NCBI GenBank assembly: GCA_027064425.1
Contig: JAMOPO010000052.1
Location: 32,001-96,000, forward strand
Source of the DNA: Methanobacteriota archaeon
Lineage (GTDB): Archaea; JAADCQ01; Methanopyri; Methanopyrales; Methanopyraceae
Direction: 5' to 3'
Length of the DNA stretch: 64,000 bases
The notes beneath the pieces were generated by a model. The model did not search any database. It was not told where the DNA came from and saw nothing but the letters and a program-made list of their open reading frames with translations. Positions 1-64,000 of the stretch are shown piece after piece (positions within the stretch are counted from its first letter, which is position 1; each line of letters opens with the position of its first letter). The position numbers and the translations under genes are program-made.

Positions 1-59
1 CGCGAGCGTGACCTCCTCACCGTCCCGATCCGGGGTGACCTCTGCGGCCTGCGTGTCCT

Positions 60-1379
60 TCAGCACGCCCGGTCCCCCCGAGATCGCTCCGATCTGACCC
101 TCGCGGCCTCGGCGTGGTTCGGCAGGCCCTCCCGCGCGGCCAGCTCCTCCACCACGGGGAGCAGGGCCTCGACGTCCGCCTCGTCGAGCCGCTGGTACAG
201 GATGAACTTAAGGAAGTCCCAGGGCCCGAGCGCCCCACGCGCCCGGGCGAACCCGCCCGTCGGCAGCACGTGGTTGGGCCCGGCGGCGTAGTCACCGAAC
301 GGGACGGCGGAGAGGTGACCGACGAAGACCGCGCCCGCGTTCTCGACCCGTGGCAGCAGCTCCTCCGGGCGCTCAACCGAGAGCTGGAGGTGCTCCGGGG
401 CGTACTCGTTCGCCACCCTCACGCACTCCTCCAGCGAGTCCAGAACCACGATCCAACCGTGCTCGTCCAGCGCGCTCGTGACCACGTCCTTCCGGTCGAT
501 TCCACCCTTTAGGATCTCTTCCACGCGGTCCTTCACCTCGCGGGCCAGCTCCTCGGAGTCCGTCAGGAGCACGGCGGAGGACTCCGGGTCGTGCTCGGCC
601 TGCGCGATCAGGTCCCAGGCCAGCCACTCCGGGTCGGCCGACTCGTCCGCGATTATCAGGATCTCCGTGGGCCCGGCCGGCATGTCCACGTCCACGCCGG
701 CCCGCGTGTAGGCCAGAAGCTTCGCGGCGGTGACGTACACGTTCCCCGGGCCCACGATCTTGTCCACGCGCGGGATCGCGTCGGTCCCCACCGCCAGCGC
801 GGCCACCGCCTGCGCGCCACCCACCCGGAAGATCGCGTCCGCGCCCGCAATGTCCGCCGCCACGAGCACCTCGGGCGAGGCTCGCACCGCGTTGTCCGCG
901 GGCGGGGTGCACACGTAGACCCGATCGCATCCCGCCACCTTGGCCGGGATCACCGTCATCAGGGCCGTGGACGGGTACGCGGCCCGCCCCCCTGGGACGT
1001 AGCACCCCACGGTCGGAACCGGCCGGACGAGCACGCCGCACTCGGTTCCCTCCACCGACACCGAGAGGGAGTCCCAGTCCGGGGCGACCTTACGGTGGAA
1101 CTCCTCGATGCGATCCGCCGCGCGCTCGATCGCGTCCAGCGTCGCATCGTCCACGAGCTCCATCGCCCGCTCCACGTCGTCCTCCGACACGCGCAGCTCG
1201 TCCGCCTCGAGCTCGACCCCGTCGAACCGCTCCGTGTACTCCAGCAGCGCCTCGTCACCACGCTCCCGCACGTCCTCGAAGATCTCCTCCACGTCCGGAA
1301 GGACCTCCTCGACGCGCACCTCCGACCGCCTCAGCACCTCCCGGAGCTCCCGCTCGCTAGGATTCACCAGCATCCTCAT
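60..1379 (-). CDS. hisD: Histidinol dehydrogenase
   Basis: YVPGGRAAYPST, DKIVGPGNVYV, DMPAGPTE, AQAEHD, YAPEHL, GDYAAGPNHVLPT motifs. Confidence 0.97.
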   Translation of the reverse strand: MRMLVNPSERELREVLRRSEVRVEEVLPDVEEIFEDVRERGDEALLEYTERFDGVELEADELRVSEDDVERAMELVDDATLDAIERAADRIEEFHRKVAPDWDSLSVSVEGTECGVLVRPVPTVGCYVPGGRAAYPSTALMTVIPAKVAGCDRVYVCTPPADNAVRASPEVLVAADIAGADAIFRVGGAQAVAALAVGTDAIPRVDKIVGPGNVYVTAAKLLAYTRAGVDVDMPAGPTEILIIADESADPEWLAWDLIAQAEHDPESSAVLLTDSEELAREVKDRVEEILKGGIDRKDVVTSALDEHGWIVVLDSLEECVRVANEYAPEHLQLSVERPEELLPRVENAGAVFVGHLSAVPFGDYAAGPNHVLPTGGFARARGALGPWDFLKFILYQRLDEADVEALLPVVEELAAREGLPNHAEAARVRSERSRGDRAC

Positions 1380-2130
1380 CGGCCAGCACCCTCAGCCGCC
1401 GGGAGATGTGCTCCAACACCTCCGCCAGGACCGCGTCGTTATCGTACGCGTCCAGCACCTCCCGGGCCCTCTCCTTATCCATGTTTTCGTACTCGCGAGC
1501 GATCTTCCTCACGCACCTGACCACGTTGTCCACGATCGTGATGTCCGCGTCCCGGGCCGTCCGGGAGAGCGGGTTCAGGTCGATGGCGGCGACCCGCTTC
1601 CCCAGCTCCTTCAACGCCCGCGTCCGGTCCCCATCCTCCAGCGGCACGAGGACGAAGTCCGCCCGGTAGATCCCGCGCTCGTCCACGATCCCTCGGCGGG
1701 AGGAGAGGTTCGGAAGCCGGGTGAGGTGCTCCCGATCCACCCCGAGCACGTCCCGGGCGCCGGCCTCCTCCAGCACCTCGCGGATCCTGCGCGCCCGCTC
1801 CTCCGTGCGGTGGAACAGGTTCACCTCGAGGGGGGCGCCGGTGACCTCGGACAGCTCCACCAGCTCGTCCGGGCACAGCGCGGCCACGTTCCCGTTCACG
1901 GAGATCACCGGGCGCTCCGCGAGGTGGAACGCGGCCGCGGTGGCACGGATCGCGCGGCGCGCCGGCGGGATCGTCCGCTCCCCGATCAGGTAGTCAAACG
2001 CCTCCCCACGCCCGTGCGCGATCAGCCCCTGCGGGACCACGTAACCCTCCTCGAACCCGCTGACCAGACGCTCCCGGATCCGAAGAACCTCCGCCCGGGG
2101 ATGATCAGGAGGAATCTCCTCCACCACCAT
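1357..2130 (-). CDS. 4-phosphopantoate--beta-alanine ligase (archaeal phosphopantothenate synthetase)
   Basis: GLIAHGRGEAFDYLIGE, ISVNGN, VPLEDGDR, IDLNPLSRT; next to coaBC. Confidence 0.93.
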   Translation of the reverse strand: MVVEEIPPDHPRAEVLRIRERLVSGFEEGYVVPQGLIAHGRGEAFDYLIGERTIPPARRAIRATAAAFHLAERPVISVNGNVAALCPDELVELSEVTGAPLEVNLFHRTEERARRIREVLEEAGARDVLGVDREHLTRLPNLSSRRGIVDERGIYRADFVLVPLEDGDRTRALKELGKRVAAIDLNPLSRTARDADITIVDNVVRCVRKIAREYENMDKERAREVLDAYDNDAVLAEVLEHISRRLRVLADEDAGES

Positions 2131-3247
2131 CTCCCCCGAGCCGCTCGATGAGCAGGTCCCGGAGGACCCGGGCCAGCTCGGTCTTGGGACCGCGCACGCG
2201 CTCCACGACCTCCCCGTCGCGGTCCAGGATCCACCACTCCGATTCCTCCGCGCCCAGGGTCTCCGGCGGGTTCGCCACCACCAGGTCGCAGGGGACTCTC
2301 TCCAGGAGCCTCCGCGCGCCCTTCACCGGCTCCGGGTCCACCTTGAACGCCACCTTCACACCGTCGAACTCCGGGAAGACCTCCTCGATGATCTTCGGGG
2401 TCGGAACGAGCTCCACCGTGTGGCGCGACCGGGAGTCTAGCTTCCCCCTCGCCCGCTCCCGGGGTCGGAAGTCCGACGGGGCGGCCGCCATCACGATCGC
2501 GTCGACGTCTCCGACCCGCTTCCGAACCTCCTCCAGCATCTCCTCGGTGGTGCGCACCTCCACCCGCTCGTCCGCTCGGGCCTCCTCTCGCATGGGTCCG
2601 TGGACGAGGATGACCTCGGCGCCCGCGGCGCGGAGCTGCTCGCAGATGCGGGCGGCGGTCTCCCCGGAGCTCGGGTTGGTGATCACGCGAACGTCGTCCA
2701 GGGGCTCGAGGGTGGGGCCGCCGGTGACGAGGATCCTCACCCCGGACAGCTCGCCCTCGACGGCGCGAACGAGCTCCTCCAGCTCGGCCAGCTTGGCCTT
2801 GCCCTCCTCGAGCCGGGGCGGGACGACGACCGCGCCCATTTCTTCCAGCCGCCTGAGGGCGCGGCGGGCCGGGGGCGACCGGTACATGTGCTCGGACATG
2901 GCGGGGGCGACGACCAATCGTTTCCCGGCGCCTAACGATGCGAGCGCGGTGAGGGTGACGGGAGTGTCGGCGATCCCGTACGCGAGCTTGGCCAGGGTGT
3001 TCAGGGTGGCCGGGGCGACCAGCACCGCGTCCGCCCACTCGGCGAGCTCCACGTGCTCGGCCCGCTCCGTAAGCTCGGTGATCACCTCCTCGGCGGCGAA
3101 GCCCAGCGCGTCCCTCCCCACGAACCGTAGGGCCTCCTCCGACGCGACGACCCGGACCTCATGACCCCGCCGGGAGAGCTCCAGGCAGAGGTCGGGGACG
3201 CGATAGGCGGCGACGCTGCCCGTGACGCCGACGACGACGTTAGCCAA
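2105..3247 (-). CDS. coaBC: Phosphopantothenoylcysteine decarboxylase/ligase
   Basis: GVTGSVAAY, APATLNTLAKLAYGIAD, VTGGPTLEPLDDVRVITNPSSG, AAAPSDF. Confidence 0.95.
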   Translation of the reverse strand: MANVVVGVTGSVAAYRVPDLCLELSRRGHEVRVVASEEALRFVGRDALGFAAEEVITELTERAEHVELAEWADAVLVAPATLNTLAKLAYGIADTPVTLTALASLGAGKRLVVAPAMSEHMYRSPPARRALRRLEEMGAVVVPPRLEEGKAKLAELEELVRAVEGELSGVRILVTGGPTLEPLDDVRVITNPSSGETAARICEQLRAAGAEVILVHGPMREEARADERVEVRTTEEMLEEVRKRVGDVDAIVMAAAPSDFRPRERARGKLDSRSRHTVELVPTPKIIEEVFPEFDGVKVAFKVDPEPVKGARRLLERVPCDLVVANPPETLGAEESEWWILDRDGEVVERVRGPKTELARVLRDLLIERLGGDGGGGDSS

Positions 3248-3761
3248 ACGTGACCTCCACCTCCATCCCCGTCAGCTCCTTGATCGCCTCCTGGATCTCG
3301 TCTACCGGCGCCGGCACCCGATTCCGGTCCCGGTGGTGGATGACCGCCTTGTACCGCTTCTCGTCGGGCTCGAACACGATGTTCACGCTGAGCAGCCGGG
3401 CGGGTAGGATCAGGTCCTGTATCACCTTACGCAGCTGCTTGATGTCCTCCGGGTTCTCCACCTCCTCCACGACCCGCACCTTCTTCTCGAGGTGCTCGGA
3501 CAGCGCCCTGGACACCCGGCCCCCCTTGCCGATCAGCTTGCCCGCCATCCCCGGCTTCGTGACCAGGACCACGAGGCTCCCCGTGTCGATGGTCCTCAGC
3601 AGGACCACGTCCTCCAGCGACGGGTACTCCTCCTTCAGCTCCACCAGCTTCTTCGAGACCTCCACGTCCGTCTCCGTGATCTCCCCTTTCTCCAGCTTCT
3701 CCTCGCATCCCGGACAGAGAAGTCCCGTCTTCGCGCACACCTCGCAGATGGGCAGCTCCAA
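3240..3761 (-). CDS. NusA-like KH-domain protein with N-terminal Cys4 motif
   Basis: PICEVCAKTGLLCPGC; KH GxxG loop LIGKGG. Confidence 0.8.
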   Translation of the reverse strand: MELPICEVCAKTGLLCPGCEEKLEKGEITETDVEVSKKLVELKEEYPSLEDVVLLRTIDTGSLVVLVTKPGMAGKLIGKGGRVSRALSEHLEKKVRVVEEVENPEDIKQLRKVIQDLILPARLLSVNIVFEPDEKRYKAVIHHRDRNRVPAPVDEIQEAIKELTGMEVEVTFG

Positions 3762-3858
3762 GCCGATACCCCCGCGGAGAAGAATCAGGTCGTGGGAGGC
3801 CCGGACTGAGTCGTTAAAAAGTTGACCCGCGGCGCCCAGGGCCCGCGTACCCCATTCC

Positions 3859-3875
3859 CGAAAGCATTATACCGG
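3859..3875 (+). promoter_or_regulatory. Putative BRE/TATA promoter for alba
   Basis: CGAAAGCATTATACC AT-rich island ~45 nt upstream of the alba ATG. Confidence 0.55.
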
Positions 3876-3917
3876 CTTCCCCCAGGCCCCGGACGGGCGC
3901 GAACGGGGGGTGCGAGG

Positions 3918-4199
3918 ATGGCAGAGGAAGAGAACGTCGTCTACGTCGGCAGCAAGCCGGTAATGAACTACGTTTTGGCCTGTATTACGCAGTTCAACGA
4001 GGGTGCTAACGAGGTCCGAATCAAGGCCAGGGGCCGGGCCATCAGCCGGGCCGTCGACGTCGCCGAGATCGTCAGGAACCGGTTCATGCCGGAGGTAGAG
4101 GTGAAGGACATCAAGATTGGAACCGAGGAGCTGGAGACGGAGGAGGGCGACACGGTTAACGTGTCCACCATCGAGATCGTGCTGGAGAAGTCCGTCTAG
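3918..4199 (+). CDS. albA: Chromatin protein Alba
   Basis: [39 protein letters not shown]; ATG at 3918 after GGGGGGTG SD. Confidence 0.97.
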
Positions 4200-4218
4200 C
4201 TCCTCACCGCTCCGCAGC

Positions 4219-4230
4219 TCTTTCTTTCTT
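4219..4230 (+). terminator. Pyrimidine/T-rich terminator after alba
   Basis: TCTTTCTTTCTT just downstream of the stop in a GC-rich background. Confidence 0.5.
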
Positions 4231-4278
4231 CAAGCAACGCCCGGCCCCGACCCCGCCCGGCCGCGCTAATTCTCGACC

Positions 4279-4292
4279 GAAAAACTTATACC
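4279..4292 (+). promoter_or_regulatory. Putative BRE/TATA promoter of the ACDS operon
   Basis: GAAAAACTTATACC ~85 nt upstream of cdhA. Confidence 0.6.
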
Positions 4293-4374
4293 ACCCCTCG
4301 CGGCGGTCCGCCGGGATCTCCCGAAACACCTTTCGCCTTGCCCCGAAGCCCGGCCGCGGCCCGGGTGGTCGTGA

Positions 4375-6657
4375 ATGGCACGATTCAAGCTCGACTTCGA
4401 GGGCATCAAGATCGAGATCGGGAGCGTCGAGAGCTTCGAACCGGAGGGTGAGGGACCGCACCCCTGCCCCTCCCTGTCGGATCTAAAGGACTGGGACCGG
4501 CGGCTGTTCTCCCGGTACAGGATCGCCGCGTTTCCAGTTTGCGACATGTGTTGTCTCTGCACGTTCGGCCGGTGTAACCTCGCGGAGGGAAGGCGCGGGG
4601 CGTGCGGGATCGATCTCCGCGCCAACGTGGCCCGGATGACCACCATCAAGACGTGCATCGGGGCCGCGTGCCACACCAGCCACGCCCGGCACCTGATCGA
4701 GTACATCCTCGAGAACGTCGGCGACGTGGAGATCGACCTCGGGCCCGAGATCGACGTTAAGATGCCCATCTTCGAGACCCTCCTCGGGTTCGAGCCCGAG
4801 ACGATCTCCGACCTGGAGAAGGGGCTCGAGTACATCGAGCGCGAGCTGACCAAGATCCTCGCCTCCGCCCACATGGGCCAGGAGTCCGACCCGCACGACT
4901 ACGAGTCCAAGGCCCTTCACGCCGGTATGCTCGACAACCTCGCGCTCGAGCTGGCCGACGTGGCCCAGATCGTCGCCTTCGACATGCCCAAGGGCGAGTC
5001 CCCGCTGGTCGAGTTCGGCCCCTTCGCGGCGGACGACTCCAAGCCCTGCATCCTACTCATCGGCCACAACGTCGCGCCCGGTACCGAGGTGCTGGACTAC
5101 CTCGAGGAGCGCGGTCTGGACGAGGAGGTCGAGGTCCTGGGCATCTGCTGCACGGCGTGGGACGCGTCCCGGGTCGAGAAGCGCGCCAAGGTCATCGGGC
5201 CGCTCTCCCGGCAGCTACACTACGTGAGGATGGGCATCGCGGACGTGATCATCCTGGACGAGCAGTGCGTGCGGGCGGACATCGTGGAGGAGGCCAAGGA
5301 GGTGGGCAGCCGCGTTATCACGACGCGGGACGTCCTCATGGGCGGCCTAAGGGACGTCACGGACGAGCCCGCGGACAAGATCGTGGAGAAGATGGCGTCC
5401 GGCGAGTGGATGGCCGTGTACATCGAGGACCTCGAGAAGGCGGCGAAGGTGGCGGTCGAGGTCGCGCTCAGGGTCCACGAGGAGCGTAAAAAGGAGGTCC
5501 CGCGGCCCGACCCGGACGAGATCAAGGGTCACGCGGAGCGCTGCCTGGAGTGCGGTGACTGCGAGCGCGTGTGCCCGAACGACCTCCCGATCGTGGAGGC
5601 GATGCGGAAGGCTCGCGAGGGCGACCTCGAGGACCTGGCCGAGCTCTTCTACCGGTGCGTGGGATGCGCTCGGTGCGAGTCGGAGTGTCCCGCGAGGATC
5701 CCGGTGATGAGGATCATCGAGGACGCCTGGCGCCTGAACGTTCGGAGGGAGCGGTACAAGGTCCGGACGGGTCGCGGTCCGATCAAGGACGTGGAGATCC
5801 GGCAGGTCGGCGGCCCGATCGTCATGGGTGACATCCCGGGAGTCGTCGCGTTCGTCGCCTGCCCGAACTACCCGGATGATATCCGCGAGATCGGTAGGAT
5901 GGTCGAGGAGCTCCTCGAGCGGAACTACATCGTGCTCACCTCCGGCTGCACGGCCATGGCCCTGGGGTACTACACGGACGAGGAGGGTAGGACGCTCTAC
6001 GAGAAGTACGAGGACCGGTTCGACGCCGGCTGCCTCGTGAACACGGGCTCCTGCATCTCGAACGCGCACATCCTCGGCGCCTGCATCAAGATCGCCGCGA
6101 TCTTCGCGAAGAAGCCGCTCAAGGGCAACTTCAAGGAGATCGCGGACTACATCATCAACCGGATCGGCGCGTGCGGCGTGCTCTGGGGCGCCATGAGCCA
6201 GAAGGCCCTCGCGATCTCGACCGGGTTCACGCGCTGGGGCATCCCGATCGTCTACGGGCCGGCCGGGCTCAACTACCAGACCCTGTACATCGGCGACCTG
6301 GACGGCGACTGGACCGTGTACGACGCCCGCACGGGCGAGAAGCGCGAGGAGCACTGCCCGATCCACCTCAAGTACGCGGCCGAGGACTGGCGTGAGGCCC
6401 TCGTCCAGGCCGTGAAGCTGTGCATCCGACCCAACGATACGCCGCAGGGCCGGCAGACCAAGCTGCAGAACTACGTGGAGCTGTACAAGAAGTTCTACAA
6501 CGAGCTCCCGCCCGACCTGCCCCTGTACGTGCGCGACGAGAACGACATCCCGCTCACGCTCAAGGACGAGATCATGGAGTACCTGGAGGAGGTCGGCTGG
6601 GAGCCCCGGGAGCCGATCTCCGAGCCCACGCTCCTGGAGGAGAACGCCCGGGGTTGA
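4375..6657 (+). CDS. cdhA: CO dehydrogenase/acetyl-CoA synthase alpha subunit
   Basis: CDMCCLCTFGRC..GACG, GHN, GICCT, DEQC, two CxxCxxCxxxCP ferredoxin motifs, SQKA, RPNDT. Confidence 0.97.
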   Translation: MARFKLDFEGIKIEIGSVESFEPEGEGPHPCPSLSDLKDWDRRLFSRYRIAAFPVCDMCCLCTFGRCNLAEGRRGACGIDLRANVARMTTIKTCIGAACHTSHARHLIEYILENVGDVEIDLGPEIDVKMPIFETLLGFEPETISDLEKGLEYIERELTKILASAHMGQESDPHDYESKALHAGMLDNLALELADVAQIVAFDMPKGESPLVEFGPFAADDSKPCILLIGHNVAPGTEVLDYLEERGLDEEVEVLGICCTAWDASRVEKRAKVIGPLSRQLHYVRMGIADVIILDEQCVRADIVEEAKEVGSRVITTRDVLMGGLRDVTDEPADKIVEKMASGEWMAVYIEDLEKAAKVAVEVALRVHEERKKEVPRPDPDEIKGHAERCLECGDCERVCPNDLPIVEAMRKAREGDLEDLAELFYRCVGCARCESECPARIPVMRIIEDAWRLNVRRERYKVRTGRGPIKDVEIRQVGGPIVMGDIPGVVAFVACPNYPDDIREIGRMVEELLERNYIVLTSGCTAMALGYYTDEEGRTLYEKYEDRFDAGCLVNTGSCISNAHILGACIKIAAIFAKKPLKGNFKEIADYIINRIGACGVLWGAMSQKALAISTGFTRWGIPIVYGPAGLNYQTLYIGDLDGDWTVYDARTGEKREEHCPIHLKYAAEDWREALVQAVKLCIRPNDTPQGRQTKLQNYVELYKKFYNELPPDLPLYVRDENDIPLTLKDEIMEYLEEVGWEPREPISEPTLLEENARG

Positions 6658-7142
6658 GGCCCGTGCCGCTGCCCAAGGACCCGACGCTCATCTACACGAG
6701 CAAGGCCGAGGTCGCCCGGGCCCCGGTCATCCGGAGCCTCCTCTCCCGGGCGGACGAGCCCCTGTTCGTCGTGGGGCCCCGGGCCGTCGAGGACGACGAG
6801 TGGAGGGACCGGGTCGCCCAGCTCATCCGCCGGTTCCGGGCCGGCGCCGTCTGCACGGCCCCGTACGGTGGCGACGACCTGGGCCGCAAGATGGGGATGG
6901 TGGAGCTCGCCACCCTGCTCCAGCGAGACGCCCCCGTCCTCGGCTCGAACCCGGACGTGGTCGTGCTCACGGGCTCCCGAACGGACGTCACGGACCGAGT
7001 ACTCCAGAGCCTTCGGCACGCGCGCCCCGACCTCGTGAAAATCTCGCTGAACCCAGAGTACTGCCCGAGCGCCGACTACTCGCTCCCCACGATGGACATG
7101 GACGACTTCCTCAGGGAGCTGGAGGAGCTCCTGAAGGCGTGA
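6654..7142 (+). CDS. cdhB: CODH/ACS epsilon subunit
   Basis: Follows cdhA; RADEPLFVVG..DVVVLTGS..ISLNPEYCPSADYSLP; start TTG 6654 or GTG 6663. Confidence 0.85.
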   Translation: MRPVPLPKDPTLIYTSKAEVARAPVIRSLLSRADEPLFVVGPRAVEDDEWRDRVAQLIRRFRAGAVCTAPYGGDDLGRKMGMVELATLLQRDAPVLGSNPDVVVLTGSRTDVTDRVLQSLRHARPDLVKISLNPEYCPSADYSLPTMDMDDFLRELEELLKA

Positions 7143-7146
7143 TCCA

Positions 7147-9072
7147 GTGGTACATGGGGGCCGCGATTCAGTGGAATTGGACGACGTCGAGGTCGAGATC
7201 GGCGAACTCATCGTGGAGGAGAAGCCGGAGGGAGAGGCCGAGGGTCCGACCCACCGCGAGCTTATCCACTGGGATCGAACGCTCACCTCGGTCTACGACC
7301 TGGTCGTCGTCCCGGGCGATTCCGAGGAGGAGCGGCGAGGGACGATCCGCACGATCGCCGAACTCTGCTGCAAGGGAGCGGCGACGCTGATCTCCACCGC
7401 CAAGCTAACGGTGGACCTGCTCCGCCAGACGGGCGGGAGGCTGGAACCCGGATTCGAGGCCGAGACTCCCCTCCCCATCTTCGAGACGCTCCTGGACGAC
7501 GCTCCCGAGCGCGCCGCCGATCTCGAGGCGGGACTCTCCTACGCCGAGCGGGAGCTTACGGCCTCGGTCTCAGAGCTCGCACGCTCCCACTCCGTTGAGG
7601 GTTACGAGGCCGTGGCACTGCACGCCGGCACGATCGGTCTCCTCGCGATGGAGATCGCGGACGCTGCCCTCTCCACGGTGATGGATACCCCGGACGCCGA
7701 GGACGTGTTCGAGATCGGGACCGAAAACCTGCCGAACCGCCCCACGGTCCTGCTGATCGGGCACCTACCCCTCATCGGGAGCGTCATCGTGGAGGAGCTG
7801 GGAACGCTCGCAAGACAGGTGGAATTCGTTGGGCTGACCCACACCGCGTGGCCCGACCGTAGCGACCACGTCAGGGTTGTGGGACCACTCTCGATGTACC
7901 GGGAGTACGTCTCCTCCGGCTTTGCGGACGTTGTGGTCGTGGACGGTGCGTGCCCGGGCGAGGACGTGGTTGAGGCGGCCCGCGGCGCCGGGTCCAAGCT
8001 GGTCGCCACCTTCGGGGCCCGCACAGCGGACCTCCCAGACGTCACCGACCAGCCCGTCGAGGAGGCCGTTGAGACGTTGGTCGCAGAGGAGGACGCGGTC
8101 TACGTCGAGGACCCCATCAAGGCCGTTGAGATCGCCGCGTGGGCGGCACTCCGCGTCGAAGGCTCCCGGGACCGCGGGGAACCGCCCTCGAAGAGCTTCC
8201 GAATCGGCCCACCCACCCGGCTCTCGGACGTGATCATCCGGGACGTGGGCGTACCGGTCGTATCCGGTAACATTCCCGGCATAATCGTGCTGCTATCCTG
8301 CCCCGAGAGGTCGGAGGACGTGGAGGAGCCGGTCAAAATCGCCGAGGCTCTTCTGAAGCGCGGCTACCTCGTGCTGGTCCCCGGCTGCCTGGCCATCGCG
8401 CTGGGCTCTTACCGGGACGAGGACGGGAGGTCCCTGTACGAGCGTTACCCGGACTCGCTCCTCCACGTCGGCCCCTGCACGTCCGCCGCGCACCTGGTCG
8501 GCGCCTGCGTCCGTATCGGAGTGATCTTCGGGAAGCTCTCGATCCGAGGGAAGTTCGCCCGGGTCGCCGACTACGTGCTCAACCGAGTCGGAGCCTGCGT
8601 AGTAGCGTGGGGTAGGGAGTTCTCGGAGCACCTGATCGCGGCCGCCTACGGGGTGACCCGGTGTGGGATTCCGGTGGTGATTGGACCGGACCCGGACGCG
8701 GGGTCCCTGCTAGTCGAAAGGGAGCCGAGGGTTATCGACGCTCGATCGGGTGAGGAGGCGGAAGATCCGACCCCGGAGCATCTCCGGTGCGCGGTCTCTG
8801 ACTGGAAGGAGGCGGCGGTCACGGCCGCGCGGCTCTGCATGCGTCCCAACGACACTCCGGAGTGCCGGCAGAGGAAGGTTGAGGCGTACGTCGAGCTGCA
8901 TCGGGAGCTCTACGGGGAGCTGCCGCCCGACCTTGACCGGCTCATCCGAGACGAGAACGACGTTCCCCCGGCGCTCAAGTCCGAGATCCGGGAGCGGTTG
9001 GAAGAGGCTGGATGGACGCCCGGATCACGCGCGTCCGATCCCACGCTGTTACCAGAGGAAAAGCAGGGGTGA
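7147..9072 (+). CDS. cdhA2: Degenerate CdhA paralogue lacking B/D-cluster Cys and the ferredoxin domain
   Basis: Collinear with cdhA (PIFETLL, ALHAG, ADYVLNRVGAC, LCMRPNDTP, DPTLL); start may be GTG 7171. Confidence 0.9.
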   Translation: MVHGGRDSVELDDVEVEIGELIVEEKPEGEAEGPTHRELIHWDRTLTSVYDLVVVPGDSEEERRGTIRTIAELCCKGAATLISTAKLTVDLLRQTGGRLEPGFEAETPLPIFETLLDDAPERAADLEAGLSYAERELTASVSELARSHSVEGYEAVALHAGTIGLLAMEIADAALSTVMDTPDAEDVFEIGTENLPNRPTVLLIGHLPLIGSVIVEELGTLARQVEFVGLTHTAWPDRSDHVRVVGPLSMYREYVSSGFADVVVVDGACPGEDVVEAARGAGSKLVATFGARTADLPDVTDQPVEEAVETLVAEEDAVYVEDPIKAVEIAAWAALRVEGSRDRGEPPSKSFRIGPPTRLSDVIIRDVGVPVVSGNIPGIIVLLSCPERSEDVEEPVKIAEALLKRGYLVLVPGCLAIALGSYRDEDGRSLYERYPDSLLHVGPCTSAAHLVGACVRIGVIFGKLSIRGKFARVADYVLNRVGACVVAWGREFSEHLIAAAYGVTRCGIPVVIGPDPDAGSLLVEREPRVIDARSGEEAEDPTPEHLRCAVSDWKEAAVTAARLCMRPNDTPECRQRKVEAYVELHRELYGELPPDLDRLIRDENDVPPALKSEIRERLEEAGWTPGSRASDPTLLPEEKQG

Positions 9073-9078
9073 GCGCGC

Positions 9079-10485
9079 TTGACGAGCCTCGCGGACCTGC
9101 CCGTGGACGTGAGCCCCCGGCACGAGGGCGAGCGGATCCGCAGCGGGGACATGTACGTGGAGCTCGCCGGCCCGAAGAGCTTCGGCGCCGAGCTCTTCCG
9201 CGTGGTGGACGAGGACGAGATCGAGCCGGACAAGGTCGAGGTGATCGGGCCGGACATTGACGAGATGGAAGAGGGTGAGCGGTACCCGTTCGGCATCCTC
9301 GTCAAGGCGGCCGGGGAGGAGCTGGAGGAGGACGTGGAAGGCGTCCTGGAGCGACGCATCCACGAGTTCTGCAACTACGTGGAGGGGTTCATGCACCTCA
9401 ACCAGCGGGACCAGATCTGGTGCCGCGTGTCCAAGGAGGCGGCCGAGAAGGGCTTCCGGCTCGAGCACCTGGGCATCGCCCTTCGCGAGCTGTTCAAGGA
9501 GGAGTTCGGCAACGTGATCGACGCGATCGAGGTCACTCTGATGACGGACGAGGAGCGCGTGAAGGAGTTCGTGGAGCAGGCTCGAGAGGTGTACAGGGAG
9601 CGGGACGAGCGGGCGCGCGAGCTCTCCGAGGAGGACGTGGACGAGTTCTACGTGTGCCTCATGTGCCAGTCCTTCGCGCCCACGCACGTGTGCGTGATCA
9701 CGCCCGACCGGCCGAGCCTCTGCGGCTCGATCACCTGGCACGACGCCAAGGCGGCGCACAAGATCGACCCGGAGGGCCCGATCTTCCCGATCGAGAAGGG
9801 TGAGTGCCTGGACCCCGAGGCGGGCGAGTACGAGGGCGTGAACGAGGCGGTCAAGGAGCACTCGCAGGGGACGGTGGAGCGGGTTTACCTCCACTCCTGC
9901 CTTGAGTACCCGCACACGAGCTGCGGCTGCTTCCAGGCGATCGTGTTCTACATCCCGGAGGTGGACGGGTTCGGCATCGTCGACCGCGAGTACTCGGGCG
10001 AGACCCCGCTCGGCATGCCCTTCTCCACGATGGCGGGCGAGGCGAGCGGCGGTGAGCAGAAGCCGGGCTTCGTGGGCATCTCGTACGGCTACATGGAGTC
10101 GGACAAGTTCCTCCAGCACGACGGCGGGTGGGAGCGCGTCGTCTGGATGCCCAAGGAGCTGAAAGAGCGGGTGAAGCACGCCATCCCGGACGACCTGTAC
10201 GACAAGATCGCCACGGAGGAGGACGCGACCACGGTCGAGGAGCTCAAGGAGTTCCTGGAGGAGGTCGAGCACCCGGTCGTCGAGCGGTGGGAGGAGGAAG
10301 AGGAGGTTGAGGAGGAGAAGGCCGAGGAGGCGGTCGCCGAGGAGGAAGAGAGGCCGGTGGTGGAGGCGGAGGAGCTGCCCGTCGCGCCCGGTGGTGGTCT
10401 CAACGTGAAGATCGTGCTCAAGAACGCCAAGATCTACGCCGAGAAGGTCATCATCAAGCGCGAGGACAGGGAAGGAAAGAGTTGA
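9079..10485 (+). CDS. cdhC: Acetyl-CoA synthase beta subunit
   Basis: CLMCQSFAPTHVCVITPDRPSLCG, PHTSCGCFQ, GGWERVVWMP. Confidence 0.97.
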   Translation: MTSLADLPVDVSPRHEGERIRSGDMYVELAGPKSFGAELFRVVDEDEIEPDKVEVIGPDIDEMEEGERYPFGILVKAAGEELEEDVEGVLERRIHEFCNYVEGFMHLNQRDQIWCRVSKEAAEKGFRLEHLGIALRELFKEEFGNVIDAIEVTLMTDEERVKEFVEQAREVYRERDERARELSEEDVDEFYVCLMCQSFAPTHVCVITPDRPSLCGSITWHDAKAAHKIDPEGPIFPIEKGECLDPEAGEYEGVNEAVKEHSQGTVERVYLHSCLEYPHTSCGCFQAIVFYIPEVDGFGIVDREYSGETPLGMPFSTMAGEASGGEQKPGFVGISYGYMESDKFLQHDGGWERVVWMPKELKERVKHAIPDDLYDKIATEEDATTVEELKEFLEEVEHPVVERWEEEEEVEEEKAEEAVAEEEERPVVEAEELPVAPGGGLNVKIVLKNAKIYAEKVIIKREDREGKS

Positions 10486-11240
10486 TCCTCGCCTTCACCG
10501 GGAAGGGCGGGACGGGGAAGACCGTCCTCGCCGCCCTCTCCGTCCTCGAGCTCACCGAGCGCGGGCCCGGCGACCTTCTAGTCATCGATGCGGACCCGGA
10601 CGCGAACATGCCGGACGCCCTGGGCGTCGAGCCCGAGACCACGCTGGGCGAGGTTCGGGAGCGGTTCAAGCGCGAGATCGAGGAGGAGCAGCTCCCGCCC
10701 GGCTTTGACAAGCAGGCGTACATGGAGTACCTCGTCATGACCGCCCTCCACGAGACCGAGGACTTCGACCTCCTCGTCATGGGCCGCTCCGAGGGTCGCG
10801 GGTGCTACTGCGCCGTCAATCACTGGCTCCGCCGGGTCATGTCCGACCTGCTCCCCGAGTACGATCTCGTGGTGATGGACTGCGAGGCCGGGCTGGAGCA
10901 CGTCAGCCGCGGCATCATCGACGGCGTCGACCTGGTCCTGATCGTGGTCGATCACTCCCGGAAGGCTCTGCGGACCGCCGCCCGGATCGTGGAGCTCATC
11001 GACGAGCTCGAGTCCGAGGTGGGCGAGGTTCGGGTCGTTGCGAACCGCGTCACGGAGAGGGAGTACCGCGTGATCCGGCGCGAGGGGGAGCGGATGGGGC
11101 TCTCCTTCCTCGGCCGGGTTCGACCGGACGAGGAGCTGGTCGAGCTGGAGCTGCGCGGTCGGCCGCTCACCGAGCTCTCCCCCGACTCCAAGGCCCGGCG
11201 CGACGTCCGGGAGATCCTCTCCCGGGCGGGGGTGGTGTAG
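10482..11240 (+). CDS. cooC: CooC/AcsF-type nickel-insertion ATPase
   Basis: GKGGTGKT, DADP, GCYC, DCEAGLEHVSR. Confidence 0.92.
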   Translation: MILAFTGKGGTGKTVLAALSVLELTERGPGDLLVIDADPDANMPDALGVEPETTLGEVRERFKREIEEEQLPPGFDKQAYMEYLVMTALHETEDFDLLVMGRSEGRGCYCAVNHWLRRVMSDLLPEYDLVVMDCEAGLEHVSRGIIDGVDLVLIVVDHSRKALRTAARIVELIDELESEVGEVRVVANRVTEREYRVIRREGERMGLSFLGRVRPDEELVELELRGRPLTELSPDSKARRDVREILSRAGVV

Positions 11241-12446
11241 TTGTCCGAGCGGGAGAGGGTCGACGAGCTCCTGGAGAAGCTGCTGAACCGCGTTCTCGGC
11301 GAGGGCGGGGTCGAGGAGGTCGAGCTCCGGAACGTTTCGATCGAGGTGGAGGAGCTGGAGCTGGACCTGCGCACGGTCGCTCAGGCGCTGCCCCGCGAGG
11401 TCTGGGAGCGGCTGGTCAAGCCCCGGGCGGAGGAGGCTCGGCGGGAGGTGGAGGTACCCGAGTACGAGCCTCCGGTCGAGGAGTACGAGGGGGAGGTGGC
11501 CGAGGTCCAGCTCGGGGCGACGCGCTCCGAGGGTGGCACCCGCGACCGGGTGGTCAAGCTCGGTGGCGAGCGCGCTTACTTCGTCTTCGAGGGCCCGCGA
11601 CCGAACCCGCCCGTCGTCACGTTCGACGTGTTCGACACCCCGGACGTCGGCATTCCCGGCCCCATCCGGGAGGAGCTGGGGGACGTGGTCGAGGACCCCG
11701 TGGACTGGGCTAGGACGGTCGTGAAGCGGTACGACGTGGACGTGATCACGCTCCACCTGGTGAGCACGTCCCCGAAGCTGCACGACGCGCCCGTGGAGGA
11801 GGCGATGAAGACCCTGGAGGACGTGCTCGACGCGGTGAAGGTCCCGGTCATCGTGGGCGGCTCGGGCGACCCGGAGAAGGACGTCGAGCTGTTCGTGAAG
11901 GCGGCCGAGGTGTGCGAGGGCGAGCGGGTGATGCTCTCCTCGATCAACGAGGACATGGACTTCGAGCGGGTGGTCGACGCGGCCAAGGAGTACGGGCACG
12001 TGGTCCTGACCTTCGCACCGGTCGATGTTAACATGATGAAAACCCTGAACAAGAAGGTGCTCAACCGGGGCCTCTCGAAGGAGGACGTGGTGATGGACCC
12101 GACCACGTGCGCGCTCGGCTACGGCATCGAGTACACGGTTGACGTGATGACCCGGATCCGGCTCGCCGCGCTCCGCGGTGACGAGTACCTCCAGATGCCC
12201 ATCTCGAGCGGCTCGACCAACGCGTGGGCGGCCCGAGAGGCCTGGATGAAGGAGGAGTCCTGGGGCCCGCGCGAGTACCGGGGCCCGCTCTGGGAGGCCG
12301 TGACCGCGACCACGGTCGCCCTGTGCGGCGCCGACCTCCTGATGATGTTCCACCCCTGGGCCGTCCGGGTCGTCCAAGAGGCGCTCGAGCACATGGGTCG
12401 CGAGCGGAAGGGTGGGGACGCCTACGTCACGGACTTCATCGCGTAG
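11241..12446 (+). CDS. cdhD: Corrinoid Fe-S protein small (delta) subunit
   Basis: GGSGDPEKD, MDPTTCALGYGIEY, NAWAAREAW, WGPREYRGPLWE. Confidence 0.96.
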   Translation: MSERERVDELLEKLLNRVLGEGGVEEVELRNVSIEVEELELDLRTVAQALPREVWERLVKPRAEEARREVEVPEYEPPVEEYEGEVAEVQLGATRSEGGTRDRVVKLGGERAYFVFEGPRPNPPVVTFDVFDTPDVGIPGPIREELGDVVEDPVDWARTVVKRYDVDVITLHLVSTSPKLHDAPVEEAMKTLEDVLDAVKVPVIVGGSGDPEKDVELFVKAAEVCEGERVMLSSINEDMDFERVVDAAKEYGHVVLTFAPVDVNMMKTLNKKVLNRGLSKEDVVMDPTTCALGYGIEYTVDVMTRIRLAALRGDEYLQMPISSGSTNAWAAREAWMKEESWGPREYRGPLWEAVTATTVALCGADLLMMFHPWAVRVVQEALEHMGRERKGGDAYVTDFIA

Positions 12447-12457
12447 GGGGGCCCGGG

Positions 12458-13852
12458 ATGCCCGAGGTCAGCGCCATGGACGTGTACAAGCTCCTCCCCA
12501 AGTCCAACTGCGGGGCCTGCGGCTGCAAGACCTGCATGGAGTTCGCGACCAAGCTGGTCAACCGGGAGGCCGACCCGGAGGACTGCCCCAACCTGGACGA
12601 GGAGGCCCTGGAGAAGCTCCGCGAGCTGCTCGCCCCGCCCATCCGCGAGGTCTCCATCTGCGAGGGCGATCGGAGGGTGGTCGTCGGAGGCGACGAGGTG
12701 CTCTTCCGGCACGAGCTCTCGTACTTCAACCCGCCCCCCGTCTTCATCGCCGTCTACGACGACATGGAGGAGGACGAGCTGCGCGAGAAGGTGGAGCGCG
12801 CCCAGGAGTTCCAGGTCGAGCGAGTGGGTGAGACCCTCCGGGTGGACGGGCTCGCCGTCGTCTCCCGGACCGGGGACCCCGAGCGCTTCGCAGCGGCCGT
12901 GGAGACGGCCGTCGAGCACTCCGAGGACCTCGCGATCGCCCTCGTGTCCCAGAGCCCCGACGTGCTGGAGTCGGGGCTGGACGTGTTCGACGAGCGCCCG
13001 CTGCTCTACCCGTGCACGGAGGAGAACCGAGACGACATGATCGAGCTCGCGGCGGAGCACGAGTGCCCCCTAGGGCTTCACGCGACCGAGGTCGAGGACC
13101 TGGTGGAGCTCGCGGCTCACGCCCGCGAGCGGGTGGAGGATCTCCTGCTGGACCCGGGGACGGAGCTCGGCCCGCACGACGTGGTCGCCACGACGGACAA
13201 GCTGGCCGAGCTCCGGAAGGCCGCCATCGAGGAGGAGTTCGAGCTCCTCGGGTACCCGACGCTGGTCACGACCTTCCCGTACCGGTTCCTGGAGGATGAT
13301 CCGGTGGAGGCCGCGCGGCGCGAGTCGTACCTGGCGTCCGCGTGCGTGCTCCGCTACGCGGACGCGCTGATCATGGACACCCTCGAGCCCTGGGCGCTGC
13401 TCCCCGTCCTGACCCAGCGCCAGTGCATATACACGGACCCGCGCGAGCCGCAGGAGGTGGACCCGGGCCTCTACAAGATCGGGGACCCGGACGAGCACTC
13501 GCCCGTGCTCGTGACCACGAACTTCACCCTCACGTACCACTGCGTGGCGGACGACCTGGAGAGCGCGGACGTCGACTGCTGGCTCCTCGTGATCGACACG
13601 GGCGGGCTGGCCGTCGACGTCAGCGTGGCGGGTGGGCAGTTCAACGGGCAGGCGGTGAAGGAGGCCCTGGAGGAGTTCAACGTCGAGGAGAAGGTGAATC
13701 ACCGGGTGCTCGTGATCCCGGGCAAGGCCGCGGCGGTAAAGGGGGACGTGGAGGACGCGACCGGTTGGAAGGTCGTGATCGGCACCCAGGACTCCTCCGA
13801 GCTCCCGGAGTTCCTTGAGAAGGAGGGCCTGCTCAGGATAGAGGAGGGATAG
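12458..13852 (+). CDS. cdhE: Corrinoid Fe-S protein large (gamma) subunit
   Basis: YKLLPKSNCGACGCKTCMEFA, IYTDPR, SPVLVTTNFTLTY; ATG at 12458. Confidence 0.96.
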   Translation: MPEVSAMDVYKLLPKSNCGACGCKTCMEFATKLVNREADPEDCPNLDEEALEKLRELLAPPIREVSICEGDRRVVVGGDEVLFRHELSYFNPPPVFIAVYDDMEEDELREKVERAQEFQVERVGETLRVDGLAVVSRTGDPERFAAAVETAVEHSEDLAIALVSQSPDVLESGLDVFDERPLLYPCTEENRDDMIELAAEHECPLGLHATEVEDLVELAAHARERVEDLLLDPGTELGPHDVVATTDKLAELRKAAIEEEFELLGYPTLVTTFPYRFLEDDPVEAARRESYLASACVLRYADALIMDTLEPWALLPVLTQRQCIYTDPREPQEVDPGLYKIGDPDEHSPVLVTTNFTLTYHCVADDLESADVDCWLLVIDTGGLAVDVSVAGGQFNGQAVKEALEEFNVEEKVNHRVLVIPGKAAAVKGDVEDATGWKVVIGTQDSSELPEFLEKEGLLRIEEG

Positions 13853-13855
13853 GCC

Positions 13856-14791
13856 GTGACCACCGTGCTGGTGACGGGCGGGGCCGGGTTCATCGGCTCG
13901 CACGTGGTGGAGGAGCTCGTCGAGCGGGACTACAACGTCGGCGTCATCGACTCGCTCGTCTCCGGGGACCTGTCCAACCTGGAGCGCGTGATCGACGAAA
14001 TTGAGTTCTGGCGGGTGGACGTCCAGGACCCGCGCGGCGTCGAGACCGTCTTCTCGGAGTTCGAGCCCGACGTCGTCGTGCACCTGGCCGCGCAGACGAA
14101 CGTCCGGTACTCCATGAGGAACCCCGTCGCCGACGCGAGCGTGAACGTGATGGGCACCCTGAACCTCGCCTCCCTCGCCTCCCGCTACGAGGTGGAGCGC
14201 TTCGTGTACGCCTCCTCGGGCGGGGCCGTGTACGGAGAGCCCCAGTACCTGCCCGTGGACGAGGAGCACCCGACCAGACCCATCTCCAGCTACGGCGCGT
14301 CCAAGCTGGCCGGCGAGCACTACGTCCGCGTGTACGCCGAGGCGGACGGCTTCGACCACGTCATCCTCCGGTACGCGAACGTCTACGGGCCGCGCCAGGA
14401 CCCGCGCGGCGAGGCGGGCGTGATCTCGATCTTCCTCCACCGGGCCGCCCGGGGCGAGCCGCTCCGGGTCTTCGGGGACGGCGAGCAGACGCGCGACTTC
14501 GTCTTCGTCCGGGACGTCGCCCGCGTGACCGCCGACGCGGTGGAGAAGGGCCGCGGCGTCTACAACATCGGCTCCGGCCGCGAGACGTCCGTGAACGAGA
14601 TCGTCGAGCTCGTCCGTAAGGTCACGGGCCGGGACGTGAAGGTCGTGTACGAGGATGCACGGGCGGGCGAGGTGCGTCGCATCTACCTGGACATCACCCG
14701 GGCCCGCAAGGAGCTCGACTTCGAGCCCGAGACGGACCTCGAGGAGGGCGTGAAGATCACCTGGGAGTGGATCAAGTCCAACGTTCCCTGA
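13856..14791 (+). CDS. NAD-dependent epimerase (UDP-glucose/GlcNAc 4-epimerase-like)
   Basis: [40 protein letters not shown]. Confidence 0.92.
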
Positions 14792-14802
14792 GGGGATGCC
14801 TC

Positions 14803-15279
14803 GTGCCGGACACACTCGTCCTCGTGGTCGATCCGGACCGGTGCCAGGGCTGCAGCAAGTGCGTGAAGGCCTGCGAGGAGGCCCACGGGCACGCGCGCAT
14901 CTACAAGGTCTCCGAGGACGCGCCCCCGGTGACCTGCCTCCAGTGCGACGATCCACCGTGCGCCACCGCCTGTCCGATCGACGCGATCCGGGAGGAGGGC
15001 GGGGCGCTGGTTATCACCGAGGACTGCATCGGCTGCGGGCTCTGCGCCGTCGCCTGTCCCTTCGGGGCCATCGAGATCGTGAACGGACGGGCCGAGAAGT
15101 GCACCCTGTGCGTGGACGCGCCCAAGAAGGCGCCCGCGTGCGTGGAGGCCTGCGACCGGGGCGCCCTCCGCCTGCTGTCCAAGTCGGAGATCCCGCGCGA
15201 GAAGCGGGAGTGGCTCGCCTCCGAGCTGCAGCGCATCCACCGACTCCTCCCGGAGCGCGAGGGGGAGTCCACCGAGTAG
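14803..15279 (+). CDS. 4Fe-4S polyferredoxin (CooF-like)
   Basis: Four Cys-cluster motifs ([49 protein letters not shown]); GTG 14803. Confidence 0.88.
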
Positions 15280-15312
15280 CGCCCGGCAGGCGGCGCAGAG
15301 GGCGGGCGCGCC

Positions 15313-16071
15313 ATGGTCAAACTCGGGATCGTCGGCAAGGGGGGCGTGGGCAAGACCACCGTCGCCGCCACCCTCTCCAAGCTCCTGGCCGAGCGCGGGT
15401 ACGAGGTCCTCGCCGTGGACGCCGACCCCGACCCGGACCTCGCGTACTCCCTGGGACTTGACGAGTGCCCCACCCCGGTCGTTGAGCGCGACGATCTCAT
15501 CGAGGAGCGGACGGGAGCGCCGCCCGGCACGACGCTGGGCGCCGTCTTCAGGGTCAACCCGCGCGTCTCGGACCTCCCGGACCGACTGGCCGTGGAGGTT
15601 GAGCCCGGACTGCGGCTCCTGGTGGTCGGACGGGTGGAGGACGCTGGTGAGGGCTGCTTCTGCCCCGCGGCAGCGCTCGCGCGCCGCCTGATCCGCCACG
15701 TCGTCGCCGACCGGGACGAGGCGATCGTCGTGGACACGGACGCGGGGCTGGAGCACTTCGGCCGGCGGGTGCTCGAGGCGGTCGACTGGGTCGTGATCGT
15801 CTGCGAACCGTCCGTCAAGTCCTTCAAGAACGCGCGTGAGTCCGCCCGACTCGCCCGGCGGCTGGGCATCGACCGGGTAGCCCTCGTGCGGAACAAGTGG
15901 GTCGAGGGCGTGGACGGCCCGGACGTCGACGTGGACGCCTCCGTCACCATCCCCGAGTCCTCCAAGCTGAAGCGGCTCGAGCTCCAGGGTCGACCCGTGT
16001 GGGAGGACGAGACCGTCCGGGAGGCGTGCGAGGAGCTCCTTGATCGGATGCTCGAGCTCCAGCGGGGGTGA
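15313..16071 (+). CDS. cooC: Second CooC-family nickel-insertion ATPase
   Basis: GKGGVGKTT, DADP, GCFCP, DTDAGLEHFGR. Confidence 0.92.
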   Translation: MVKLGIVGKGGVGKTTVAATLSKLLAERGYEVLAVDADPDPDLAYSLGLDECPTPVVERDDLIEERTGAPPGTTLGAVFRVNPRVSDLPDRLAVEVEPGLRLLVVGRVEDAGEGCFCPAAALARRLIRHVVADRDEAIVVDTDAGLEHFGRRVLEAVDWVVIVCEPSVKSFKNARESARLARRLGIDRVALVRNKWVEGVDGPDVDVDASVTIPESSKLKRLELQGRPVWEDETVREACEELLDRMLELQRG

Positions 16072-16075
16072 ACGC

Positions 16076-16294
16076 GTGGCCGAGGAGTACACGGTAAGGA
16101 TCGACGAGAGCCTGTGCAAGGGCTGCTTCCTCTGCGTCTGGGTGTGCCCCGCGGACGCCCTCCAGGAGTCCGACCGGAGGAACGAGCGCGGCTACCGGCT
16201 GCCCGAGTACGTGGGCGGCTGCCGAGGGTGCAGGCAGTGCGAGCTGATCTGCCCCGACCTGGCCATCGAGGTGAAGGAGGGTGGAGAGGAATGA
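16076..16294 (+). CDS. korD: 2-oxoglutarate synthase delta (ferredoxin) subunit
   Basis: CKGCFLCVWVCP and CRGCRQCELICPDLAI; directly before korA. Confidence 0.88.
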   Translation: MAEEYTVRIDESLCKGCFLCVWVCPADALQESDRRNERGYRLPEYVGGCRGCRQCELICPDLAIEVKEGGEE

Positions 16295-17412
16295 GCGAGA
16301 AGGTCGAGTTCCTGCAGGGGAACGAGGCCTGCGCGGAGGGAGCGATCGCGGCCGGATGCCGCTTCTTCGCGGGTTACCCGATCACGCCGTCCACCGAGAT
16401 CGCCGAGCGCATGAGCGAGCGGCTGCCGGAGGTCGGCGGCGTCTACGTTCAGATGGAGGACGAGATCGCCTCGCTGGCCGCCGTCATCGGCGCCTCCTGG
16501 GCCGGCGTGAAGGCCATGACGGCCACCGCCGGTCCCGGCTTCTCCCTCATGCAAGAGCACATGGGCTTCGCGGCCATGACCGAGACCCCGTGCGTGATCG
16601 TGAACGTCCAGCGCGGCGGACCGAGCACCGGCCAGCCCACCAAGGCCTCACAGTCCGACGTGATGCAGGCCCGCTGGGGCTCTCACGGTGACTACGAGAT
16701 CGTCGCGCTGTCCCCCTCCACGGTCCAAGAGATGTACGACCTCACCATCGAGTGCTTCAACTGGTCCGAGCGCCTCCGAGTCCCGGCGGTGCTCCTCGCC
16801 GACGAGGTCGTGGGGCACATGCGCGAGCGCGTCGTCCTGCGGGAGGACGTCGAGGTCGTGGACCGCGAGCTGCCGGAGGAGGGGGAGGAGATCGAGGAGC
16901 CGTTCCCACTGGAGCCGGACGACCACGTCCCGCCCATGCCCGTGTTCGGGCGCGGGCACCGCGTGCACGTCACGGGCCTGACCCACGACGAGCGCGGCTA
17001 CCCGGCCACGGACGACCCGGAGGTGCACCGCAAGCTGGTCCGCCGACTCTGCAACAAGGTCCGCAAGCGCGCCCGCGAGATCCACGAGAGTGTCGGGTAC
17101 GACTTCATCGAGCGCGAGTCCGATCTGGCCCTCGTGGCCTACGGCGGCTGCGCTCGGACCGTCCTCGAGGCGGCCGAGGAGCTCGGCGCCACGGTCTTCC
17201 GGCCCAAGGTCATCCACCCGTTCGACGCCGACCTCGTTCGAAAGCTCCTCGACGGGTACGAGGTGCTCGTCGTCGAGATGAACCTCGGCCAGTACGTCGA
17301 GATGGTCGAGCGCGCCCTGGACGCGGAGTGCGTGCACCTGCTGGGTCACCCGGGCGGCTACCCGCCCACCCCAGAGCGCGTGATCAAGGAGGCGGAGCGG
17401 ATCCAGGGGTGA
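16291..17412 (+). CDS. korA: 2-oxoglutarate:ferredoxin oxidoreductase alpha
   Basis: GNEACAEGA, AGYPITPSTE, QMEDE, QRGGPSTGQPT. Confidence 0.92.
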   Translation: MSEKVEFLQGNEACAEGAIAAGCRFFAGYPITPSTEIAERMSERLPEVGGVYVQMEDEIASLAAVIGASWAGVKAMTATAGPGFSLMQEHMGFAAMTETPCVIVNVQRGGPSTGQPTKASQSDVMQARWGSHGDYEIVALSPSTVQEMYDLTIECFNWSERLRVPAVLLADEVVGHMRERVVLREDVEVVDRELPEEGEEIEEPFPLEPDDHVPPMPVFGRGHRVHVTGLTHDERGYPATDDPEVHRKLVRRLCNKVRKRAREIHESVGYDFIERESDLALVAYGGCARTVLEAAEELGATVFRPKVIHPFDADLVRKLLDGYEVLVVEMNLGQYVEMVERALDAECVHLLGHPGGYPPTPERVIKEAERIQG

Positions 17413-18224
17413 GCGCCGTGGACTGGAGGGAGCTCATCCGGTGGGAGCGAATGCCGCACATCCTCTGCCCCGGCTGCGGGAACGGGACCATCCTGAACGT
17501 CCTCGTCCGCGCCCTCGCCGAGAAGTTCGAGGAGGGCGAGCTCGACCCCGACAAGACCGTGCTCGTCTCCGGCATCGGCTGCTCCTCCCGGCTCCCCGGC
17601 TACGTGAAGCTCGACTCGCTCCACACGACCCACGGGCGACCCATCGCCTTCGCCACCGGGCTCAAGCTGGCCAACCCGGAGCTGGAGGTCATCGTCGTCA
17701 CCGGCAACGGGGACGCGGCCGCGATCGGCGGGAACCACCTGATCCACGCCGCGCGCAGGAACCTGGACATCACCGTGATCTGCTCGAACAACTACGTCTA
17801 CGGCATGACCGGCGGCCAGGCGAGCCCCACCACGCCGCAGGGCGCCAAGTCCACGACGACCCCGTACGGGAACCCGGAGCCACCCTTCGACCTCTGCGAG
17901 CTCGTCATGGGCGCCGGCGCCCCGCACGTCGAGCGGTGGACCACGGCGCACCCGCACCAGCTCAAGCAGGCCATCCACAGAGCCCTCGAGCGGGAGGGGT
18001 TCTCGTTCATCGACGTCCTCTCCCAGTGCCCCACCAACTACGGGCGCCGCAACGACATGAGGAGCCCGAGGGAGATGCTCGAGTGGCTGCGCGAGAACAC
18101 GAGCACCGAGGACGAGCCCGGGAAGATCCGGATCGGAGTCCTCCGGGACGAGGAGCGCAAGCCCTTCCACGAGCGCGTGTACGAGCTCGTGGAGGAGGTG
18201 AGCGGGGATGAAGAGGGAGGTTAG
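17409..18224 (+). CDS. korB: 2-oxoglutarate:ferredoxin oxidoreductase beta
   Basis: CPGCG, SGIGCSSR, HTTHGR, GNGD..IGGNH, NNYVYGMTGGQASPTT. Confidence 0.92.
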   Translation: MSAVDWRELIRWERMPHILCPGCGNGTILNVLVRALAEKFEEGELDPDKTVLVSGIGCSSRLPGYVKLDSLHTTHGRPIAFATGLKLANPELEVIVVTGNGDAAAIGGNHLIHAARRNLDITVICSNNYVYGMTGGQASPTTPQGAKSTTTPYGNPEPPFDLCELVMGAGAPHVERWTTAHPHQLKQAIHRALEREGFSFIDVLSQCPTNYGRRNDMRSPREMLEWLRENTSTEDEPGKIRIGVLRDEERKPFHERVYELVEEVSGDEEGG

Positions 18225-18741
18225 GATCAGCGGCTTCGGTGGCCAGGGCATCGTCCTGGCCGGGGTCGTGCTGGGCCGGGCCGCGGCCGTGTACGAGGAG
18301 TACAACGCCGTGCAGACGCAGTCCTACGGGCCGGAGGCGCGGGGAGGCGCGTCCCGATCGGACGTGATCATCTCGGACGAGGAGATCATGTACCCGTACG
18401 TCCGGGAGCCCGACTACCTCGTCGCGATGTCCCAGGAGGCTTACGACAAGTACGCGCCCGAGGTGAAGGAGGACGGTCTCATCGTCTACGACTCGACCCT
18501 GGTCGAACCGCACCGCGACGACGACGTAGAGCACGTGGGCGTCCCCGCCACCAAGCTCGCCGAGGAGGAACTGGGCCGCCGGATCGTGGCCAACATGGTG
18601 ATCCTCGGCGCCCTGCGAGAGCTCACCGACCTCGTGTCCGAGGAAGCCCTGAAGCGCGCCGTCGAGGACGCCGTTCCGCCCGGCACGGAGGAGATCAACG
18701 TGAAGGCCGTCGAGCTGGGTGCCCGGGGTGTCCGGGAATGA
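18208..18741 (+). CDS. korC: 2-oxoglutarate:ferredoxin oxidoreductase gamma
   Basis: [29 protein letters not shown]. Confidence 0.92.
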
Positions 18742-19814
18742 TCCGGCTGCTCGAGCACGAGGCCAAGAAGCTCCTGGCCGAAAAGGGGATCGAGGTCCCG
18801 GACGGCGACCTCGCCCGGACCCCGGAGGAGGCGGCCCGGATCGCCGAGCGCATCGACGGACCCGTGGCCGTGAAGGCGCAGGTACCCGTCGGCGCCCGGG
18901 GCAAGGCGGGCGGTATCCTGTTCGCCGACGACCCGGAGGAGGCCCGGGAGGCGGCCGAGCGGCTCCTCGGCTCCAAGGTCCGGGGCGAGGTGGTGGAGTG
19001 CGTCCTCGTGGAGGAGAAGGTGGACATTGAGGAGGAGTGGTACGTGTCGATCACCGTGGACCGGGGCGAGCGCGCCCCGGTCCTCCTGATCTCCAGGGAG
19101 GGCGGCGTGGACATCGAGGAGGTCCCGGACGAGAAGATCGCTCGGACCCACTTGGATCCGATCCTGGGCCTGCGCGGGTTCGAGGCGCGGCGGACCGCGC
19201 TCGAGGCCGGGATCCCGCGGCGGTATGCCCGGGAGGTGGAGGAGGTCGCCCTGGCCCTGTACGACGTGTTCGACGAGTACGATGCCCACCTGGTCGAGAT
19301 CAACCCGCTGGTCCTGACCAAGGACGACGAACTCGTCGCCGTCGACGCGGTCGTGAACCTGGACGAAGACGCGGCGCGCATCCGCCACCCGGAGTTCGTC
19401 GACGAGGGCGAGGACTTCCCCTTCGTGAAGCTGGGCGGCAACGTCGGCATCATCGCGAACGGGGCCGGGCTCACCATGGCCACCATCGACCTGGTCCGGG
19501 ACCTCGGCGGTGAGCCCGCCAACTTCCTCGACGTGGGCGGCGGTGCGGACCCCGCCCTGATCAAGCGGGCCATACTCAAGGTCGCCAGCCTGGACGTGGA
19601 CGTCATCCTCCTGAACATCTTCGGCGGGATCACCCGCTGCGACGAGGTCGCGAAGGGCATCGTCTCCGTCCTGGACGAGATCGACGTGCCGCTGGTCGTC
19701 CGCCTGGTGGGCACGAACGAGGAGGAGGGCCAGCGCATCCTCCGCGAGCACGGGATCGAGGCCTTCACCGACCTTGAGGAGGCCGTGAAGAAGGCCGTCG
19801 AGCTCTCGGGGTGA
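18738..19814 (+). CDS. sucC: Succinyl-CoA synthetase beta
   Basis: [54 protein letters not shown]. Confidence 0.96.
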
Positions 19815-19821
19815 GTCTCCC

Positions 19822-20684
<863 letters not shown>

Positions 20685-20685
<1 letters not shown>

Positions 20686-21467
20686 TGAAGGTCTCCGTCC
20701 CCGGCTCCATCACCTGCTTCTTTTACCCGCTCCGCCACCGCGACCCGAGGCGCGCCGGCTCCATCGGGCTCGGCATCGCCGTCGAGGACGTCGTAAAGAT
20801 CCGCGCCCGCGTCCTCCGCTCGGACCGCGTCCGCGTGCGCTCGAACTACCCCATCGGCGACGAGATCGCGAGGGCCTGCGCGGAGACGCTCGGCGTGGGG
20901 CTCAGCGTGCGGTACGAGTTCCGCGTCCCGCCCGGCTGCGGGCTCGGAACCAGCGCCGCCTCCGCCCTGGGCACGCTGCTGGCCGCCAAGCTGGAGCTCG
21001 GCGAGCGACCCGACCCCACGTGGATCGCCCGCCGCGCCCACGAGATCGAGGTTCAGCTCGGCACCGGCCTGGGTGACGTCGCCACCATCTGGCACGGCGG
21101 CTCCGTCCTCCGGCTCCGGACCGGCTACCCGGACCGGGTGAAGACCGTGCGCGTGCCGCTCCGGGAGCGCGTCGTCACCCTGGAGGAGCCCGCCCCGATC
21201 GACACCCGGAAGGAGCTACCGCGGCTGAGCGAGCGCCTCCTCGAGCCCGCGCTGGCCTACGCGCAGCGCCTCGCCAGGAACCCGGACCCGAGCCTCGCGC
21301 TCCACCTCTCCCGCCGCTTCGCTCGGAGGCTCGGCCTGAACCCGCCCCGAGATGGCTCCATCGCCATGCTAAGCCGCACCAGATTTAGGCTGGGAGAGCG
21401 GGACGGGGCCCGCCGCCTGCGGGTCTCATCTCGGCCATTCCCGAAAATGATATCGTCCGTAACCTAG
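20685..21467 (+). CDS. Pantoate kinase (GHMP family)
   Basis: VPGSITCFF, GSIGLG, PPGCGLGTSAA, AHEIEVQLGTGLGDV. Confidence 0.85.
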
Positions 21468-21490
21468 GCTGGTATTACGGGGCGGTCGGT

Positions 21491-21667
21491 ATGTGTGAAT
21501 TCCGGGTGCGCCTGAACGGCGAGACCGTGGCCGAGGACGTGCTGTACCTGGAGGTCAAAGAGGGCGGAGTGCTCCTGCGCGACGTGATGGGAGAGGAGAA
21601 GTTCATCGAGGGCGTTCGGGTCAAGAAAATCGACATGGACGAGCACGTGGTGGAGCTGGAGCGGTAG
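21491..21667 (+). CDS. cooT: CooT-family nickel-binding protein, 58 aa (not in ORF track)
   Basis: Hand translation MCEFRVRLNGETVAEDVLYLEVKEGGVLLRDVMGEEKFIEGVRVKKIDMDEHVVELER; Cys2 and C-terminal His; GGCGGT SD. Confidence 0.82.
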   Translation: MCEFRVRLNGETVAEDVLYLEVKEGGVLLRDVMGEEKFIEGVRVKKIDMDEHVVELER

Positions 21668-21691
21668 TGGGCTCAGGGCTCATAGGGCTCT

Positions 21692-22354
21692 TCATTCGTC
21701 CCCGTCCGTCGGCCTGGAACTCGTCATCGCCCGGATCAGTTCCTCCGCGGTCCGCTCGGGATCCGAGGCCCGAGTGACCGCACGCCCCACGATTTCGAAG
21801 TCGGCCCCGGCCTCGATAGCCGACCCCGGCTCCGCGCCCTGGGCGCCCACGCCCGGGCTGATTATGACCTTGTCGGTCAGCTCCCGGACCTCTCGCACCC
21901 GGGCCGGGTGCGTGGCCGGGGCGACGAACCCCACCACCTCGTCGATGTGGTTGCAAAATCGGACGATCTCCCGGCACACGTCGTCGTAGAACTGCCTCGC
22001 ACCCGGGTGGCTCATCGTCGCCACGACCACCACCGGAGCCTCTCGAGCGCACTCCCGGACGACGTCCCGACCCACGAACCCGTGCACTATCACGGCGTCC
22101 GCGCCGTGGTCGGCTACGGTGGAGACGATGCGCCGTGAGATCTCCGGAATGTCCGCCACCTTCAGGTCCACCAGGAGGAAGGACTCGTCCACCGCCTCCG
22201 CGACCTCTCGGATCCCCTCCGCACCCGCCTCCAGGACGACGTCGTACCCCAGCTTGAACCCGTCCACCCGGCCGTCCAGCCGCTCAGCCAGCTCCACCGC
22301 CCGCCTCAGCCCCACGTCCAGCGCCACGATCAGGTGCGTGCGCGGCTCGAGCAA
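21692..22354 (-). CDS. pyrF: Orotidine-5'-phosphate decarboxylase
   Basis: LIVALD, DLKVADIP, MSHPGA, SPGVGAQG, IVGRAV. Confidence 0.96.
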   Translation of the reverse strand: MLEPRTHLIVALDVGLRRAVELAERLDGRVDGFKLGYDVVLEAGAEGIREVAEAVDESFLLVDLKVADIPEISRRIVSTVADHGADAVIVHGFVGRDVVRECAREAPVVVVATMSHPGARQFYDDVCREIVRFCNHIDEVVGFVAPATHPARVREVRELTDKVIISPGVGAQGAEPGSAIEAGADFEIVGRAVTRASDPERTAEELIRAMTSSRPTDGDE

Positions 22355-22832
22355 GCAGCCGCACCCCCACGAGCTCCCCGAGATGGTACCCTAAGTCGAA
22401 GGCCAGGGCGGCCACCGTCACGGCCGCGGTTAGGGCCCCGACCGCCCAGCCGAGCACGACGCCCACCTTTAGGACCGGACGGAGCCCCAGCGGGTCCCGT
22501 GGATGGACCAACTCGTCGACGGCCGCGAGCAGCGCAACGACCAGGAGCGCGGTCACGTCGAGGTCCGGCGCCAGGAGCAGCGTCCCGGCGGCGACCGTGA
22601 CCGCGGCCAGCCCGTGACAGGGCTCGTCGATCTTGCCGACCACCCCGTTCCCCAGGATCAGGCCCAGGTAAAACTCGGGCCTGACTCCCGCTGGGACGGA
22701 GGCGATAGCGGTCGAGGCCGCGAGCGCCCCCGGGACCATCGAGGCGCGGCGCCTCCCGACCCGATCCACCAGGTCGTCAGCCAGCTTGAGCGCCAGCCCG
22801 GAGACCGCGGACAGGAGCGCCCCAATCAGCAT
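22284..22832 (-). CDS. Hypothetical membrane protein
   Basis: Several hydrophobic helices; KLADD, GKID and AAVDE polar motifs; overlaps pyrF start. Confidence 0.7.
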   Translation of the reverse strand: MLIGALLSAVSGLALKLADDLVDRVGRRRASMVPGALAASTAIASVPAGVRPEFYLGLILGNGVVGKIDEPCHGLAAVTVAAGTLLLAPDLDVTALLVVALLAAVDELVHPRDPLGLRPVLKVGVVLGWAVGALTAAVTVAALAFDLGYHLGELVGVRLLARAAHAPDRGAGRGAEAGGGAG

Positions 22833-23725
22833 TCGCCGATCCCCAGCCGCTGCAGGACTCCGGTCACGAGGAGCGGGAACAGGACGGTGTAGTCCCCGAT
22901 GACGGTGGCGACCTCCGCCTCCTCGCGCACCTTGTCCCAGGACTTACCCTCCTCGAGCGGGGCCCCGCTGAGGCTTCCGGTCTCTGGCCGGTCCATGGTG
23001 ATCTGGACCGCGTAGTCGAGCCCGCCCCGGAGCATGGCCGCGCCCATCGCGAAGTGCTTGGGGACGCTCCCCCCAAGCATGATCGCGCCCAGCTCCTCCG
23101 CCTCGAACACCAGGTCGGACAGGTGGTGCATGTCGTCCACCAGGTCCAGGTGCAGGTCGTGGTCCTGGGAGTACAGCCACACGTGCAGCCCGACCATCGA
23201 GTCCAGGATGCCCGGGGAGTAGACCGGGACGCCCTCGTCGGCGGCGGCCCTCAAGAACCCGTCATCGAGCCGCCTCCCCATCTCCCAGAGCAGCTCCCGC
23301 CCCGAGACGCGCTCGGGCAGGTCCTCCAGCACCTCGTGCATGAACCGCTCGAAGCGCTCGAACGCCTCCATCGGCACGTGAACGTCGTAGATGCGACCGT
23401 ACCCGTCGACGTTCCTTCTCCCCTTGACAACGTGAACGCCGCCGAGGGACTCCAGCACGTCGTGCACAACGTTCGCTCCGGAGGTGATGATCGCGTCCAC
23501 CAGCCCCTCCCGGATGAGCAGGGCGAACAGGTCCCGGAGCCCGCCCGCGACGGCCGGGCCGGCGACCGTCAGGAGGACGGTCGCATCCGAGCTCCACATC
23601 TCCTCCAGCACCTCGGCGGCGCGCGCCAGCCGGCCCGCCCCGAACGCCCCCACCCTCTCCATCTGCCGCAGGAACTCGTTCACGTCCATGTCCGGATCGT
23701 ACCGGAAGGGCCGGCGCTCGCTCAT
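22826..23725 (-). CDS. dys: Deoxyhypusine synthase
   Basis: ITSGANVVHD, PGILDSMVG, LGGSVPKH, YAVQIT..GSLSGAPLEEGKSWDK; ATG 23725. Confidence 0.93.
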   Translation of the reverse strand: MSERRPFRYDPDMDVNEFLRQMERVGAFGAGRLARAAEVLEEMWSSDATVLLTVAGPAVAGGLRDLFALLIREGLVDAIITSGANVVHDVLESLGGVHVVKGRRNVDGYGRIYDVHVPMEAFERFERFMHEVLEDLPERVSGRELLWEMGRRLDDGFLRAAADEGVPVYSPGILDSMVGLHVWLYSQDHDLHLDLVDDMHHLSDLVFEAEELGAIMLGGSVPKHFAMGAAMLRGGLDYAVQITMDRPETGSLSGAPLEEGKSWDKVREEAEVATVIGDYTVLFPLLVTGVLQRLGIGEC

Positions 23726-24495
23726 CCCTCGAGGATCCCCTTGAGGTACTCCCCGATCAGCCGGCAGGCCACGACCGGGGTCACGTGGTCCTCCACCGTC
23801 GGGCACAGCTCCACCACGTCCAGGTGCGCGCCGGCGCGGCCCGCCGCCCGCACGATCCGGGCCACCTCCTCGAACCCCAGCCCACCGGGCTCCGGGGTGG
23901 TCACGCCGGGCGCCAGGGAGGGGTCCAGCACGTCCAGATCCAGCGACACGTAGTCGACGCGGTCCACCACCTCCAGGGCCTCCTCCGGCCGGAGAAGGTG
24001 CAGCCGGTCTGAGCGCTCGAACTCCTCGCGCTCCCGTCGCGACCAGGTCCGGACGCCCACCAGGTACGCCTCCCTGGCGTGATCCAGGCAGGAGCGCAGG
24101 GCTCCGTCATGCCGGTCCGAGGGGAGCAGGTCCGGGTGGGCGTCCAGCCACAGGATGCGACGCGGGCGCAGCCTGGAAGCGACCTCCGGGGCGACGGTGT
24201 GGTCGCCACCCAGGATGAGGAAGGCGTCGGGCCGGGTCTTGGGCTCGAAGGTCTCGGCGTTCCCCTCGTCCACCAGCTCGAGCTCCTCCAGGGGATCCCC
24301 CAGCCCGGGCTCGAAAAAGTCCAGCCCGCGCGCCGTCCTTCGGACCGTGTCGGGGGACCTGGCCTGGCCGCGCGGGTACTCCGGGAGCACGCGCTCCAGC
24401 GGTAGGCCAAGAATGGTTACGTCGGGGGAGCGCACCTCTTCGGGGGGGAACGAGAGGGGGAACCGGGGCCTACTCCTCCTCCTTGATGTCGACAA
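23722..24495 (-). CDS. speB: Agmatinase/arginase-family ureohydrolase
   Basis: [40 protein letters not shown]; start uncertain (TTG 24495 or GTG 24435). Confidence 0.88.
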
Positions 24496-24874
24496 TCTTG
24501 CGCTTACCCGCTGCCTCCATGTACTCCACCGTCACACCCTCCTCCAGCTGCGAGGCCAGCTCCTCGTCGTCCGGCTTCGGCACCTCGAACGTCTCGTAGG
24601 TCTCCGTGTCCATCAGCTGCACCGTGTCGTCCATGACCGAGATCACCTGCGCGGTCTTGCGCTCGACCACCGGCACCTCTACCTTGGCGTCCACCGGCTT
24701 GGTCAGCGTCCGCTTCTTGCCGTCGAAGAGTCCCACCGCGACGATCCTGGCCTTCGCCGACCCGTGCTTGCCCGGCGAGGACGTCGTGTACTCCACGATC
24801 TTGCAGGGCTCGTCGTCGATCATGATGTACTTGCCCTTCTTCAGCTGGCGGACTTCTACCTTCTTGACCGACAT
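24470..24874 (-). CDS. eif5a: Translation factor aIF5A
   Basis: [12 protein letters not shown] hypusination motif. Confidence 0.97.
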
Positions 24875-24943
24875 TCGATAACCCCCCTAGGGGGGCGGTC
24901 CCCCTGGTCGTCGCCTAATAAGCTTAGCCTTGGGGGGACCGGG

Positions 24944-25429
24944 ATGGGATCGACCGCCCGGTACGCCCTGGTGACCGGGTCCGGCAGGGCGGGCACCTCC
25001 CTGGCCGCGTTCGACGCCGCGCTGCTTGACGCGGGCATCGGGGACTGGAACCTGGTGGAGCTCTCCAGCATCCTCCCCCCGGGCGCCGAGGAGTCCGAGC
25101 TGCCGCCTCTACCCCCGGGAACGATCGTCCCCGCGGTCGTGGCCCGGGCGGTGGGCCGGGGCCCGGTGGCCAGCTGCGTGTGCGTGGCCAAGCTCGAGTC
25201 GGGCTTCGGGGTCATCGCCGAGCGGGCCGGCGAGTCGGACCCGGAGACGGTGGAGGAGAAGGCCCGCAGGGACGTGGAGGAGATGGCGAGGGCGCGCGAC
25301 GAGGAGATCGTCGAGGTCAAGACCGCGACCGCCTTCAACGAGCCGGAGGGGGACGAGTGGGCGGCGGCCGTGTCGGCGGTCGTCCTGTGGGGGAGGCTCC
25401 CGCTTGGAGTCCGTGAAGGAGGAGATTAA
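24944..25429 (+). CDS. pdaD: Pyruvoyl-dependent arginine decarboxylase
   Basis: AFDAALLDAGIGDWNLVELSSILPP with Ser-Ser self-cleavage site; ATG 24944. Confidence 0.92.
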   Translation: MGSTARYALVTGSGRAGTSLAAFDAALLDAGIGDWNLVELSSILPPGAEESELPPLPPGTIVPAVVARAVGRGPVASCVCVAKLESGFGVIAERAGESDPETVEEKARRDVEEMARARDEEIVEVKTATAFNEPEGDEWAAAVSAVVLWGRLPLGVREGGD

Positions 25430-26429
25430 ACGGATCGTGACCGATCGCGTCCTGCCCCGCGTGTCCCGGGTCGAGAGAGGGTGGGAGGAGGTCGGCCGCG
25501 GCGCCGACGGCACGCCGACGATGCGGGTCGACGAGGTCGCGGAGCGGGAGTTCCTGAAGGGACTCGAGGAGCGCGGCCTGGAGGCCAGGGTGATCAGCGA
25601 GGAGGCGGGCGAGGTGATCGTCGGGGAGTCGCCGGAGGTTACCCTGGTCCTGGACCCGCTGGACGGGTCCCACAACGCATCGAAGGGACTGCCGTTTTAC
25701 TGCGTCTCCGTCGGCTTGGCGGACCCGGAGGCCGACTCGCTCTCGGACGTGGAGGACGGGCTCGTGGTCTCGGAGCTGATGACGTTCGAGTCGACGGAGC
25801 CGGTGGAGGAGCGACCGGTCGTTGAGCGACCGGTCGTCGCGGCGTATTACTACGGGACCGACCGCCTGCCCACCGGGCTCCAACGCGAGTTCAAGCTGCG
25901 GTGCCTGGGCTCGGTGGCGCTGGAGCTGGCGATGACCTGCCAGGGGATCCTGGACGGGTTCGTGGACGTCCGCGGGAGCCTCAGGCCGACGGACGTGGCG
26001 GGAGCCTTCGGGCTCGGTCGTGACAGCGCCGCCTTCCTGTTCTTCAGGGAAGGGAGGGAGCTCGGCCCGGAGGACATCCCACTGCGGCCGGACTTCCGCT
26101 TCGAGCTGGCGGCCGCCCGGGACGAGGGCACGGCGAAGAGGCTCTACGACGGGCTGCGGGAGGACGTCGGGATTCGGCACGTCCAGGAGCTGTTCGGGAA
26201 GCACCCGGAGGGACTCACGCGCCACGAGCTCTGCGGCAAGCTGGGAGAGGAGTGCTGCGAACTGGCGCACGCGGTGGGCAAGGGAGAGGGGTACGAGGAG
26301 GAGCTGGCCGACGTGCTCGCCCTGGTGATGAACCTCGCGAACGAGCTCGAGGTGGACGTCCTAGACGCGCTCAAGCGCAAGTTCCGGCGGGTGTTCGAAT
26401 GCCGCGGGCGCCGAGGACGGTCGGGATAA
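25404..26429 (+). CDS. Inositol monophosphatase/NADP phosphatase-like domain fused to MazG-like NTP pyrophosphatase
   Basis: GADGTPTMRVD, ISEE, LDPLDGSHN, RCLGSVALE, DVRGSLRPTDVAG; C-terminal GEECCEL..EEELADV; TTG 25404. Confidence 0.85.
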   Translation: MESVKEEIKRIVTDRVLPRVSRVERGWEEVGRGADGTPTMRVDEVAEREFLKGLEERGLEARVISEEAGEVIVGESPEVTLVLDPLDGSHNASKGLPFYCVSVGLADPEADSLSDVEDGLVVSELMTFESTEPVEERPVVERPVVAAYYYGTDRLPTGLQREFKLRCLGSVALELAMTCQGILDGFVDVRGSLRPTDVAGAFGLGRDSAAFLFFREGRELGPEDIPLRPDFRFELAAARDEGTAKRLYDGLREDVGIRHVQELFGKHPEGLTRHELCGKLGEECCELAHAVGKGEGYEEELADVLALVMNLANELEVDVLDALKRKFRRVFECRGRRGRSG

Positions 26430-27226
26430 CCGGGCGCACGGACGTGGACGAGGCCACCGAGGTCGCGCGCGAGGTCTGCCGGCTGTGCCGCGATTACGGG
26501 CTCGAGGTCGTCGTGGACGAGTCGCTGGGGATCGAGGGCGTGGAAACGGCGGACGTCCGCTCGCTGGGCGAGACCTCGGACGTGATCATCACCATCGGCG
26601 GCGACGGCACCATCCTCCGCGTCTCTCGCCTCACGTCCGAGCACGAGGTGCCCATCTTGGGGGTCAACCTGGGAAAGTTCGGGTTCCTCACCGAGGTCGG
26701 CAAGGATGAGATCCGGGACGCGGTCCGGAGGCTGGCGGAGGGGGAGTTCGAGGTCGAGGAGCGCAGCAAGCTGCTCGTTGAGGTCGGCGGGGAGGAGCGC
26801 GGAGACGTGCTCAACGAGGTGACCGTGATCACCAGCCGCCCCGCGAAGATGATCCAGTACGGCCTGCTGATCGACGGGTTCGAGGTCGAGCGGGCCTGGG
26901 CCGACGGGGTCCTGATCTCCACCCCCACGGGCTCGACGGCCTACTCCCTGTCCGCCGGTGGCCCGATCGTCGAGCCGGAGGTGGAGTGCACGATCATCAC
27001 GCCGCTCAACCCGTTCAAGCTCGAGGCACGACCGATGGTCGTCTCGATGGATCGCCGGATCGAGGTCGAGGTGCACGACCCGGACCGCGCCGAGGTCGTG
27101 CTCGACGGGCAGAAGTACCTCAAGTTCGACGAGCCCGTGATCGTCAGGCGCTCCCCGAGGAAGGCCCTGTTCGTGCGGTTCGACTCCTCGTACTTCGAGC
27201 GGCTGAGGGAGAAGTTCTTAGGGTAG
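26399..27226 (+). CDS. ppnK: NAD kinase
   Basis: IGGDGTIL, GVNLGKFGFL, LNE, DGVLISTPTGSTAYSLSAGGP; ATG 26399. Confidence 0.95.
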   Translation: MPRAPRTVGITGRTDVDEATEVAREVCRLCRDYGLEVVVDESLGIEGVETADVRSLGETSDVIITIGGDGTILRVSRLTSEHEVPILGVNLGKFGFLTEVGKDEIRDAVRRLAEGEFEVEERSKLLVEVGGEERGDVLNEVTVITSRPAKMIQYGLLIDGFEVERAWADGVLISTPTGSTAYSLSAGGPIVEPEVECTIITPLNPFKLEARPMVVSMDRRIEVEVHDPDRAEVVLDGQKYLKFDEPVIVRRSPRKALFVRFDSSYFERLREKFLG

Positions 27227-27328
27227 GCGGGTGGCCCCGCGTGCGCCGGCTGGCCCGACGGGCCGCCCGAGCGGCCCTCCGAGCCCTGGTGTGCGGACGG
27301 ATCACGCCGGCGCTCTCGCGGGTGTCCT

Positions 27329-27604
27329 TCATCCTCTGGAGGACCCTCTACCGCGAGGGTCGCAGAGCGAAGACACCACCCTGAGCGCCCGGACGGCCAA
27401 CCGCACGTCCTCCTCGCGCACCGTTTTACGGCCCGCGTGCCGCGCGGCGATCACCGACAGCTCCGCCAGGACCCGCCCGAGCTCGTCGATCAGTCGGTAG
27501 TACTCCTCCTTCGCCTCCATCCGGACGCCCACCACGTCCCCCGCCGAGCGGGCGGACTCCCGCAGAATCCGCTCCAGCACGTTGGTCGGTAAGTCCACGT
27601 CCAT
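27329..27604 (-). CDS. Histone-fold protein
   Basis: LPTNVLERILR..ARHAGRKTVREEDVRLA; GGAGGTG SD before ATG 27604. Confidence 0.8.
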   Translation of the reverse strand: MDVDLPTNVLERILRESARSAGDVVGVRMEAKEEYYRLIDELGRVLAELSVIAARHAGRKTVREEDVRLAVRALRVVSSLCDPRGRGSSRG

Positions 27605-27629
27605 GCCCACCACCTCCGGGGTGCCCGGG

Positions 27630-28019
27630 TTGCGGGCCTACGTCCTAGACACCTCCGCCTTCATCAAGGGTGCCGTCCCGCACCGAGGGCGGCTCTACAC
27701 CGTGCCCGAAGTCGTCGACGAGCTGCGCGACCCGCTCTCCCGAGCCCGGTACGAGTCCTCCGACGTCCGGGTCCGCGAGCCCGCCGAGTGGGCCGTCAAC
27801 CGAGCCCGGAGACGCGCCCAAGTCACCGGCGACGCGGACCGCCTGTCCACCACGGACCTAAAGGTCGTTGCGCTGGCCGTCGAGCTGCACTCCGAGGGGA
27901 AGAAAGTAACCGTGGTCAGCTCCGACTACGCGGTACAGAACGTCGCGAAGTCCCTGGGAATCGACGTCTTCGGCCCCGTGCACGGCGAGATAAGGGAGGT
28001 GAGGGGTCCAAGCCGATGA
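27630..28019 (+). CDS. NOB1-like PIN-domain nuclease
   Basis: YVLDTSAFI, VVDEL, LSTTDLKVVALA, SSDYAVQNVA; TTG 27630 after GGGGTG. Confidence 0.88.
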   Translation: MRAYVLDTSAFIKGAVPHRGRLYTVPEVVDELRDPLSRARYESSDVRVREPAEWAVNRARRRAQVTGDADRLSTTDLKVVALAVELHSEGKKVTVVSSDYAVQNVAKSLGIDVFGPVHGEIREVRGPSR

Positions 28020-28873
28020 GCACCGTCGGCATCACCACCACCGTCACCGTGGCCGGCCTCACCGGGGTCAAGCGGGTCACCGCCCGCGTGGACACCGGCG
28101 CCCGCTACGACTCGCTGGACTACGCCCTCGCCTCCAAGATCGGCGCCGGCCCCATCGTCGACGTCAAGAAGGTCCGCTCCGCCACCGCCTCCCGACTCAA
28201 GGCCGAGCGCCGCCCCGTCGTCCCCATAACCGTCCGACTGGGCGACAAGGTCGTGCACACCCACGCCACCCTCGCAGACCGCCGCAAGATGAGGTACCCC
28301 CTGATCATCGGGCGGGAGACCCTCCGCCGAGCCGGCGTCCTCATCGATCCGAGCCTCGAGTCGGACGGGAAGGACGAGGAGAAGGAGACCGGGCGGCAGG
28401 CGGCCAGCATGCTCAAGCTGCACGCCAAGCTGCGCCGCGTGGTGCCGGAGGAGCGCGCCATCACCCCCGCCATCCTGGCCCTTCAGCACGGTGGGGCCTG
28501 GTCTTACCGGGACGAGGACGTCTCCTCCGTGGCCGTTCCCGTCCGAGAGGAGGAAGACGGGGCCATTCTCGAGCGGCTGTACCTGCTGGTTAACCCTCGG
28601 GTCGAGCGCTCCGAGGACCGCATCATCCGGCTGGAGAAGTGCGGAGAGAAGGAGCTCCGCAGGGTGGCCGAGCGCCCGCGGGTCCTCGAAGTCAGCCACG
28701 AGGGAGGGGCCACGATCCTCGTCGACCCCCGCCGCCGCGTCGTCGAGGTCTCCCGGCTCGAGCCCGGCAAAATCACCTTCCGGGGGACCGCCGCGGCCAA
28801 CGTCCACCACGAGCTCTCCCACCTAACCGAGGAGGAGTCCGGCCCCACCATCCTGGACTTCGAGGTGGAGTAG
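28016..28873 (+). CDS. Retropepsin-like (RimK-associated) protease domain fused to peptide-deformylase-like domain
   Basis: RVDTGA..SLD, LIIGRETL; then LVNP, EKC, HELSH; ATG 28016. Confidence 0.72.
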   Translation: MSTVGITTTVTVAGLTGVKRVTARVDTGARYDSLDYALASKIGAGPIVDVKKVRSATASRLKAERRPVVPITVRLGDKVVHTHATLADRRKMRYPLIIGRETLRRAGVLIDPSLESDGKDEEKETGRQAASMLKLHAKLRRVVPEERAITPAILALQHGGAWSYRDEDVSSVAVPVREEEDGAILERLYLLVNPRVERSEDRIIRLEKCGEKELRRVAERPRVLEVSHEGGATILVDPRRRVVEVSRLEPGKITFRGTAAANVHHELSHLTEEESGPTILDFEVE

Positions 28874-28884
28874 GGTGACCGGCG

Positions 28885-29781
28885 ATGCCCGAGGTGCTCC
28901 GAGTCGCCACCCGGTCCAGCCGGCTGGCGCTCATTCAAACCCGAGAGTTCCTGGAGCACCTCCGCCACGAGCTGCCCCGTGACGTCGAGTTCAAGCTGGT
29001 AAAGGCCCGGTCGAAGGGCGACAGGGTCCGGGATCGCCCACTGCACCGGCTGGGAGAGAAGGGCGTCTTCGTCAAGGCGATCGACCGGCTGGTGCTCAAG
29101 GGCAAGGCGGACTTCGCCGTGCACAGCGCCAAGGACATGCCCTCCGATCCCGGCTACCCCGTCGAGTTCGCGGCCGTGCCGCCCCGTCGGGACCCCCGAG
29201 AGTGCCTCGTCTCGCGCACCGGGGCTCGCCTCAAGGAGCTCCCGAGCGGGTCCACCGTCGGTACCAGCAGCCCGCGCCGCCGCGCCCAAATCCTCCTCGA
29301 GCGTCCGGACCTGGAGGTTAAGCCCCTCCGCGGGAACGTGGACACCAGGGTCAGGAAGGTGAAGAACGGCGAGGTCGACGCGACGGTCCTGGCCAAGGCG
29401 GGGCTCGAGCGCCTCGGGATGGAGTCGCACATCTCGGAGGTGTTTGAGCCGGAGGAGTTCGTCCCACCCGCCGGCCAAGGGGCGCTGCTGGTCACCTGCC
29501 GCCGGGGCGACGACCGCGTCAAGCGGCTGCTGGAGCACGGGGACGACCCGCGGAGCCGAGTTGAGGTGGAGGTGGAGAAGGAGGTGGTGCGACGACTCGG
29601 CGCGGGGTGCGCCGAACCCGTCGGGGTGCACGCCCGCGCGCGGGGCTCCCGGGTTCACGTGATCCTGAAGCTGCTGGACGAGGACGGGGCTCAGGCCAAG
29701 CTGGTCCAAGGCAGGGGAGATCCGGAGGAGGTCGTGGAGGAGGTCGTCTCTCGGGCTCGGGGCGTAGGGTCAGTTGAGTGA
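28885..29781 (+). CDS. hemC: Porphobilinogen deaminase
   Basis: ATRSSRLALIQ, AVHSAKDMP, GTSSPRR, LRGNVDTR, LGAGC. Confidence 0.96.
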   Translation: MPEVLRVATRSSRLALIQTREFLEHLRHELPRDVEFKLVKARSKGDRVRDRPLHRLGEKGVFVKAIDRLVLKGKADFAVHSAKDMPSDPGYPVEFAAVPPRRDPRECLVSRTGARLKELPSGSTVGTSSPRRRAQILLERPDLEVKPLRGNVDTRVRKVKNGEVDATVLAKAGLERLGMESHISEVFEPEEFVPPAGQGALLVTCRRGDDRVKRLLEHGDDPRSRVEVEVEKEVVRRLGAGCAEPVGVHARARGSRVHVILKLLDEDGAQAKLVQGRGDPEEVVEEVVSRARGVGSVE

Positions 29782-30583
29782 GCGCACCCTCTACCTCGTC
29801 GGAGCCGGGCTGGCGAACGTGCGCGACCTCACCGTCCGCGCCCTGGAGGTGCTGGCCCGGGTCGACCTGATACTGGTGGACACGTACACCAGCGTGTACG
29901 AGTTCCGAGAGGGGGAGCTCAAGCGCCTGCTGCGCGCGCTCGGCGGTGGGGGCCCGCCCAGGATCAGGCCGTGCTCGCGCGAGGACCTCGAGGACCGGTT
30001 CTTCGAGGTCTGCGGTGACGCGGAGGAGGTGGCCGTCCTGTGCCCGGGCGACCCGATGGTCGCCACCACGCACTCCGCGCTGGCCGTCGAGGCCGCCAAG
30101 CGCGGCTGGAGGGTCGAGATCGTCCACGGGGTCTCGATCCTCACCGCGGGCCCCGCGAGGTCCGGGCTGGAGCTGTACCGGTTCGGCCGCACCGCCACCA
30201 TCCCGCTGCGCGTCCGGTCCGTGTACCCGTACGACGTGCTGGAGGAAAACCTGTCCTCCGACCTCCACACCCTGTTCCTGCTGGAGGCGGTCTCCGAGCG
30301 CGAGTACGTCTCCGTGGCGGACGCGGCGAGGTACCTGCTGAGGCTGGAAGAGGAGGAGGGTCGCGGGGTAGTCTCACCCAATCACGAGGTGGTCGGGGTG
30401 ATCCGCCTGGGCTTCGAGAACGAGCGGCTGGTCCGTGGAACGGTCCAGGAGCTGGCCGACTGGGACCCGCCCGGTCCACCACAAGCTCTTATATACCCCA
30501 GTCCCAGGCTGAGGGAGCCGGAGCGAGAGTTCCTGAACCTGCTAGTACCTCACATCCGAGACGTGGCGAAGCGTGGGGAGTGA
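29774..30583 (+). CDS. dph5: Diphthine synthase
   Basis: [37 protein letters not shown]. Confidence 0.92.
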
Positions 30584-30942
30584 CCTTGGCCGAAGAGGAG
30601 GGTGGCGACTACCACGTCGTGCTGGAGGCCGCGTGGATAGTGTACAACGTTGATAGCGAGGATGACGCCATCAACATCGCGATCGCGGAGGCCGGTAAGC
30701 GCCTGAACCGTCACGGGCTGGATTACGTGGACATCGATGTCGGGTTCTACGAGTGCCCCGAGTGCGGTGAGGAGGTGGAGGGAGTGTGGATCGTCGCCAA
30801 CACCGCGCTGGTTAGGCTCCTCCTGTCCATGCGCGTGTTCAACGCCGAGAGCGAGGAGCACGCGATCCGGATCGCGAAGTACGAGATCGGTCAGGCCCTC
30901 GAGGACGTACCGCTGGAGGTCGTGGAGGTTACCCCGCTCTGA
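30580..30942 (+). CDS. DUF555/UPF0212-like protein
   Basis: [41 protein letters not shown]. Confidence 0.85.
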
Positions 30943-30964
30943 GCCTGGTTTCTCCGAGGATCCT

Positions 30965-32080
30965 CTAAAGCCTGGTCCGGATGACCGTGTGGCCCCAGAT
31001 CGCGGCGGACAGGATCGTGAACGTGGCCAGCGCGAACGAGTTCATCGCCCGTGAGAACAGGAAGGCACCGATCAGCGACTGGACGGCGAAGGCGATCAGG
31101 CACCCGAACAGCATAGCCTCCCGGGCCACGATCCGGGAGGAGAACTCACACTGATGCATCTTGATGTATCGGGCCAGGCACCGGGAGCCCACGTACAGCG
31201 TGAGCCCCACCCACAGCGACAGCAGGAGCGAGCCGATGTACCCGAAGTCGAAGGCCCAGACGAAGACGCCGGGGAGCATGTAGTCGAGCAGGTCCTTTCG
31301 CGTGACCAGCGCGCCGTGCAGGGTGGGCACGTCCAGGTTGAACATGACCAGGTATCCCACGGGCAGCGTCACGAACCCGTCACCGAACCCGCGCCAGTGG
31401 TAACCTGCCGGGAGCGGCTTCGTCGAGTGCCCGATCAGGTGCGCGTTCTTCAGGATGAGGTCGAGGCCCGGGACCGTGTACTCGGCGAAGCGCTGGACTC
31501 GGACGACCGGGCTGAGCACGGGCTTGTTCAGCGCGCGGGCCAGTGCCTCCATCATCGCCACGAACCCGACCGCGATCACGGACACCGCGGCGATGGTCCG
31601 ACGGCTCATCCTAGCCGCGCGCATGGCGAGCGCTCCAACCCGCGTCTCCCCCTCCAGGTACCTGGCGATCAGGTACTCCGTGCCGACCCAGCAGAGGAAC
31701 CAGGAGAGCAGGTAGTCACGATGCATTAGCCCGCCAACCATGCCGACGTAAAGCCAGAGCAGGTTCAGCACCGGCCGGGTCCGGCGCGCGGCCGAGATGC
31801 CCCGACTCTCTAGGATTCCCACGAGGTACCGCGCCGAGGCCCAGGCGGCCAGCGTCAGCGGTCCGAAAGGATGGGTGAACTCGTGCCGAGGCATGGGCAG
31901 GAACAGGGACAGCACGTCCACGGAGAACAGCAGGGCCATGACCACCAGGGTGAAGATTGACAGCGAGAGCACGCGCTGGATGGTCACCGTGGAGTAGGCC
32001 AGCGTGAGTGGGATCAGAGTGTGGGTCATGATGACGAAGTCCAGCAGCGCCTCTCCGGTGTTGTGCGGTACCAGGTACAA
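30965..32080 (-). CDS. Polytopic membrane protein, Wzy/O-antigen-ligase(GT-C)-like topology
   Basis: About 9-10 hydrophobic segments with a large loop before DFGYIG; last gene of the pseudomurein operon. CDS is solid, function is inferred. Confidence 0.72.
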   Translation of the reverse strand: MYLVPHNTGEALLDFVIMTHTLIPLTLAYSTVTIQRVLSLSIFTLVVMALLFSVDVLSLFLPMPRHEFTHPFGPLTLAAWASARYLVGILESRGISAARRTRPVLNLLWLYVGMVGGLMHRDYLLSWFLCWVGTEYLIARYLEGETRVGALAMRAARMSRRTIAAVSVIAVGFVAMMEALARALNKPVLSPVVRVQRFAEYTVPGLDLILKNAHLIGHSTKPLPAGYHWRGFGDGFVTLPVGYLVMFNLDVPTLHGALVTRKDLLDYMLPGVFVWAFDFGYIGSLLLSLWVGLTLYVGSRCLARYIKMHQCEFSSRIVAREAMLFGCLIAFAVQSLIGAFLFSRAMNSFALATFTILSAAIWGHTVIRTRL

Positions 32081-32081
32081 G

Positions 32082-33344
32082 TTACCACCCTCTGGTCCGC
32101 CGGTGTAGCAGCTCTCTGACGCATCCGAGCACGATCAGGGTGACGCCCAGGGCCGATCCCAGCAGGCCGAGCGCGTGCAGCACCTCGGACGGAACGGGGG
32201 TCTTCAGCGGGCGCTTCTTGTACCCGGGAGGCAGCGGCCGCATGTACACCGTGACCAGGTTAGCCTTCGGTTCCACCTTGATGTCGCTGGGCAGCACGTA
32301 GTCGTAGCCCAGCAGGGTGTTGTTGTCGATCGCGTTGTCAATGGCCCGGGCGATGTGCGTTGGGTCCCGCTTCCCGCGCTGGATCAGCGACTGCACGATC
32401 TCCACGATGGTCGCCTTGTCGTAGGCGCTCCTGACCCCGTACACGCGCACCACCGGCTGGTTCTTACGCACGGTGATCAGGTCGCGCGCCACCTGCCAGG
32501 CGTACTCCGTCTTCAAGCTGGAACCGCACACCGGGCACCGGGTGTACCTGCCCGCCGCCGGGTACGGCGCGCTCCAGCCGCACTTGGGGCACACCTTCCG
32601 GTAAGGAGCGTCCAGCGGAAACCCGCGCTCGTTGAGCCGAGCGGGCACGAACGTGTCGCCGGTGGAGAGTCCCGCGGTGATGTTCACGGCGCCGCCACCG
32701 TACTTCTCGCCCGACTTCCTGGCCACGTAACCCATGACCCGGGTGAGCACCTCCGTCGCGGGCAGCCCGTCCCGGATCATTCGGCCCGCCATGATCGCCG
32801 CCTCGACGCGAACCTTGGTCGCCGTACCGTACAGCGGGTTACCCGGCGTGTTACGCAGGTGGATGACCGCGCACTTGACGTTGGGCGGGATCTTGACGAT
32901 GTTCGGGCCCGCGCTGCTGTGGTACTGCTTGATGATGATCTTGTTCCCCTTCACGATGACCACGGTGATGTCGTAGCTACCGCCCACCACGATGCCCCGA
33001 CGCGGGCCGCCCACCAGCAGTCGGTCCGTAGGCGACTTCTCGACACCGGCCCGGACGGCCTCCTCCAGCGGCATGCCCAGCTCCAGGCGACGGATGCACG
33101 CCAGGATCGCCTCCAGCCGCGCGGTACCCTTACCTAGACCACCCGCCAGCACGGCCACGTGCAGCTTTTTGGAGACCAGGAACGTGGACTGGAACATGTT
33201 GGGAGCGAACGACATCGAGCCGGCGGCTGCGCCGTTCGGGTCCTTGCCCGTGGGATCCGTGATGACGATCATGTTGAACGTGGCCGAGGAGGCCGAGGGG
33301 AGGAGCAGCAGGGCCAGCGCGAGTATCGCCGCCCACCGGATGAT
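32082..33344 (-). CDS. Secreted, C-terminally anchored Ntn-hydrolase-like protein with Zn ribbon
   Basis: In-frame signal peptide IRWAAILALALLLLPSASSA precedes TFNMIVITDPTG; CPKC..CPVC; C-terminal TM; probable ATC start at 33344 (first ATG 33272). Confidence 0.75.
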   Translation of the reverse strand: MIRWAAILALALLLLPSASSATFNMIVITDPTGKDPNGAAAGSMSFAPNMFQSTFLVSKKLHVAVLAGGLGKGTARLEAILACIRRLELGMPLEEAVRAGVEKSPTDRLLVGGPRRGIVVGGSYDITVVIVKGNKIIIKQYHSSAGPNIVKIPPNVKCAVIHLRNTPGNPLYGTATKVRVEAAIMAGRMIRDGLPATEVLTRVMGYVARKSGEKYGGGAVNITAGLSTGDTFVPARLNERGFPLDAPYRKVCPKCGWSAPYPAAGRYTRCPVCGSSLKTEYAWQVARDLITVRKNQPVVRVYGVRSAYDKATIVEIVQSLIQRGKRDPTHIARAIDNAIDNNTLLGYDYVLPSDIKVEPKANLVTVYMRPLPPGYKKRPLKTPVPSEVLHALGLLGSALGVTLIVLGCVRELLHRRTRGW

Positions 33345-33358
33345 CTTCCGACGCCCCC

Positions 33359-33775
33359 TTACCTCGGCAGCCCGTAGTCCTCCGTCACCCTCACGACCAC
33401 GACGCCTGACCGCTTGATCGTGATCTGGACCGACTTGACGGGCTTAATTTTGGTACCGGGGATAACGCTGCGCATGGCGTAGATGCGCGCCCTCCTGACC
33501 GCCTCCTGCAGCGGGATTCGCTTGCCGTCCGGGGTGATCAGCACCCCGTTCTTGATCGTGGCACCCGGCCTCAGTCCCGCCGCCATCACGTTGCTCCTGA
33601 CCACCTCCTCAGGCAGGAAGTCGCACCCTACCACGTCCACACCCACGATCTTGACCCCTCCCTGCTTGGGCAGCGGGCGGCTCGCCCAGGCCGTGTACTC
33701 GGCCAGCCTCCCCAGGGTGAGCAGCAGCGCTCCCAGCAGCATGATGGCGAGGTTACGCCTCGACACCCGGATCAT
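33359..33775 (-). CDS. Bitopic FtsQ-type POTRA-domain protein
   Basis: N-terminal TM, then KIVGVDVVGCDFLPEEVV..VKSVQITIKRSGVVVVRVTE; ATG 33775. Confidence 0.7.
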   Translation of the reverse strand: MIRVSRRNLAIMLLGALLLTLGRLAEYTAWASRPLPKQGGVKIVGVDVVGCDFLPEEVVRSNVMAAGLRPGATIKNGVLITPDGKRIPLQEAVRRARIYAMRSVIPGTKIKPVKSVQITIKRSGVVVVRVTEDYGLPR

Positions 33776-35231
33776 CCTCGCCCACCACCCCCATCTCCCG
33801 GAGGATCTTCCGGGCCGGCTCCATGCCCTGCGCCCCGCCCAGCAGCACCACCGTGTCCTCATCACTGAGCTCCAGCGCGCGCTCCAGCGCGTCCTCAAGC
33901 CGGTTGAAGTGCTCCCACTCCACCCCACCGCGCCTCAGCTCCTCCAGGAAGACCTCCCGCTCCTCGTCCCGAACGACGTTCGCCTCGTCCACCAGACCCT
34001 CCGAGTCCGTGGCCAAAATCCGCACCTCCACGCCCTCCCGCTCCAGCTCTCGAGCCCCCTTCACCAACGCCCTCGCGATCTCCCGGTTGATCTCCGTCCC
34101 GCGCGACCCCCGGATGGCGAAGACGATCACGGCCCGATCCTTGCCCAGCCTCCGCAGGGCCCGCACCGTCGCGAGGACACCGTCCGGATTGTGGCAGAAG
34201 TCGTCCACGATCAGCGGATCCTCCGACAGCCGCTCGAACCGGCGCTTGAGCGGGCGGTACGTGCGCAGCCCCTCCGCGATGTCCTCAGCGTCCACGCCCA
34301 GGGCGTGAGCGGCCGCGGTCGCGGCGAGCGCGTTGTACAGGAAATGGTCCACCGGGAGCGGGAACTCGCGGACGGGGATCAACGGTTCCCCTTCCAGCAG
34401 AATCCACTCCTCCCCGTCCACCTCACCGATCCGGGCGACGCCCTCCTCCCACCCGTACCACACTACCTCCGGCGCGAGCGACTCCATCTCCGCCACGCGC
34501 TCGTCGTCCGCGTTCAGCACCGCGACCCCGTCCTCCAGCGCCCTGACAACCCCCGAAACCGCCTCCGCCATCTCGTCCAGCGAGGAGACCAGGTTCGTGT
34601 GATCCACTCCCACGTTCGTTACCACGGCAACCTCACAGTCCAGGGCACGAGCCATCCGGTACGCGTGGTCCTCCATAACCCGGCCGGTCGGCAGGCCCTG
34701 AACCTCCGAGACCTCTACGCACAGGAAATCCTCCGGCCGGGCCTCCCGGATCTCCATAGCCACGACGGGGTCAATCAGCGTGTTCTTCTCGGACCGGAAG
34801 TCAGTGTTGCAGTACACGTCCCGGCCCGCCGACCTCAGGATGTGAGCGAGCAGGTGGTTGGTGGTGGACTTGCCGTTGGTGCCCGTGACGCACGCGGTGA
34901 CGGCGTCGGGCGCGTACTCCCTTTTCGCCAGCTTCAGCGCGTACTCGTTGGCCCGGTCCACCTCCGTCAGGATGAGGGGGAGACCGCGGCGCTCGCACTC
35001 TTCCTCCAGCCTGCCCCGCGGCTCCTCCGTGATCAGGCACGCCACACCGCGCTCATCCGCCAGCTCGGCCCCACGCTCATCGAGCCACCACCTGACCACC
35101 ACGTCCCCCTCGCTCGCCCGCCCGAGCGTGGAGAACCAGCCCCGAACTCTTCCGTCGGGGTCCCCGACGACCAGCTCCCCGTCCACCCTTTCAGCCAGCT
35201 CGCCCACGGTGGTTCTCAGCAGCGCGATCAC
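33753..35231 (-). CDS. Mur-ligase family peptide ligase (pseudomurein)
   Basis: VTGTNGKSTT, VVTNVGVDH, VLNADD, YNALAA, RRFE, DDFCHNPDG; GTG 35231. Confidence 0.92.
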   Translation of the reverse strand: MIALLRTTVGELAERVDGELVVGDPDGRVRGWFSTLGRASEGDVVVRWWLDERGAELADERGVACLITEEPRGRLEEECERRGLPLILTEVDRANEYALKLAKREYAPDAVTACVTGTNGKSTTNHLLAHILRSAGRDVYCNTDFRSEKNTLIDPVVAMEIREARPEDFLCVEVSEVQGLPTGRVMEDHAYRMARALDCEVAVVTNVGVDHTNLVSSLDEMAEAVSGVVRALEDGVAVLNADDERVAEMESLAPEVVWYGWEEGVARIGEVDGEEWILLEGEPLIPVREFPLPVDHFLYNALAATAAAHALGVDAEDIAEGLRTYRPLKRRFERLSEDPLIVDDFCHNPDGVLATVRALRRLGKDRAVIVFAIRGSRGTEINREIARALVKGARELEREGVEVRILATDSEGLVDEANVVRDEEREVFLEELRRGGVEWEHFNRLEDALERALELSDEDTVVLLGGAQGMEPARKILREMGVVGEDDPGVEA

Positions 35232-36304
35232 CCCGCGAGCCAGAGGGCGATGCCTGCGAGGAAGGCGCCGGCCATCCAGTGCAGGGCCACCACGATCGGC
35301 TCGGGCAAATCGTACTTGTACTGGAGGTGATGATGCAGGGGCTCGACCGCGAGCCGGATCACGCCGGCGCGGTGGAGCAGGCTGATGATCGTGGACCCCA
35401 CGGGCACGCCGAGGGCGATGACGGCGGGCACCTCGATCTTGTAGTACAGCGCGCCGGCGGCGTACGCGGCCCCCAGGAAGCAGCTCCCGGTGTCGCCCAT
35501 GAAGATCTTGGCCGGGTACCTGTTGTGGAACAGGAAGCCGAGCGAGGCTCCGGCGAGCGAGGCGAAGAACGCGGCGCCCGGGAGCTGATTGTGGGCCAGG
35601 CACACGCCCGAGCACGCCAGAGAGGCCAGAAACAGGAGGCCCGCGGCCAGCCCGTCCATGCCGTCGATAAGGTTCACCGCGTTGGTCGCGCCCACGACGC
35701 CGAAGAGAGCCAGCGGGTAGAACAGCCAGGAAAGGTCGATCGTCCCTAAGTGCGGGAACCACAGCCAGGTGGCGGGCACGATAGGGAGAACGAAGAGCGC
35801 GGCTCCGGCCTGAAGCAGCAGCTTCTCCCGCTCGCTCAGCTCCTTCTTGATCGGCACCTCGCCCACGATCTCGATCTTGTCCGGCTCCTCCCTGAGCAGG
35901 CGCTTCAGGTCCCGCTTGGCCTTCTTCGTCGCCACCCGGGCCTCCTCACCGGGCTGGAGCACGAGCCGGCCGATCCTGATCGGCTCGTTGGAGACGTTCT
36001 TAACCACCTTCTGGTACTCCTCCACCTGCAGCCCGAGCAGGTCGTCCACCACTCCCAGCACCATCATGGGGAGTGCTGAGGCCAGGGGTGGCAGGGCCTG
36101 GATCGACACGAGGAGCGGTCCGGCGGCCGTGCCCAGGACGATCCCGAAACCGCCCATGATCGGTGTACCGGCCTTGTGAGAGTGCTCCGTGACGATCGGC
36201 CTGTCCACCACCCGGGCCTCCTTCATGTACCGCCGGAGGAGCCTGACGACAGCCCACGACGTCATCGTTGAGACGGCGAACGTCTCAACGATCAACCCGG
36301 TCAT
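35228..36304 (-). CDS. MraY-like polyprenyl-phosphate transferase
   Basis: HKAGTPIMGG, GVVDD, NAVNLIDGMDGL, IFMGDTGS, EPLHHH. Confidence 0.92.
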   Translation of the reverse strand: MTGLIVETFAVSTMTSWAVVRLLRRYMKEARVVDRPIVTEHSHKAGTPIMGGFGIVLGTAAGPLLVSIQALPPLASALPMMVLGVVDDLLGLQVEEYQKVVKNVSNEPIRIGRLVLQPGEEARVATKKAKRDLKRLLREEPDKIEIVGEVPIKKELSEREKLLLQAGAALFVLPIVPATWLWFPHLGTIDLSWLFYPLALFGVVGATNAVNLIDGMDGLAAGLLFLASLACSGVCLAHNQLPGAAFFASLAGASLGFLFHNRYPAKIFMGDTGSCFLGAAYAAGALYYKIEVPAVIALGVPVGSTIISLLHRAGVIRLAVEPLHHHLQYKYDLPEPIVVALHWMAGAFLAGIALWLAG

Positions 36305-36310
36305 CCCCGC

Positions 36311-37450
36311 TCAGAGGAACCTGCTAGCCTCCCTGAGCCGCAGCTCGAACTCCTTCTCGGCCAGCTTCAGGTTGGCTCCTGCCGCCTTGAACGCCGACCG
36401 CAGCCTCTCGAACGCTTCTTTAAACGATTCCCCTCTCACCGCGATCCGGCCGGCCACGTCCACTCTACCGTAGTACTCGTAAAACACGTGGTACACTCCT
36501 CCGTCGAACATCTCCCGCAGGGGCTCCCGCCGGGAGGCGTTCCACACCGGGCACTCGATCGCGTGCCAGACCTTCCTGACCCGGGGCGGCCTCCAGCGAT
36601 CCACGACCATGTCTACGAGCTCCCGCAGCGGCCAGATCCCGGAGCACCCGGAGGTCATGTACCGCGTACCGCTGGGCCGCGGGTTGAACTCCAGGAACCA
36701 GAACTCGTCCTCCCGGACCACCACGTCGAAGTCGATCGTGCCCTCCAGCCCCAGCCGCTTGACGAGCTTGACCGCGCAGCGCTTGATGCCACGCTCCACC
36801 GACTCGTCCAGCGGGGCGGGGGCCATCCTCATTCGATCGATGGGGTGGTCGTCGTCCAGCGTCGACCCCTTGAACACGGGAACGAGCGGGACGACCTCCC
36901 CGTTCCAGGATAGGACCTCGATCGACACCTCCGCCCCCTCGATGAACTCCTCCACCAGCCGCCTACCGTGAACCCTGGGCGCCGACCGCTCGTAAACGTC
37001 CACGTTAATACCGGCCTGCGACCGCGGGTCCTTCACGACGAGGGGCGGGCGCATCCGGGGCCGGTCGTCCTCCACCACCTCCCACTCGGGCGTCGGGATG
37101 TTCAGCTCCTCGAACGCCCGCTTCGCCTCGATCTTGTTCACACCGGTCTGAACGCCTCTCGGCCCCGAGGCCGCGACGGGGATTCCCTCCTCCTCCAACA
37201 TCTCCTTCATCTCCGCCACCTCGGGGAGCGGATCGTCCACGCCGATGAGCGGGACCACCCCGTCCACGCCCCGCTCGAGCGCGATCCGCGCCGGGTGAGC
37301 CATCCCGCGGGGCACGAAGTGAACCTCGTCCGCCAGGTCCCAGTCCCTGCTCTCCGGGTTCGACTCGGTCAGGATCCGGTAGATCCCGGTGGAGGCCGCG
37401 TACTCCGCCACGTCCCGGAACAGCCGGGCGCCGACGAACAGGACCTTCAA
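36311..37450 (-). CDS. ATP-grasp ligase (pseudomurein cluster)
   Basis: NKIEAK..IPTP, VEEFIEGAEVS, FLEFNPRPSG. Confidence 0.88.
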   Translation of the reverse strand: MKVLFVGARLFRDVAEYAASTGIYRILTESNPESRDWDLADEVHFVPRGMAHPARIALERGVDGVVPLIGVDDPLPEVAEMKEMLEEEGIPVAASGPRGVQTGVNKIEAKRAFEELNIPTPEWEVVEDDRPRMRPPLVVKDPRSQAGINVDVYERSAPRVHGRRLVEEFIEGAEVSIEVLSWNGEVVPLVPVFKGSTLDDDHPIDRMRMAPAPLDESVERGIKRCAVKLVKRLGLEGTIDFDVVVREDEFWFLEFNPRPSGTRYMTSGCSGIWPLRELVDMVVDRWRPPRVRKVWHAIECPVWNASRREPLREMFDGGVYHVFYEYYGRVDVAGRIAVRGESFKEAFERLRSAFKAAGANLKLAEKEFELRLREASRFL

Positions 37451-38979
37451 CCCTCCTCCCCCAGCGTCTCTTCCAGCTCCCTCAGAATGTCCTCCTTGAA
37501 CTTCAGCGCCGCCTCGCCGAACAGCACGATCACCTCACACTCCGACTCCAGCGCCGACCTGAGACCGTCCAGAACCTGCTCCCTGGAGGCCCCCAGCGTC
37601 CCCCGCTTCTCGAAGCGCTCCGAGGCGCTCTCGGCCGCCACCACGTTGTCCGCCTCAACGTCATCGAGCACGCGGTAGCACGCGTACGAGGCCGCGATGA
37701 CCCGGTCCGAGAGCTTCGCCGCCCGCTCGAGGATCTCCCGGTCGCCCTCCGGCCCCAGCTCCGAGGCCACGGCGATGACCGCGCAGACGCGCCGGTCCTT
37801 GAACAGCTGCCGCAGGCAGCGCAGGGTCGCCTCCACTCCCGCCGGGTTGTGGCCGTAGTCGATGATCACCACGCGCTCGCCGTCGTCCCACACGGTCTCC
37901 AGCCGCCCTTCCACCCCCTCGAACGAGGAGAGCGCGTGCGCCACCTCCCCCGGGTCCAGGTCCAGGAACTCGATGCAGACGGCCGCGGCCGCCACGGCGT
38001 TGTACACGTTGTGAAGGCCCATCACGGGCAGGCTGACCTCGAACTCGCCCCCCGGGCAGGCCAGCGTGAACCCGTCCAGGGAGACGTCGGTGGCCAGGTA
38101 GTCCGGCGTCGGCGTCCTCAACCCGCACTCGCACCGGAAGTCGCCCACCCACGGGAGGATCTCCTCCACCTCCGCCCGCTCGCCGCACCAGCACTCCTTC
38201 TCCACGGTACCCACGGGCTCCGCCTCCACCCCGAAGTAGACGATGTCGCCGTCGAACCCGACCACGTCCGGCGCGCCCACGACCAGCGGGTCCTGAGCGT
38301 TCAGGACGGCCAGCTCCACCGAGTCGGGCTCAAGCAGCTCGATCTCGCACCGCGCGTACGTCTTGAAGTCGCCCGCCTTGTTCAGGTGATCGGGCGTGAT
38401 GTTCGTCAGGCAGACGCACTCCACCTCGGACCACTCGGCCGCCTCGAGGATCTCCCCGCGCTCACCGAACGTCGCGATCTCCAGCACGCTCACGTCGCCC
38501 GGCAGCCGAGCCTGCAGCGGAGGCAGGTACCCGACGTTCCCCTGCATGCCCGGCAGTCCGGGGCCCCGGGCCTCCAGCCCCAGCTCCCGGCACACGTGCC
38601 GGATCATCGCCACGGTCGTCGTCTTCCCGTTCGTGCCGCCCACGCCCACCACCGGCCGCGTGGGTGGGATCTTCTTGAGCACGTCCTCCACCTCACAGAC
38701 CCGGCACCCGTGCCGCTCGGCCATCCGGTACGGGGGAGCGCCCTCGTCCAGGCTGGGCGGGAGGACCACCGCGTCGGCCCGCTGGAACAGCTCCGGCGGG
38801 TGCCCGCCCAGAACGATCTCGATGTTCGCGTAGTCCAGCAGGGGCTCCAGCAGCTCGCACTCCTCCTCGTCCTTCACGTCCGAGGCGATCACGTGGTAGT
38901 CCCGCTCCGCGAGCACCCGGGCGACCAGGTTGCACACGGGCCCGCACACGCCGATGACCAGCACGGTGAACCCCTTCAC
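37447..38979 (-). CDS. Mur-ligase family peptide ligase with Cys4 insert
   Basis: GGTNGKTTT, LTNITPDHL, HNVYNAVAA, GVEGRLE, DYGHNPAG; CWCG..CECG. Confidence 0.92.
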   Translation of the reverse strand: MKGFTVLVIGVCGPVCNLVARVLAERDYHVIASDVKDEEECELLEPLLDYANIEIVLGGHPPELFQRADAVVLPPSLDEGAPPYRMAERHGCRVCEVEDVLKKIPPTRPVVGVGGTNGKTTTVAMIRHVCRELGLEARGPGLPGMQGNVGYLPPLQARLPGDVSVLEIATFGERGEILEAAEWSEVECVCLTNITPDHLNKAGDFKTYARCEIELLEPDSVELAVLNAQDPLVVGAPDVVGFDGDIVYFGVEAEPVGTVEKECWCGERAEVEEILPWVGDFRCECGLRTPTPDYLATDVSLDGFTLACPGGEFEVSLPVMGLHNVYNAVAAAAVCIEFLDLDPGEVAHALSSFEGVEGRLETVWDDGERVVIIDYGHNPAGVEATLRCLRQLFKDRRVCAVIAVASELGPEGDREILERAAKLSDRVIAASYACYRVLDDVEADNVVAAESASERFEKRGTLGASREQVLDGLRSALESECEVIVLFGEAALKFKEDILRELEETLGEEG

Positions 38980-38990
38980 GCGTATCCCCC

Positions 38991-40010
38991 TCAGACGCGC
39001 GTCCCCGGGATCTCCCGACCGTACTCGCGCAGCAGCTCGCGCATCAGCGAGCGCACGTCCTCCAGGAGCCTCCTGGCCGCCTCCTCATCCCTCTCGACGG
39101 CTAGGCGGGGTAGGACGTCGTACCCTAAATCGTCGACTCGGTCGTCGATCTCGGAGTACTCGGACAGGACCGCGTGCAACTGCGCGAGCCGTTCCGTCCG
39201 CTCAACCCGGTTCAGCGTCCCGTGGACGTACGATCTCAGCGCGCTCTCAAGGTACATGAGCAGCCGGTACGTGAGGTCGCGGACGACGTCGCCCTCGTCC
39301 CGCGGTCCCTCCGGCACCCCGCCCCGGAACACCCGGCTCAGCTCCAGCCCCAGCCTCTCCTCCACCTCCCCCGCGTCCCACCTCGGGGTCTCCGTCTCGA
39401 CCAGGTACTCCAGGCACTCCCGTGGAGACGCCACCCGCTCCACCATGAGCGAGCAGGCCCGGCCCGTGAGCGGGTTGTATCCCACCCGCTCGATGAACCG
39501 GTGCACTCCGTAGGGCCGGATGGGGCACGTGTAGTCCTCGTCGAACCATCCGCATTCCGAGACGATCCGCCGCACGTCCTCCCACGTCCACCGGCGCAGC
39601 GCCGGGTACCGGACCATCGTCACGCCGGGGGGGTATGGGTGGGTCACCCGCCGCCCGTACTTGCCTCGCAGCTCGTGGCCCGTGAGGACCGTGAGCAGCC
39701 CCAGCTGCTTGGCGCGTAGGCAGGCGGCGGTCAGGACCGTCCTCGCGCACTTGGTGCAGATGGGTAGACCGCGCCGGAGGGCTCGGCGGAACCACTCTCG
39801 AAGCCGAACGCGGACGACCTCGTGGCGGAGGCCCAGCCGCTCCGCGCACCTCCTGGCGTTCTCCAGGCACACCTCGTCCAGGAACTCGTGAACGACCGTG
39901 ACCGCCGCCTCCAGACGCCATCGTTCGGAGGCGTGGAGGGCGGTCGCCACGCTGTCCCGGCCGCCGGAGAGCGCCACGCAGGCGGGGTTGCTGGGGCTAG
40001 TCGTGCGCAT
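38991..40010 (-). CDS. PP-loop (adenine nucleotide alpha-hydrolase) protein
   Basis: ALSGGRDS, ICTKC, LTGHE, YTCP. Confidence 0.82.
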   Translation of the reverse strand: MRTTSPSNPACVALSGGRDSVATALHASERWRLEAAVTVVHEFLDEVCLENARRCAERLGLRHEVVRVRLREWFRRALRRGLPICTKCARTVLTAACLRAKQLGLLTVLTGHELRGKYGRRVTHPYPPGVTMVRYPALRRWTWEDVRRIVSECGWFDEDYTCPIRPYGVHRFIERVGYNPLTGRACSLMVERVASPRECLEYLVETETPRWDAGEVEERLGLELSRVFRGGVPEGPRDEGDVVRDLTYRLLMYLESALRSYVHGTLNRVERTERLAQLHAVLSEYSEIDDRVDDLGYDVLPRLAVERDEEAARRLLEDVRSLMRELLREYGREIPGTRV

Positions 40011-41715
40011 ACACGGCCCTCACACCGCTCGGCCCACACTCCTCGATCCGGGCGAAGTACAGCCGCTCGAACTGCACCGTGCGCCCCGGCTCCTCCCGCT
40101 CCACGTTGGCCTCGACGTAGCCCCTATCCACCGACCCGTCCGGCCGCAGCACCTCGCACGGGATCGCCTGATCCACCGGCACCCAGTGCACGATCCGCGC
40201 CCCCTCCCGTCGCGCGGTCCGGTAGTCCTCACTGTGGTACCGCCCCTGAACGACGCCGTCCCCCACCTCGACGATCTCCACGTTCACCGCGTTCATCAGC
40301 CGGATCAGGTCGCCCTCCTCCAGCTCCTCACCGTCCTCCCGGTCCAGCCAAACGCGACACTCACCGTCCTCCGGATGCAGCACGAGCGCGCGCTCGCCCC
40401 GATCCTTGTCCGGGTGCAACGGGACCGTGGCCGCGTGGGGCTCCTCTAGCCCCTCGATCCGGAGCTCCACCGGGTCCCGGACGAAGAAGTACCGGTTGGA
40501 CTTCGGGTCGATCAGGCGCCGGTTGCGCGAGTACAGCTGCTTCCAGCTGAAGGTCGCGTCCACGTCCGTCAGCCCGATCTCGAGGATCGTCTCACGGAGC
40601 GCCTCGGGCTCGATGCCCCGGCGCCGCAGCGCGCGCAACGTCGCCGTCCGCACGTCGTCCCAGCCCGTGAACTCACCCGACTTAATGCCCTCCTTGATCT
40701 TGGACGTGCTCAGGACGGAACCCTCAACCTTCAGGATCCCGTAGTGCACGTACTCCGGTGTCTCCCACCCCAGGTGCTCGAAGATGAACTCCTGCCGCCG
40801 CGTGTTCGACTCGTGGTCCTTGCCTCGCAGTACGTGAGTAACCTCCATGAAGTGGTCGTCCACGGCGACGGCGAAGTTCATCGTCGGCCAGACGAGGTAC
40901 CGGTCTCCCACCATCGGGTGCTCCTCCTCCACCACGCGGAACGCGACCCACTCGCGCACGGCCGGGTCGGGGTGGTCGACCTTCGTCTTGACCCGCACGA
41001 CCGCCTCGCCCTCCGAGAACGCCCCGTCCAGCATCTCCTCCCACAGCTCGAGGTTCTCCTCGGGCTCCCGAGACCGGCACGGACAGGCCTGTCCCCGGTC
41101 CCGGAGCCGGCGGAACTCGTCGGCGTCGCACGTGCAGACGTAGGCCCCGCCCCGCTCCAGCAGCTCCTCGGCCACCCGGTAGTAGAGCTCCATCCGGTTC
41201 GACTGCACGTACCGCTCGTCCACGCGCACGCCCAGCCACTCCAGGTCCTCCTCGATCATGTCGTACGCCTCCGGGTCCACCCGCCGCGGGTCCGTGTCCT
41301 CGAACCGCAGGATCAGCGTGCCGCCGTACCGCCGGGCGTACTCGTCGTTGAGCACCGCCGCCCGAGCGTGACCCAGGTGCAGCGGCCCGGACGGGTTGGG
41401 GGCGAACCGGAGCCGAACCTCGCCCTCCTTCGCCCCCGGGAGCGGCTTCAGCCCACCCTTCTCCCCCGCCTCCTCTTCCTCCTCCGCGCCGAGCTCCTCC
41501 AGCTCGCGCTTGATCTCCTCCAGGGACATCTTGTTGACTTCCTCGACCACCTCCCGGACGAGCTTGAGCACCTCCTTCGCCCGGTCCCGGTACTCCTCGT
41601 GCTCTCGCATGACCTTCTTCATGACCGCGTTGGGGTTGGCCTTGCCGTCGTACTTGGCCGCGTTCTCCAGCGCGTACCGCCGGATCACGTCCCGAAGCTC
41701 CTCCAGCTCGCTCAC
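39997..41715 (-). CDS. gltX: Glutamyl-tRNA synthetase
   Basis: RFAPNPSGPLHLGH, LRFEDTDP, THVLRGKDH, LSTSKI, QFERLYF; GTG 41715. Confidence 0.97.
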   Translation of the reverse strand: MSELEELRDVIRRYALENAAKYDGKANPNAVMKKVMREHEEYRDRAKEVLKLVREVVEEVNKMSLEEIKRELEELGAEEEEEAGEKGGLKPLPGAKEGEVRLRFAPNPSGPLHLGHARAAVLNDEYARRYGGTLILRFEDTDPRRVDPEAYDMIEEDLEWLGVRVDERYVQSNRMELYYRVAEELLERGGAYVCTCDADEFRRLRDRGQACPCRSREPEENLELWEEMLDGAFSEGEAVVRVKTKVDHPDPAVREWVAFRVVEEEHPMVGDRYLVWPTMNFAVAVDDHFMEVTHVLRGKDHESNTRRQEFIFEHLGWETPEYVHYGILKVEGSVLSTSKIKEGIKSGEFTGWDDVRTATLRALRRRGIEPEALRETILEIGLTDVDATFSWKQLYSRNRRLIDPKSNRYFFVRDPVELRIEGLEEPHAATVPLHPDKDRGERALVLHPEDGECRVWLDREDGEELEEGDLIRLMNAVNVEIVEVGDGVVQGRYHSEDYRTARREGARIVHWVPVDQAIPCEVLRPDGSVDRGYVEANVEREEPGRTVQFERLYFARIEECGPSGVRAVYAHD

Positions 41716-41764
41716 GGGCGCTCCCCCCGCCCGCCCCCTTTTCGGTTGACAATAAGCCGTGAGC

Positions 41765-41880
41765 GTGAGGGGACGGGGGTGTCCCCCGCCCTCCGGTCCC
41801 GAGATCATCGAGCGGCGACGGCCGCCTCACCCGGGAGACCCAGACGGGGGTCATCCTTTGAGGATCTGACCCCCGTGCGC
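41765..41880 (-). ncRNA. Candidate structured ncRNA or gltX leader (three hairpins, K-turn-like)
   Basis: Inverted repeats at 41844-41876, 41797-41836 and 41771-41791 downstream of minus-strand TAATTAAA (41896-41903). Confidence 0.45.
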
Positions 41881-41930
41881 CCGCCCCCGATTCGGTTTAA
41901 TTAGTTCCCCGGCGCCCGCCCCACGCGCGG

Positions 41931-41946
41931 GGAAAGCTTTTTATAG
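41931..41946 (+). promoter_or_regulatory. BRE/TATA promoter of tRNA-Lys
   Basis: GGAAAGCTTTTTATAG ~30 nt before the tRNA. Confidence 0.8.
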
Positions 41947-41975
41947 GACGGGCCCGCTGGCCGGGCCTGGACGCC

Positions 41976-42053
41976 GGGCCGGCAGCTCAGTCTGGTCAGA
42001 GCGCGGGACTTTTAATCCCGTGGTCCCGGGTTCAAATCCCGGCCGGCCCACCA
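41976..42053 (+). tRNA. tRNA-Lys(UUU), genomic C8, encoded CCA
   Basis: Acceptor GGGCCGG/CCGGCCC, anticodon arm CGGGA-CTTTTAA-TCCCG, T arm CCGGG-TTCAAAT-CCCGG, ACCA end. Confidence 0.97.
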
Positions 42054-42119
42054 GCCCGGATCGTTACGAGTCCCAAAACGTTTCGTGTGTAATAACGACC
42101 GCCCGGGGCGTGGGGGCGT

Positions 42120-43904
42120 CTACATCCGCTCGAGCGCCGGGATGCCGAGCAGGTTCATGACGTTCTCCATGACGATGGTGAACGCCTCGACCAGCTTCAG
42201 CCGCGCCTTTCGGACCTCCTCGTCCTCCGCGTGCAGCACCGGCACCTCCTCGTAGAACGTGTGGAACGCCCGGGCGAGCTCGTAGGCGTACTCCGCCAGG
42301 ATGTCCGGGCGCCGCTTCCGCACGCACTGAGCCACCTGCCGCGGGAACATGGACATCTTGAACACCAGCTCGAACGAGTGATCGTCGTCCAGGTAGGCCG
42401 CGTCAAACCGCTGCACCTCCTCGTCAGCCTGCCGCAGGATCGACTTAGCGCGCGTGTAGGCGTACTGGATGAACGGGCCGCCCCGGCGGAAGTCCAGGGC
42501 CTCGTCCCAGTCGAACTCTATGGGCTTGTTCGGGCTGACGCGGGCGATGGCGAACCGGACGGCCCCGATGGCCACGTTCTCCGCGATCTCCTCCCGCTCC
42601 TCCTCGTCCAGGTCCTCGGCGACGCCCGCCTCCTTCATCTTCTCCAGCGCGCGCTTCTTGGCCTCGTCCAGGAACTCGTCCAGGGTCACGTACCGGCCCT
42701 TCCGGGTCGACATCGAGCCCTCGGGCAGGTGGATGAACTCGTAGAAGATCACGTCCACGCGGTCCGGGTCCGCGTCCAGGATGTCGAGCACCGCCTTCAG
42801 CTGCTGCACGGCGAGCTTGTGGTCGGCCCCGAGCACGTCGATGACGAACGCGGCCCGCTTGAGCTTCCACAGGTGGTACGCGATGTCTCGCGTCGTGTAG
42901 AGGGTCGTACCGTCGCTCCGGGTGAGCACGAGCTCCTTGTCGATCCCGTAGTCCTCCAGGTCGAGGATCACGGCCCCGTCGTCGCGCTTCTCCGCCGCGC
43001 CCATGTCCACGAGCTTCTCGACGATCTCGACCGCATCCTCCACGAACTCGCTCTCGTACACGAACCGATCGTGGGCCACGCGGAGCCGCTCCAGGGTCTC
43101 GATGTGACCCTTTAGGCACTCCTCGACCACGACCTGGAACGCCTCCGCGATGCGCTCGGCCCGGGACTCCTCGTCCAGCAGGTACCGCTCGTAGGAGCGC
43201 AGGAAGCGCTCCACGACCTCCTCCAGCTCGGGGTCCTCCTCGATCTCCTTCGCGGCCTCCGCGTACAGCTCGCCGAAGAACTCGTCCGGCTTCTTGTCCT
43301 CTGGAACCTCCGGCCGCCCCTCCTTGATGTACTTCCAGGCGAGCATCGCGATCTGCTTGCCCATGTCGTTCACGTAGTACTGCACCTCAACGTCGTAGTT
43401 CGTGAACACCATGCACCGGGCCAGGATGTCGCCGATGATCGCGTTCCTGCCGTGGCCGATGTGGAGCGGGCCGTTCGGGTTCGCGCTGGTGTGCTCCAGG
43501 ATCGCGGGCCGACCCATGCCCAGGTCCAGCGAGCCGTACTCCTCCTCGTAATAGAAGATCGATCGCAGGACGAGGGCGGCGTACTGGGGCCGGTTCAGCC
43601 TGATGTTGATGTAACCCGGCCCGTCCACCCGGGCCTCGTCGACGAGGACGACCTCGTCCAGGTCCGACTCCTCGAGGATCGTCTCCGCGATCTTCCTGGG
43701 CTCCTCGCCCACCTCCTTCGCCAGCGAGAGGGCGACGGGCGTGGCCACGTCCACGTCCTCGACCGGTGGCTCCGGATCCACCGGCACCTCCACGGGCTCG
43801 TCGACGTCGTACGCCGAGGAGATGGCGTCGCGGATCGAGGTCCGGATCGTGCGGACGAGAACCGAGTACGGGTCGTGGGGTGGAGCCTCCTCTTCCTCCG
43901 CCAA
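42120..43904 (-). CDS. argS: Arginyl-tRNA synthetase
   Basis: EHTSANPNGPLHIGHGRN, RSDGTTLYTTRDIAYH, MSTRKG, IQYAYTR. Confidence 0.97.
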   Translation of the reverse strand: MAEEEEAPPHDPYSVLVRTIRTSIRDAISSAYDVDEPVEVPVDPEPPVEDVDVATPVALSLAKEVGEEPRKIAETILEESDLDEVVLVDEARVDGPGYINIRLNRPQYAALVLRSIFYYEEEYGSLDLGMGRPAILEHTSANPNGPLHIGHGRNAIIGDILARCMVFTNYDVEVQYYVNDMGKQIAMLAWKYIKEGRPEVPEDKKPDEFFGELYAEAAKEIEEDPELEEVVERFLRSYERYLLDEESRAERIAEAFQVVVEECLKGHIETLERLRVAHDRFVYESEFVEDAVEIVEKLVDMGAAEKRDDGAVILDLEDYGIDKELVLTRSDGTTLYTTRDIAYHLWKLKRAAFVIDVLGADHKLAVQQLKAVLDILDADPDRVDVIFYEFIHLPEGSMSTRKGRYVTLDEFLDEAKKRALEKMKEAGVAEDLDEEEREEIAENVAIGAVRFAIARVSPNKPIEFDWDEALDFRRGGPFIQYAYTRAKSILRQADEEVQRFDAAYLDDDHSFELVFKMSMFPRQVAQCVRKRRPDILAEYAYELARAFHTFYEEVPVLHAEDEEVRKARLKLVEAFTIVMENVMNLLGIPALERM

Positions 43905-43918
43905 GCGGACCTACCCCT

Positions 43919-45154
43919 CTAACCCGGTCTGAACCTTAGCAACGCTCCGAGCCCGTTAAACGCCTGGTGGAACTGCGCGCCCTCCTCCGTCTCGGTTGAA
44001 ATTATCTCCACCCGAGCACCCATCTGCTCCGCCAGCTCGATGTAGTAATCCACGATCTCCTTAACGTCCTCCACCTCCAGCTCCGCCTCCCCGCACTCCG
44101 GGCACTCGCCGACGCGCTCCTCCACCTCCTCCTTCTCCCGGACCGTGATCACCTCCTCGTGCCCGCACTCCGGGCACCGGAGCACGGCCTTGTAACCCTC
44201 CAGCTCCTCCGAGATCAGCAGCGTCTCAACGGCGCCCATCCGGAGCATCCGCTCGACCTCGTCCTCACCGTACGCCGCCAGCTCCCCGTTGACCGCCTCC
44301 TCCATGAACTTCCGCACCAGCCGCTTCTCCCGGACCAGCTCCGCCTCCTTGAGCGCGTCCTCCGCCTTGTCCAGCGCCTCCCGAATGCCCGACTCGTCGG
44401 TGTTCCCGATGTCGACCACGGCGATGACCTTCTCCTTCAGGTCCTTGGGTAGGTAGTCCCCGTCCAGGAACTCCTCCTTCGTCGGGCCGGGCCCGCCCAC
44501 GATGATGCCCTTCAGGTTGTCCACCTCCTCGAAGACCTCCCGCGCGGCCTCCCCCACCTCCTGGTAGAACTCGTGCGCCGCGTGCTCGATCAGCCGGTCG
44601 AAGCGGCGCTGCGACTGACCTCCGGCCTTGTGCTTGCCCGGCACGTCGGACTTGAGCTGCTTCTTCACCTCGATCCGCTTGCCCTTAACCAGCCCGATGG
44701 TCGCCTCGCGGCGGTCCATGACCAGGACGCCGTAAACGTCCTTCTCCTCGAGACACTCCTTCAGCGGCTCCAGGTAGAACTTCGAGTCGCAGCGGTAGAT
44801 GAACCGGTCCACGGGCTCCGGCGGCTCGATGAGCTCGGCCACCATCTTCTCCTTCGTCCCGTCCTTGACCATACCAACCAGCACGACCAGCCCGTTCTCC
44901 GGCGTCTCACCCACGGTTTTAAGCCTCTGAATGACCACTTCGATGGCGGACTGAACGTTCTTTCGAGTCCTCTTGCTCTTGATATTGCTGGCCTGTGAGT
45001 ACTCCTCCCTCATCATCGCGATCACATCACTAAGTCGCTTCTCCGGCGGGATGTATATCGTGATTAGCTCCGTGCCCTCACCCTCGAGGCTCTCCAACCT
45101 TTCTAGCATTTTTTTGAACTTGTACCGCTCGACGGTCTCGGACGCCGTCCCCAA
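43919..45154 (-). CDS. prf1: Peptide chain release factor aRF1
   Basis: ASNIKS, YRCDSKF, KHKAGGQSQRRF; TTG 45154. Confidence 0.97.
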   Translation of the reverse strand: MGTASETVERYKFKKMLERLESLEGEGTELITIYIPPEKRLSDVIAMMREEYSQASNIKSKRTRKNVQSAIEVVIQRLKTVGETPENGLVVLVGMVKDGTKEKMVAELIEPPEPVDRFIYRCDSKFYLEPLKECLEEKDVYGVLVMDRREATIGLVKGKRIEVKKQLKSDVPGKHKAGGQSQRRFDRLIEHAAHEFYQEVGEAAREVFEEVDNLKGIIVGGPGPTKEEFLDGDYLPKDLKEKVIAVVDIGNTDESGIREALDKAEDALKEAELVREKRLVRKFMEEAVNGELAAYGEDEVERMLRMGAVETLLISEELEGYKAVLRCPECGHEEVITVREKEEVEERVGECPECGEAELEVEDVKEIVDYYIELAEQMGARVEIISTETEEGAQFHQAFNGLGALLRFRPG

Positions 45155-45181
45155 CGCGGTTCCCCCGGGGGGTGGTCGAGG

Positions 45182-45853
45182 TTGTACGCGGTCGTGGCCC
45201 TCGGTGGGTCCGTGCTCAACGTGGAAAACCCGGACCGGGTCCGGAAGGCCGCTGATCTGATCTCTGAGGCGCTGGAATCCGGGCTGAAAATCTGCGCCGT
45301 CGTCGGTGGAGGGCCCGTCGCCCGTGAGTACATAAACGTAGCGCGAGAGCTCGGAGCGCCCGAGACGGCCCTCGACGAGCTGGGCATCGCCGTCACCCGG
45401 CTGAACGCCGCCCTGCTCAACCTGGCCCTCGGCCGGCCCGAGGCCGACGTCCCGGAAACCCCCGCGGAGGCCGCGGAAACGGTGCGCCGGGAGGGCGTGG
45501 CCGTCTGCGGCGGCACGCACCCGGGCCACACCACCGACGCCGTCGGGGCCATGATCGCCGAGCTCCTCGAGGCGCCGCTGATCATCGTCACCAACGTCGA
45601 TGGCGTCTACGACCGCGATCCGAGCGAGCCCGGGGCCCAAAAGCTCCGGGAGCTGGACGCTGACGAGCTCGAGCGGCTGGCCTTCGAGGCCGACCTGGAG
45701 GCGGGCGGCAGCTTCGTGGTCGACCCAGTCGCCGCCAAGATCATCCGGCGCGGCCGCGTGACCACCCACGTCCTGTCCTGGGATGACTTCAAAAGCGTCG
45801 GGATAGAGGGCGCCCTCAAAGGCAGGCACGGGGGCACGATCATCCGGGGGTAG
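45182..45853 (+). CDS. pyrH: UMP kinase
   Basis: LGGSV, VVGGGPVAREYI, DELGIAVTRLNA, GGTHPGHTTD, NVDGVYDRDP. Confidence 0.95.
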   Translation: MYAVVALGGSVLNVENPDRVRKAADLISEALESGLKICAVVGGGPVAREYINVARELGAPETALDELGIAVTRLNAALLNLALGRPEADVPETPAEAAETVRREGVAVCGGTHPGHTTDAVGAMIAELLEAPLIIVTNVDGVYDRDPSEPGAQKLRELDADELERLAFEADLEAGGSFVVDPVAAKIIRRGRVTTHVLSWDDFKSVGIEGALKGRHGGTIIRG

Positions 45854-45858
45854 GCGCG

Positions 45859-46056
45859 GTGACGGAGCGCGACCGCGTCCCACCACACTCTCACTGCGTC
45901 GTGTGCGGCGCCGCGATCCCGGAGGGGGAGCGCTTCTGCAGCGAGAAGTGCCGACGGGAGTACGAACGCCGACGGCGCAGGGTCGTCCTTACCCAGTGGG
46001 CCCTTGCGGGCGGTCTGATCGCCCTGGGCGTCGTGCTCATGCTCCGCGGCGTTTAG
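45859..46056 (+). CDS. DUF2116-like Zn-ribbon membrane protein
   Basis: PPHSHCVVCGAAIP..FCSEKC and C-terminal TM. Confidence 0.85.
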   Translation: MTERDRVPPHSHCVVCGAAIPEGERFCSEKCRREYERRRRRVVLTQWALAGGLIALGVVLMLRGV

Positions 46057-46064
46057 ACGCGCTC

Positions 46065-46793
46065 CTAGACGTGTTCCAGCGATGCCAACCCCTCGCCCCG
46101 CTCACCTCGAACGCCGCGTCCCGGCGTCCTCACCCGCAGCCCGGGGCAGAAGACCTCCGAACCGCCCGCCACGCGCCCCTCGTACTCGACCCACGTCAGG
46201 AACTCGTAGCCGGTCCCGGGCGTCTCGTACTCGAACGATTTCGGTATTTTCCGGTCGGTCCGGATCACCTCCAGGCACTCCGCCCCCCGGACCTCGGTGG
46301 GCGCGTACCGCGGCACGCGAGGAGGATCGCTCAGCGGCCTCCGGCCGATCCAGACCCTCGGAGGCAGCACCCGGGGCCTGTACTGCTCCAGGACGGCGTT
46401 AATGACGTCGACGAAGTCCTCTTCCAGCAACAGCGTGTCGATCATCTCGCAGACGACGACGTCAGCGTCGATCTCAACGCTCCGAGCGTCGGCTTTCACG
46501 ACCTCCCAGCTGACCTCCTTGGGCGCGTGCTTCCTGAGGTTCTTCTCCAGCAGCCGCGCCCGCTTAGGGTGCCTCTCCACCGCGACGACGCGCCGGGCGC
46601 CCGCGTTCGCGGCGACGACTGAGAGGGGACCCGTGCCGGCACCCAGGTCCGCGAAGTCGGCGCCGTCGGCCCAGTCGTACACCATCCGGGCGAAAACGCT
46701 CGTCCGGTCCTCGTCCCGGAGCAGGTCGTCCTGGTAGGCGTCCACGAGCAGGCGGAAGGTCCCGGCCGGCGTCTTGAGCGTTCGCACCTGCAT
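46065..46793 (-). CDS. Class I SAM-dependent methyltransferase
   Basis: YQDDLLRDEDR, DLGAGTGPLS, DVVVCEMIDTLL. Confidence 0.88.
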   Translation of the reverse strand: MQVRTLKTPAGTFRLLVDAYQDDLLRDEDRTSVFARMVYDWADGADFADLGAGTGPLSVVAANAGARRVVAVERHPKRARLLEKNLRKHAPKEVSWEVVKADARSVEIDADVVVCEMIDTLLLEEDFVDVINAVLEQYRPRVLPPRVWIGRRPLSDPPRVPRYAPTEVRGAECLEVIRTDRKIPKSFEYETPGTGYEFLTWVEYEGRVAGGSEVFCPGLRVRTPGRGVRGERGEGLASLEHV

Positions 46794-46796
46794 GCC

Positions 46797-47339
46797 TCAG
46801 CTCTCCGCTGCCTCCCGCTTCTTCTCTCGGCCCTGCTCCTCGGCCTCCCGATCCTCCTCCCTCCCCGTTTTCAGCTTGATCACGTAGTCCGCGGCGTTCT
46901 GGAGCGCCGTGCTGAACCCGGGCTCGGCACCGATCACGATGGTGACCTTGCCCATCTCCTTCGCCTTCGCGATGATCGGGAGGAAGTCCGTGTCGCGCGT
47001 CATCAGGGCCAAGGCGTTCACGCTGTCACTGTACACGATTTCCATCGCCTCGACGGCCAGGTACACGTCCACGTCACCCGGGATGACCCGGGGAACGAAG
47101 CCCTGGTTAGCCACCGCCTCGATGAGCTTGTCGGAGGCGTACTGGTTGAGGAAGGCCAGCCCGATGCGAATCGTCCCGAGCTCCTCGACCAGCTCTCGCA
47201 CCTCCTTCAGGCTGATGTCGAACTCACGCCGGAGCATGTTTGGACCGTCGATCAGCATCGCGATGTCCAGATCGCCCTTCTTGGTCTTCCGCTTGATGAC
47301 GCCGCTCATGTAATCCTTCACGGTATCCAGCAAGCTCAC
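46797..47339 (-). CDS. NYN-domain protein (TIGR00288-like)
   Basis: LIDGPNMLR, GDVDV, TRDTDFLP, GFSTALQNAAD. Confidence 0.9.
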   Translation of the reverse strand: MSLLDTVKDYMSGVIKRKTKKGDLDIAMLIDGPNMLRREFDISLKEVRELVEELGTIRIGLAFLNQYASDKLIEAVANQGFVPRVIPGDVDVYLAVEAMEIVYSDSVNALALMTRDTDFLPIIAKAKEMGKVTIVIGAEPGFSTALQNAADYVIKLKTGREEDREAEEQGREKKREAAES

Positions 47340-48109
47340 CCACCCTGATCGGCTGTGAATACGCGTAGTCGAGTCTCACCCGGACAGAAGTGGAATGGGA
47401 AGGATTCAACGATTGCAACGTCCACGACTCCGGCACGGGCGAGCAACGGTGTCAAGTTTGGGCAAGTTTGGGAGTATAGCATTATGGGACCGCGGTGACG
47501 GGCCACGATGCGCTTGAACGAGCCGTTCGCCAGCACCATTCCCGTGGCGACGATTGGGAACTCGCCCAGCTCCGCGCGCCGCGGGACGCTCACCCGGGGG
47601 TCCGCGTCCACCACCCCTCTCAGCAGCCCCCTCCGCTTGAGCTCCCGGTGGATCGCGCTCGAGTACCCAATCAGCAGCGCGCTCTCTCCGAAGCGGTCCT
47701 CCACCGTGTCCGCTATGACCCTGGCTCGCAGCTTTTCAGCCTTCCTATAACTTCGAGGGAGCCTCTCGGAGAACAGCGGCGAGACCTCACCGGACCGGGC
47801 GCTGGCCATAGCGTCCAGGGCTAGGGCGCTCAGGTGCGAGGGAGCCGAGGAGCGCCACACCGACTTAAGCCGCCGACCCAGCAGGCTCGGCCCGGACCCG
47901 AGCCCGCTGGGGTGCAGCACGGCGCCCTCGAGACCTCTTTCCGTTTTGATCATTATAACGATGTCGTCGTGCACGCGCTCCCCGTCCGGGGGCCTGCGAG
48001 CGCCGCTCAAGGTGAGCACCGAGGCGATGCGGTCGTCCGTTCTCCTATCCCTCACCAGCCTCCTTACCACCCTGGAATAGGTCCGCCAGCGCCCGGTCAT
48101 CGCACTCAC
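47336..48109 (-). CDS. Hypothetical protein, DUF364-like Rossmann domain
   Basis: LLIGY, IVATGMVLANGS, LYSQT; operonic position. Confidence 0.6.
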   Translation of the reverse strand: MSAMTGRWRTYSRVVRRLVRDRRTDDRIASVLTLSGARRPPDGERVHDDIVIMIKTERGLEGAVLHPSGLGSGPSLLGRRLKSVWRSSAPSHLSALALDAMASARSGEVSPLFSERLPRSYRKAEKLRARVIADTVEDRFGESALLIGYSSAIHRELKRRGLLRGVVDADPRVSVPRRAELGEFPIVATGMVLANGSFKRIVARHRGPIMLYSQTCPNLTPLLARAGVVDVAIVESFPFHFCPGETRLRVFTADQGG

Positions 48110-48389
48110 CCGACGCGTCCCGCCTGCCGACCTGCACCTCCGGCTCGCCGTAGCGCTCCAGCACGGACCTCACGACCTCGCTCGGGTCTCCCTCCCCCTT
48201 CACGTCCACCAAAATAACGTACTCTCGCGCGGCGCGGTCTCCGGCCAGGACCAGCGCTCCCTCGTTCACCGCCACGCGCTCGACCTCGAACCCCTCCGCC
48301 CGGAGCGCCCTCCCCAGCCGCTCCTCCAGCTCGCGCGGTTTAAGAGATTTGGTGGAGAGGAGGTGGGCGTCGATCATCAGCCGGCTCAT
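48045..48389 (-). CDS. Hypothetical small alpha/beta protein
   Basis: ATG 48389 overlaps the upstream stop; MSRLMIDAHLLSTK; typical codon usage. Confidence 0.6.
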   Translation of the reverse strand: MSRLMIDAHLLSTKSLKPRELEERLGRALRAEGFEVERVAVNEGALVLAGDRAAREYVILVDVKGEGDPSEVVRSVLERYGEPEVQVGRRDASGECDDRALADLFQGGKEAGEG

Positions 48390-49516
48390 GCCTGCTCGAC
48401 CTCCAGACCCATGCCGAGGAGCTCCTGCAGCACCTCCTCGACGAACCTGGCGTACCGGCCTCGCTGGCCCATGAACGGGCCGAAGTCCTTCTGGTCGATC
48501 CACACCTTCAGGTTCGGTCCGGCGATGTCCACGTCGACGATGCGCTCGCCGATCCACGGCACCGGGTGGATGTCCGCGATGAAGTCGATGAAGTCCAGCG
48601 TCAGGTGCGTGACCACGATCCGCATGTTCGTCTCTGCCTCGATGTTGTCGATCCGCTCACCGCCGGTGCCGACCACCCGGCCCACGTGACCCTCCTTGGT
48701 CACGATCACGGCCTGCGGCACGTTCTCCGTGTCGATCTCCAGGTCCTCGGCGATGGGCTCAACGTACAGGACCGTGAGCACGTCAGCGTCCGGCGCCTCG
48801 ACCTTGACCACGTCCATGATCTCCTGCTCCACGTCGTTCAGCTCGCGGTTGCGGACGCGGATCTCCAGCTGCAGGTGCACGCCTCGCTCCGCGCCGGGCC
48901 GCACGATGTCCCGGGTGCCTAGGTCGATCACCGCGGCCTTGGGCTCCTCCGCCAGGATCTCTCGCATGACCGTGGCACCGCACCGCTCCACGTCGATGTC
49001 CTTCTGGAAGACCGGGTCACCGGTGATCAGCAGGCGGGAGTTGTGGCCCATCCGTGCCAGGACCTCGCCGGCGTTCTCCGGCAGCATGTTCTGGACCTCG
49101 TCCAGCAGGATCACGGCGTCGTCGAACGTGCGCCCCCGGACGAAGTGCGTGTCGACGATCATGATCTTCTCCTCTTCCATCAGCCGCTTGAGCTCCCGCC
49201 GACCGGTGAACTGCGAGAGCACGTCCATCACCGGCGTGACGACCATCTCCTCGAACTTCTCCGGCACGTCGGCGGAGCTCATCTCCTCCTTCGTCGCCAC
49301 GTCGACGAGCGGCCGCGTGACGATGAACTTCTCGTACTCGCCCTCCATCACCGCCTTCACGCCGTAGGCGGCGCAGAAGAGCGTCTTACCGGTCCCCGTC
49401 GGGCCGAACACGGCCACGATCTCGTTCTCCTCGTCCAGCAGGGCCTCGTACAGCTCCTTCTGACCGTCCGTCTGGGGCTCTACCCCGAGCAGGTCCTCCA
49501 CCATCTCGCCCTCCAC
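48386..49516 (-). CDS. PhoH-family ATPase with C-terminal KH domains
   Basis: GPTGTGKT, RGRTFD, LDEVQN, RMGHNS, TGD; KH loops VVGTGG and FMGQRG. Confidence 0.9.
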   Translation of the reverse strand: MEGEMVEDLLGVEPQTDGQKELYEALLDEENEIVAVFGPTGTGKTLFCAAYGVKAVMEGEYEKFIVTRPLVDVATKEEMSSADVPEKFEEMVVTPVMDVLSQFTGRRELKRLMEEEKIMIVDTHFVRGRTFDDAVILLDEVQNMLPENAGEVLARMGHNSRLLITGDPVFQKDIDVERCGATVMREILAEEPKAAVIDLGTRDIVRPGAERGVHLQLEIRVRNRELNDVEQEIMDVVKVEAPDADVLTVLYVEPIAEDLEIDTENVPQAVIVTKEGHVGRVVGTGGERIDNIEAETNMRIVVTHLTLDFIDFIADIHPVPWIGERIVDVDIAGPNLKVWIDQKDFGPFMGQRGRYARFVEEVLQELLGMGLEVEQA

Positions 49517-49525
49517 CCCCAGCCG

Positions 49526-50323
49526 TCATCTACCGAACCTTCTCTCCCGCTTCTGGAAGTCTCGGATCGCCCGGAGCAGGTCGATCTTGCGGAACTCAGG
49601 CCAGTACACGTCCACGAAGTACAGCTCGGAGTACGCGGAGTACCACAAGAGGAAGTTACTCAACCGCTCCTCACCGCTCGTCCGGATGATGAGCTCAGGA
49701 TCGGGCAGGTCACCCACGTAGATGTAGTCGCGGAACGTCTCCTCGTCTATGTCGTGCGGGTTCAACCGGCCCGATTTAACGTCTTGGGCTATCTCTCGCA
49801 CCGCATCGATGATTTCCTGTCTGCCCCCGTACGCCACCGCCACGTTCAGGAACCGCTCCGAGTAGTCCCGCGTGGCCTCCTCCGCCGCCTTGATCGCCTC
49901 CCGCACCCGACGAGGCAGGAGGTGCAGTCGACCCACCGCTCGGATGGCCACCTTCCGCCGGTGAATCCGCTCGCTCTTCGCCAGCGCCCGAAACCGCTCC
50001 TCCATCAGGTCGAAGAGGCGCCGCAGCTCCTCCTTAGGACGGTTCAGGTTCTCGGTGGAGAGGGCGTAAACCGTGACGATCCTAACGCCGAGATCGTAGC
50101 ACCACTCCAGCACCTCCTCGAGCTTGTTCGCCCCGTAACGGTGCCCCTCCCACGGCTTCAACCCAAGCTCTCGGGCGAACCTCCGATTACCATCCATTAT
50201 GATGCCGACGTGCTCGGGGATCTTCCCCCGCCGCACCTTCCGCTCCAGCACCCGCTCGTACATCTTATATACCGGCTTGAGGGACGCCCGGACGACCTGC
50301 CTCATTGCGCGGCGTGGGCTCAT
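49526..50323 (-). CDS. uppS: cis-prenyltransferase (undecaprenyl diphosphate synthase)
   Basis: HVGIIMDGNRR, ALSTENLNR, YGGRQEI, IRTSGEERLSNF, RRFGR; start uncertain. Confidence 0.96.
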   Translation of the reverse strand: MSPRRAMRQVVRASLKPVYKMYERVLERKVRRGKIPEHVGIIMDGNRRFARELGLKPWEGHRYGANKLEEVLEWCYDLGVRIVTVYALSTENLNRPKEELRRLFDLMEERFRALAKSERIHRRKVAIRAVGRLHLLPRRVREAIKAAEEATRDYSERFLNVAVAYGGRQEIIDAVREIAQDVKSGRLNPHDIDEETFRDYIYVGDLPDPELIIRTSGEERLSNFLLWYSAYSELYFVDVYWPEFRKIDLLRAIRDFQKRERRFGR

Positions 50324-50384
50324 GGACGCGATCCTGTCAAGGACCGGCGGTAACTTCCGCTCACCCCCTCGGGGGGTCGGCACG

Positions 50385-50879
50385 ATGATCGGGCTGATCT
50401 CGGACACGCACGACAACCTGAAGGCCGTGGACGAGCTGGCGGACCGACTTAATGACGTGGGCGTTGAGGTCGTCCTGCACGCCGGCGACTACATCGCGCC
50501 GTTCACGATCCCCGAGCTGGCGAAGGTCGAGTGCGAGGAGTTTATAGGCGTTTTCGGAAACAACGACGGCGAGCGCGACTTCCTCCGGGAGAAGGCCGAA
50601 GAGGTCGGCTTTAACCTCGCTGGAGAGGTCTTCACGGGGGAGGTCCTCGGGCTGAAAGTGGCCATGGTGCACGGCCACGAGGAGGCGGTCGTCGAAGCCC
50701 TCGCCCGCTCCGGCCAGTACGACGTGGTCGTCTACGGGCACACTCACGAGCCCGAGGAGCGTAAAGAGGGAGACACCCTCGTCGTGAACCCGGGCGAGGC
50801 CTGCGGGTACGTGACCGGGCGTCGCACCGTCGCCGTGCTGGACCCGGACGAGCTCACCGTTGAGATGATTGAGTTTTAG
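50385..50879 (+). CDS. Metallophosphoesterase (YfcE/MJ0936-like)
   Basis: SDTHDN, HAGD, GNND, HG, GHTH, NPGE; ATG 50385. Confidence 0.93.
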   Translation: MIGLISDTHDNLKAVDELADRLNDVGVEVVLHAGDYIAPFTIPELAKVECEEFIGVFGNNDGERDFLREKAEEVGFNLAGEVFTGEVLGLKVAMVHGHEEAVVEALARSGQYDVVVYGHTHEPEERKEGDTLVVNPGEACGYVTGRRTVAVLDPDELTVEMIEF

Positions 50880-50885
50880 GAACCG

Positions 50886-52091
50886 ATGACGAGCACGGCC
50901 TTCGCCCGACGGGGTGATGACATCCACCCGAGCCGAGGACTCCCCCCGTTCGCCAGGCCCGACCTGGACGACCCCCGAGTGGTGAACTTCCTCCGCGCCC
51001 GCACTCGGGACTACTCCCGGCTACTCTCCACGCTCACCGCCCCCGTCCGCTGGTACACCCTTCGAGTTAACACGCTGAAAACAGACCGCGACAGCGTCCT
51101 CGAGCTCCTGTCCGAGGAGTTCCCGGATCGGCGCGTCCGCCCCTCCCCCTACTCCGATCACGCCGTGGAGATCGAGGTTAAGGGCCCGTACCGGATCCCG
51201 CGCGAGGAGCGGGTCGTGGTGGTCGACAAGTTCGCGGCGGAGAGCGTGTACGTGGGCGCCGACCTGTACGCTCCCGGCGTGCTCGAGGCCGAGGGTGTGA
51301 GGAAAGGGGACCGAGTGACGGTCGTCTCCGAGCGCGGTCATCCGGTGGCCGTCGGTGTCGCCGAGATGGATGGGGAGGAGATGGAGGAGCGGGACCGGGG
51401 GCTGGCCGTCCGCATCGAGCGCTCCGCGTACAGTGCTCCCAAGGTGCGAGCCACCCGCGCCTACGCCAAGGGATGGATTTACTCCCAGGGGCTCCCCTCC
51501 ATCCTCGCCGTCGAGGCCCTCGACCCTCAGCCGGGTGAGTCCGTCATCGACCTGTGCGCCGCACCGGGCGGCAAGTGCTCGTACGTCGCCCAGCTCACGG
51601 GCCCCGACTCCAAAATCGTCGCCATCGATCGGTCCAGACCTCGCCTGGAGAAGATGGAGCGGAGGCTGAAGCGGCTCGGCATCGACTGGGTCAGGGTGAT
51701 CCACGGGGACGCCCGAGAGGTGGTGCGGCAGCGGTTCCGGGAGCGGTTCGACGTGGCGATCGTGGACCCTCCCTGCACCGCCCTGGGCGTGCGGCCCAAG
51801 CTGTGGATCGAGGCGACCTACGAGGAGTGCGTGGGGCTACCCTCTTACCAGTTCTCCCTGCTCAAGGCCGGCTACGAGGCCCTGGTGGAGGGCGGGCGAC
51901 TGCTCTACGCCACCTGCACGCTGACTCGTGAGGAGAACGAGCTCGTCGTTCGGAGGGCCGTCGAGGAGCTGGGGATGGAGCCCATCACCAGGGTGCTCGA
52001 GCCCGCCAAACCCTGCGGGCACGGCGCGATCTTCCTACCGCACGAGGCGGACACGCCCGGCTTCTTCTACGCCGTGCTCAGGAAGGAGTAG
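50886..52091 (+). CDS. RsmB/NOL1 RNA m5C methyltransferase with PUA domain (NSUN6-like)
   Basis: LRVNT, GADLYAPGV, DLCAAPGGK, DPPC, YATCT, EENE. Confidence 0.92.
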   Translation: MTSTAFARRGDDIHPSRGLPPFARPDLDDPRVVNFLRARTRDYSRLLSTLTAPVRWYTLRVNTLKTDRDSVLELLSEEFPDRRVRPSPYSDHAVEIEVKGPYRIPREERVVVVDKFAAESVYVGADLYAPGVLEAEGVRKGDRVTVVSERGHPVAVGVAEMDGEEMEERDRGLAVRIERSAYSAPKVRATRAYAKGWIYSQGLPSILAVEALDPQPGESVIDLCAAPGGKCSYVAQLTGPDSKIVAIDRSRPRLEKMERRLKRLGIDWVRVIHGDAREVVRQRFRERFDVAIVDPPCTALGVRPKLWIEATYEECVGLPSYQFSLLKAGYEALVEGGRLLYATCTLTREENELVVRRAVEELGMEPITRVLEPAKPCGHGAIFLPHEADTPGFFYAVLRKE

Positions 52092-53135
52092 GTGGGAGTC
52101 CCCGTGATCGGCTGGACGCTCGACAGGAAGATGGTGGCGGCGATGGCCGCGGGCGTGGCCATTCTCGCCCTCATGATCTGGTCCTTTAACCCCCGCGAGA
52201 TCGTCTCCGCCCTGTACCGCGTGAACCCCACCTTCCTCGCGCTGGCCGTCATCGTGCAGCTGGTCGACCTAGCCCTGTGGTCCCTCCGCTGGCACACCGT
52301 CCTCGAGCGGGCCGGCGTGAGGGCGCCGTTCGTCCTAACCTTCCTCATCAACAACGTTTCCATGCTGGTCAACAACGTGACCCCGAGCGCCCGGAGCGGC
52401 GGGGAGCCCCTCCGGGTGTACCTCCTGTCCCGGCTCACGGGCCACCGGGTCCGCGACGTGGCCTCCTCGGTGGCGATCGACCGGATCCTCGACTACTTCC
52501 CCCTGATCGTTCTCCTCTTGGTCAGCATGGTGGCGATGCTTCGGACCGGGGGGAAGATAGTCCACCTGCTCGCGGCCGGGGCGCTATTCCTCACGGCCGC
52601 GCTCGTGTTTTCCGTTTGGACCATGGCTAACGAGCGGATAATACTCCGTTTCGGGGCGGGCGTATCCCGACTCCTCTCCCGCCTGCGGCCGGACAAAAAG
52701 ATCGACGCAGAGCGCGTCGAGCGCTGGGCCCGACGCTTCGTCCGCAGCTTCCGGAGCCTGCTCGCCGATCCCGGCACGCTCGTCCGAGGGGTCACCGTGT
52801 CCGTCGCCGTGTGGGCGTGCGAGATCCTGCGCACGTACCTCGTCTTCCTGTCCCTCGGGTGCCCCGTCTCCCTGCCCGTAGTCGTGGTGGGGTTCACGGT
52901 CTCCATGCTGGTAGGAGTGCTGCCGTTGCTCCCCGGCGGGCTGGGGGCGGTGGAGGTCTCCACGGCCTCGACGTACGCGGTGCTGGGGATCGATCGGGGC
53001 ACCAGCGCCGCCGCGGTGATCCTCGACAGGGCAATCTCTTATTGGATGGTCAACGCGATTGGGCTAGTGAGTTTGCTGCACGTTTCTCGCAGGAAAGGCA
53101 GGGGAGAGTCGGAAGATGCCGTACGAGCTGGGTAA
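52092..53135 (+). CDS. LPG-synthase TM/flippase-like membrane protein
   Basis: RW, NNVTPSARSGGEPLR, DRILD, LPGGLGAVE. Confidence 0.88.
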   Translation: MGVPVIGWTLDRKMVAAMAAGVAILALMIWSFNPREIVSALYRVNPTFLALAVIVQLVDLALWSLRWHTVLERAGVRAPFVLTFLINNVSMLVNNVTPSARSGGEPLRVYLLSRLTGHRVRDVASSVAIDRILDYFPLIVLLLVSMVAMLRTGGKIVHLLAAGALFLTAALVFSVWTMANERIILRFGAGVSRLLSRLRPDKKIDAERVERWARRFVRSFRSLLADPGTLVRGVTVSVAVWACEILRTYLVFLSLGCPVSLPVVVVGFTVSMLVGVLPLLPGGLGAVEVSTASTYAVLGIDRGTSAAAVILDRAISYWMVNAIGLVSLLHVSRRKGRGESEDAVRAG

Positions 53136-53472
53136 AGTTGAGACGGTCATACGACCCACGGACGACGGGGTCGTGTCCGCCGACCAACGGGTCCTCGCCA
53201 CGGTCAGCCTTCACCGCGGCCCCACTATCATCGCGGAGGTCGATCCGCGGCTGGCCGGCGAGCTCGAGGAGGACGATTACGTGATCGTGGACCTACCGCT
53301 GGTCCCGTCCCCCAACGAGGCCCGCCCACAACCAAAGATAGTTAAAATTATTAAGGATGAGAAGCTCGTGAACAGGATGAAGGCCGAGATTGAGAAGGAG
53401 CCGGAGACCGTCATGCCCACGGTTGTGCCCGGGCAGCCCCCGACACCCCCGCCCGAGGACATGTTCGGCTGA
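53116..53472 (+). CDS. Hypothetical OB-fold-like protein with Pro-rich tail
   Basis: Beta-rich core (GKVETV..VDPRLAGELEEDDYVIVD), tail PGQPPTPPPEDMFG. Confidence 0.7.
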   Translation: MPYELGKVETVIRPTDDGVVSADQRVLATVSLHRGPTIIAEVDPRLAGELEEDDYVIVDLPLVPSPNEARPQPKIVKIIKDEKLVNRMKAEIEKEPETVMPTVVPGQPPTPPPEDMFG

Positions 53473-53506
53473 CCTCGCTAATTAACCGGTGAGGGGCTAC
53501 TCCGGA

Positions 53507-55351
53507 ATGATCTTCCGCCGCAGAAAGTCCGAGGAGGAGGGAGAGGAAGAGGAGGCTCCCCGCCTCAAGCTGCCGGCGAGCAAGGGCGAGGAGGAAGAGC
53601 GGGAGGAGGGAGAGAAGGAAGCCCCCAAGCTGAAGCTTCCCAAGCCTGATCGGGAGGAGGAGTCCGAGGAGGAGGAAGAGGAGACGGGCACCGTCAAGCT
53701 CAAGCTTAAACCTCCCAAGCCGGAGGAGGTGGAGGAGGCTGAAGAGGAGGCCGAGGCTGAGGCCGCCGAGGAGGAAGAGGAGGAGAAGGCCGAGGCCGCA
53801 CCGGGCGCGGAGGAGGAGCTGGAGCGGCTCAAGGAGGAGAACGAGCGGCTCCGGCGGGAGCTTGAGGAGTGGAAGAACAAGGCGGAGAGCGTGCTCAGCG
53901 AGCGGGACCGGCTGCGTGAGGAGGTCAAGCGGCTGAAGGAGGAGCTGAAGGAGCGAGAGGAGGAGCTGGACCGGTACGTCAAGGCGACCAAGCGGCTGAA
54001 GGAGAAGGTTGAGGAGCTCAAGTCGAAGTACGATGATATCAAGTCCGAGGCGGAGGAGTACCGCAGCAAGTACGAGGAGGCGGTCCAGAAGCAGAAGGAG
54101 CTCAAGTCGAAGCTGGAGGACCTCTCGGAGCAGAACAAGAAGCTGGTGAAGAGCGTCAAGCGGCTCAAGAGCAAGTACGAGGAGGTCAAGAAGGAGCGGG
54201 AGGAGCTCGAGCGGAAACTGGAGGAGCTGTCCGAGGCGGAGAAGAAGATCGAGGAGCTCAAGAGCAAGCTGAAGGAGCTGGAGGAGGAGCGGAACAAGCT
54301 CAAGAAGCGCGTGGAGGAGCTCGGCTCGGAGAACAAGAAGCTACGCTCGGACCTGAAGGAGGCGGAGAAGCGGGTAGAGGAGCTGTCCTCCAAGCTTAAG
54401 GAGCGGGAGAAGAAGCTCCGGCGGTCCCGGAAGCAGATCGAGAAGCTGCGCCGAGAAGTCAAGCAGAGGGACGAGAAGATTCAGGAGCTCAAGGAGAGGA
54501 TCAGCGAGCTCACCGCGCAGATCAAGCGGTACGAGGAGGGCGAGCAGCTGCTCATCCCGGCCGGTACCGAGATGGCGGTAGCCCGAGTCAGCGGCAGCCT
54601 GGTCGTAGGCAAGGACTCCGCGATCAAGTCGCTGCACGACGAGGAGCCCATCCTCGTCAAGGACAGCGTCACCATCCGCGACAACTCGCGCGTGCACGGT
54701 ACCATCGTGGCCAACGAGGTTGAGATCGGCAAGAACGTCAAGGTAGTGGGCGACGTGATCTCCAAGAACGGCGTCAAGATCCGCGAGAACGCGGAGATCG
54801 AGGGCAACGTGGTCTCCATGGACTCGGTCGAGGTGGGGTCCGGTGCCCGGATCGGCGGATCGATCGTGGCCGGCTCCGACACGGCGCTGGCCAGCAACGT
54901 GAAGGTCTCGGGCGTCATCATCGCCCCGGGCAAGATCAAGGCCTCGGAGGGGCTGAACGCCTCGGCGCTGATCTGCAAGGAGCTGGAGACGACCGGCTCC
55001 GTCGAGTGCGACTACATCCTCTCCGACGAGCGCGTCAAGCTCGGCGACGGCAGCTCCGTGAAGACGGTCATCGTGAAGGAGGGTCCGGTCGAGCAGGGCG
55101 CGAGCTCGTGCATCTACAGCGGCTCGCTGTCCGTCAAGGATGCCGACAGCTTCACCGTGTACGTTGACGGTGACGCGTTCGACACGCCCGAGGCCAACGA
55201 CGTGCTGAAGAAGATCCTATCCAGGACCGAGTTCCTGGGCCCGCTGAGGCTCGTGGACGACCGCAACAACGCCCGCTTCGTCCTGGACAGCTTCACCGAC
55301 ATCGGCGTCGCGGAGCTCGTCCGGGAGATCAGGGAGGAGCTGGGGGTCTAG
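53507..55351 (+). CDS. Acidic linker + long coiled coil + bactofilin-like beta-helix protein
   Basis: About 240 aa E/K heptads, then repeats like VxIGxxxxVxGxV; ATG 53507 (GTG 53489 alternative). Confidence 0.85.
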   Translation: MIFRRRKSEEEGEEEEAPRLKLPASKGEEEEREEGEKEAPKLKLPKPDREEESEEEEEETGTVKLKLKPPKPEEVEEAEEEAEAEAAEEEEEEKAEAAPGAEEELERLKEENERLRRELEEWKNKAESVLSERDRLREEVKRLKEELKEREEELDRYVKATKRLKEKVEELKSKYDDIKSEAEEYRSKYEEAVQKQKELKSKLEDLSEQNKKLVKSVKRLKSKYEEVKKEREELERKLEELSEAEKKIEELKSKLKELEEERNKLKKRVEELGSENKKLRSDLKEAEKRVEELSSKLKEREKKLRRSRKQIEKLRREVKQRDEKIQELKERISELTAQIKRYEEGEQLLIPAGTEMAVARVSGSLVVGKDSAIKSLHDEEPILVKDSVTIRDNSRVHGTIVANEVEIGKNVKVVGDVISKNGVKIRENAEIEGNVVSMDSVEVGSGARIGGSIVAGSDTALASNVKVSGVIIAPGKIKASEGLNASALICKELETTGSVECDYILSDERVKLGDGSSVKTVIVKEGPVEQGASSCIYSGSLSVKDADSFTVYVDGDAFDTPEANDVLKKILSRTEFLGPLRLVDDRNNARFVLDSFTDIGVAELVREIREELGV

Positions 55352-56367
55352 GTGAGCAGCCCCCACTCCTCACCAACGTACCAGTGAACCGACGTACCCT
55401 CCCGCTCGTAGCCACGCCCCTTAATCCTCCACCCGTTTCCATCTCGCCTTACCACGCACAGTACCCTGCCCACCTCCCTGCGCGACAGGACCAGCTCGTT
55501 CTCCTCCGGCAGGTAGCAGACGCGGAGCTCGCCCCCCTCCGAAACCCTGGCCCGCTCCCTCAGCCTTCCGTTGACCTCCAGCCTCGCGCTCCCTCCCTCC
55601 TTAAGAACCAGCTCGTAGAAGTCCAGCCTGTCGACCACCCTTTCTCCGATCACCAGCGAGCGCTCCGGCACGTCTCCCTCAACCCGTGAGCCGGCCCCCA
55701 CCACCGACCACCGCCCAACCCGCGCGTCTCGCACCGAGGCGCCCATGCCCACGAAGCACCGTTCGCCGATCTCCGACCCTTCGATCCGCGCCCCGTCCCC
55801 GACGAAGGTCAGCGGACCCAGCTCCGAGTCCTGAACTGCACAGTGCGAGGACACACTCACGCGCTTGTGCAGCGTCGAGCGGACGACCCGGCTGAAGTTG
55901 GAGATCATGACGCCCCCGTGGATCGTGGAGTCCACGACCTCCGTGAAGGCCGCCACCCTCGCGTTGCCGCGGATGCGGACGCCCCGCGCCCGCACGTGCT
56001 GCGGGTGCTTGAAGGCCGGGCACTCGAAGACGTCCTCCCCGCACTCCACCCTGAACCACCGGTTCACTGGGGCGCGCTCCGGGTCCACGACCACGGTCAG
56101 ATCCAGGAAGACCCGGCGTCTCCACCGTCTCTCTAGCAGCTTCCTGGCCTCGATTCCAATCCGCTTGATCGTCCGGCCGCCGCGCCCGATCACGGTTCCC
56201 TTCAGCGAGTCCTTGTGGACGACGAGCTCCGCCCGGACGTATAGGACGTCGCGCCGCCGCAGCCCGGGTCGGACCTCCCGGACGTCCACCCCAACCTCTC
56301 GGGGGAGGGAGCCGTGAAGGACGCGCCGGAGGGCCTCCCGAATGGCCCGGCGCGCGTCACTCCTCAA
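55348..56367 (-). CDS. Era-type KH domain fused to hexapeptide left-handed beta-helix
   Basis: IREAL..LP..LVVHKDSLKGTVIGRGGRTIKRIGIEARKLLE..VFLDLTV; then IGERCFVGMGASV..VGAGS; start uncertain (TTG 56367). Confidence 0.78.
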   Translation of the reverse strand: MRSDARRAIREALRRVLHGSLPREVGVDVREVRPGLRRRDVLYVRAELVVHKDSLKGTVIGRGGRTIKRIGIEARKLLERRWRRRVFLDLTVVVDPERAPVNRWFRVECGEDVFECPAFKHPQHVRARGVRIRGNARVAAFTEVVDSTIHGGVMISNFSRVVRSTLHKRVSVSSHCAVQDSELGPLTFVGDGARIEGSEIGERCFVGMGASVRDARVGRWSVVGAGSRVEGDVPERSLVIGERVVDRLDFYELVLKEGGSARLEVNGRLRERARVSEGGELRVCYLPEENELVLSRREVGRVLCVVRRDGNGWRIKGRGYEREGTSVHWYVGEEWGLLT

Positions 56368-56869
56368 CCGGGACGATGTAGTACTCGTAGTTCGGCCGGC
56401 GCTGCGCCCGGACCGCCTCCTGCTCACACACGTACACCACCAGGCAGGGGTGGGGGGCCTCCACGTACCGGACGTCTCCCCGCCTCGTCGTGACCGCGGC
56501 CAGTGGGTCTCCCTTCTTCAACCGGTCCCCCACGTCGGCGACCGGGGTCACCACGTACCCTTCCACTGGGAGCTGGTAGACCCGCTCTCCGGGCTTCAGG
56601 AAGACCAGCGAGTGCCGGTCGGGCGGCTCGATGATCACGTGCCGGGTGACGCGAGCCTCGATGGCGTCGAACGCGGCCTTCGCCTCCTCGTAGACCACCT
56701 TGCGGCAGACGATCGGGTTGTCCAGTTCCTCGATCAGCCGGCGGGCCAGCCCGCGGGAGCGCACGACGACGTTGAACTCCTCGTCCGTCAGGATGAAGTC
56801 GTCGTCGGGGAGCTCCCCGTCCTCGAGCTCCTCCTCGTCGACCTCGAGGAAGAACCGGGCGAGCGGCAT
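56357..56869 (-). CDS. DUF2118-like protein (barrel-sandwich hybrid domain)
   Basis: PVEGYVVTPVADVGDRLKKGDPLAAVTTRRGDVRYVEAP. Confidence 0.78.
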   Translation of the reverse strand: MPLARFFLEVDEEELEDGELPDDDFILTDEEFNVVVRSRGLARRLIEELDNPIVCRKVVYEEAKAAFDAIEARVTRHVIIEPPDRHSLVFLKPGERVYQLPVEGYVVTPVADVGDRLKKGDPLAAVTTRRGDVRYVEAPHPCLVVYVCEQEAVRAQRRPNYEYYIVPVEE

Positions 56870-56870
56870 G

Positions 56871-57845
56871 TTAGAACTCCCTCTCCACCACGAAGTCCGC
56901 GAGCGTCATGAGGAAGTCCCGGTGCTCGTTCTCGGGCAGCCGGTCCAGCGCCTCCTTCGCGGCCTCGGCGTACTCCTGGGCCCGCTCGCGGGCGTAGTCG
57001 ATGGCCCCGAGCTCGTCGAGGATGTCGATGACCTCGCGGACCTCCTCCTCCGAGGCATCCTCGTTGCCGAGCGTGCTTAGGATCCGCTCCCGCTGCTCCT
57101 CGTCCGCGCGCTCCAGCCCCTTGATCACGATCAGTGTCTTCTTGCCCTCGACGATGTCGCTGCCGACCGGTTTACCCAGCTTGGACTCGTCCCCCACCAG
57201 GTCCAGCACGTCGTCCTGGATCTGGAAGGCGATGCCGAGGTTCTCCCCGTACTCCGCGAGCGCGGAGAGCTGGTCCTCCTCGGCCCCGGCCTTAAGACCG
57301 CCGATCACGCAGGAGGCGCGGATGAGGGCGGCCGTCTTCTTGCGGACCATCTCCAGGAACTCCTCCTCCGTGACGTCTTCCCGCCTCTCGAACTCCAGGT
57401 CCATGGCCTGGCCCTCGCAGATCTCCGTGCAGGCGCGGGCCAGCTCCTCCATCGCCCGGACGTCCCCGCCCTCGGCGGCCACTTCGAACGCCTTGGAGAA
57501 GAGCGTGTCGCCCGCGAGGATGGCGACGGGCACGTTCCACTTGACGTGGACGGCGGGAACGCCCCGGCGCTCCTCATCCTCGTCCATAATGTCGTCGTGG
57601 ATCAGCGTGAACGTGTGGATGAGCTCCACGGCGGCCGCCTCCGGGAGCACGTCATCAGGCGACCCTCCCAGGACCTGGCACGACTTGATCGCCAGCAGGG
57701 GGCGGAACCGCTTGCCGCCGGCCTCGATCAGGTGCCAGCAGGCGTCGTAAAGGCCCTCGGCTCCCCCGCGGGGGAGCACCTCCTTGATCTTCTCATCCAC
57801 GAGCTTTCCGGCCCACTTCAGCTCCTCCAACACGTCCTCAGCCAT
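56871..57845 (-). CDS. idsA: Geranylgeranyl diphosphate synthase
   Basis: GGKRFRP, FTLIHDDIMD, GQAMD, KKTA, FQIQDDVLD. Confidence 0.96.
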   Translation of the reverse strand: MAEDVLEELKWAGKLVDEKIKEVLPRGGAEGLYDACWHLIEAGGKRFRPLLAIKSCQVLGGSPDDVLPEAAAVELIHTFTLIHDDIMDEDEERRGVPAVHVKWNVPVAILAGDTLFSKAFEVAAEGGDVRAMEELARACTEICEGQAMDLEFERREDVTEEEFLEMVRKKTAALIRASCVIGGLKAGAEEDQLSALAEYGENLGIAFQIQDDVLDLVGDESKLGKPVGSDIVEGKKTLIVIKGLERADEEQRERILSTLGNEDASEEEVREVIDILDELGAIDYARERAQEYAEAAKEALDRLPENEHRDFLMTLADFVVEREF

Positions 57846-57858
57846 CCTCCAGGCCCCT

Positions 57859-59211
57859 TCAAAGCGGTAGCTCGATTCGCGTCCCCTCCAGGGTCAGGAA
57901 CAGATCCCTATTGATTTCGTACCCCTCCTGAGCGGCCAGCTCGGCGTAGGCGGCGAGCATGTCCGGGTCACCGTGAGCCGGCACGATGTACTCGGGCTGC
58001 AGCATGCGAAGGAGCAGGCGATGATCCTCCCGACCGGCGTGCCCCGAGACGTGCACGTCCTTGAACATCTTCACACCCTTCAGCCTGAGCTTCGTCTCGA
58101 GCATGTACCTGTTGGCACGGTTGATGGGGGACGGGATGACGGAGGACGAGAAGATCACCCCGTCCCGGTCGGTCAGCTTGTACGGGAGCTCGTCGTCGGC
58201 CATCCGCGTAAGCACGGCGCCGGGCTCGCCCTGGTGGCCCGTCACGATGAGCACGTACTCCTCCTTCTCCTGACTCGCCCGCTCGAGCCCGCGCCGGATC
58301 GTGTCCGGCTTGTCGTAGATCCGGGCCCCCGCGGGCAGGTTAAGGAGACCCAGCTCCTCGGCCACGCGGCCGTACTTGCCCAGGGAGCGGCCCGCGAGGA
58401 TCACGCGCCTACCCAGCCGGTCCGCGGCGTCCACGATCGCCTGAATGCGCTCTATGTGCGACGAGAACGTGGTCACGATGATCCCTTCGCTTTCCTCGTC
58501 CGCGAAGCGCAGGACCTCGCTCACCATCTCCCTCGCCACGGCCTCGGACGGCGTTTTTATCTCTTCCGCAACTCGAAGCGTCTCTGGTATGAGCAGTAGT
58601 ACACCCTCCTTGCCCAGCTTCCTCAGTCGTTGGTAGTCCGGCTGGTAACCTATCATTTGGTGATCATCGAACTTGAAGTCGCACGCGTAGACGATCGCTC
58701 CGTACGGGGTGTGCAGCACCGGCAGCACGCTGCCCGGAATGCTGTGGCTGATCGGCACGAACTCCAGCCGCAGCTTCGAGGAGATCTGGACCTCGTCCCC
58801 CGGCTCCACCGTGTACAGGTTCACCATCACCTCCTCGGCCTCGTCACCGTAGCGCACCTCGTTCTCCAGGTCGCGCTTCACCAGCTCGATCGTGAACTTG
58901 GTACCGAAGACGGGGCACTTGTACCGGAACAGCATCTTGGGCACGGCGCCGATGTGGTCCAAATGCGCGTGCGAGAGGGCTACGGCCACCGTCTTGGACC
59001 GGTAGCGTCGCAGTATCGAGTCGTCCGGGATGGCCTTAACCTCGCGCAGCTCCCGGGTCGAGGCCTTCGGGAAGTCCTTTTGGAACACGAGGGACTTGTC
59101 CAGGGACATTCCGCAGTCGAACACGACGACCTCGTCGTCCACCCGGACGGCCGTCATGTTCCGACCGCCGGCCTCTCCGTAGCCTCCGATCGCGAAGATC
59201 TCGACGCCCAA
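57859..59211 (-). CDS. rnj: RNase J-family beta-CASP ribonuclease
   Basis: GRNMTAV, SHAHLDHIG, HSIP, DFKFD, GHQGEP, HVSGHA, PAHG. Confidence 0.94.
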   Translation of the reverse strand: MGVEIFAIGGYGEAGGRNMTAVRVDDEVVVFDCGMSLDKSLVFQKDFPKASTRELREVKAIPDDSILRRYRSKTVAVALSHAHLDHIGAVPKMLFRYKCPVFGTKFTIELVKRDLENEVRYGDEAEEVMVNLYTVEPGDEVQISSKLRLEFVPISHSIPGSVLPVLHTPYGAIVYACDFKFDDHQMIGYQPDYQRLRKLGKEGVLLLIPETLRVAEEIKTPSEAVAREMVSEVLRFADEESEGIIVTTFSSHIERIQAIVDAADRLGRRVILAGRSLGKYGRVAEELGLLNLPAGARIYDKPDTIRRGLERASQEKEEYVLIVTGHQGEPGAVLTRMADDELPYKLTDRDGVIFSSSVIPSPINRANRYMLETKLRLKGVKMFKDVHVSGHAGREDHRLLLRMLQPEYIVPAHGDPDMLAAYAELAAQEGYEINRDLFLTLEGTRIELPL

Positions 59212-60333
59212 CTACTCCCACCCCTGCCGGCGATCGCCCGAGCAGACTCTTCTCGGCTCGATCCCCCGGCACTCCAGCCAGTCCTTGAGCCGTCCGTGGA
59301 TGACGATCGGCACCCTACTCATCTCCTCGACGGACCTGCACCCCGCCATCATCATCGCGATCTTCACCTCCCGCGCCACGGTCTTCAGGAAGCGCACGCA
59401 CCCTGACACGCCCTCCGACAGCAGCTTCCTAAGCACCGGAAGGGCCATGCCCGCGCAGTCGCCGCCCAGCGCCAGCACCTTCGCCACGTCAAGTCCGCCC
59501 CGCACACCCCCCGTCCCGATCACCGGCATGTCAGGACCCACGACCCGCCTCACCTCGAGGATGGACGCGGCGGTCGGGACGCCCCACTCCGAGAACGAGT
59601 GCCCCACAGGCACCTCACCGTGAGCCTTGGAGCGGATGGCCTCCACCACCGCCCAGTTGGTCCCTCCGGCCCCACCCACGTCGATCCCGTCCACGAGGTC
59701 CTTGACGAGCTCCGCGTCCTCGGACGACACGCCCGCCCCCGTCTCCTTCAGCACCACCGGGACGTCGACCGCCTCCCGCACCTCCTCCAGCGTCTCCACG
59801 AACCCCGACGCGTCGGGCTCGCCCTCCAGCTGCACCGCCTCCTGCAGCACGTTCACGTGCACGGCCAGCGCGTCTGCATCCACCATGTCCACGACCTCGA
59901 TCGCCAGGTCCGGCCCGTTCTCCCGCAGCTGCTGCAGCCCTATGTTCGCCAGGATCAAGCCGTCCGGGTACTCCTCACGCACCACCTCGAACGTCCAGCG
60001 GACCTCCGGGTCCTCCACGCCGGCCCGCTGGCTCCCCACCCCGATCCCGATACCCAGCCTGCGCGCGACCACGCCCAGCTTCCGGTTTATCTCGCCCGTC
60101 TTGGGGTGACCGCCGGTCATGCCCGCGATGATGAGGGGGAAGGACAGCTCCTTACCGAACAGCCGCACGCTGGTGTCAACGTCGTCCATGTCCAGCTCCG
60201 GAAGCGCCCGGTGCACGAGCTGAACGCACTCGAAGAGCGGGCTCGTGTCGGCCTCCACGTCCTCCCAGACGCAGGCCAGCACGTGCTCCCACTTCCGCTC
60301 CCTAGTCCCGTTCCCGGACGACTCGCGTTCCAA
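59212..60333 (-). CDS. fni: Type 2 isopentenyl-diphosphate isomerase
   Basis: RKWEH, HRALPE, MTGG, GVGSQR, KETGAG, GAGGTNW, GGVR. Confidence 0.96.
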   Translation of the reverse strand: MERESSGNGTRERKWEHVLACVWEDVEADTSPLFECVQLVHRALPELDMDDVDTSVRLFGKELSFPLIIAGMTGGHPKTGEINRKLGVVARRLGIGIGVGSQRAGVEDPEVRWTFEVVREEYPDGLILANIGLQQLRENGPDLAIEVVDMVDADALAVHVNVLQEAVQLEGEPDASGFVETLEEVREAVDVPVVLKETGAGVSSEDAELVKDLVDGIDVGGAGGTNWAVVEAIRSKAHGEVPVGHSFSEWGVPTAASILEVRRVVGPDMPVIGTGGVRGGLDVAKVLALGGDCAGMALPVLRKLLSEGVSGCVRFLKTVAREVKIAMMMAGCRSVEEMSRVPIVIHGRLKDWLECRGIEPRRVCSGDRRQGWE

Positions 60334-61021
60334 CCCGCTTCCCCCGGAGGAACCTCTCGACGTTGTCCGGGTCGCTCGCGTCGAAGAGGAACACCTCCGC
60401 GCCCCGCTCCGCGATCCGAGCCGCCCGGAGCAGCTTCTCCGAGATCCCGCCGGTCACGTCCACCCCGGCCGCGCCATCCAGCTCCCGGGCCAGCTCCCGC
60501 GCCTCCTCCGGGGTCAGCTCCTTAAACGGCTCACCGACCCCGGGACGCTCCGGGTAAACACCGTCCACGTCCATCCCGAACCCTACCCGCTCCACCCGCA
60601 GGGTCGAAACGCGCTCCAGTATCTCATCCCCAGACATGATCCTGAACCCATCCTCCGCCGGCACCACGTCCCCGTAGAGCAGAGGGATGCAGTCGCGCTC
60701 GAGCACATCGATCACGACGTTCAGCGAGTGCAGCAGCACCGCGGGAGGTAGCGGGTAGACCCGGACCCCCGCCTCCACCGCCGCCTCCTCGAACACCCGG
60801 ACCAGCTCGTGCATCGCCCATCTAACCTTTGTAACACCCTCCTCCAACGACTCCACCTCGCTGGCCGCGTGGTGGCCGAAGGATCCCCCGCCGTGCACGA
60901 GGATCAGCCGACCCTCCCACCCCGCCAGCCTCTCTACCAGCTCCCTTATCAGCTCCTCCCGCGCGGTCATCGGCCGATTCTTGTCCGTGATCACGCTCCC
61001 ACCGAGCTTCAGGGCCAGCAG
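60302..61021 (-). CDS. ipk: Isopentenyl phosphate kinase
   Basis: LKLGGSVITDK, VHGGGSFGH, GDVV, SGDE, DVTGG; probable CTG start at 61021. Confidence 0.92.
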   Translation of the reverse strand: MLALKLGGSVITDKNRPMTAREELIRELVERLAGWEGRLILVHGGGSFGHHAASEVESLEEGVTKVRWAMHELVRVFEEAAVEAGVRVYPLPPAVLLHSLNVVIDVLERDCIPLLYGDVVPAEDGFRIMSGDEILERVSTLRVERVGFGMDVDGVYPERPGVGEPFKELTPEEARELARELDGAAGVDVTGGISEKLLRAARIAERGAEVFLFDASDPDNVERFLRGKRVGTRVVRERD

Positions 61022-61111
61022 CCCGGAACACCCCCCGGGCGATGAGGATACCCGAGGCCTCGGGGACCGATGACCGAAGCGGTGGGCGACCGAGCCCGCG
61101 GGGGTGGCCCG

Positions 61112-62170
61112 TTGAAACCCGTCACCCTGGTCCGCCCCTCCGGCGAGACCACGGCCAAGAGCCCCGTCGTCCGCAAGACGCTGCTCGGCGAACTCGCCTC
61201 CCGGCTCGAGCGCCGGACGGGCGAGGTCGTGCGCGTGAAGGGACCCCGGCTGATCGTCCGCGGTCACCACGAGGAGGAGGCCGCGCGGGAGTTCGGGGTT
61301 GCCGGCGCCCTCCCGGGCTACGAGGTCAGGCCCAAGCCCTCGGTCATCTTAAAGGCATTTAGGCGGGTGCTCAAGGACAGCCCGAAGCGCGTGCGGCTCG
61401 ACGTACGGGTTCACCACGAGGGCATCTCCGGGAAGTCCCTCTACAGCTCCGCCAAGGAGGTGGCGGAGGCCTCCGGACACACCGTCACCAAGGGCGGCTC
61501 CCGCGTGCTCATCGAGGTCTACGACGACGTCGCCTACGTGTGCGGCCCGGAGGAGCCCGGTCCCGAGGGGCTCCCCGTCGGCACCCAGGGCAGCGCTCTG
61601 GTGCTCCTGTCCGGCGGCTTCGACAGCCCCGTGGCCGCCTGGATGGCCATGAGGAGGGGGCTCCAGTGCCGCGGCCTTCACTTCTTCGTGACCGAGTCCG
61701 AGCTCGAGGCGGCGGAGGAGAACGAGAAGATCCTCCGGAGATGGGACCCCGGGTTCGAGCTGCACGTCGACGAGTCGCACCGCGAGTTCCTGGAAACGGC
61801 CGAGGAGCGGCTCTCCGGCCGGCTCGAGCGCTACCTGTGCGTCGTCTGCAAGATGCGCATGATCGAGCGCGCCTGCGAGTGGGCCGAGAAGCTGGAGTGC
61901 GAGTGCTTGGTGACCGGCGACTCGTTGGGCCAGGTGGCGAGTCAGACGGTGTGGAACCTCCGGCTCGAGGAGCGAGTGGCGAACCTGCCGGTCTTCCGAC
62001 CACTTATAGGCATGAACAAGCCCGAGATAGTCCGGTACGGGCGCGACATCGGGGTGCCCCAGCGGGACGCGGGTCGATGCCCGTTCGTTCCCGACAAGCC
62101 GGTCGTCAAGCCCCGGGAGCGGGAGGCACTCCGCGCCTACCGCCGGGTGGTCCAGGGGGAAGGTCGGTAG
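61112..62170 (+). CDS. thiI: tRNA 4-thiouridine synthase (THUMP + PP-loop, no rhodanese)
   Basis: RPSGETTAKS, GLPVGTQG, LLSGGFDSPVA, CVVCK, TGDSLGQVASQT, RPLIG; TTG 61112. Confidence 0.93.
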   Translation: MKPVTLVRPSGETTAKSPVVRKTLLGELASRLERRTGEVVRVKGPRLIVRGHHEEEAAREFGVAGALPGYEVRPKPSVILKAFRRVLKDSPKRVRLDVRVHHEGISGKSLYSSAKEVAEASGHTVTKGGSRVLIEVYDDVAYVCGPEEPGPEGLPVGTQGSALVLLSGGFDSPVAAWMAMRRGLQCRGLHFFVTESELEAAEENEKILRRWDPGFELHVDESHREFLETAEERLSGRLERYLCVVCKMRMIERACEWAEKLECECLVTGDSLGQVASQTVWNLRLEERVANLPVFRPLIGMNKPEIVRYGRDIGVPQRDAGRCPFVPDKPVVKPREREALRAYRRVVQGEGR

Positions 62171-62228
62171 GGTTACTAATCCTTCCGGCCCCGGTGGTCT
62201 CGCCCGACCCGAGGGGCCTCGCCTGCCC

Positions 62229-63134
62229 ATGGGCGAGGAGTCTCGAGAGCCCGAGGAGCCCAGGCTCGGTGTCCTGACCCGGCACAAGGTGTCCGATTTC
62301 GTTCGGCACGGAGCCATCTCCGTCAGTCCCGACGAGCCGCTGTGGAACGCCCTCAAGGCGATGGTTACGCACGACATCTGCGGCGTCGCGGTGATGGATG
62401 GGTCGGAGATCGTTGGCGTGTTCGAGGAAGACGACTTGCTCCGCGCGCTTCGAGCGCTCGAGGGCGAGGCGCTTGCGGCCGAGGTAAGGCGGTTCATGAA
62501 GCCCGGCGTGGTGGTCCGGTCGGACGACACGCTGCGAGACGCGATGGTGGAGATGCTGAAGGGTGGGGCCACCCGGGCGTTCGTGCGCTCCTCGGGCCTC
62601 ATCCGCGGTGGTGTGTACGGGGTCATCTCGGCCTCGGATATCGTGCGCGTGCTGACGGGCGACTACCGCGGAACCCGCGTCCCGAAGACCGACCGGCCCG
62701 TGGCGCTGCCCCCGCGCATCAACGCTCTCAGGGCCGCCGGGGACGTGCTGGTTGAGGACATCGTGAAGGCGTCGCCGCTGACGCTCGACGCCTCGAGCTC
62801 CGTGGCTGACGTCGCCCGGCGCATCAGCGAGTCCGGCAGGCGCTACGCGGTCCTGCTCGAGCGCGAGTCTCCGATCGGGCGCATCGGCGACCGGGACGTG
62901 ATGGGTGCAACCTTAGACGCGATTTTAGACCGGCGGAACCTGGACGATCTCGCGGCGAGGGACTACCTGCAAGAGATAGTGACCGCGGCTCCCGACACGC
63001 TACTTTCCGAGGCCTTGTGGGAGGTCGTCGACAGGATGTCGGATCGAATATACGTGATCGAAGGTAAGGCTCTAGTCGGGGTAATACCGCTGATAGATGC
63101 CGTTTACACACTGGCCAAGCTGGCGAGTGAGTGA
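62229..63134 (+). CDS. Tandem CBS-domain protein
   Basis: Four CBS-like repeats (SVSPDEPL..VGVFEEDDL; VRSDDTL..GVISASDI; LDASSSV..IGDRDV; PDTLL..VGVI). Confidence 0.88.
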   Translation: MGEESREPEEPRLGVLTRHKVSDFVRHGAISVSPDEPLWNALKAMVTHDICGVAVMDGSEIVGVFEEDDLLRALRALEGEALAAEVRRFMKPGVVVRSDDTLRDAMVEMLKGGATRAFVRSSGLIRGGVYGVISASDIVRVLTGDYRGTRVPKTDRPVALPPRINALRAAGDVLVEDIVKASPLTLDASSSVADVARRISESGRRYAVLLERESPIGRIGDRDVMGATLDAILDRRNLDDLAARDYLQEIVTAAPDTLLSEALWEVVDRMSDRIYVIEGKALVGVIPLIDAVYTLAKLASE

Positions 63135-63189
63135 ACGCTTCGAAGGAGTCGGCCGGGCGGGAGTGAGGCTGGTTGAGGGGGAGTGAGCA

Positions 63190-64000
63190 ATGGCTAACCT
63201 GGACTGCTGCGTGGTGAGCGGTGACGACCCCAGAGGCGTCGCGGAAGAAACCGTCAGCAGGCTCGGTGATAGGGCCGACTTCGGGGTCGTCTTCTTTCAC
63301 GACGTGGATCCCGAGGACGTCGTCTCCGAGCTAAGTCACGGGGTCGAGCGGTTCATCGGCTGCGTGGCCGCGGAGGGGCACTGGCCGGGGTCGGTTAGGG
63401 GACACAGGATCAGCCTACTCGCGCTGAAAACGGGGTGGATGGCGAAGTTCGGCACGGGAGGCTCCACGCACCGTGACCTCGGGAGGGCCTCGCGCAGCGC
63501 GATGGAGGAGGCTCTCCGTGACCTAGAATTCGACCCCTACGACGTCTCCTACTCGGCGCTGAACCTCAGAGACCCCAAGAAGATAGCCACGTATCGGCCC
63601 GTCATCGGGATGGCCCTCGTCGACGGGGTCGCGTTCCATAACTCGGGTGGGACGGGGCTGGAGGTCCTCTCCGGTTTCCAGATCGGGAGCGGGCCGGGCG
63701 CCGAGAACGTCCGCACGTTCGGCGCGCTGTCGAGCGACCCGGAGTTCGAGAGCGCTCCGGTGGTATGCGACAAGGGGGTCTTCGAGCGCGGGATCGTTTA
63801 CGCGGCCATCTCTACGTTCCTGAAGGTAGATTGGTCCTCCGCCTCCTCCCTGAAGCCGGTGGCGGAGCTGGGCACGGTGACCGAGAGCGAGCGGAACGTG
63901 ATCGTGGAGATCGACGGTAGGCCGGCCGGTGAGGTTTACCTGGAGAAGCTGGAGGAGATCATCGGGGATGGAGAGGACGTCCCGTGCGGCGGCGAGCACG
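63190..64000 (+). CDS. FIST-domain sensory protein, truncated at window end (not in ORF track)
   Basis: Hand translation from ATG 63190 is open to the end: FIGCVAAEG..VTESERNVIVEIDGRPAGEVYLEKL. Confidence 0.8.
   Translation, partial: MANLDCCVVSGDDPRGVAEETVSRLGDRADFGVVFFHDVDPEDVVSELSHGVERFIGCVAAEGHWPGSVRGHRISLLALKTGWMAKFGTGGSTHRDLGRASRSAMEEALRDLEFDPYDVSYSALNLRDPKKIATYRPVIGMALVDGVAFHNSGGTGLEVLSGFQIGSGPGAENVRTFGALSSDPEFESAPVVCDKGVFERGIVYAAISTFLKVDWSSASSLKPVAELGTVTESERNVIVEIDGRPAGEVYLEKLEEIIGDGEDVPCGGEH

Follow-up and report, generated by a model that had tools for sequence, protein, structure and literature searches.

Which enzyme cross-links pseudomurein outside the cell, and might it be the product of a conserved hypothetical gene that lies among the genes for pseudomurein precursors? 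According to the pathway passages of Leahy 2010 (Fig. S6 legend), Subedi 2021 and Lupo 2025, one stem peptide loses a terminal residue in the extracellular step, and a Glu is joined to the Lys of an adjacent stem; those passages identify no enzyme for this cross-linking, and the candidates that they name, transglutaminase-core proteins, are put forward as guesses. We analysed a window of 64,000 nucleotides (the whole stretch of DNA under study) from an archaeon of the Methanopyraceae. A preliminary description had proposed that one of its genes encodes a secreted Ntn-hydrolase-like protein, activated by signal cleavage, that cross-links or remodels pseudomurein. Retranslation recovered every sequence element on which that proposal drew, each in its place. 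On the minus strand, 32082-33344 reads as a signal-peptide-like stretch ending in SASSA followed by TFNMIVITDP..., and the frame that contains it (32082-33464) translates to ...RGRRKIIRWAAILALALLLLPSASSA and, past the proposed cleavage point, TFNMIVITDPTGKDPNGAAAGSMS..., and then to CPKC...CPVC. Downstream of CPVC come a Pro-rich stretch, a hydrophobic C-terminal helix and RRTRGW.

The gene is the Methanopyrus orthologue of the Mfer764 family (NCBIfam NF053642). The family profile matches the target over positions 1-391 of 393 with an E value of 5.9e-164, and the score of 545.6 (545.5) bits lies about 14 below the curated cut-off of 560; two congeners pass (571.1 and 562.1) and two others score 538.5 and 530.6. 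The cut-off is an annotation threshold, and the target falls short of it through the divergence of the Methanopyrus lineage, not as a different protein. In the sections that concern it, Mfer764 is the 'Con Pro' of pseudomurein Gene Cluster 2 (Subedi et al. 2021) and, as matched by gene order, OG0001472 (Lupo et al. 2025), and the same sections describe it as a conserved transmembrane or hypothetical protein without known domains.

Both the position and the distribution of the gene point to pseudomurein. The window holds the cluster in the order pMurC, Ddl-like, MraY, pMurE, Mfer763 and Mfer764, the last being the target (Table 1), which thereby takes the same place after pMurE and Mfer763 as the Mfer764 family does elsewhere and shares its restriction to pMurE-holding genomes. 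The family is present in 199 of the 201 genomes of the Methanobacterium phylum sample, whereas none of 14 control genomes holds it, and across 61 archaeal genomes it and pMurE occur in exactly the same eight. Its own genome contains one copy of the target gene. Judged from best tblastn segments, no other protein compared in the biosynthetic cluster is as well conserved, the target showing 43-51% identity to its Methanobacteriales counterparts as compared to 24-47% for pMurE, 39-46% for MraY, 24-37% for the Ddl-like protein and 32-40% for Mfer763. A search for Peptidase_C71 (PeiW type) returned no matches anywhere, controls included, and is uninformative. The Mfer763 gene lies directly upstream of the target, its stop 15 nt before ATC 33344, and an open reading frame occupies this position in 77/80 loci; its product comprises a signal sequence and an ectodomain of about 105 aa. 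As a lead only, this ectodomain may be a POTRA domain (Pfam matches in 2/30 members, best E 0.039; atlas rows at 0.79 and 0.76).

Table 1. Coordinates of the wall-gene cluster and of the elements of the Mfer764-family gene within the window.
Feature	Coordinates	Strand	Basis
pMurC, pseudomurein peptide ligase	37447..38979	-	NF053645 E 1.2e-181, above cut-off
Ddl-like ATP-grasp protein	36311..37450	-	NF053643 E 6.1e-97
MraY-type phospho-sugar-peptide transferase	35228..36304	-	NF053644 E 4.5e-131; Pfam Glycos_transf_4
pMurE, pseudomurein peptide ligase	33753..35198	-	NF053648 E 1.1e-170, 568.4 bits, cut-off 600
Mfer763-family gene	33359..33775	-	NF053641 E 1e-45, 155.2 bits, cut-off 170
Purine-rich GAGGTAAGGGGG across TAA stop of Mfer763 gene	33354..33365	-	read from sequence
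Signal-peptide-like stretch, KIIRWAAILALALLLLPSASSA counted from AAG 33347	33282..33344	-	translation
Thr1 codon ACG, proposed N-terminal nucleophile of mature chain	33279..33281	-	T at +1 in 118/118 homologues
Predicted Ntn-fold catalytic domain, mature residues 1 to about 215	32637..33281	-	AF2 model, structural matches
Cys knuckle / zinc-ribbon-like element, mature residues about 225-260	32502..32609	-	weak Pfam matches, conservation
Predicted C-terminal alpha/beta ectodomain, mature residues 261-346	32244..32501	-	AF2 secondary structure, pLDDT
Pro/Lys-rich stalk, mature residues 347-364	32190..32243	-	sequence; lower pLDDT 65-75
Predicted C-terminal transmembrane helix and basic tail, mature residues 365-399	32085..32189	-	sequence, AF2, conservation
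Stop codon of target gene	32082-32084	-	
Polytopic membrane protein like WaaL / SEDS (RodA, FtsW) / Wzy	30965..32080	-	AF2, structural matches

Conservation around the proposed cleavage site is nearly absolute. The layout of the target recurs in 118 of the 120 homologues listed, the other two being gene calls from an internal Met. Among these 118 sequences position +1 is always T and +3 always N, A fills -1 in 117 of them, and no residue but V, S or A is seen at -3. Similarly, each of 80 loci carries a Thr codon (ACN) at +1, and the codons in front of it specify a basic n-region, then a hydrophobic core and A-x-A. The expectation of the preliminary description that +1 would be Thr, Ser or Cys in all homologues was therefore borne out, and in every case the residue is Thr. 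Cleavage of the target before this Thr would follow from the (-3,-1) residue pattern. A lipobox was considered because +2 is Cys in 99/118 homologues, and was rejected since the other 19 have M, L, F or T there and the preceding residues are unfit. Further along the chain the invariant polar and Gly residues are gathered in loops, namely G47-G48 before helix 1, H141/N144/G147-N148 before helix 3 and G191-E192...G195-G197 after helix 4, which we take to correspond to the active-site loops of other Ntn enzymes.

The predicted structure points the same way. The AF2 model of the mature target (pLDDT 88.7, pTM 0.75) presents a catalytic domain with the element order of four strands, two helices, six strands, two helices and one strand, and all of the best 50 re-aligned PDB chains are Ntn enzymes (Z 12.0-17.6), each alignment starting at model residue 1. 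The best of them is a circularly permuted Taspase-1 (Z 17.2-17.6, rmsd 3.5-4.2 over 216-227 residues), which also heads the Foldseek results (E 1.2e-7), followed there by HslV, Anbu, 20S beta, the GlmS glutaminase domain and PurO. A VIA-align search of 48,161 representative chains returned the DUF1028 protein 2imh_B (Z 15.5, rmsd 3.0-3.1 over 184 residues), in line with the early guess, made from the first residues of the mature chain, of a DUF1028-like start and fold. HslV scored Z 13.0-13.8 (rmsd 2.8-3.0 over 152-155 residues, VIA-align and re-alignment), and further VIA-align matches included acid ceramidase/NAAA, penicillin and cephalosporin acylases, bile salt hydrolases and connectase (6zw0, Z 9.0). 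Judging from the alignment ranges, model residue 1 pairs with the start of the mature chain in acid ceramidase, the acylases, the bile salt hydrolases and connectase, and likewise in HslV. Ntn chains rank first in all three fold searches, and no GGT chain is among the matches listed in them. A four-layer alpha-beta-beta-alpha Ntn fold is thus well supported for the target by modelling, as had been supposed.

No sequence method ties the target family to any Ntn family. For example, no Ntn Pfam model was matched by any of 72 aligned members at E values up to 10, including PF01112 (Asparaginase_2), PF06267 (DUF1028) and PF01019 (GGT), each with 0/72; no PBP or YkuD model was matched either, and weak zinc-ribbon matches alone were returned. 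An hhalign comparison of the family alignment with an archaeal Asparaginase_2 protein gave a probability of 0.4%, and one with 31 Thermococcales Asparaginase_2 homologues gave 0.5% (local) and 0.1% (global), the latter profile being shallow, with all sequences at least 79% identical to the query. A profile search against PDB sequences yielded a single GH95 match (E 1.1), which we dismissed as spurious. Finally, an exhaustive profile search of 1.84 billion representatives found no remote relatives outside the family. It returned 63 proteins, of which two were full-length cluster representatives, one was a weak, repetitive match of 1027 residues (E 4.2e-4) and all others were fragments.

Beyond the catalytic domain, the layout of the target fits an ectoenzyme held at the membrane. 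The C-terminal anchor that had been claimed for it is present as the hydrophobic helix and basic tail, a region in which G372, G379 and R389 are invariant in the family alignment. A location outside the cell, also part of the original proposal, is compatible with the sequence, in that the outward-facing, C-terminally anchored topology fits it and the homologues have a real signal peptide. It is well supported, as far as a predicted structure allows, that the product is a type-I membrane protein with the catalytic domain, of predicted Ntn-hydrolase fold, outside. The putative zinc ribbon is less uniform. CPKC..CPVC is present in the target (C231, C234, C249 and C252), but the four-Cys set is not family-wide, the patterns among 72 sequences being CCCC in 43, CCCD in 16 and CDCD in 13. 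C231 and C249 are invariant, and positions 234 and 252 are C or D. Pfam zinc-ribbon matches occur in 31/72 members and are weak, all of them below cut-off (DZR E 0.0084).

Immediately downstream of the target, with a TTG start 1 nt past its stop codon, lies the gene for the polytopic membrane protein. The AF2 model of this protein (pLDDT 84.8, pTM 0.85) resembles WaaL (7tpj_B, Z 16.8, rmsd 4.1 over 291), RodA (Z 12.6) and FtsW (Z 12.2); its five best Foldseek rows are RodA/FtsW (E 0.013-0.045), and atlas Wzy clusters score 0.97. From these models it is a candidate pseudomurein glycan polymerase. The gene adjoins the Mfer764 gene in 2/80 loci, both Methanopyrus-like, as in the window. A complex prediction of the polymerase-like protein with the mature target scored 0.02 (mark 0.32) and points neither way.

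Comparison with known Ntn enzymes suggests how the target might be armed. Taspase-1 and the type-2 asparaginases (PF01112) likewise have a Thr nucleophile as the first residue of the catalytic chain, but there it is exposed by alpha/beta self-cleavage, whereas the Mfer764 proteins carry a signal peptide of 20-27 residues and no region of alpha-subunit size. Because its chain begins with a signal peptide, the target would have neither an alpha subunit nor such self-cleavage, and it differs further in being predicted to be extracytoplasmic and membrane-anchored, with additional Cys-knuckle and C-terminal domains. HslV, 20S beta, Anbu and connectase share the strand-helix order and the position of Thr1 with the target without detectable sequence similarity to it; however, they are cytoplasmic, and their Thr1 is exposed by propeptide autolysis or methionine aminopeptidase, while the target is apparently exported and its Thr1 would be exposed by loss of the secretion signal. 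DUF1028 (PF06267), a single-chain Ntn fold, resembles the target structurally without a Pfam match. DUF1028 is itself uncharacterised, and is mentioned in a paper on Pyrobaculum small RNAs.

A role in transfer comes into contention since the extracellular cross-linking step needs an acyl-transfer enzyme, and connectase sets an Ntn precedent. We favour the reading of the target as the pseudomurein cross-linking transpeptidase over that of a hydrolase, although we rate it at slightly under an even chance, and it is here that we infer transfer in place of hydrolysis. The signal peptide would be removed at the conserved V/S/A-x-A site before Thr, by signal peptidase or by Ntn-type self-cleavage, leaving Thr1 at the head of the mature chain, its hydroxyl and alpha-amine both free. 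The Pro-rich stalk and the conserved C-terminal helix would tether the enzyme to the membrane, at the face on which lipid-linked pseudomurein units appear. There Thr1 might attack a donor stem peptide at the bond that holds its terminal residue, which would be released, and the acyl group could then be taken up by the free amine of a Glu in an adjacent stem. In cross-linking the wall the target may act together with the WaaL/SEDS/Wzy-like polymerase candidate encoded 1 nt downstream.

GGT (gamma-glutamyl transpeptidase) is an Ntn enzyme in which an acyl group bound to Thr as an ester is passed on to an amine, and the preliminary description had appealed to it. That analogy needs amending: the pathway passages of Leahy 2010, Subedi 2021 and Lupo 2025 do not describe a gamma-glutamyl transfer, and there is no Pfam match. 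The extracellular step as those passages describe it is nearer to D,D-transpeptidation than to gamma-glutamyl transfer of the GGT type. Class B PBPs with RodA/FtsW offer a comparison, as a functional analogue only, in that they too pair a membrane-anchored ectoenzyme encoded among MraY and Mur-ligase genes with a SEDS-like neighbour. By this analogy the chemistry would be the same, with an acyl-enzyme, release of the terminal residue and transfer to a stem amine; the target, however, would use the Thr1 of an Ntn fold where PBPs use the Ser of the penicillin-binding fold, and it is anchored at the C-terminus instead of the N-terminus. A broader claim, which we regard as possible and clearly short of probable, is that the target stands for a third mechanistic class among wall transpeptidases: an Ntn enzyme whose Thr1 is readied when the secretion signal is taken off, and which works with a WaaL/SEDS/Wzy-like polymerase and perhaps Mfer763.

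The strongest competitor keeps the same outward-facing Ntn enzyme and makes it hydrolytic, either as a carboxypeptidase that trims the last residue off stem peptides or as an endopeptidase or amidase that opens the wall during growth, division or turnover. The majority of Ntn enzymes are hydrolases, and so are most of the structural matches (Taspase-1, HslV, the proteasome, acylases and ceramidase); fold, invariant Thr1, topology, gene context and phyletic pattern suit hydrolysis equally well, and transglutaminase-core proteins, which might be the cross-linkers, occur in 6/6 Methanopyrus genomes with two to four in each. On the other side, the gene is single-copy, near-universal and the most conserved of its cluster, and it is placed between the precursor enzymes and the polymerase-like gene. 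In bacterial dcw clusters it is a transpeptidase, and not autolysins, that is found at the corresponding position. Neither of these points is decisive, and we regard hydrolysis as a serious contender that is nevertheless rather unlikely to be the answer.

A less probable reading, to which we give little weight, retains the Ntn ectoenzyme and turns it on another envelope substrate, in the attachment or maturation of surface proteins on pseudomurein or in the modification of a lipid-linked precursor. Connectase lends this some appeal as a highly specific methanogen Ntn protein ligase, described in the text of PMC7980362 that deals with it as a pure transpeptidase acting through the Thr-1 hydroxyl and amine, and the additional Cys-knuckle and C-terminal domains of the target could bind a macromolecule. 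Strict co-occurrence and synteny with pMurE and MraY nevertheless indicate the wall polymer, and no candidate protein substrate is encoded nearby.

It is very improbable that the target is instead a PP2C-like metal phosphatase, with the lipid carrier as one conceivable substrate, or a scaffold that serves the wall synthase without catalytic activity. PP2C phosphatases, whose four-layer sandwich is similar, do match the model (Z 8.4-12.2; Foldseek E 6.7e-4 and weaker), and metal could be bound by its numerous invariant Asp, Asn and His positions, but the Ntn matches are higher (Z up to 17.6, E 1.2e-7) and begin at residue 1 as compared to 11-14, the PP2C Pfam model is matched by 0/72 members, and phosphatase activity would not account for a Thr placed precisely at the cleavage site in 118/118 homologues.

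One further reading concerns this genome only, in which the signal peptide has no canonical start codon. The preliminary description had allowed that the real N-terminus might be Met 33272 with a cytoplasmic location. At the level of the family this does not hold, a canonical start lying at least 20 codons upstream of the Thr in 80/80 loci, and at GTG 17-24 codons before Thr1 in 4/4 other Methanopyrus genomes; in this genome, however, ATG 33272 (mature residue 4) is the sole ATG, GTG or TTG in the open frame. The 54 open codons before Thr1 contain none of the three, position 33344 being an ATC codon with a second ATC at 33341 and an ATA further in. Contigs of four runs from two studies carry the window sequence at 33330-33365 without a difference, and gene callers picked the internal Met in the close relatives P0001 and P0003 (396 aa). 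A start at ATG 33272 would leave neither signal peptide nor Thr1, and the protein would be a catalytically dead one, tail-anchored on the cytoplasmic side, from a recently disabled gene. Against this, the 22 upstream codons still read as a textbook signal peptide, the substitutions that set them apart from relatives preserve that character, one population variant has an in-frame deletion of 3 nt in these codons, and T-F-N is retained. No purine-rich site precedes ATG 33272, whereas GAGGTAAGGGGG, a putative ribosome-binding site, lies 9 nt before ATC 33344. The genome is 99.2% complete and holds no second copy of the gene. We therefore consider a start at ATG 33272 highly unlikely. A fusion of Mfer763 to the target by -1 frameshifting was rejected as well: the sequence at 33359-33370 has no slippery site, the two are separate genes with their own starts in relatives, and a fusion would place the catalytic domain on the wrong side of the membrane.

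A literature search, supplements and theses aside, returned no paper tying pseudomurein to an Ntn enzyme of the Mfer764 family. The predicted Ntn fold and an invariant Thr that secretion would expose provide a defined, testable hypothesis for what has been a conserved hypothetical gene of the wall cluster, and the WaaL/RodA/FtsW-like neighbour supplies a matching candidate for the pseudomurein glycan polymerase. If the transpeptidase reading is true, the pair would be the equivalent in archaea of the SEDS-PBP synthase of bacteria, with an unrelated catalytic fold, and wall cross-linking would have evolved convergently on a new fold. It would also explain the beta-lactam insensitivity of pseudomurein archaea, and would offer a target specific to methanogens, those of rumen and gut among them, that bears on efforts to reduce methane emissions.

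The target protein is an orthologue of a known yet uncharacterised family, NCBIfam NF053642 ('Mfer764 family protein'), which it matched with E 5.9e-164 over 391/393 profile positions, at a score of 545.6 bits against a cut-off of 560; Pfam returned a sub-threshold zinc-ribbon match alone. Its in-frame translation reads ...RGRRKIIRWAAILALALLLLPSASSA|TFNMIVITDPTGKDPNGAAAGSMS..., where the bar marks the predicted signal-type site directly before Thr1, and continues with CPKC...CPVC, a Pro/Lys-rich stretch, a hydrophobic helix and RRTRGW. A word-indexed homologue search returned 443 proteins with E no higher than 0.001. Among the 120 listed, to which our residue counts refer, the named entries came from Methanopyrus, Methanobacterium, Methanobrevibacter and relatives, and 118 carried at least three residues ahead of the conserved Thr, the other two being gene calls from an internal Met. 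Thr at +1 and Asn at +3 were each found in 118/118 homologues with an N-terminus, preceded by Ala (117) or Pro (1) at -1 and by Val (85), Ser (20) or Ala (13) at -3, a predicted signal-peptidase (-3,-1) pattern. In the genomic DNA, an ACN codon occupied the Thr1 position in 80/80 loci from species-representative genomes; ahead of it, all 80 encode a basic segment and a hydrophobic core, with an ATG, GTG or TTG in frame at least 20 codons upstream.

The preliminary description had envisaged a signal-type site exposing this Thr, followed by a zinc ribbon and a C-terminal membrane anchor. The first of these recurs throughout the homologues and loci just described, and the C-terminal helix is likewise conserved, with G372, G379 and R389 invariant in the family. 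The four Cys of the putative zinc ribbon are present in the target itself but not family-wide: in 72 sequences C231 and C249 are invariant whereas positions 234 and 252 are Cys or Asp, giving the patterns CCCC (43/72), CCCD (16/72) and CDCD (13/72). Because Cys is exchanged for Asp, a metal site would fit better than a disulfide.

We modelled the mature chain (399 aa, Thr1 first) from a 72-sequence alignment, which gave a pLDDT of 88.7 and a pTM of 0.75, with residues 1-200 comprising four strands, two helices, six strands, two helices and one strand. The best Foldseek match in the PDB was circularly permuted human Taspase-1 (E 1.2e-7 to 1.8e-6), followed by HslV, Anbu, 20S beta subunits, the GlmS glutaminase domain and PurO, with PP2C phosphatases interleaved from E 6.7e-4. 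A second, independent structure search, all-against-representatives on 48,161 chains, matched the DUF1028 chain 2imh_B (Z 15.5, rmsd 3.0 over 184), HslV (Z 13.5, rmsd 2.8 over 152; model 1-201 on chain 1-171), Anbu, 20S beta subunits, the beta chains of NAAA, acid ceramidase, penicillin acylase and cephalosporin acylase, bile salt hydrolases, penicillin V acylases, TANGO2 and connectase. Here the Ntn alignments took in the model from residue 1, and the matched chain from its mature catalytic N-terminus or a position no more than a few residues away; the PP2C alignments (Z 8.4-12.2) began at model residue 11-14. When the best 999 Foldseek chains were re-aligned, 50/50 top rows were Ntn enzymes whose alignments each started at model residue 1, with Taspase-1 in the lead (Z 17.2-17.6, rmsd 3.5-4.2 over 216-227 residues). 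Given these structural matches and the alignment starts at residue 1, a predicted Ntn fold with the invariant Thr in the nucleophile position is well supported, as judged from a model and alignment ranges rather than residue pairs, and the DUF1028/Ntn-fold likeness originally suspected from the sequence is recovered in the model.

Sequence methods (a PDB-sequence profile search, Pfam on 72 members, and hhalign) gave no link between the target family and an Ntn family; the target shares the superfamily fold, yet belongs to no sequence-defined Ntn family. Invariant segments lie in loops (T8-D9-P10...N16-G17, S22/S24, N28-F30, T33-F34, G47-G48, H141-L142/N144/G147-N148, R170-D171-G172, G191-E192/G195-G197/N200 and D209), which, by analogy with proteasome-type and asparaginase-type Ntn enzymes, would line the active site. 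A predicted secretion signal directly before the nucleophile, a C-terminal anchor and a wall-synthesis context set the target apart within the superfamily. A figure legend of PMC11375127 shows a gene annotated 'NTN-hydrolase' in MSTV1-like viruses of Methanobrevibacter smithii.

The host is a Methanopyrus-group genome of 1.54 Mb (57 contigs, 99.2% complete), and the GC content of the window is 0.64-0.71. The gene row holding the target is bordered by housekeeping genes: GluRS, ArgRS and aRF1 at one end, diphthine synthase and HemC at the opposite end. Between GluRS and pMurC, a 339-aa ORF (38991-40010, minus strand) weakly resembles PP-loop ATPases, its QueC (E 7.7e-4) and LarE-type (E 1.3e-5) matches falling well short of the cut-offs, and may be a further wall-cluster member. 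A 361-aa ORF (27788-28873, plus strand) has a weak retropepsin-like aspartic peptidase match at residues 139-185 (RloA3-type, E 1.2e-10, far below cut-off).

Genes of the wall cluster around the target in the window
Feature	Position	Strand	Remark
pMurC	37447-38979	-	tight gene row
Ddl-like ATP-grasp protein	36311-37450	-	tight gene row
MraY-type transferase	35228-36304	-	tight gene row
pMurE	ends at 33753	-	tight gene row
Mfer763-family gene	33359-33775	-	tight gene row, directly upstream of target
Target, Mfer764 family	32082-33344	-	NCBIfam NF053642
Polytopic membrane protein, 371 aa	30965-32080	-	starts 1 nt past target stop

A profile search of all 1.84 billion cluster representatives matched 63 proteins, of which two were full-length representatives (one of a Methanobacteriales-type cluster, one of Methanopyrus type) and the remainder fragments, except for one weak repetitive 1027-residue match (E 4.2e-4); no more distant relatives of the family appeared among these representatives. 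The family was present, nearly always singly, in 199/201 genomes sampled from the phylum of a Methanobacterium genome, and in 8/61 archaeal genomes from 42 families, exactly the eight with pMurE (E up to 1e-60); its profile matched 0/14 control genomes. Five of six Methanopyrus genomes were matched, the sixth being a 94%-complete, 90-contig assembly in which pMurE is also missing. Upstream synteny (pMurE or pMurC, MraY, Ddl-like) was kept wherever contigs extend, with a Mfer763-like ORF directly upstream in 77/80 loci and contig ends in the other three. Identity to Methanobacteriales is 43-51%, the highest among the cluster's proteins. Two records with a target-family gene are labelled 'Methanomicrobiales archaeon' (L007) and 'Bacteroidaceae bacterium' (L070); both look mis-binned or mislabelled, because their upstream content (pMurC or pMurE, MraY, Ddl-like) is Methanobacteriales-like.

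In the window, no ATG, GTG or TTG occurs in the 54 open codons ahead of Thr1; in four other Methanopyrus genomes with the gene, a GTG sits 17, 17, 24 and 23 codons ahead of it. Compared with two 91%-identical relatives, GTC replaces GTG and the window is one base shorter between there and a conserved ATC, so that the former start is both mutated and out of frame. Contigs of four public runs from two studies (one run possibly the genome's source sample) cover 33265-33500 and are identical to the window at 33330-33365, and since both studies agree the sequence of the start region appears real. One run contig lacks 3 nt at 33304, within the hydrophobic core, which leaves the frame intact, and the signal-peptide stretch 33282-33365 (minus strand) behaves as coding sequence would. 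A purine-rich site is found 9 nt ahead of ATC 33344 and 15 nt past the upstream gene's stop TAA 33359. Near-cognate initiation, or re-initiation after this TAA, would be the simplest reading of the start region.

The downstream 371-aa protein is without a Pfam or NCBIfam match. As a lead, it falls with Wzy-type polymerases in a language-model atlas (0.97), and some UniRef records of its homologues are titled 'oligosaccharide repeat unit polymerase'. Its AF2 model (pLDDT 84.8, pTM 0.85) was matched over nearly the whole length by the O-antigen ligase WaaL (Z 16.8, rmsd 4.1 over 291), and by the SEDS polymerases RodA (Z 12.6) and FtsW (Z 12.2), although a Z near 13 alone is unsafe for a helical membrane protein; subsequent rows drop to Z 9.5 and about 90 residues covered. 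The best five Foldseek rows were RodA and FtsW, with weak E values of 0.013-0.045. Because the matches span the full length and unrelated rows trail well behind, a WaaL/SEDS-like assignment is reasonable, and the modelled protein, resembling WaaL, RodA and FtsW, is a candidate pseudomurein glycan polymerase. Lupo 2025 lists its orthologous group as polytopic, not assigned a function and specific to pseudomurein archaea, adjoining the cluster in Methanopyrus sp. KOL6. The gene adjoins the target-family gene in only 2/80 fetched loci, both Methanopyrus-like, and likewise in the window; in Methanopyrus the two are predicted to be translationally coupled. Upstream, Mfer763 combines a signal that looks cleavable (A-x-A) with an ectodomain of roughly 105 aa, and its POTRA signals, all below thresholds (Pfam 2/30, best E 0.039; atlas 0.76-0.79), hint weakly at a POTRA-like protein with an FtsQ-like role.

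We know of no enzyme demonstrated for the pseudomurein cross-linking step. The stem peptide built in the cytoplasm is Glu-gamma-Ala-epsilon-Lys-Ala, to whose Lys another Glu is gamma-linked (Subedi 2021). Outside the cell, one stem peptide loses a terminal residue and a Glu becomes joined to the Lys of an adjacent stem (Leahy 2010, Fig. S6 legend). This step transfers an acyl group at the expense of a peptide bond, a chemistry that Ntn enzymes perform through a Thr ester. Predicted to be tethered to the membrane and to face outward, the target would act in this way to cross-link pseudomurein. Connectase, a proteasome-like Ntn protein of methanogens, is a pure transpeptidase using both the hydroxyl and the amine of Thr-1 (PMC7980362). 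That the target is a transpeptidase is our preferred reading, which we hold tentatively. A hydrolase that trims or remodels the wall is somewhat less likely in our view. Against our preference, the majority of Ntn relatives are hydrolases, and the data fit transfer and hydrolysis alike; the function is inferred. Transglutaminase-core proteins are published alternative candidates for cross-linking, and a transglutaminase group is called 'the best candidate' in Lupo 2025. Such proteins occur in 6/6 Methanopyrus genomes (2-4 PF01841 matches each, with three in the window's own genome at C45:2634-2951, C3:122311-122649 and C50:4936-5244 of its contigs), which counts against the target as cross-linker; they also occur in three control archaea that are not known to have pseudomurein. 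Readings in which the target acts on a different envelope substrate, is not an Ntn enzyme, or comes from a gene disabled in this strain are unlikely even when taken jointly.

Outside the supplements, we found no literature proposing an Ntn-type enzyme of this family for pseudomurein. As a tethered, outward-facing, single-copy putative Ntn enzyme, co-inherited with the precursor enzymes and, in Methanopyrus, apparently coupled to a RodA/FtsW/WaaL-like gene, the target is in our view the best available cross-linker candidate, and the predicted fold makes the old question of pseudomurein cross-linking testable at the bench.

Follow-up and report, generated by a model that had tools for sequence, protein, structure and literature searches.

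The window analysed here is a 64,000-nucleotide stretch from a Methanobacteriota archaeon of the family Methanopyraceae (assembly GCA_027064425.1, contig JAMOPO010000052.1, positions 32,001 to 96,000). On its minus strand, the frame at 32082-33344 specifies a protein that begins with a hydrophobic leader, carries a CPKC...CPVC ribbon and ends in a membrane helix followed by a basic tail. Translation of 32082-33404 (minus strand) gave the leader RRKIIRWAAILALALLLLPSASSA and the mature N-terminus TFNMIVITDPTGKDPNGAAAGSMSFAPNMF, with SASSA preceding and TFNM following the junction. Farther along, the same frame reads KVCPKCGWS...RCPVCGSS and closes with the C-terminal end LHALGLLGSALGVTLIVLGCVRELLHRRTRGW and the stop codon. 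The leader, SASSA site, ribbon and C-terminal anchor described in the first-pass annotation were thus all found where it had placed them, on the minus strand. The gene is the last in the order pMurC, ATP-grasp ligase, MraY, pMurE, Mfer763, Mfer764. The features of the locus are as follows.

33753-38979, minus strand: rest of the pseudomurein cluster, upstream (profile matches)
37447-38979, minus strand: pMurC (E 1.2e-181)
36311-37450, minus strand: ATP-grasp protein 'Ddl_archaea' (E 6.1e-97)
35228-36304, minus strand: archaeal MraY (MraY_archaea, E 4.5e-131)
33753-35762, minus strand: ORF of pMurE (E 2.4e-170, profile match from ORF residue 189)
33359-33775, minus strand: upstream neighbour of the Mfer763 family, 138 aa from Met52 of the listed ORF (NF053641, E 1e-45, ORF residues 52-186)
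33282-33344, minus strand: leader/signal peptide, 21 codons from the first table-11 start (ATC), IIRWAAILALALLLLPSASSA
33279-33281, minus strand: Thr1 codon ACG, candidate N-terminal nucleophile of the proposed mature chain (homologue conservation and model)
32607-33281, minus strand: Ntn-type catalytic core in the model, mature residues 1-225 (four strands, two helices, six strands, two helices)
32514-32606, minus strand: zinc-ribbon insertion, mature residues 226-256 (putative ligands C231, C234, C249 and C252)
32244-32513, minus strand: small alpha/beta region, mature residues 257-346 (E257-260, H261-269, E277-281, H286-301, H307-319, E334-337, E342-346)
32190-32243, minus strand: Pro/Lys-rich linker, mature residues 347-364, no regular structure, lowest pLDDT block (60)
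32085-32189, minus strand: C-terminal membrane helix and basic tail RELLHRRTRGW (hydrophobic core at about residues 368-388, model helix 365-398)
32082-32084, minus strand: stop codon (translation)
30965-32080, minus strand: downstream neighbour, polytopic membrane protein of 371 aa that models as a WaaL/RodA/FtsW (SEDS)-type fold

The protein matched the Mfer764 family (NCBIfam NF053642) over profile positions 1-391 of 393 with an E value of 5.8e-164 and 545.6 bits, which is 14 bits below the curated equivalog cut-off of 560. Methanopyrus copies scored 530-571 bits against this profile, two of the five exceeding 560. By these scores, the Methanopyrus branch consists of divergent members of Mfer764 and is not a separate family, and the protein encoded in the window is its Methanopyrus orthologue. 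Besides the full-length match, it shares with the family the place after pMurE and Mfer763 and the restriction to pseudomurein archaea. Mfer764 was present in 5 of the 6 Methanopyrus-phylum genomes and 150 of the 151 Methanobacteria-phylum genomes, mostly with one match per genome, and in none of the 14 other archaeal families sampled or the 14 control genomes. Its confinement to pseudomurein archaea (Methanobacteriales and Methanopyrales) is thus supported by the genomes surveyed. The family corresponds to OG0001472 of Lupo et al. 2025 and to the 'conserved protein' of gene cluster 2 in Subedi et al. 2021, and the literature consulted treats it as function-unknown and 'devoid of known domains'. 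In the gene cluster 2/A described by Subedi et al. 2021, Mfer764 lies directly downstream of pMurE and Mfer763; the gene in the window occupies the expected position directly after these two, and the order pMurE, Mfer763, Mfer764 was seen again in one Methanobacteria genome.

Of the two neighbours of the gene, Mfer763 carries an N-terminal hydrophobic leader or anchor followed by an ectodomain of about 105 aa, and SignalP5 assigned a signal peptide to all five of its members in Table S1 of Lupo 2025. Leads toward a POTRA domain in Mfer763 were weak (2 of 11 members, best E 0.087; scores of 0.79 and 0.76). On the other side, the gene for the WaaL/SEDS-fold protein begins 2 bases past the stop codon of the Mfer764 gene. 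This protein gave matches in the same 6 genomes, out of 21 from relatives, as the Mfer764 gene, and 40 of 41 Methanobacteria genomes contained it. Adjacency of the two genes is confined to Methanopyrus. Positions were compared in one Methanobacteria genome, whose two WaaL/SEDS-fold copies lay more than 160 kb from the Mfer764 gene. Among the papers listed for pseudomurein together with any of SEDS, RodA, Wzy or O-antigen ligase, none was relevant. The modelled fold of this neighbour suggests a module formed by a polymerase and, in Mfer764, a cross-linker.

Leader and +1 statistics were compiled from the 120 best homologues, 118 of which carried a leader. The +1 residue was Thr in every one of these 118, as the first-pass annotation had anticipated in naming Thr, Ser or Cys for this position; residue -1 was Ala in 117, and residue -3 was V, S or A in all of them. 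Given that the homologues, Methanopyrus sequences excepted, were just 44-50% identical to the query overall, a Thr kept in 118/118 means that this pattern is not due to chance. In a 121-row alignment, T1 and N3 were retained in 119/119 rows extending that far, the remaining two rows being gene calls that start at an internal Met, and a further 23 polar or glycine positions were also invariant. Homologue leaders had a median length of 23 aa and a hydrophobic core; the n-region was net positive in 90 of the 93 long ones, and the -3/-1 pattern of the leaders fits signal peptidase I. SignalP5 results in Table S1 of Lupo 2025 give Sec/SPI for two of four family members (the one from Methanopyrus is among them, and one TM remains in each) and 'OTHER' for the other two, the group being entered as 'Other' in the main-text table. 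At the opposite end, the final 12 residues had a net charge of +2 to +6 in all 121 alignment rows; by the positive-inside rule, the tail would be cytoplasmic and most of the protein would face outward. Leader, helix and basic tail all fit a type-I protein located at the outer face of the membrane and anchored C-terminally, a placement that is supported by these sequence features. The predicted topology thus agrees with the location outside the cell that had been proposed for this protein.

The mature chain was modelled with a pLDDT of 87.5 and a pTM of 0.74. It formed a four-layer alpha-beta-beta-alpha sandwich whose strands follow the Ntn order, the architecture that the first-pass annotation had expected, and residue 1, which opens strand E2-7, lay at the nucleophile end of solved Ntn enzymes. 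The best structural matches were Taspase-1/type-2 asparaginase, DUF1028 and HslV/proteasome, with Foldseek values of 1e-7 for Taspase-1, 2.9e-4 for Anbu and 3.9e-4 for HslV. Furthermore, the match range began at model residue 1 in 50 of the 50 matches listed in one fold search and in 40 of the 50 listed in another, and this residue was aligned to residue 1 of the HslV, proteasome beta, BPH and connectase chains. The invariant positions N16/G17, T33, G47/G48, H141/N144 and R170/D171 fall, by secondary-structure order only, in the loops that bear catalytic residues in proteasome-type enzymes. Structural alignments extended to residue 261-278, so the first strands of the 257-346 region may complete the sandwich.

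Sequence comparison gave no counterpart to these structural matches. With Pfam searched up to E 10, only weak zinc-ribbon matches were returned, and PF00227, PF06267 and PF01112 appeared neither in the matches of member 1 nor among the 25 of 39 families listed. A profile search of PDB sequences yielded no Ntn match, its single chance match being to GH95 (E 0.89), and hhalign probabilities were insignificant against 19 archaeal proteasome beta subunits (0.2-0.6%) and against one type-2 asparaginase (0.5%). The top feature match of the mature chain in the ESM Atlas was a proteasome cluster with a score of 0.76, which lies under the level that chance reaches and is taken as a lead only. Since similarity to the PF00227, PF06267 and PF01112 profiles is lacking, the modelled protein is placed in the Ntn group at the superfamily (fold) level only. 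The likeness to DUF1028 that had been noted from the first residues held at the level of fold, where this family is among the matches, but not of sequence, where identity was 9% and no Pfam DUF1028 match was obtained. On the strength of model and conservation, we regard an Ntn-type fold combined with an outside topology as highly probable. No such reading of the family was found in the literature searched on pseudomurein with Ntn or transpeptidase, and the covered text of the PMC8665760 catalogue of new proteasome homologues does not contain Methanobacteri, Methanopyr, signal peptide or transmembrane. The Ntn reading of the function-unknown Mfer764 family is an addition of the present analysis.

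The ribbon inserted after the core matched Pfam zinc-ribbon families weakly (DZR, E 0.009; 9 of 23 members). C231 and C249 were present in all 121 alignment rows, and the other two putative ligand positions held Cys or Asp exclusively (104 Cys and 17 Asp at C234; 83 Cys and 38 Asp at C252), for which reason a metal site fits the ribbon. A disulfide at this place is unlikely, as the two variable positions switch to Asp only.

Each of the known systems that the model resembles differs from the Mfer764 protein in its architecture. The solved DUF1028 chain (PDB 2imh, SPO2555) has neither zinc ribbon nor membrane anchor, and that family is itself uncharacterised. The structural match to Taspase-1/type-2 asparaginase (PF01112) is to an engineered circular permutant; natural members are self-cutting alpha-beta precursors, whereas the Mfer764 protein has a mere leader of about 21 aa ahead of the Thr. 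HslV, proteasome beta, Anbu and BPH are cytoplasmic and form rings, in contrast to the predicted membrane-tethered, outside location here. Connectase (MJ0548 family) is likewise a cytoplasmic enzyme; its substrate is the MtrA protein, it is exposed when Met is removed, and its structural match to the model was weaker than that of DUF1028 or HslV. The analogy offered for this protein had been gamma-glutamyl transpeptidase, which is an Ntn-type enzyme, uses a Thr nucleophile and passes acyl groups to amines outside the cytoplasm. It proved not to be the closest relative: it was absent among the 50 matches listed in each of three fold searches, an absence that by itself decides little, Taspase-1/asparaginase, DUF1028 and HslV/proteasome were the best matches, and, unlike this enzyme (PF01019), which forms two subunits through self-cleavage, the Mfer764 protein has no large subunit before the Thr.

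Our favoured but tentative reading is that the Mfer764 protein is a pseudomurein cross-linking transpeptidase. Cross-linking of pseudomurein calls for a terminal residue to be taken off and for a Glu-to-Lys link, and genes resembling PBPs are not present (Leahy 2010, PMC2812497, in the part consulted). That a proteasome-like Thr-1 enzyme can work as a transpeptidase in methanogens is illustrated by connectase (PMC7980362). In the proposed mechanism, the leader would be removed by signal peptidase or by self-cleavage, making the Thr residue 1, and the free amino group and hydroxyl of Thr1 would serve as the catalytic pair. The hydroxyl would attack a peptide carbonyl of an exported pseudomurein stem peptide with release of the terminal residue, and a neighbouring stem peptide would then resolve the acyl-enzyme through its amino group, which would give the cross-link. 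This would probably take place beside the downstream-encoded WaaL/SEDS-fold protein, a candidate glycan polymerase. A functional analogy, and no more than that, can be drawn with RodA-PBP2 and FtsW-FtsI, where likewise a single-pass, membrane-tethered extracytoplasmic acyl-transfer enzyme is encoded next to a polytopic RodA/FtsW/WaaL-fold protein, in a cluster that also contains Mur ligases and MraY. The class B PBP differs in using the Ser of the penicilloyl-serine transferase and an N-terminal anchor, as against Thr1 of an Ntn sandwich and a C-terminal anchor, and the likeness is further qualified by the restriction of the Mfer764 and WaaL/SEDS-fold gene adjacency to Methanopyrus. We therefore consider it conceivable, though rather doubtful, that a wall machine on the plan of the bacterial SEDS-bPBP synthase, though of parts unrelated to it or related in fold only, is formed by the WaaL/RodA-fold polymerase, the Mfer764 Thr1 transpeptidase and possibly a POTRA-like Mfer763 as an FtsQ-like accessory.

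The main rival to the transpeptidase reading is hydrolysis, in which the fold and location would be the same and the Thr1 acyl-enzyme would be resolved by water instead of an amine. The protein would then be a carboxypeptidase trimming stem peptides, an endo- or isopeptidase acting in sacculus growth or division, or an amidase recycling fragments. The majority of Ntn enzymes are hydrolytic, the best matches Taspase-1 and HslV among them, as are the closest structural relatives in general (Taspase-1, HslV, the proteasome, NAAA, acid ceramidase and the penicillin and bile-salt acylases). Type-2 asparaginase relatives cut side-chain amide bonds. Moreover, the same genome holds other candidate cross-linkers, namely, three transglutaminase-core genes and one sortase, and the literature consulted favours transglutaminases in this role, as a guess only. 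Against these points, Mfer764 is near-universal in pseudomurein archaea, mostly occurs as a single match per genome and is fixed in a biosynthetic operon right after pMurE and Mfer763, a pattern that fits a synthetic step better than autolysins. The two readings share a common acyl-enzyme and part at the last step only. We judge hydrolysis unlikely, while counting it as a serious competitor.

A protein substrate was also considered, with the enzyme processing or ligating surface proteins, for example, in S-layer maturation or in attachment to pseudomurein, as Taspase-1 and connectase act on proteins. The gene is linked with stem-peptide ligases and MraY and not with surface-protein genes, a sortase for protein anchoring is present in the same genome, and no candidate protein substrate came to light, so that we find this improbable. 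Equally little weight is given to functions outside the Ntn type, that is, a non-catalytic scaffold for wall synthesis or a metal-dependent phosphatase resembling PP2C, whose substrate would be a lipid-linked or phosphorylated intermediate. Alignments to PP2C began only at model residue 11-16, scored under those to DUF1028, Taspase-1 and HslV, and would leave the invariant Thr after the cleavage site (118/118) unexplained; a scaffold would have no need of about 25 invariant polar or glycine positions.

In the part of the literature consulted, no enzyme has yet been named for the extracellular polymerisation or cross-linking of pseudomurein, transglutaminases being a guess. The Mfer764 protein, as a conserved, cluster-encoded and outward-facing Thr1 candidate, offers a concrete protein and one residue (T1) to probe. 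Should this be the cross-linker, the cross-linking of walls would have had two origins with different catalytic folds, and the enzyme would be a selective target against gut and rumen methanogens, on which penicillins have no effect. As a hydrolase, by contrast, it would be an enzyme of wall remodelling that the cell encodes for itself; the pseudomurein-cleaving PeiW, PeiP and PeiR described in the sources consulted are of viral or prophage origin.

The start codon of the gene deviates from that of its relatives, which begin at a GTG upstream of the leader. According to the codon list, the genome of the window has no in-frame ATG, GTG or TTG upstream of the leader; the GTG start of two close relatives is a GTC here and stands in a different frame. 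The codon at 33344, ATC, is the earliest table-11 start past the upstream in-frame stop, and the earliest ATG, GTG or TTG in frame is the ATG at 33272, within the mature chain (MIVITD). The region 33304-33550 was matched without indels by contigs of four runs from two studies, one of which runs may be the source sample, and an assembly error as the origin of the missing start codon was thereby ruled out. The first-pass annotation had named a real N-terminus at Met 33272 as the finding that would speak against an exported enzyme, and the evidence is divided: no canonical start precedes the leader here, whereas the relatives start at the upstream GTG. A start at the ATG would turn the copy of this lineage into a tail-anchored cytoplasmic protein lacking Thr1-Phe2-Asn3, inactive or repurposed, for which the codon situation, the agreement of the contigs and the equivalent Met chosen by gene callers as the start of related copies (P0002 and P0004) can be cited. 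We hold this to be very improbable, as the frame is still open with the hydrophobic core and the SASSA-T site intact, the start position already varies among Methanopyrus lineages, table 11 permits ATC, ATA and CTG, all of which occur in the leader, and the gene is otherwise strongly conserved and has no second copy in the genome to which the window belongs.

Translation of the minus-strand frame ending at position 32082, which is open far upstream, revealed a leader joined to a mature chain at ...RRKIIRWAAILALALLLLPSASSA followed across the junction by TFNMIVITDPTGKDPNGAAAGSMSFAPNMFQSTF..., a ribbon with the motifs KVCPKCGWS and RCPVCGSS, and a C-terminal end reading ...LHALGLLGSALGVTLIVLGCVRELLHRRTRGW before the stop codon. 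Every element named in the first-pass annotation, namely a leader with a cleavage-type site, Thr at +1, a CPKC..CPVC ribbon and a C-terminal anchor, was therefore present. The protein, numbered here from this Thr as residue 1, matched the Mfer764 family (NCBIfam NF053642, E 5.8e-164, profile positions 1-391/393) at 545.6 bits, which falls below the family cut-off of 560 bits. Its gene is single copy in the genome of origin and is flanked as follows:

Upstream of Mfer763, same strand: pMurE, archaeal MraY, ATP-grasp 'Ddl_archaea' and pMurC, by family matches
33359-33775, minus strand: Mfer763 (NF053641, E 1e-45), upstream of Mfer764; 138 aa from Met at 33775, with a leader/anchor and an ectodomain of ~105 residues
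32082-33344, minus strand: Mfer764
30965-32080, minus strand: 371-aa polytopic protein, starting two bases past the Mfer764 stop codon

This locus corresponds to gene cluster 2 for pseudomurein in Subedi et al. 2021 and to cluster A in Lupo et al. 2025. The former describe Mfer763 and Mfer764 as conserved transmembrane proteins without homology to annotated proteins (PMC10117817), and the latter list OG0001472, the orthologous group of Mfer764, as a hypothetical protein in which no known domain occurs (PMC11915815). The NF053642 profile matched 5/6 Methanopyrus-phylum and 150/151 Methanobacteria-phylum genomes and 0/14 control genomes, and a query with the protein itself gave no match across 14 other archaeal families sampled. 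The listed Mfer763 ORF (33359-33928) is 51 codons too long, since the family profile begins at its Met52. The longest pMurE ORF (33753-35762, minus strand, 669 aa) shares ~530 bases with the MraY gene, and its true start probably lies near 35200, because the match to the pMurE profile does not begin until ORF residue 189. A 339-aa ORF (38991-40010, minus strand) located between pMurC and glutamyl-tRNA synthetase gave only weak PP-loop ATPase matches, both far under cut-offs (QueC, E 7.7e-4; LarE, 1.3e-5), and may be a further, uncharacterised pseudomurein cluster member. Leads to POTRA domains for Mfer763 were also weak (E 0.087 at best, in 2/11 members; Atlas scores 0.79 and 0.76), and up to 25 stretches matching Mfer763-like modules were found in a single 2611-aa database protein (P0248).

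The mature chain was modelled from Thr1 with a 61-sequence alignment (mean pLDDT 87.5, pTM 0.74). The model opens with strands 2-7, 18-24, 34-37 and 42-47 and helices 52-67 and 72-82, followed by six strands within 87-142 and helices 154-170 and 175-189. A Foldseek search of the PDB retrieved circularly permuted Taspase-1 (E 1e-7), Anbu (2.9e-4), HslV (3.9e-4) and a PP2C phosphatase (7.9e-4). A second, Foldseek-independent aligner run over 48,161 representative chains scored NAAA at 12.9, proteasome beta at 12.8, acid ceramidase at 12.2 and connectase at 10.5, with penicillin, cephalosporin and bile-salt acylases lower among the matches listed. The aligned range began at model residue 1 in 40/50 matches listed from this search and in 50/50 from a further fold search, and where the numbering of a chain begins at its mature end, residue 1 of the model meets residue 1 of HslV, proteasome beta, BPH, connectase and acylase beta chains. 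The nine PP2C matches listed in the 48,161-chain search start at model residue 11-16 and have lower scores. Judged by the predicted structure and the alignment ranges, the fold is thus Ntn-type, as anticipated for the mature chain, with Thr1 at the putative nucleophile position. No sequence relation to any Ntn family was detectable by Pfam, PDB-sequence profile search or hhalign against proteasome beta and one type-2 asparaginase; on the model, Mfer764 forms a new family of an established superfamily.

Conservation at the junction was examined in the best 120 of 605 database matches, in 118 of which a leader could be placed by pattern. Residue +1 is Thr in 118/118, in agreement with the earlier expectation of a uniform Thr, Ser or Cys; position -1 is Ala in 117/118 (Pro in the other one), and position -3 is Val (77), Ser (28) or Ala (13). 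Leaders have a median length of 23 residues, and the stretch before the hydrophobic core carries a net charge of at least +1 in 90/93 leaders of at least 15 residues; the 25 homologues with leaders of 6-10 residues and the two starting at an internal Met look like gene calls beginning too late. In Table S1 of Lupo 2025, SignalP5 assigns Sec/SPI to 2/4 Mfer764 members, including the Methanopyrus entry, and 'OTHER' to 2/4, with one remaining TM segment in each of the four; in the main text, the group is tabulated as 'Other'. An alignment of 121 rows keeps T1 and N3 in all 119 that reach them, and T8, D9, N16, G17, S22, S24, N28, T33, S37, G47, G48, R55, R87, H141, N144, N148, R158, R170, D171, T176, E192, N200 and D209 are invariant (121/121). 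Mature residue 2 is Cys in 97/118 homologues (P0006-P0121), mostly Methanobacteria, and Phe, Met, Leu or Thr in the others, including Methanopyrus; a thiol beside the proposed nucleophile may have a role in chemistry or redox control.

In the ribbon, C231 and C249 are invariant over the 121 rows; Asp replaces C234 in 17 rows (Cys in 104) and C252 in 38 (Cys in 83). Only the combinations CCCC (83), CCCD (21) and CDCD (17) occur, with no further residue at these positions, which behave like a metal site. A small alpha/beta region (residues 257-346) and a single long modelled helix (365-398) follow. The last 12 residues carry a net charge of +2 to +6 in 121/121 sequences, which by the positive-inside rule would place the tail in the cytoplasm and the predicted enzyme body outside.

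The 371-aa downstream neighbour had no match in Pfam, NCBIfam or PDB sequences. Among its 202 homologues, those with a named source come from Methanopyrus, Methanobacteria and two metagenome bins labelled Methanomicrobiales, and a few bear the UniRef label 'oligosaccharide repeat unit polymerase'. Its model (pLDDT 85.8, pTM 0.85) matched only WaaL, RodA and FtsW over the full length; these made up the top six Foldseek matches (probability 0.98-1.00, E 0.009-0.1), after which probabilities fell below 0.25. The protein is a candidate for the polymerase or ligase of the pseudomurein glycan. Its alignment and Mfer764 matched the same 6/21 related genomes, and the two genes adjoin in 5/5 Methanopyrus genomes having either. 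Neither was found in G004, a 94% complete genome of the same genus; since the genes are adjacent in this genus, the loss of a single contig would account for both. The neighbour occurs in 40/41 Methanobacteria genomes, with at least two matches in 24/41 sampled, and lies apart from Mfer764 in the single Methanobacteria genome compared. Lupo et al. 2025 place the neighbour (OG0000796) beside the Mfer764 group in Methanopyrus sp. KOL6 and leave its function open (PMC11915815).

Taken together, Mfer764 is very likely an Ntn-fold ectoenzyme with Thr1, as modelled, and it probably acts on the pseudomurein peptide. In Ntn enzymes, the side chain of residue 1 is the nucleophile and its own free amino group the base, and the acyl-enzyme can be resolved by water or an amine. 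In Mfer764, Thr1 would attack the stem peptide, release its terminal residue and pass the acyl group to the amine of a neighbouring peptide, yielding a cross-link. Connectase is described as a proteasome-like Thr-1 transpeptidase of methanogens (PMC7980362). According to the legend of Fig. S6 in Leahy 2010, cross-linking requires the loss of a terminal residue and a Glu-to-Lys link, and no PBP-like genes for transglycosylation/transpeptidation are available. The tethered outside location, the operon with stem-peptide ligases and MraY, and the WaaL/SEDS-fold neighbour fit a cross-linking transpeptidase, an assignment that we hold tentatively. They agree almost as well with a hydrolase, trimming or remodelling for example, which we regard as rather unlikely. 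Lupo et al. 2025 rank transglutaminases first among candidates for cross-linking (PMC11915815); the genome that carries Mfer764 also has three transglutaminase-core genes and one sortase, so there is room for other enzymes that may form the cross-links. Earlier publications cover the family and where its gene lies; the fold, the Thr1 reading and the WaaL/SEDS-fold pairing were not found in the open-access papers and preprints searched. What would set Mfer764 apart is activation by the proposed removal of its leader rather than by precursor self-cleavage, along with an inserted zinc ribbon and an anchor at the C-terminus.

The start of the window copy is unusual. The ORF list begins it at ATG 33272 (MIVITD, 396 aa), because no in-frame ATG, GTG or TTG lies ahead of the leader; position 33344 is ATC, the first table-11 start codon past the upstream stop. 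In two close relatives (~90% identity), a GTG six codons before the conserved RWW serves as the start, and the two M. kandleri-like genomes use a GTG at the site of Trp4 in the window's leader. The GTG ahead of RWW is GTC in the window and lies in another frame, owing to a spacer shorter by one base. Four public runs, from two studies, gave contigs that match 33304-33550 without insertion or deletion and differ only at 33380 and 33492; the start-region sequence is therefore real, although one run may be the source sample, and assembly error as the cause of the missing start was rejected. Translation must then begin at a non-canonical codon in the leader (ATC, ATC, ATA or CTG), or else the copy is not exported, which is improbable given an intact hydrophobic core and cleavage site and the lack of a second copy in the genome. 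The earlier concern that the N-terminus might be Met 33272 holds insofar as no canonical start precedes the window's leader, although the relatives start at a GTG upstream. Within Methanopyrus, the Mfer764 start codon varies (33320-33365, minus strand, compared with related loci L002-L005), and the window has neither GTG.
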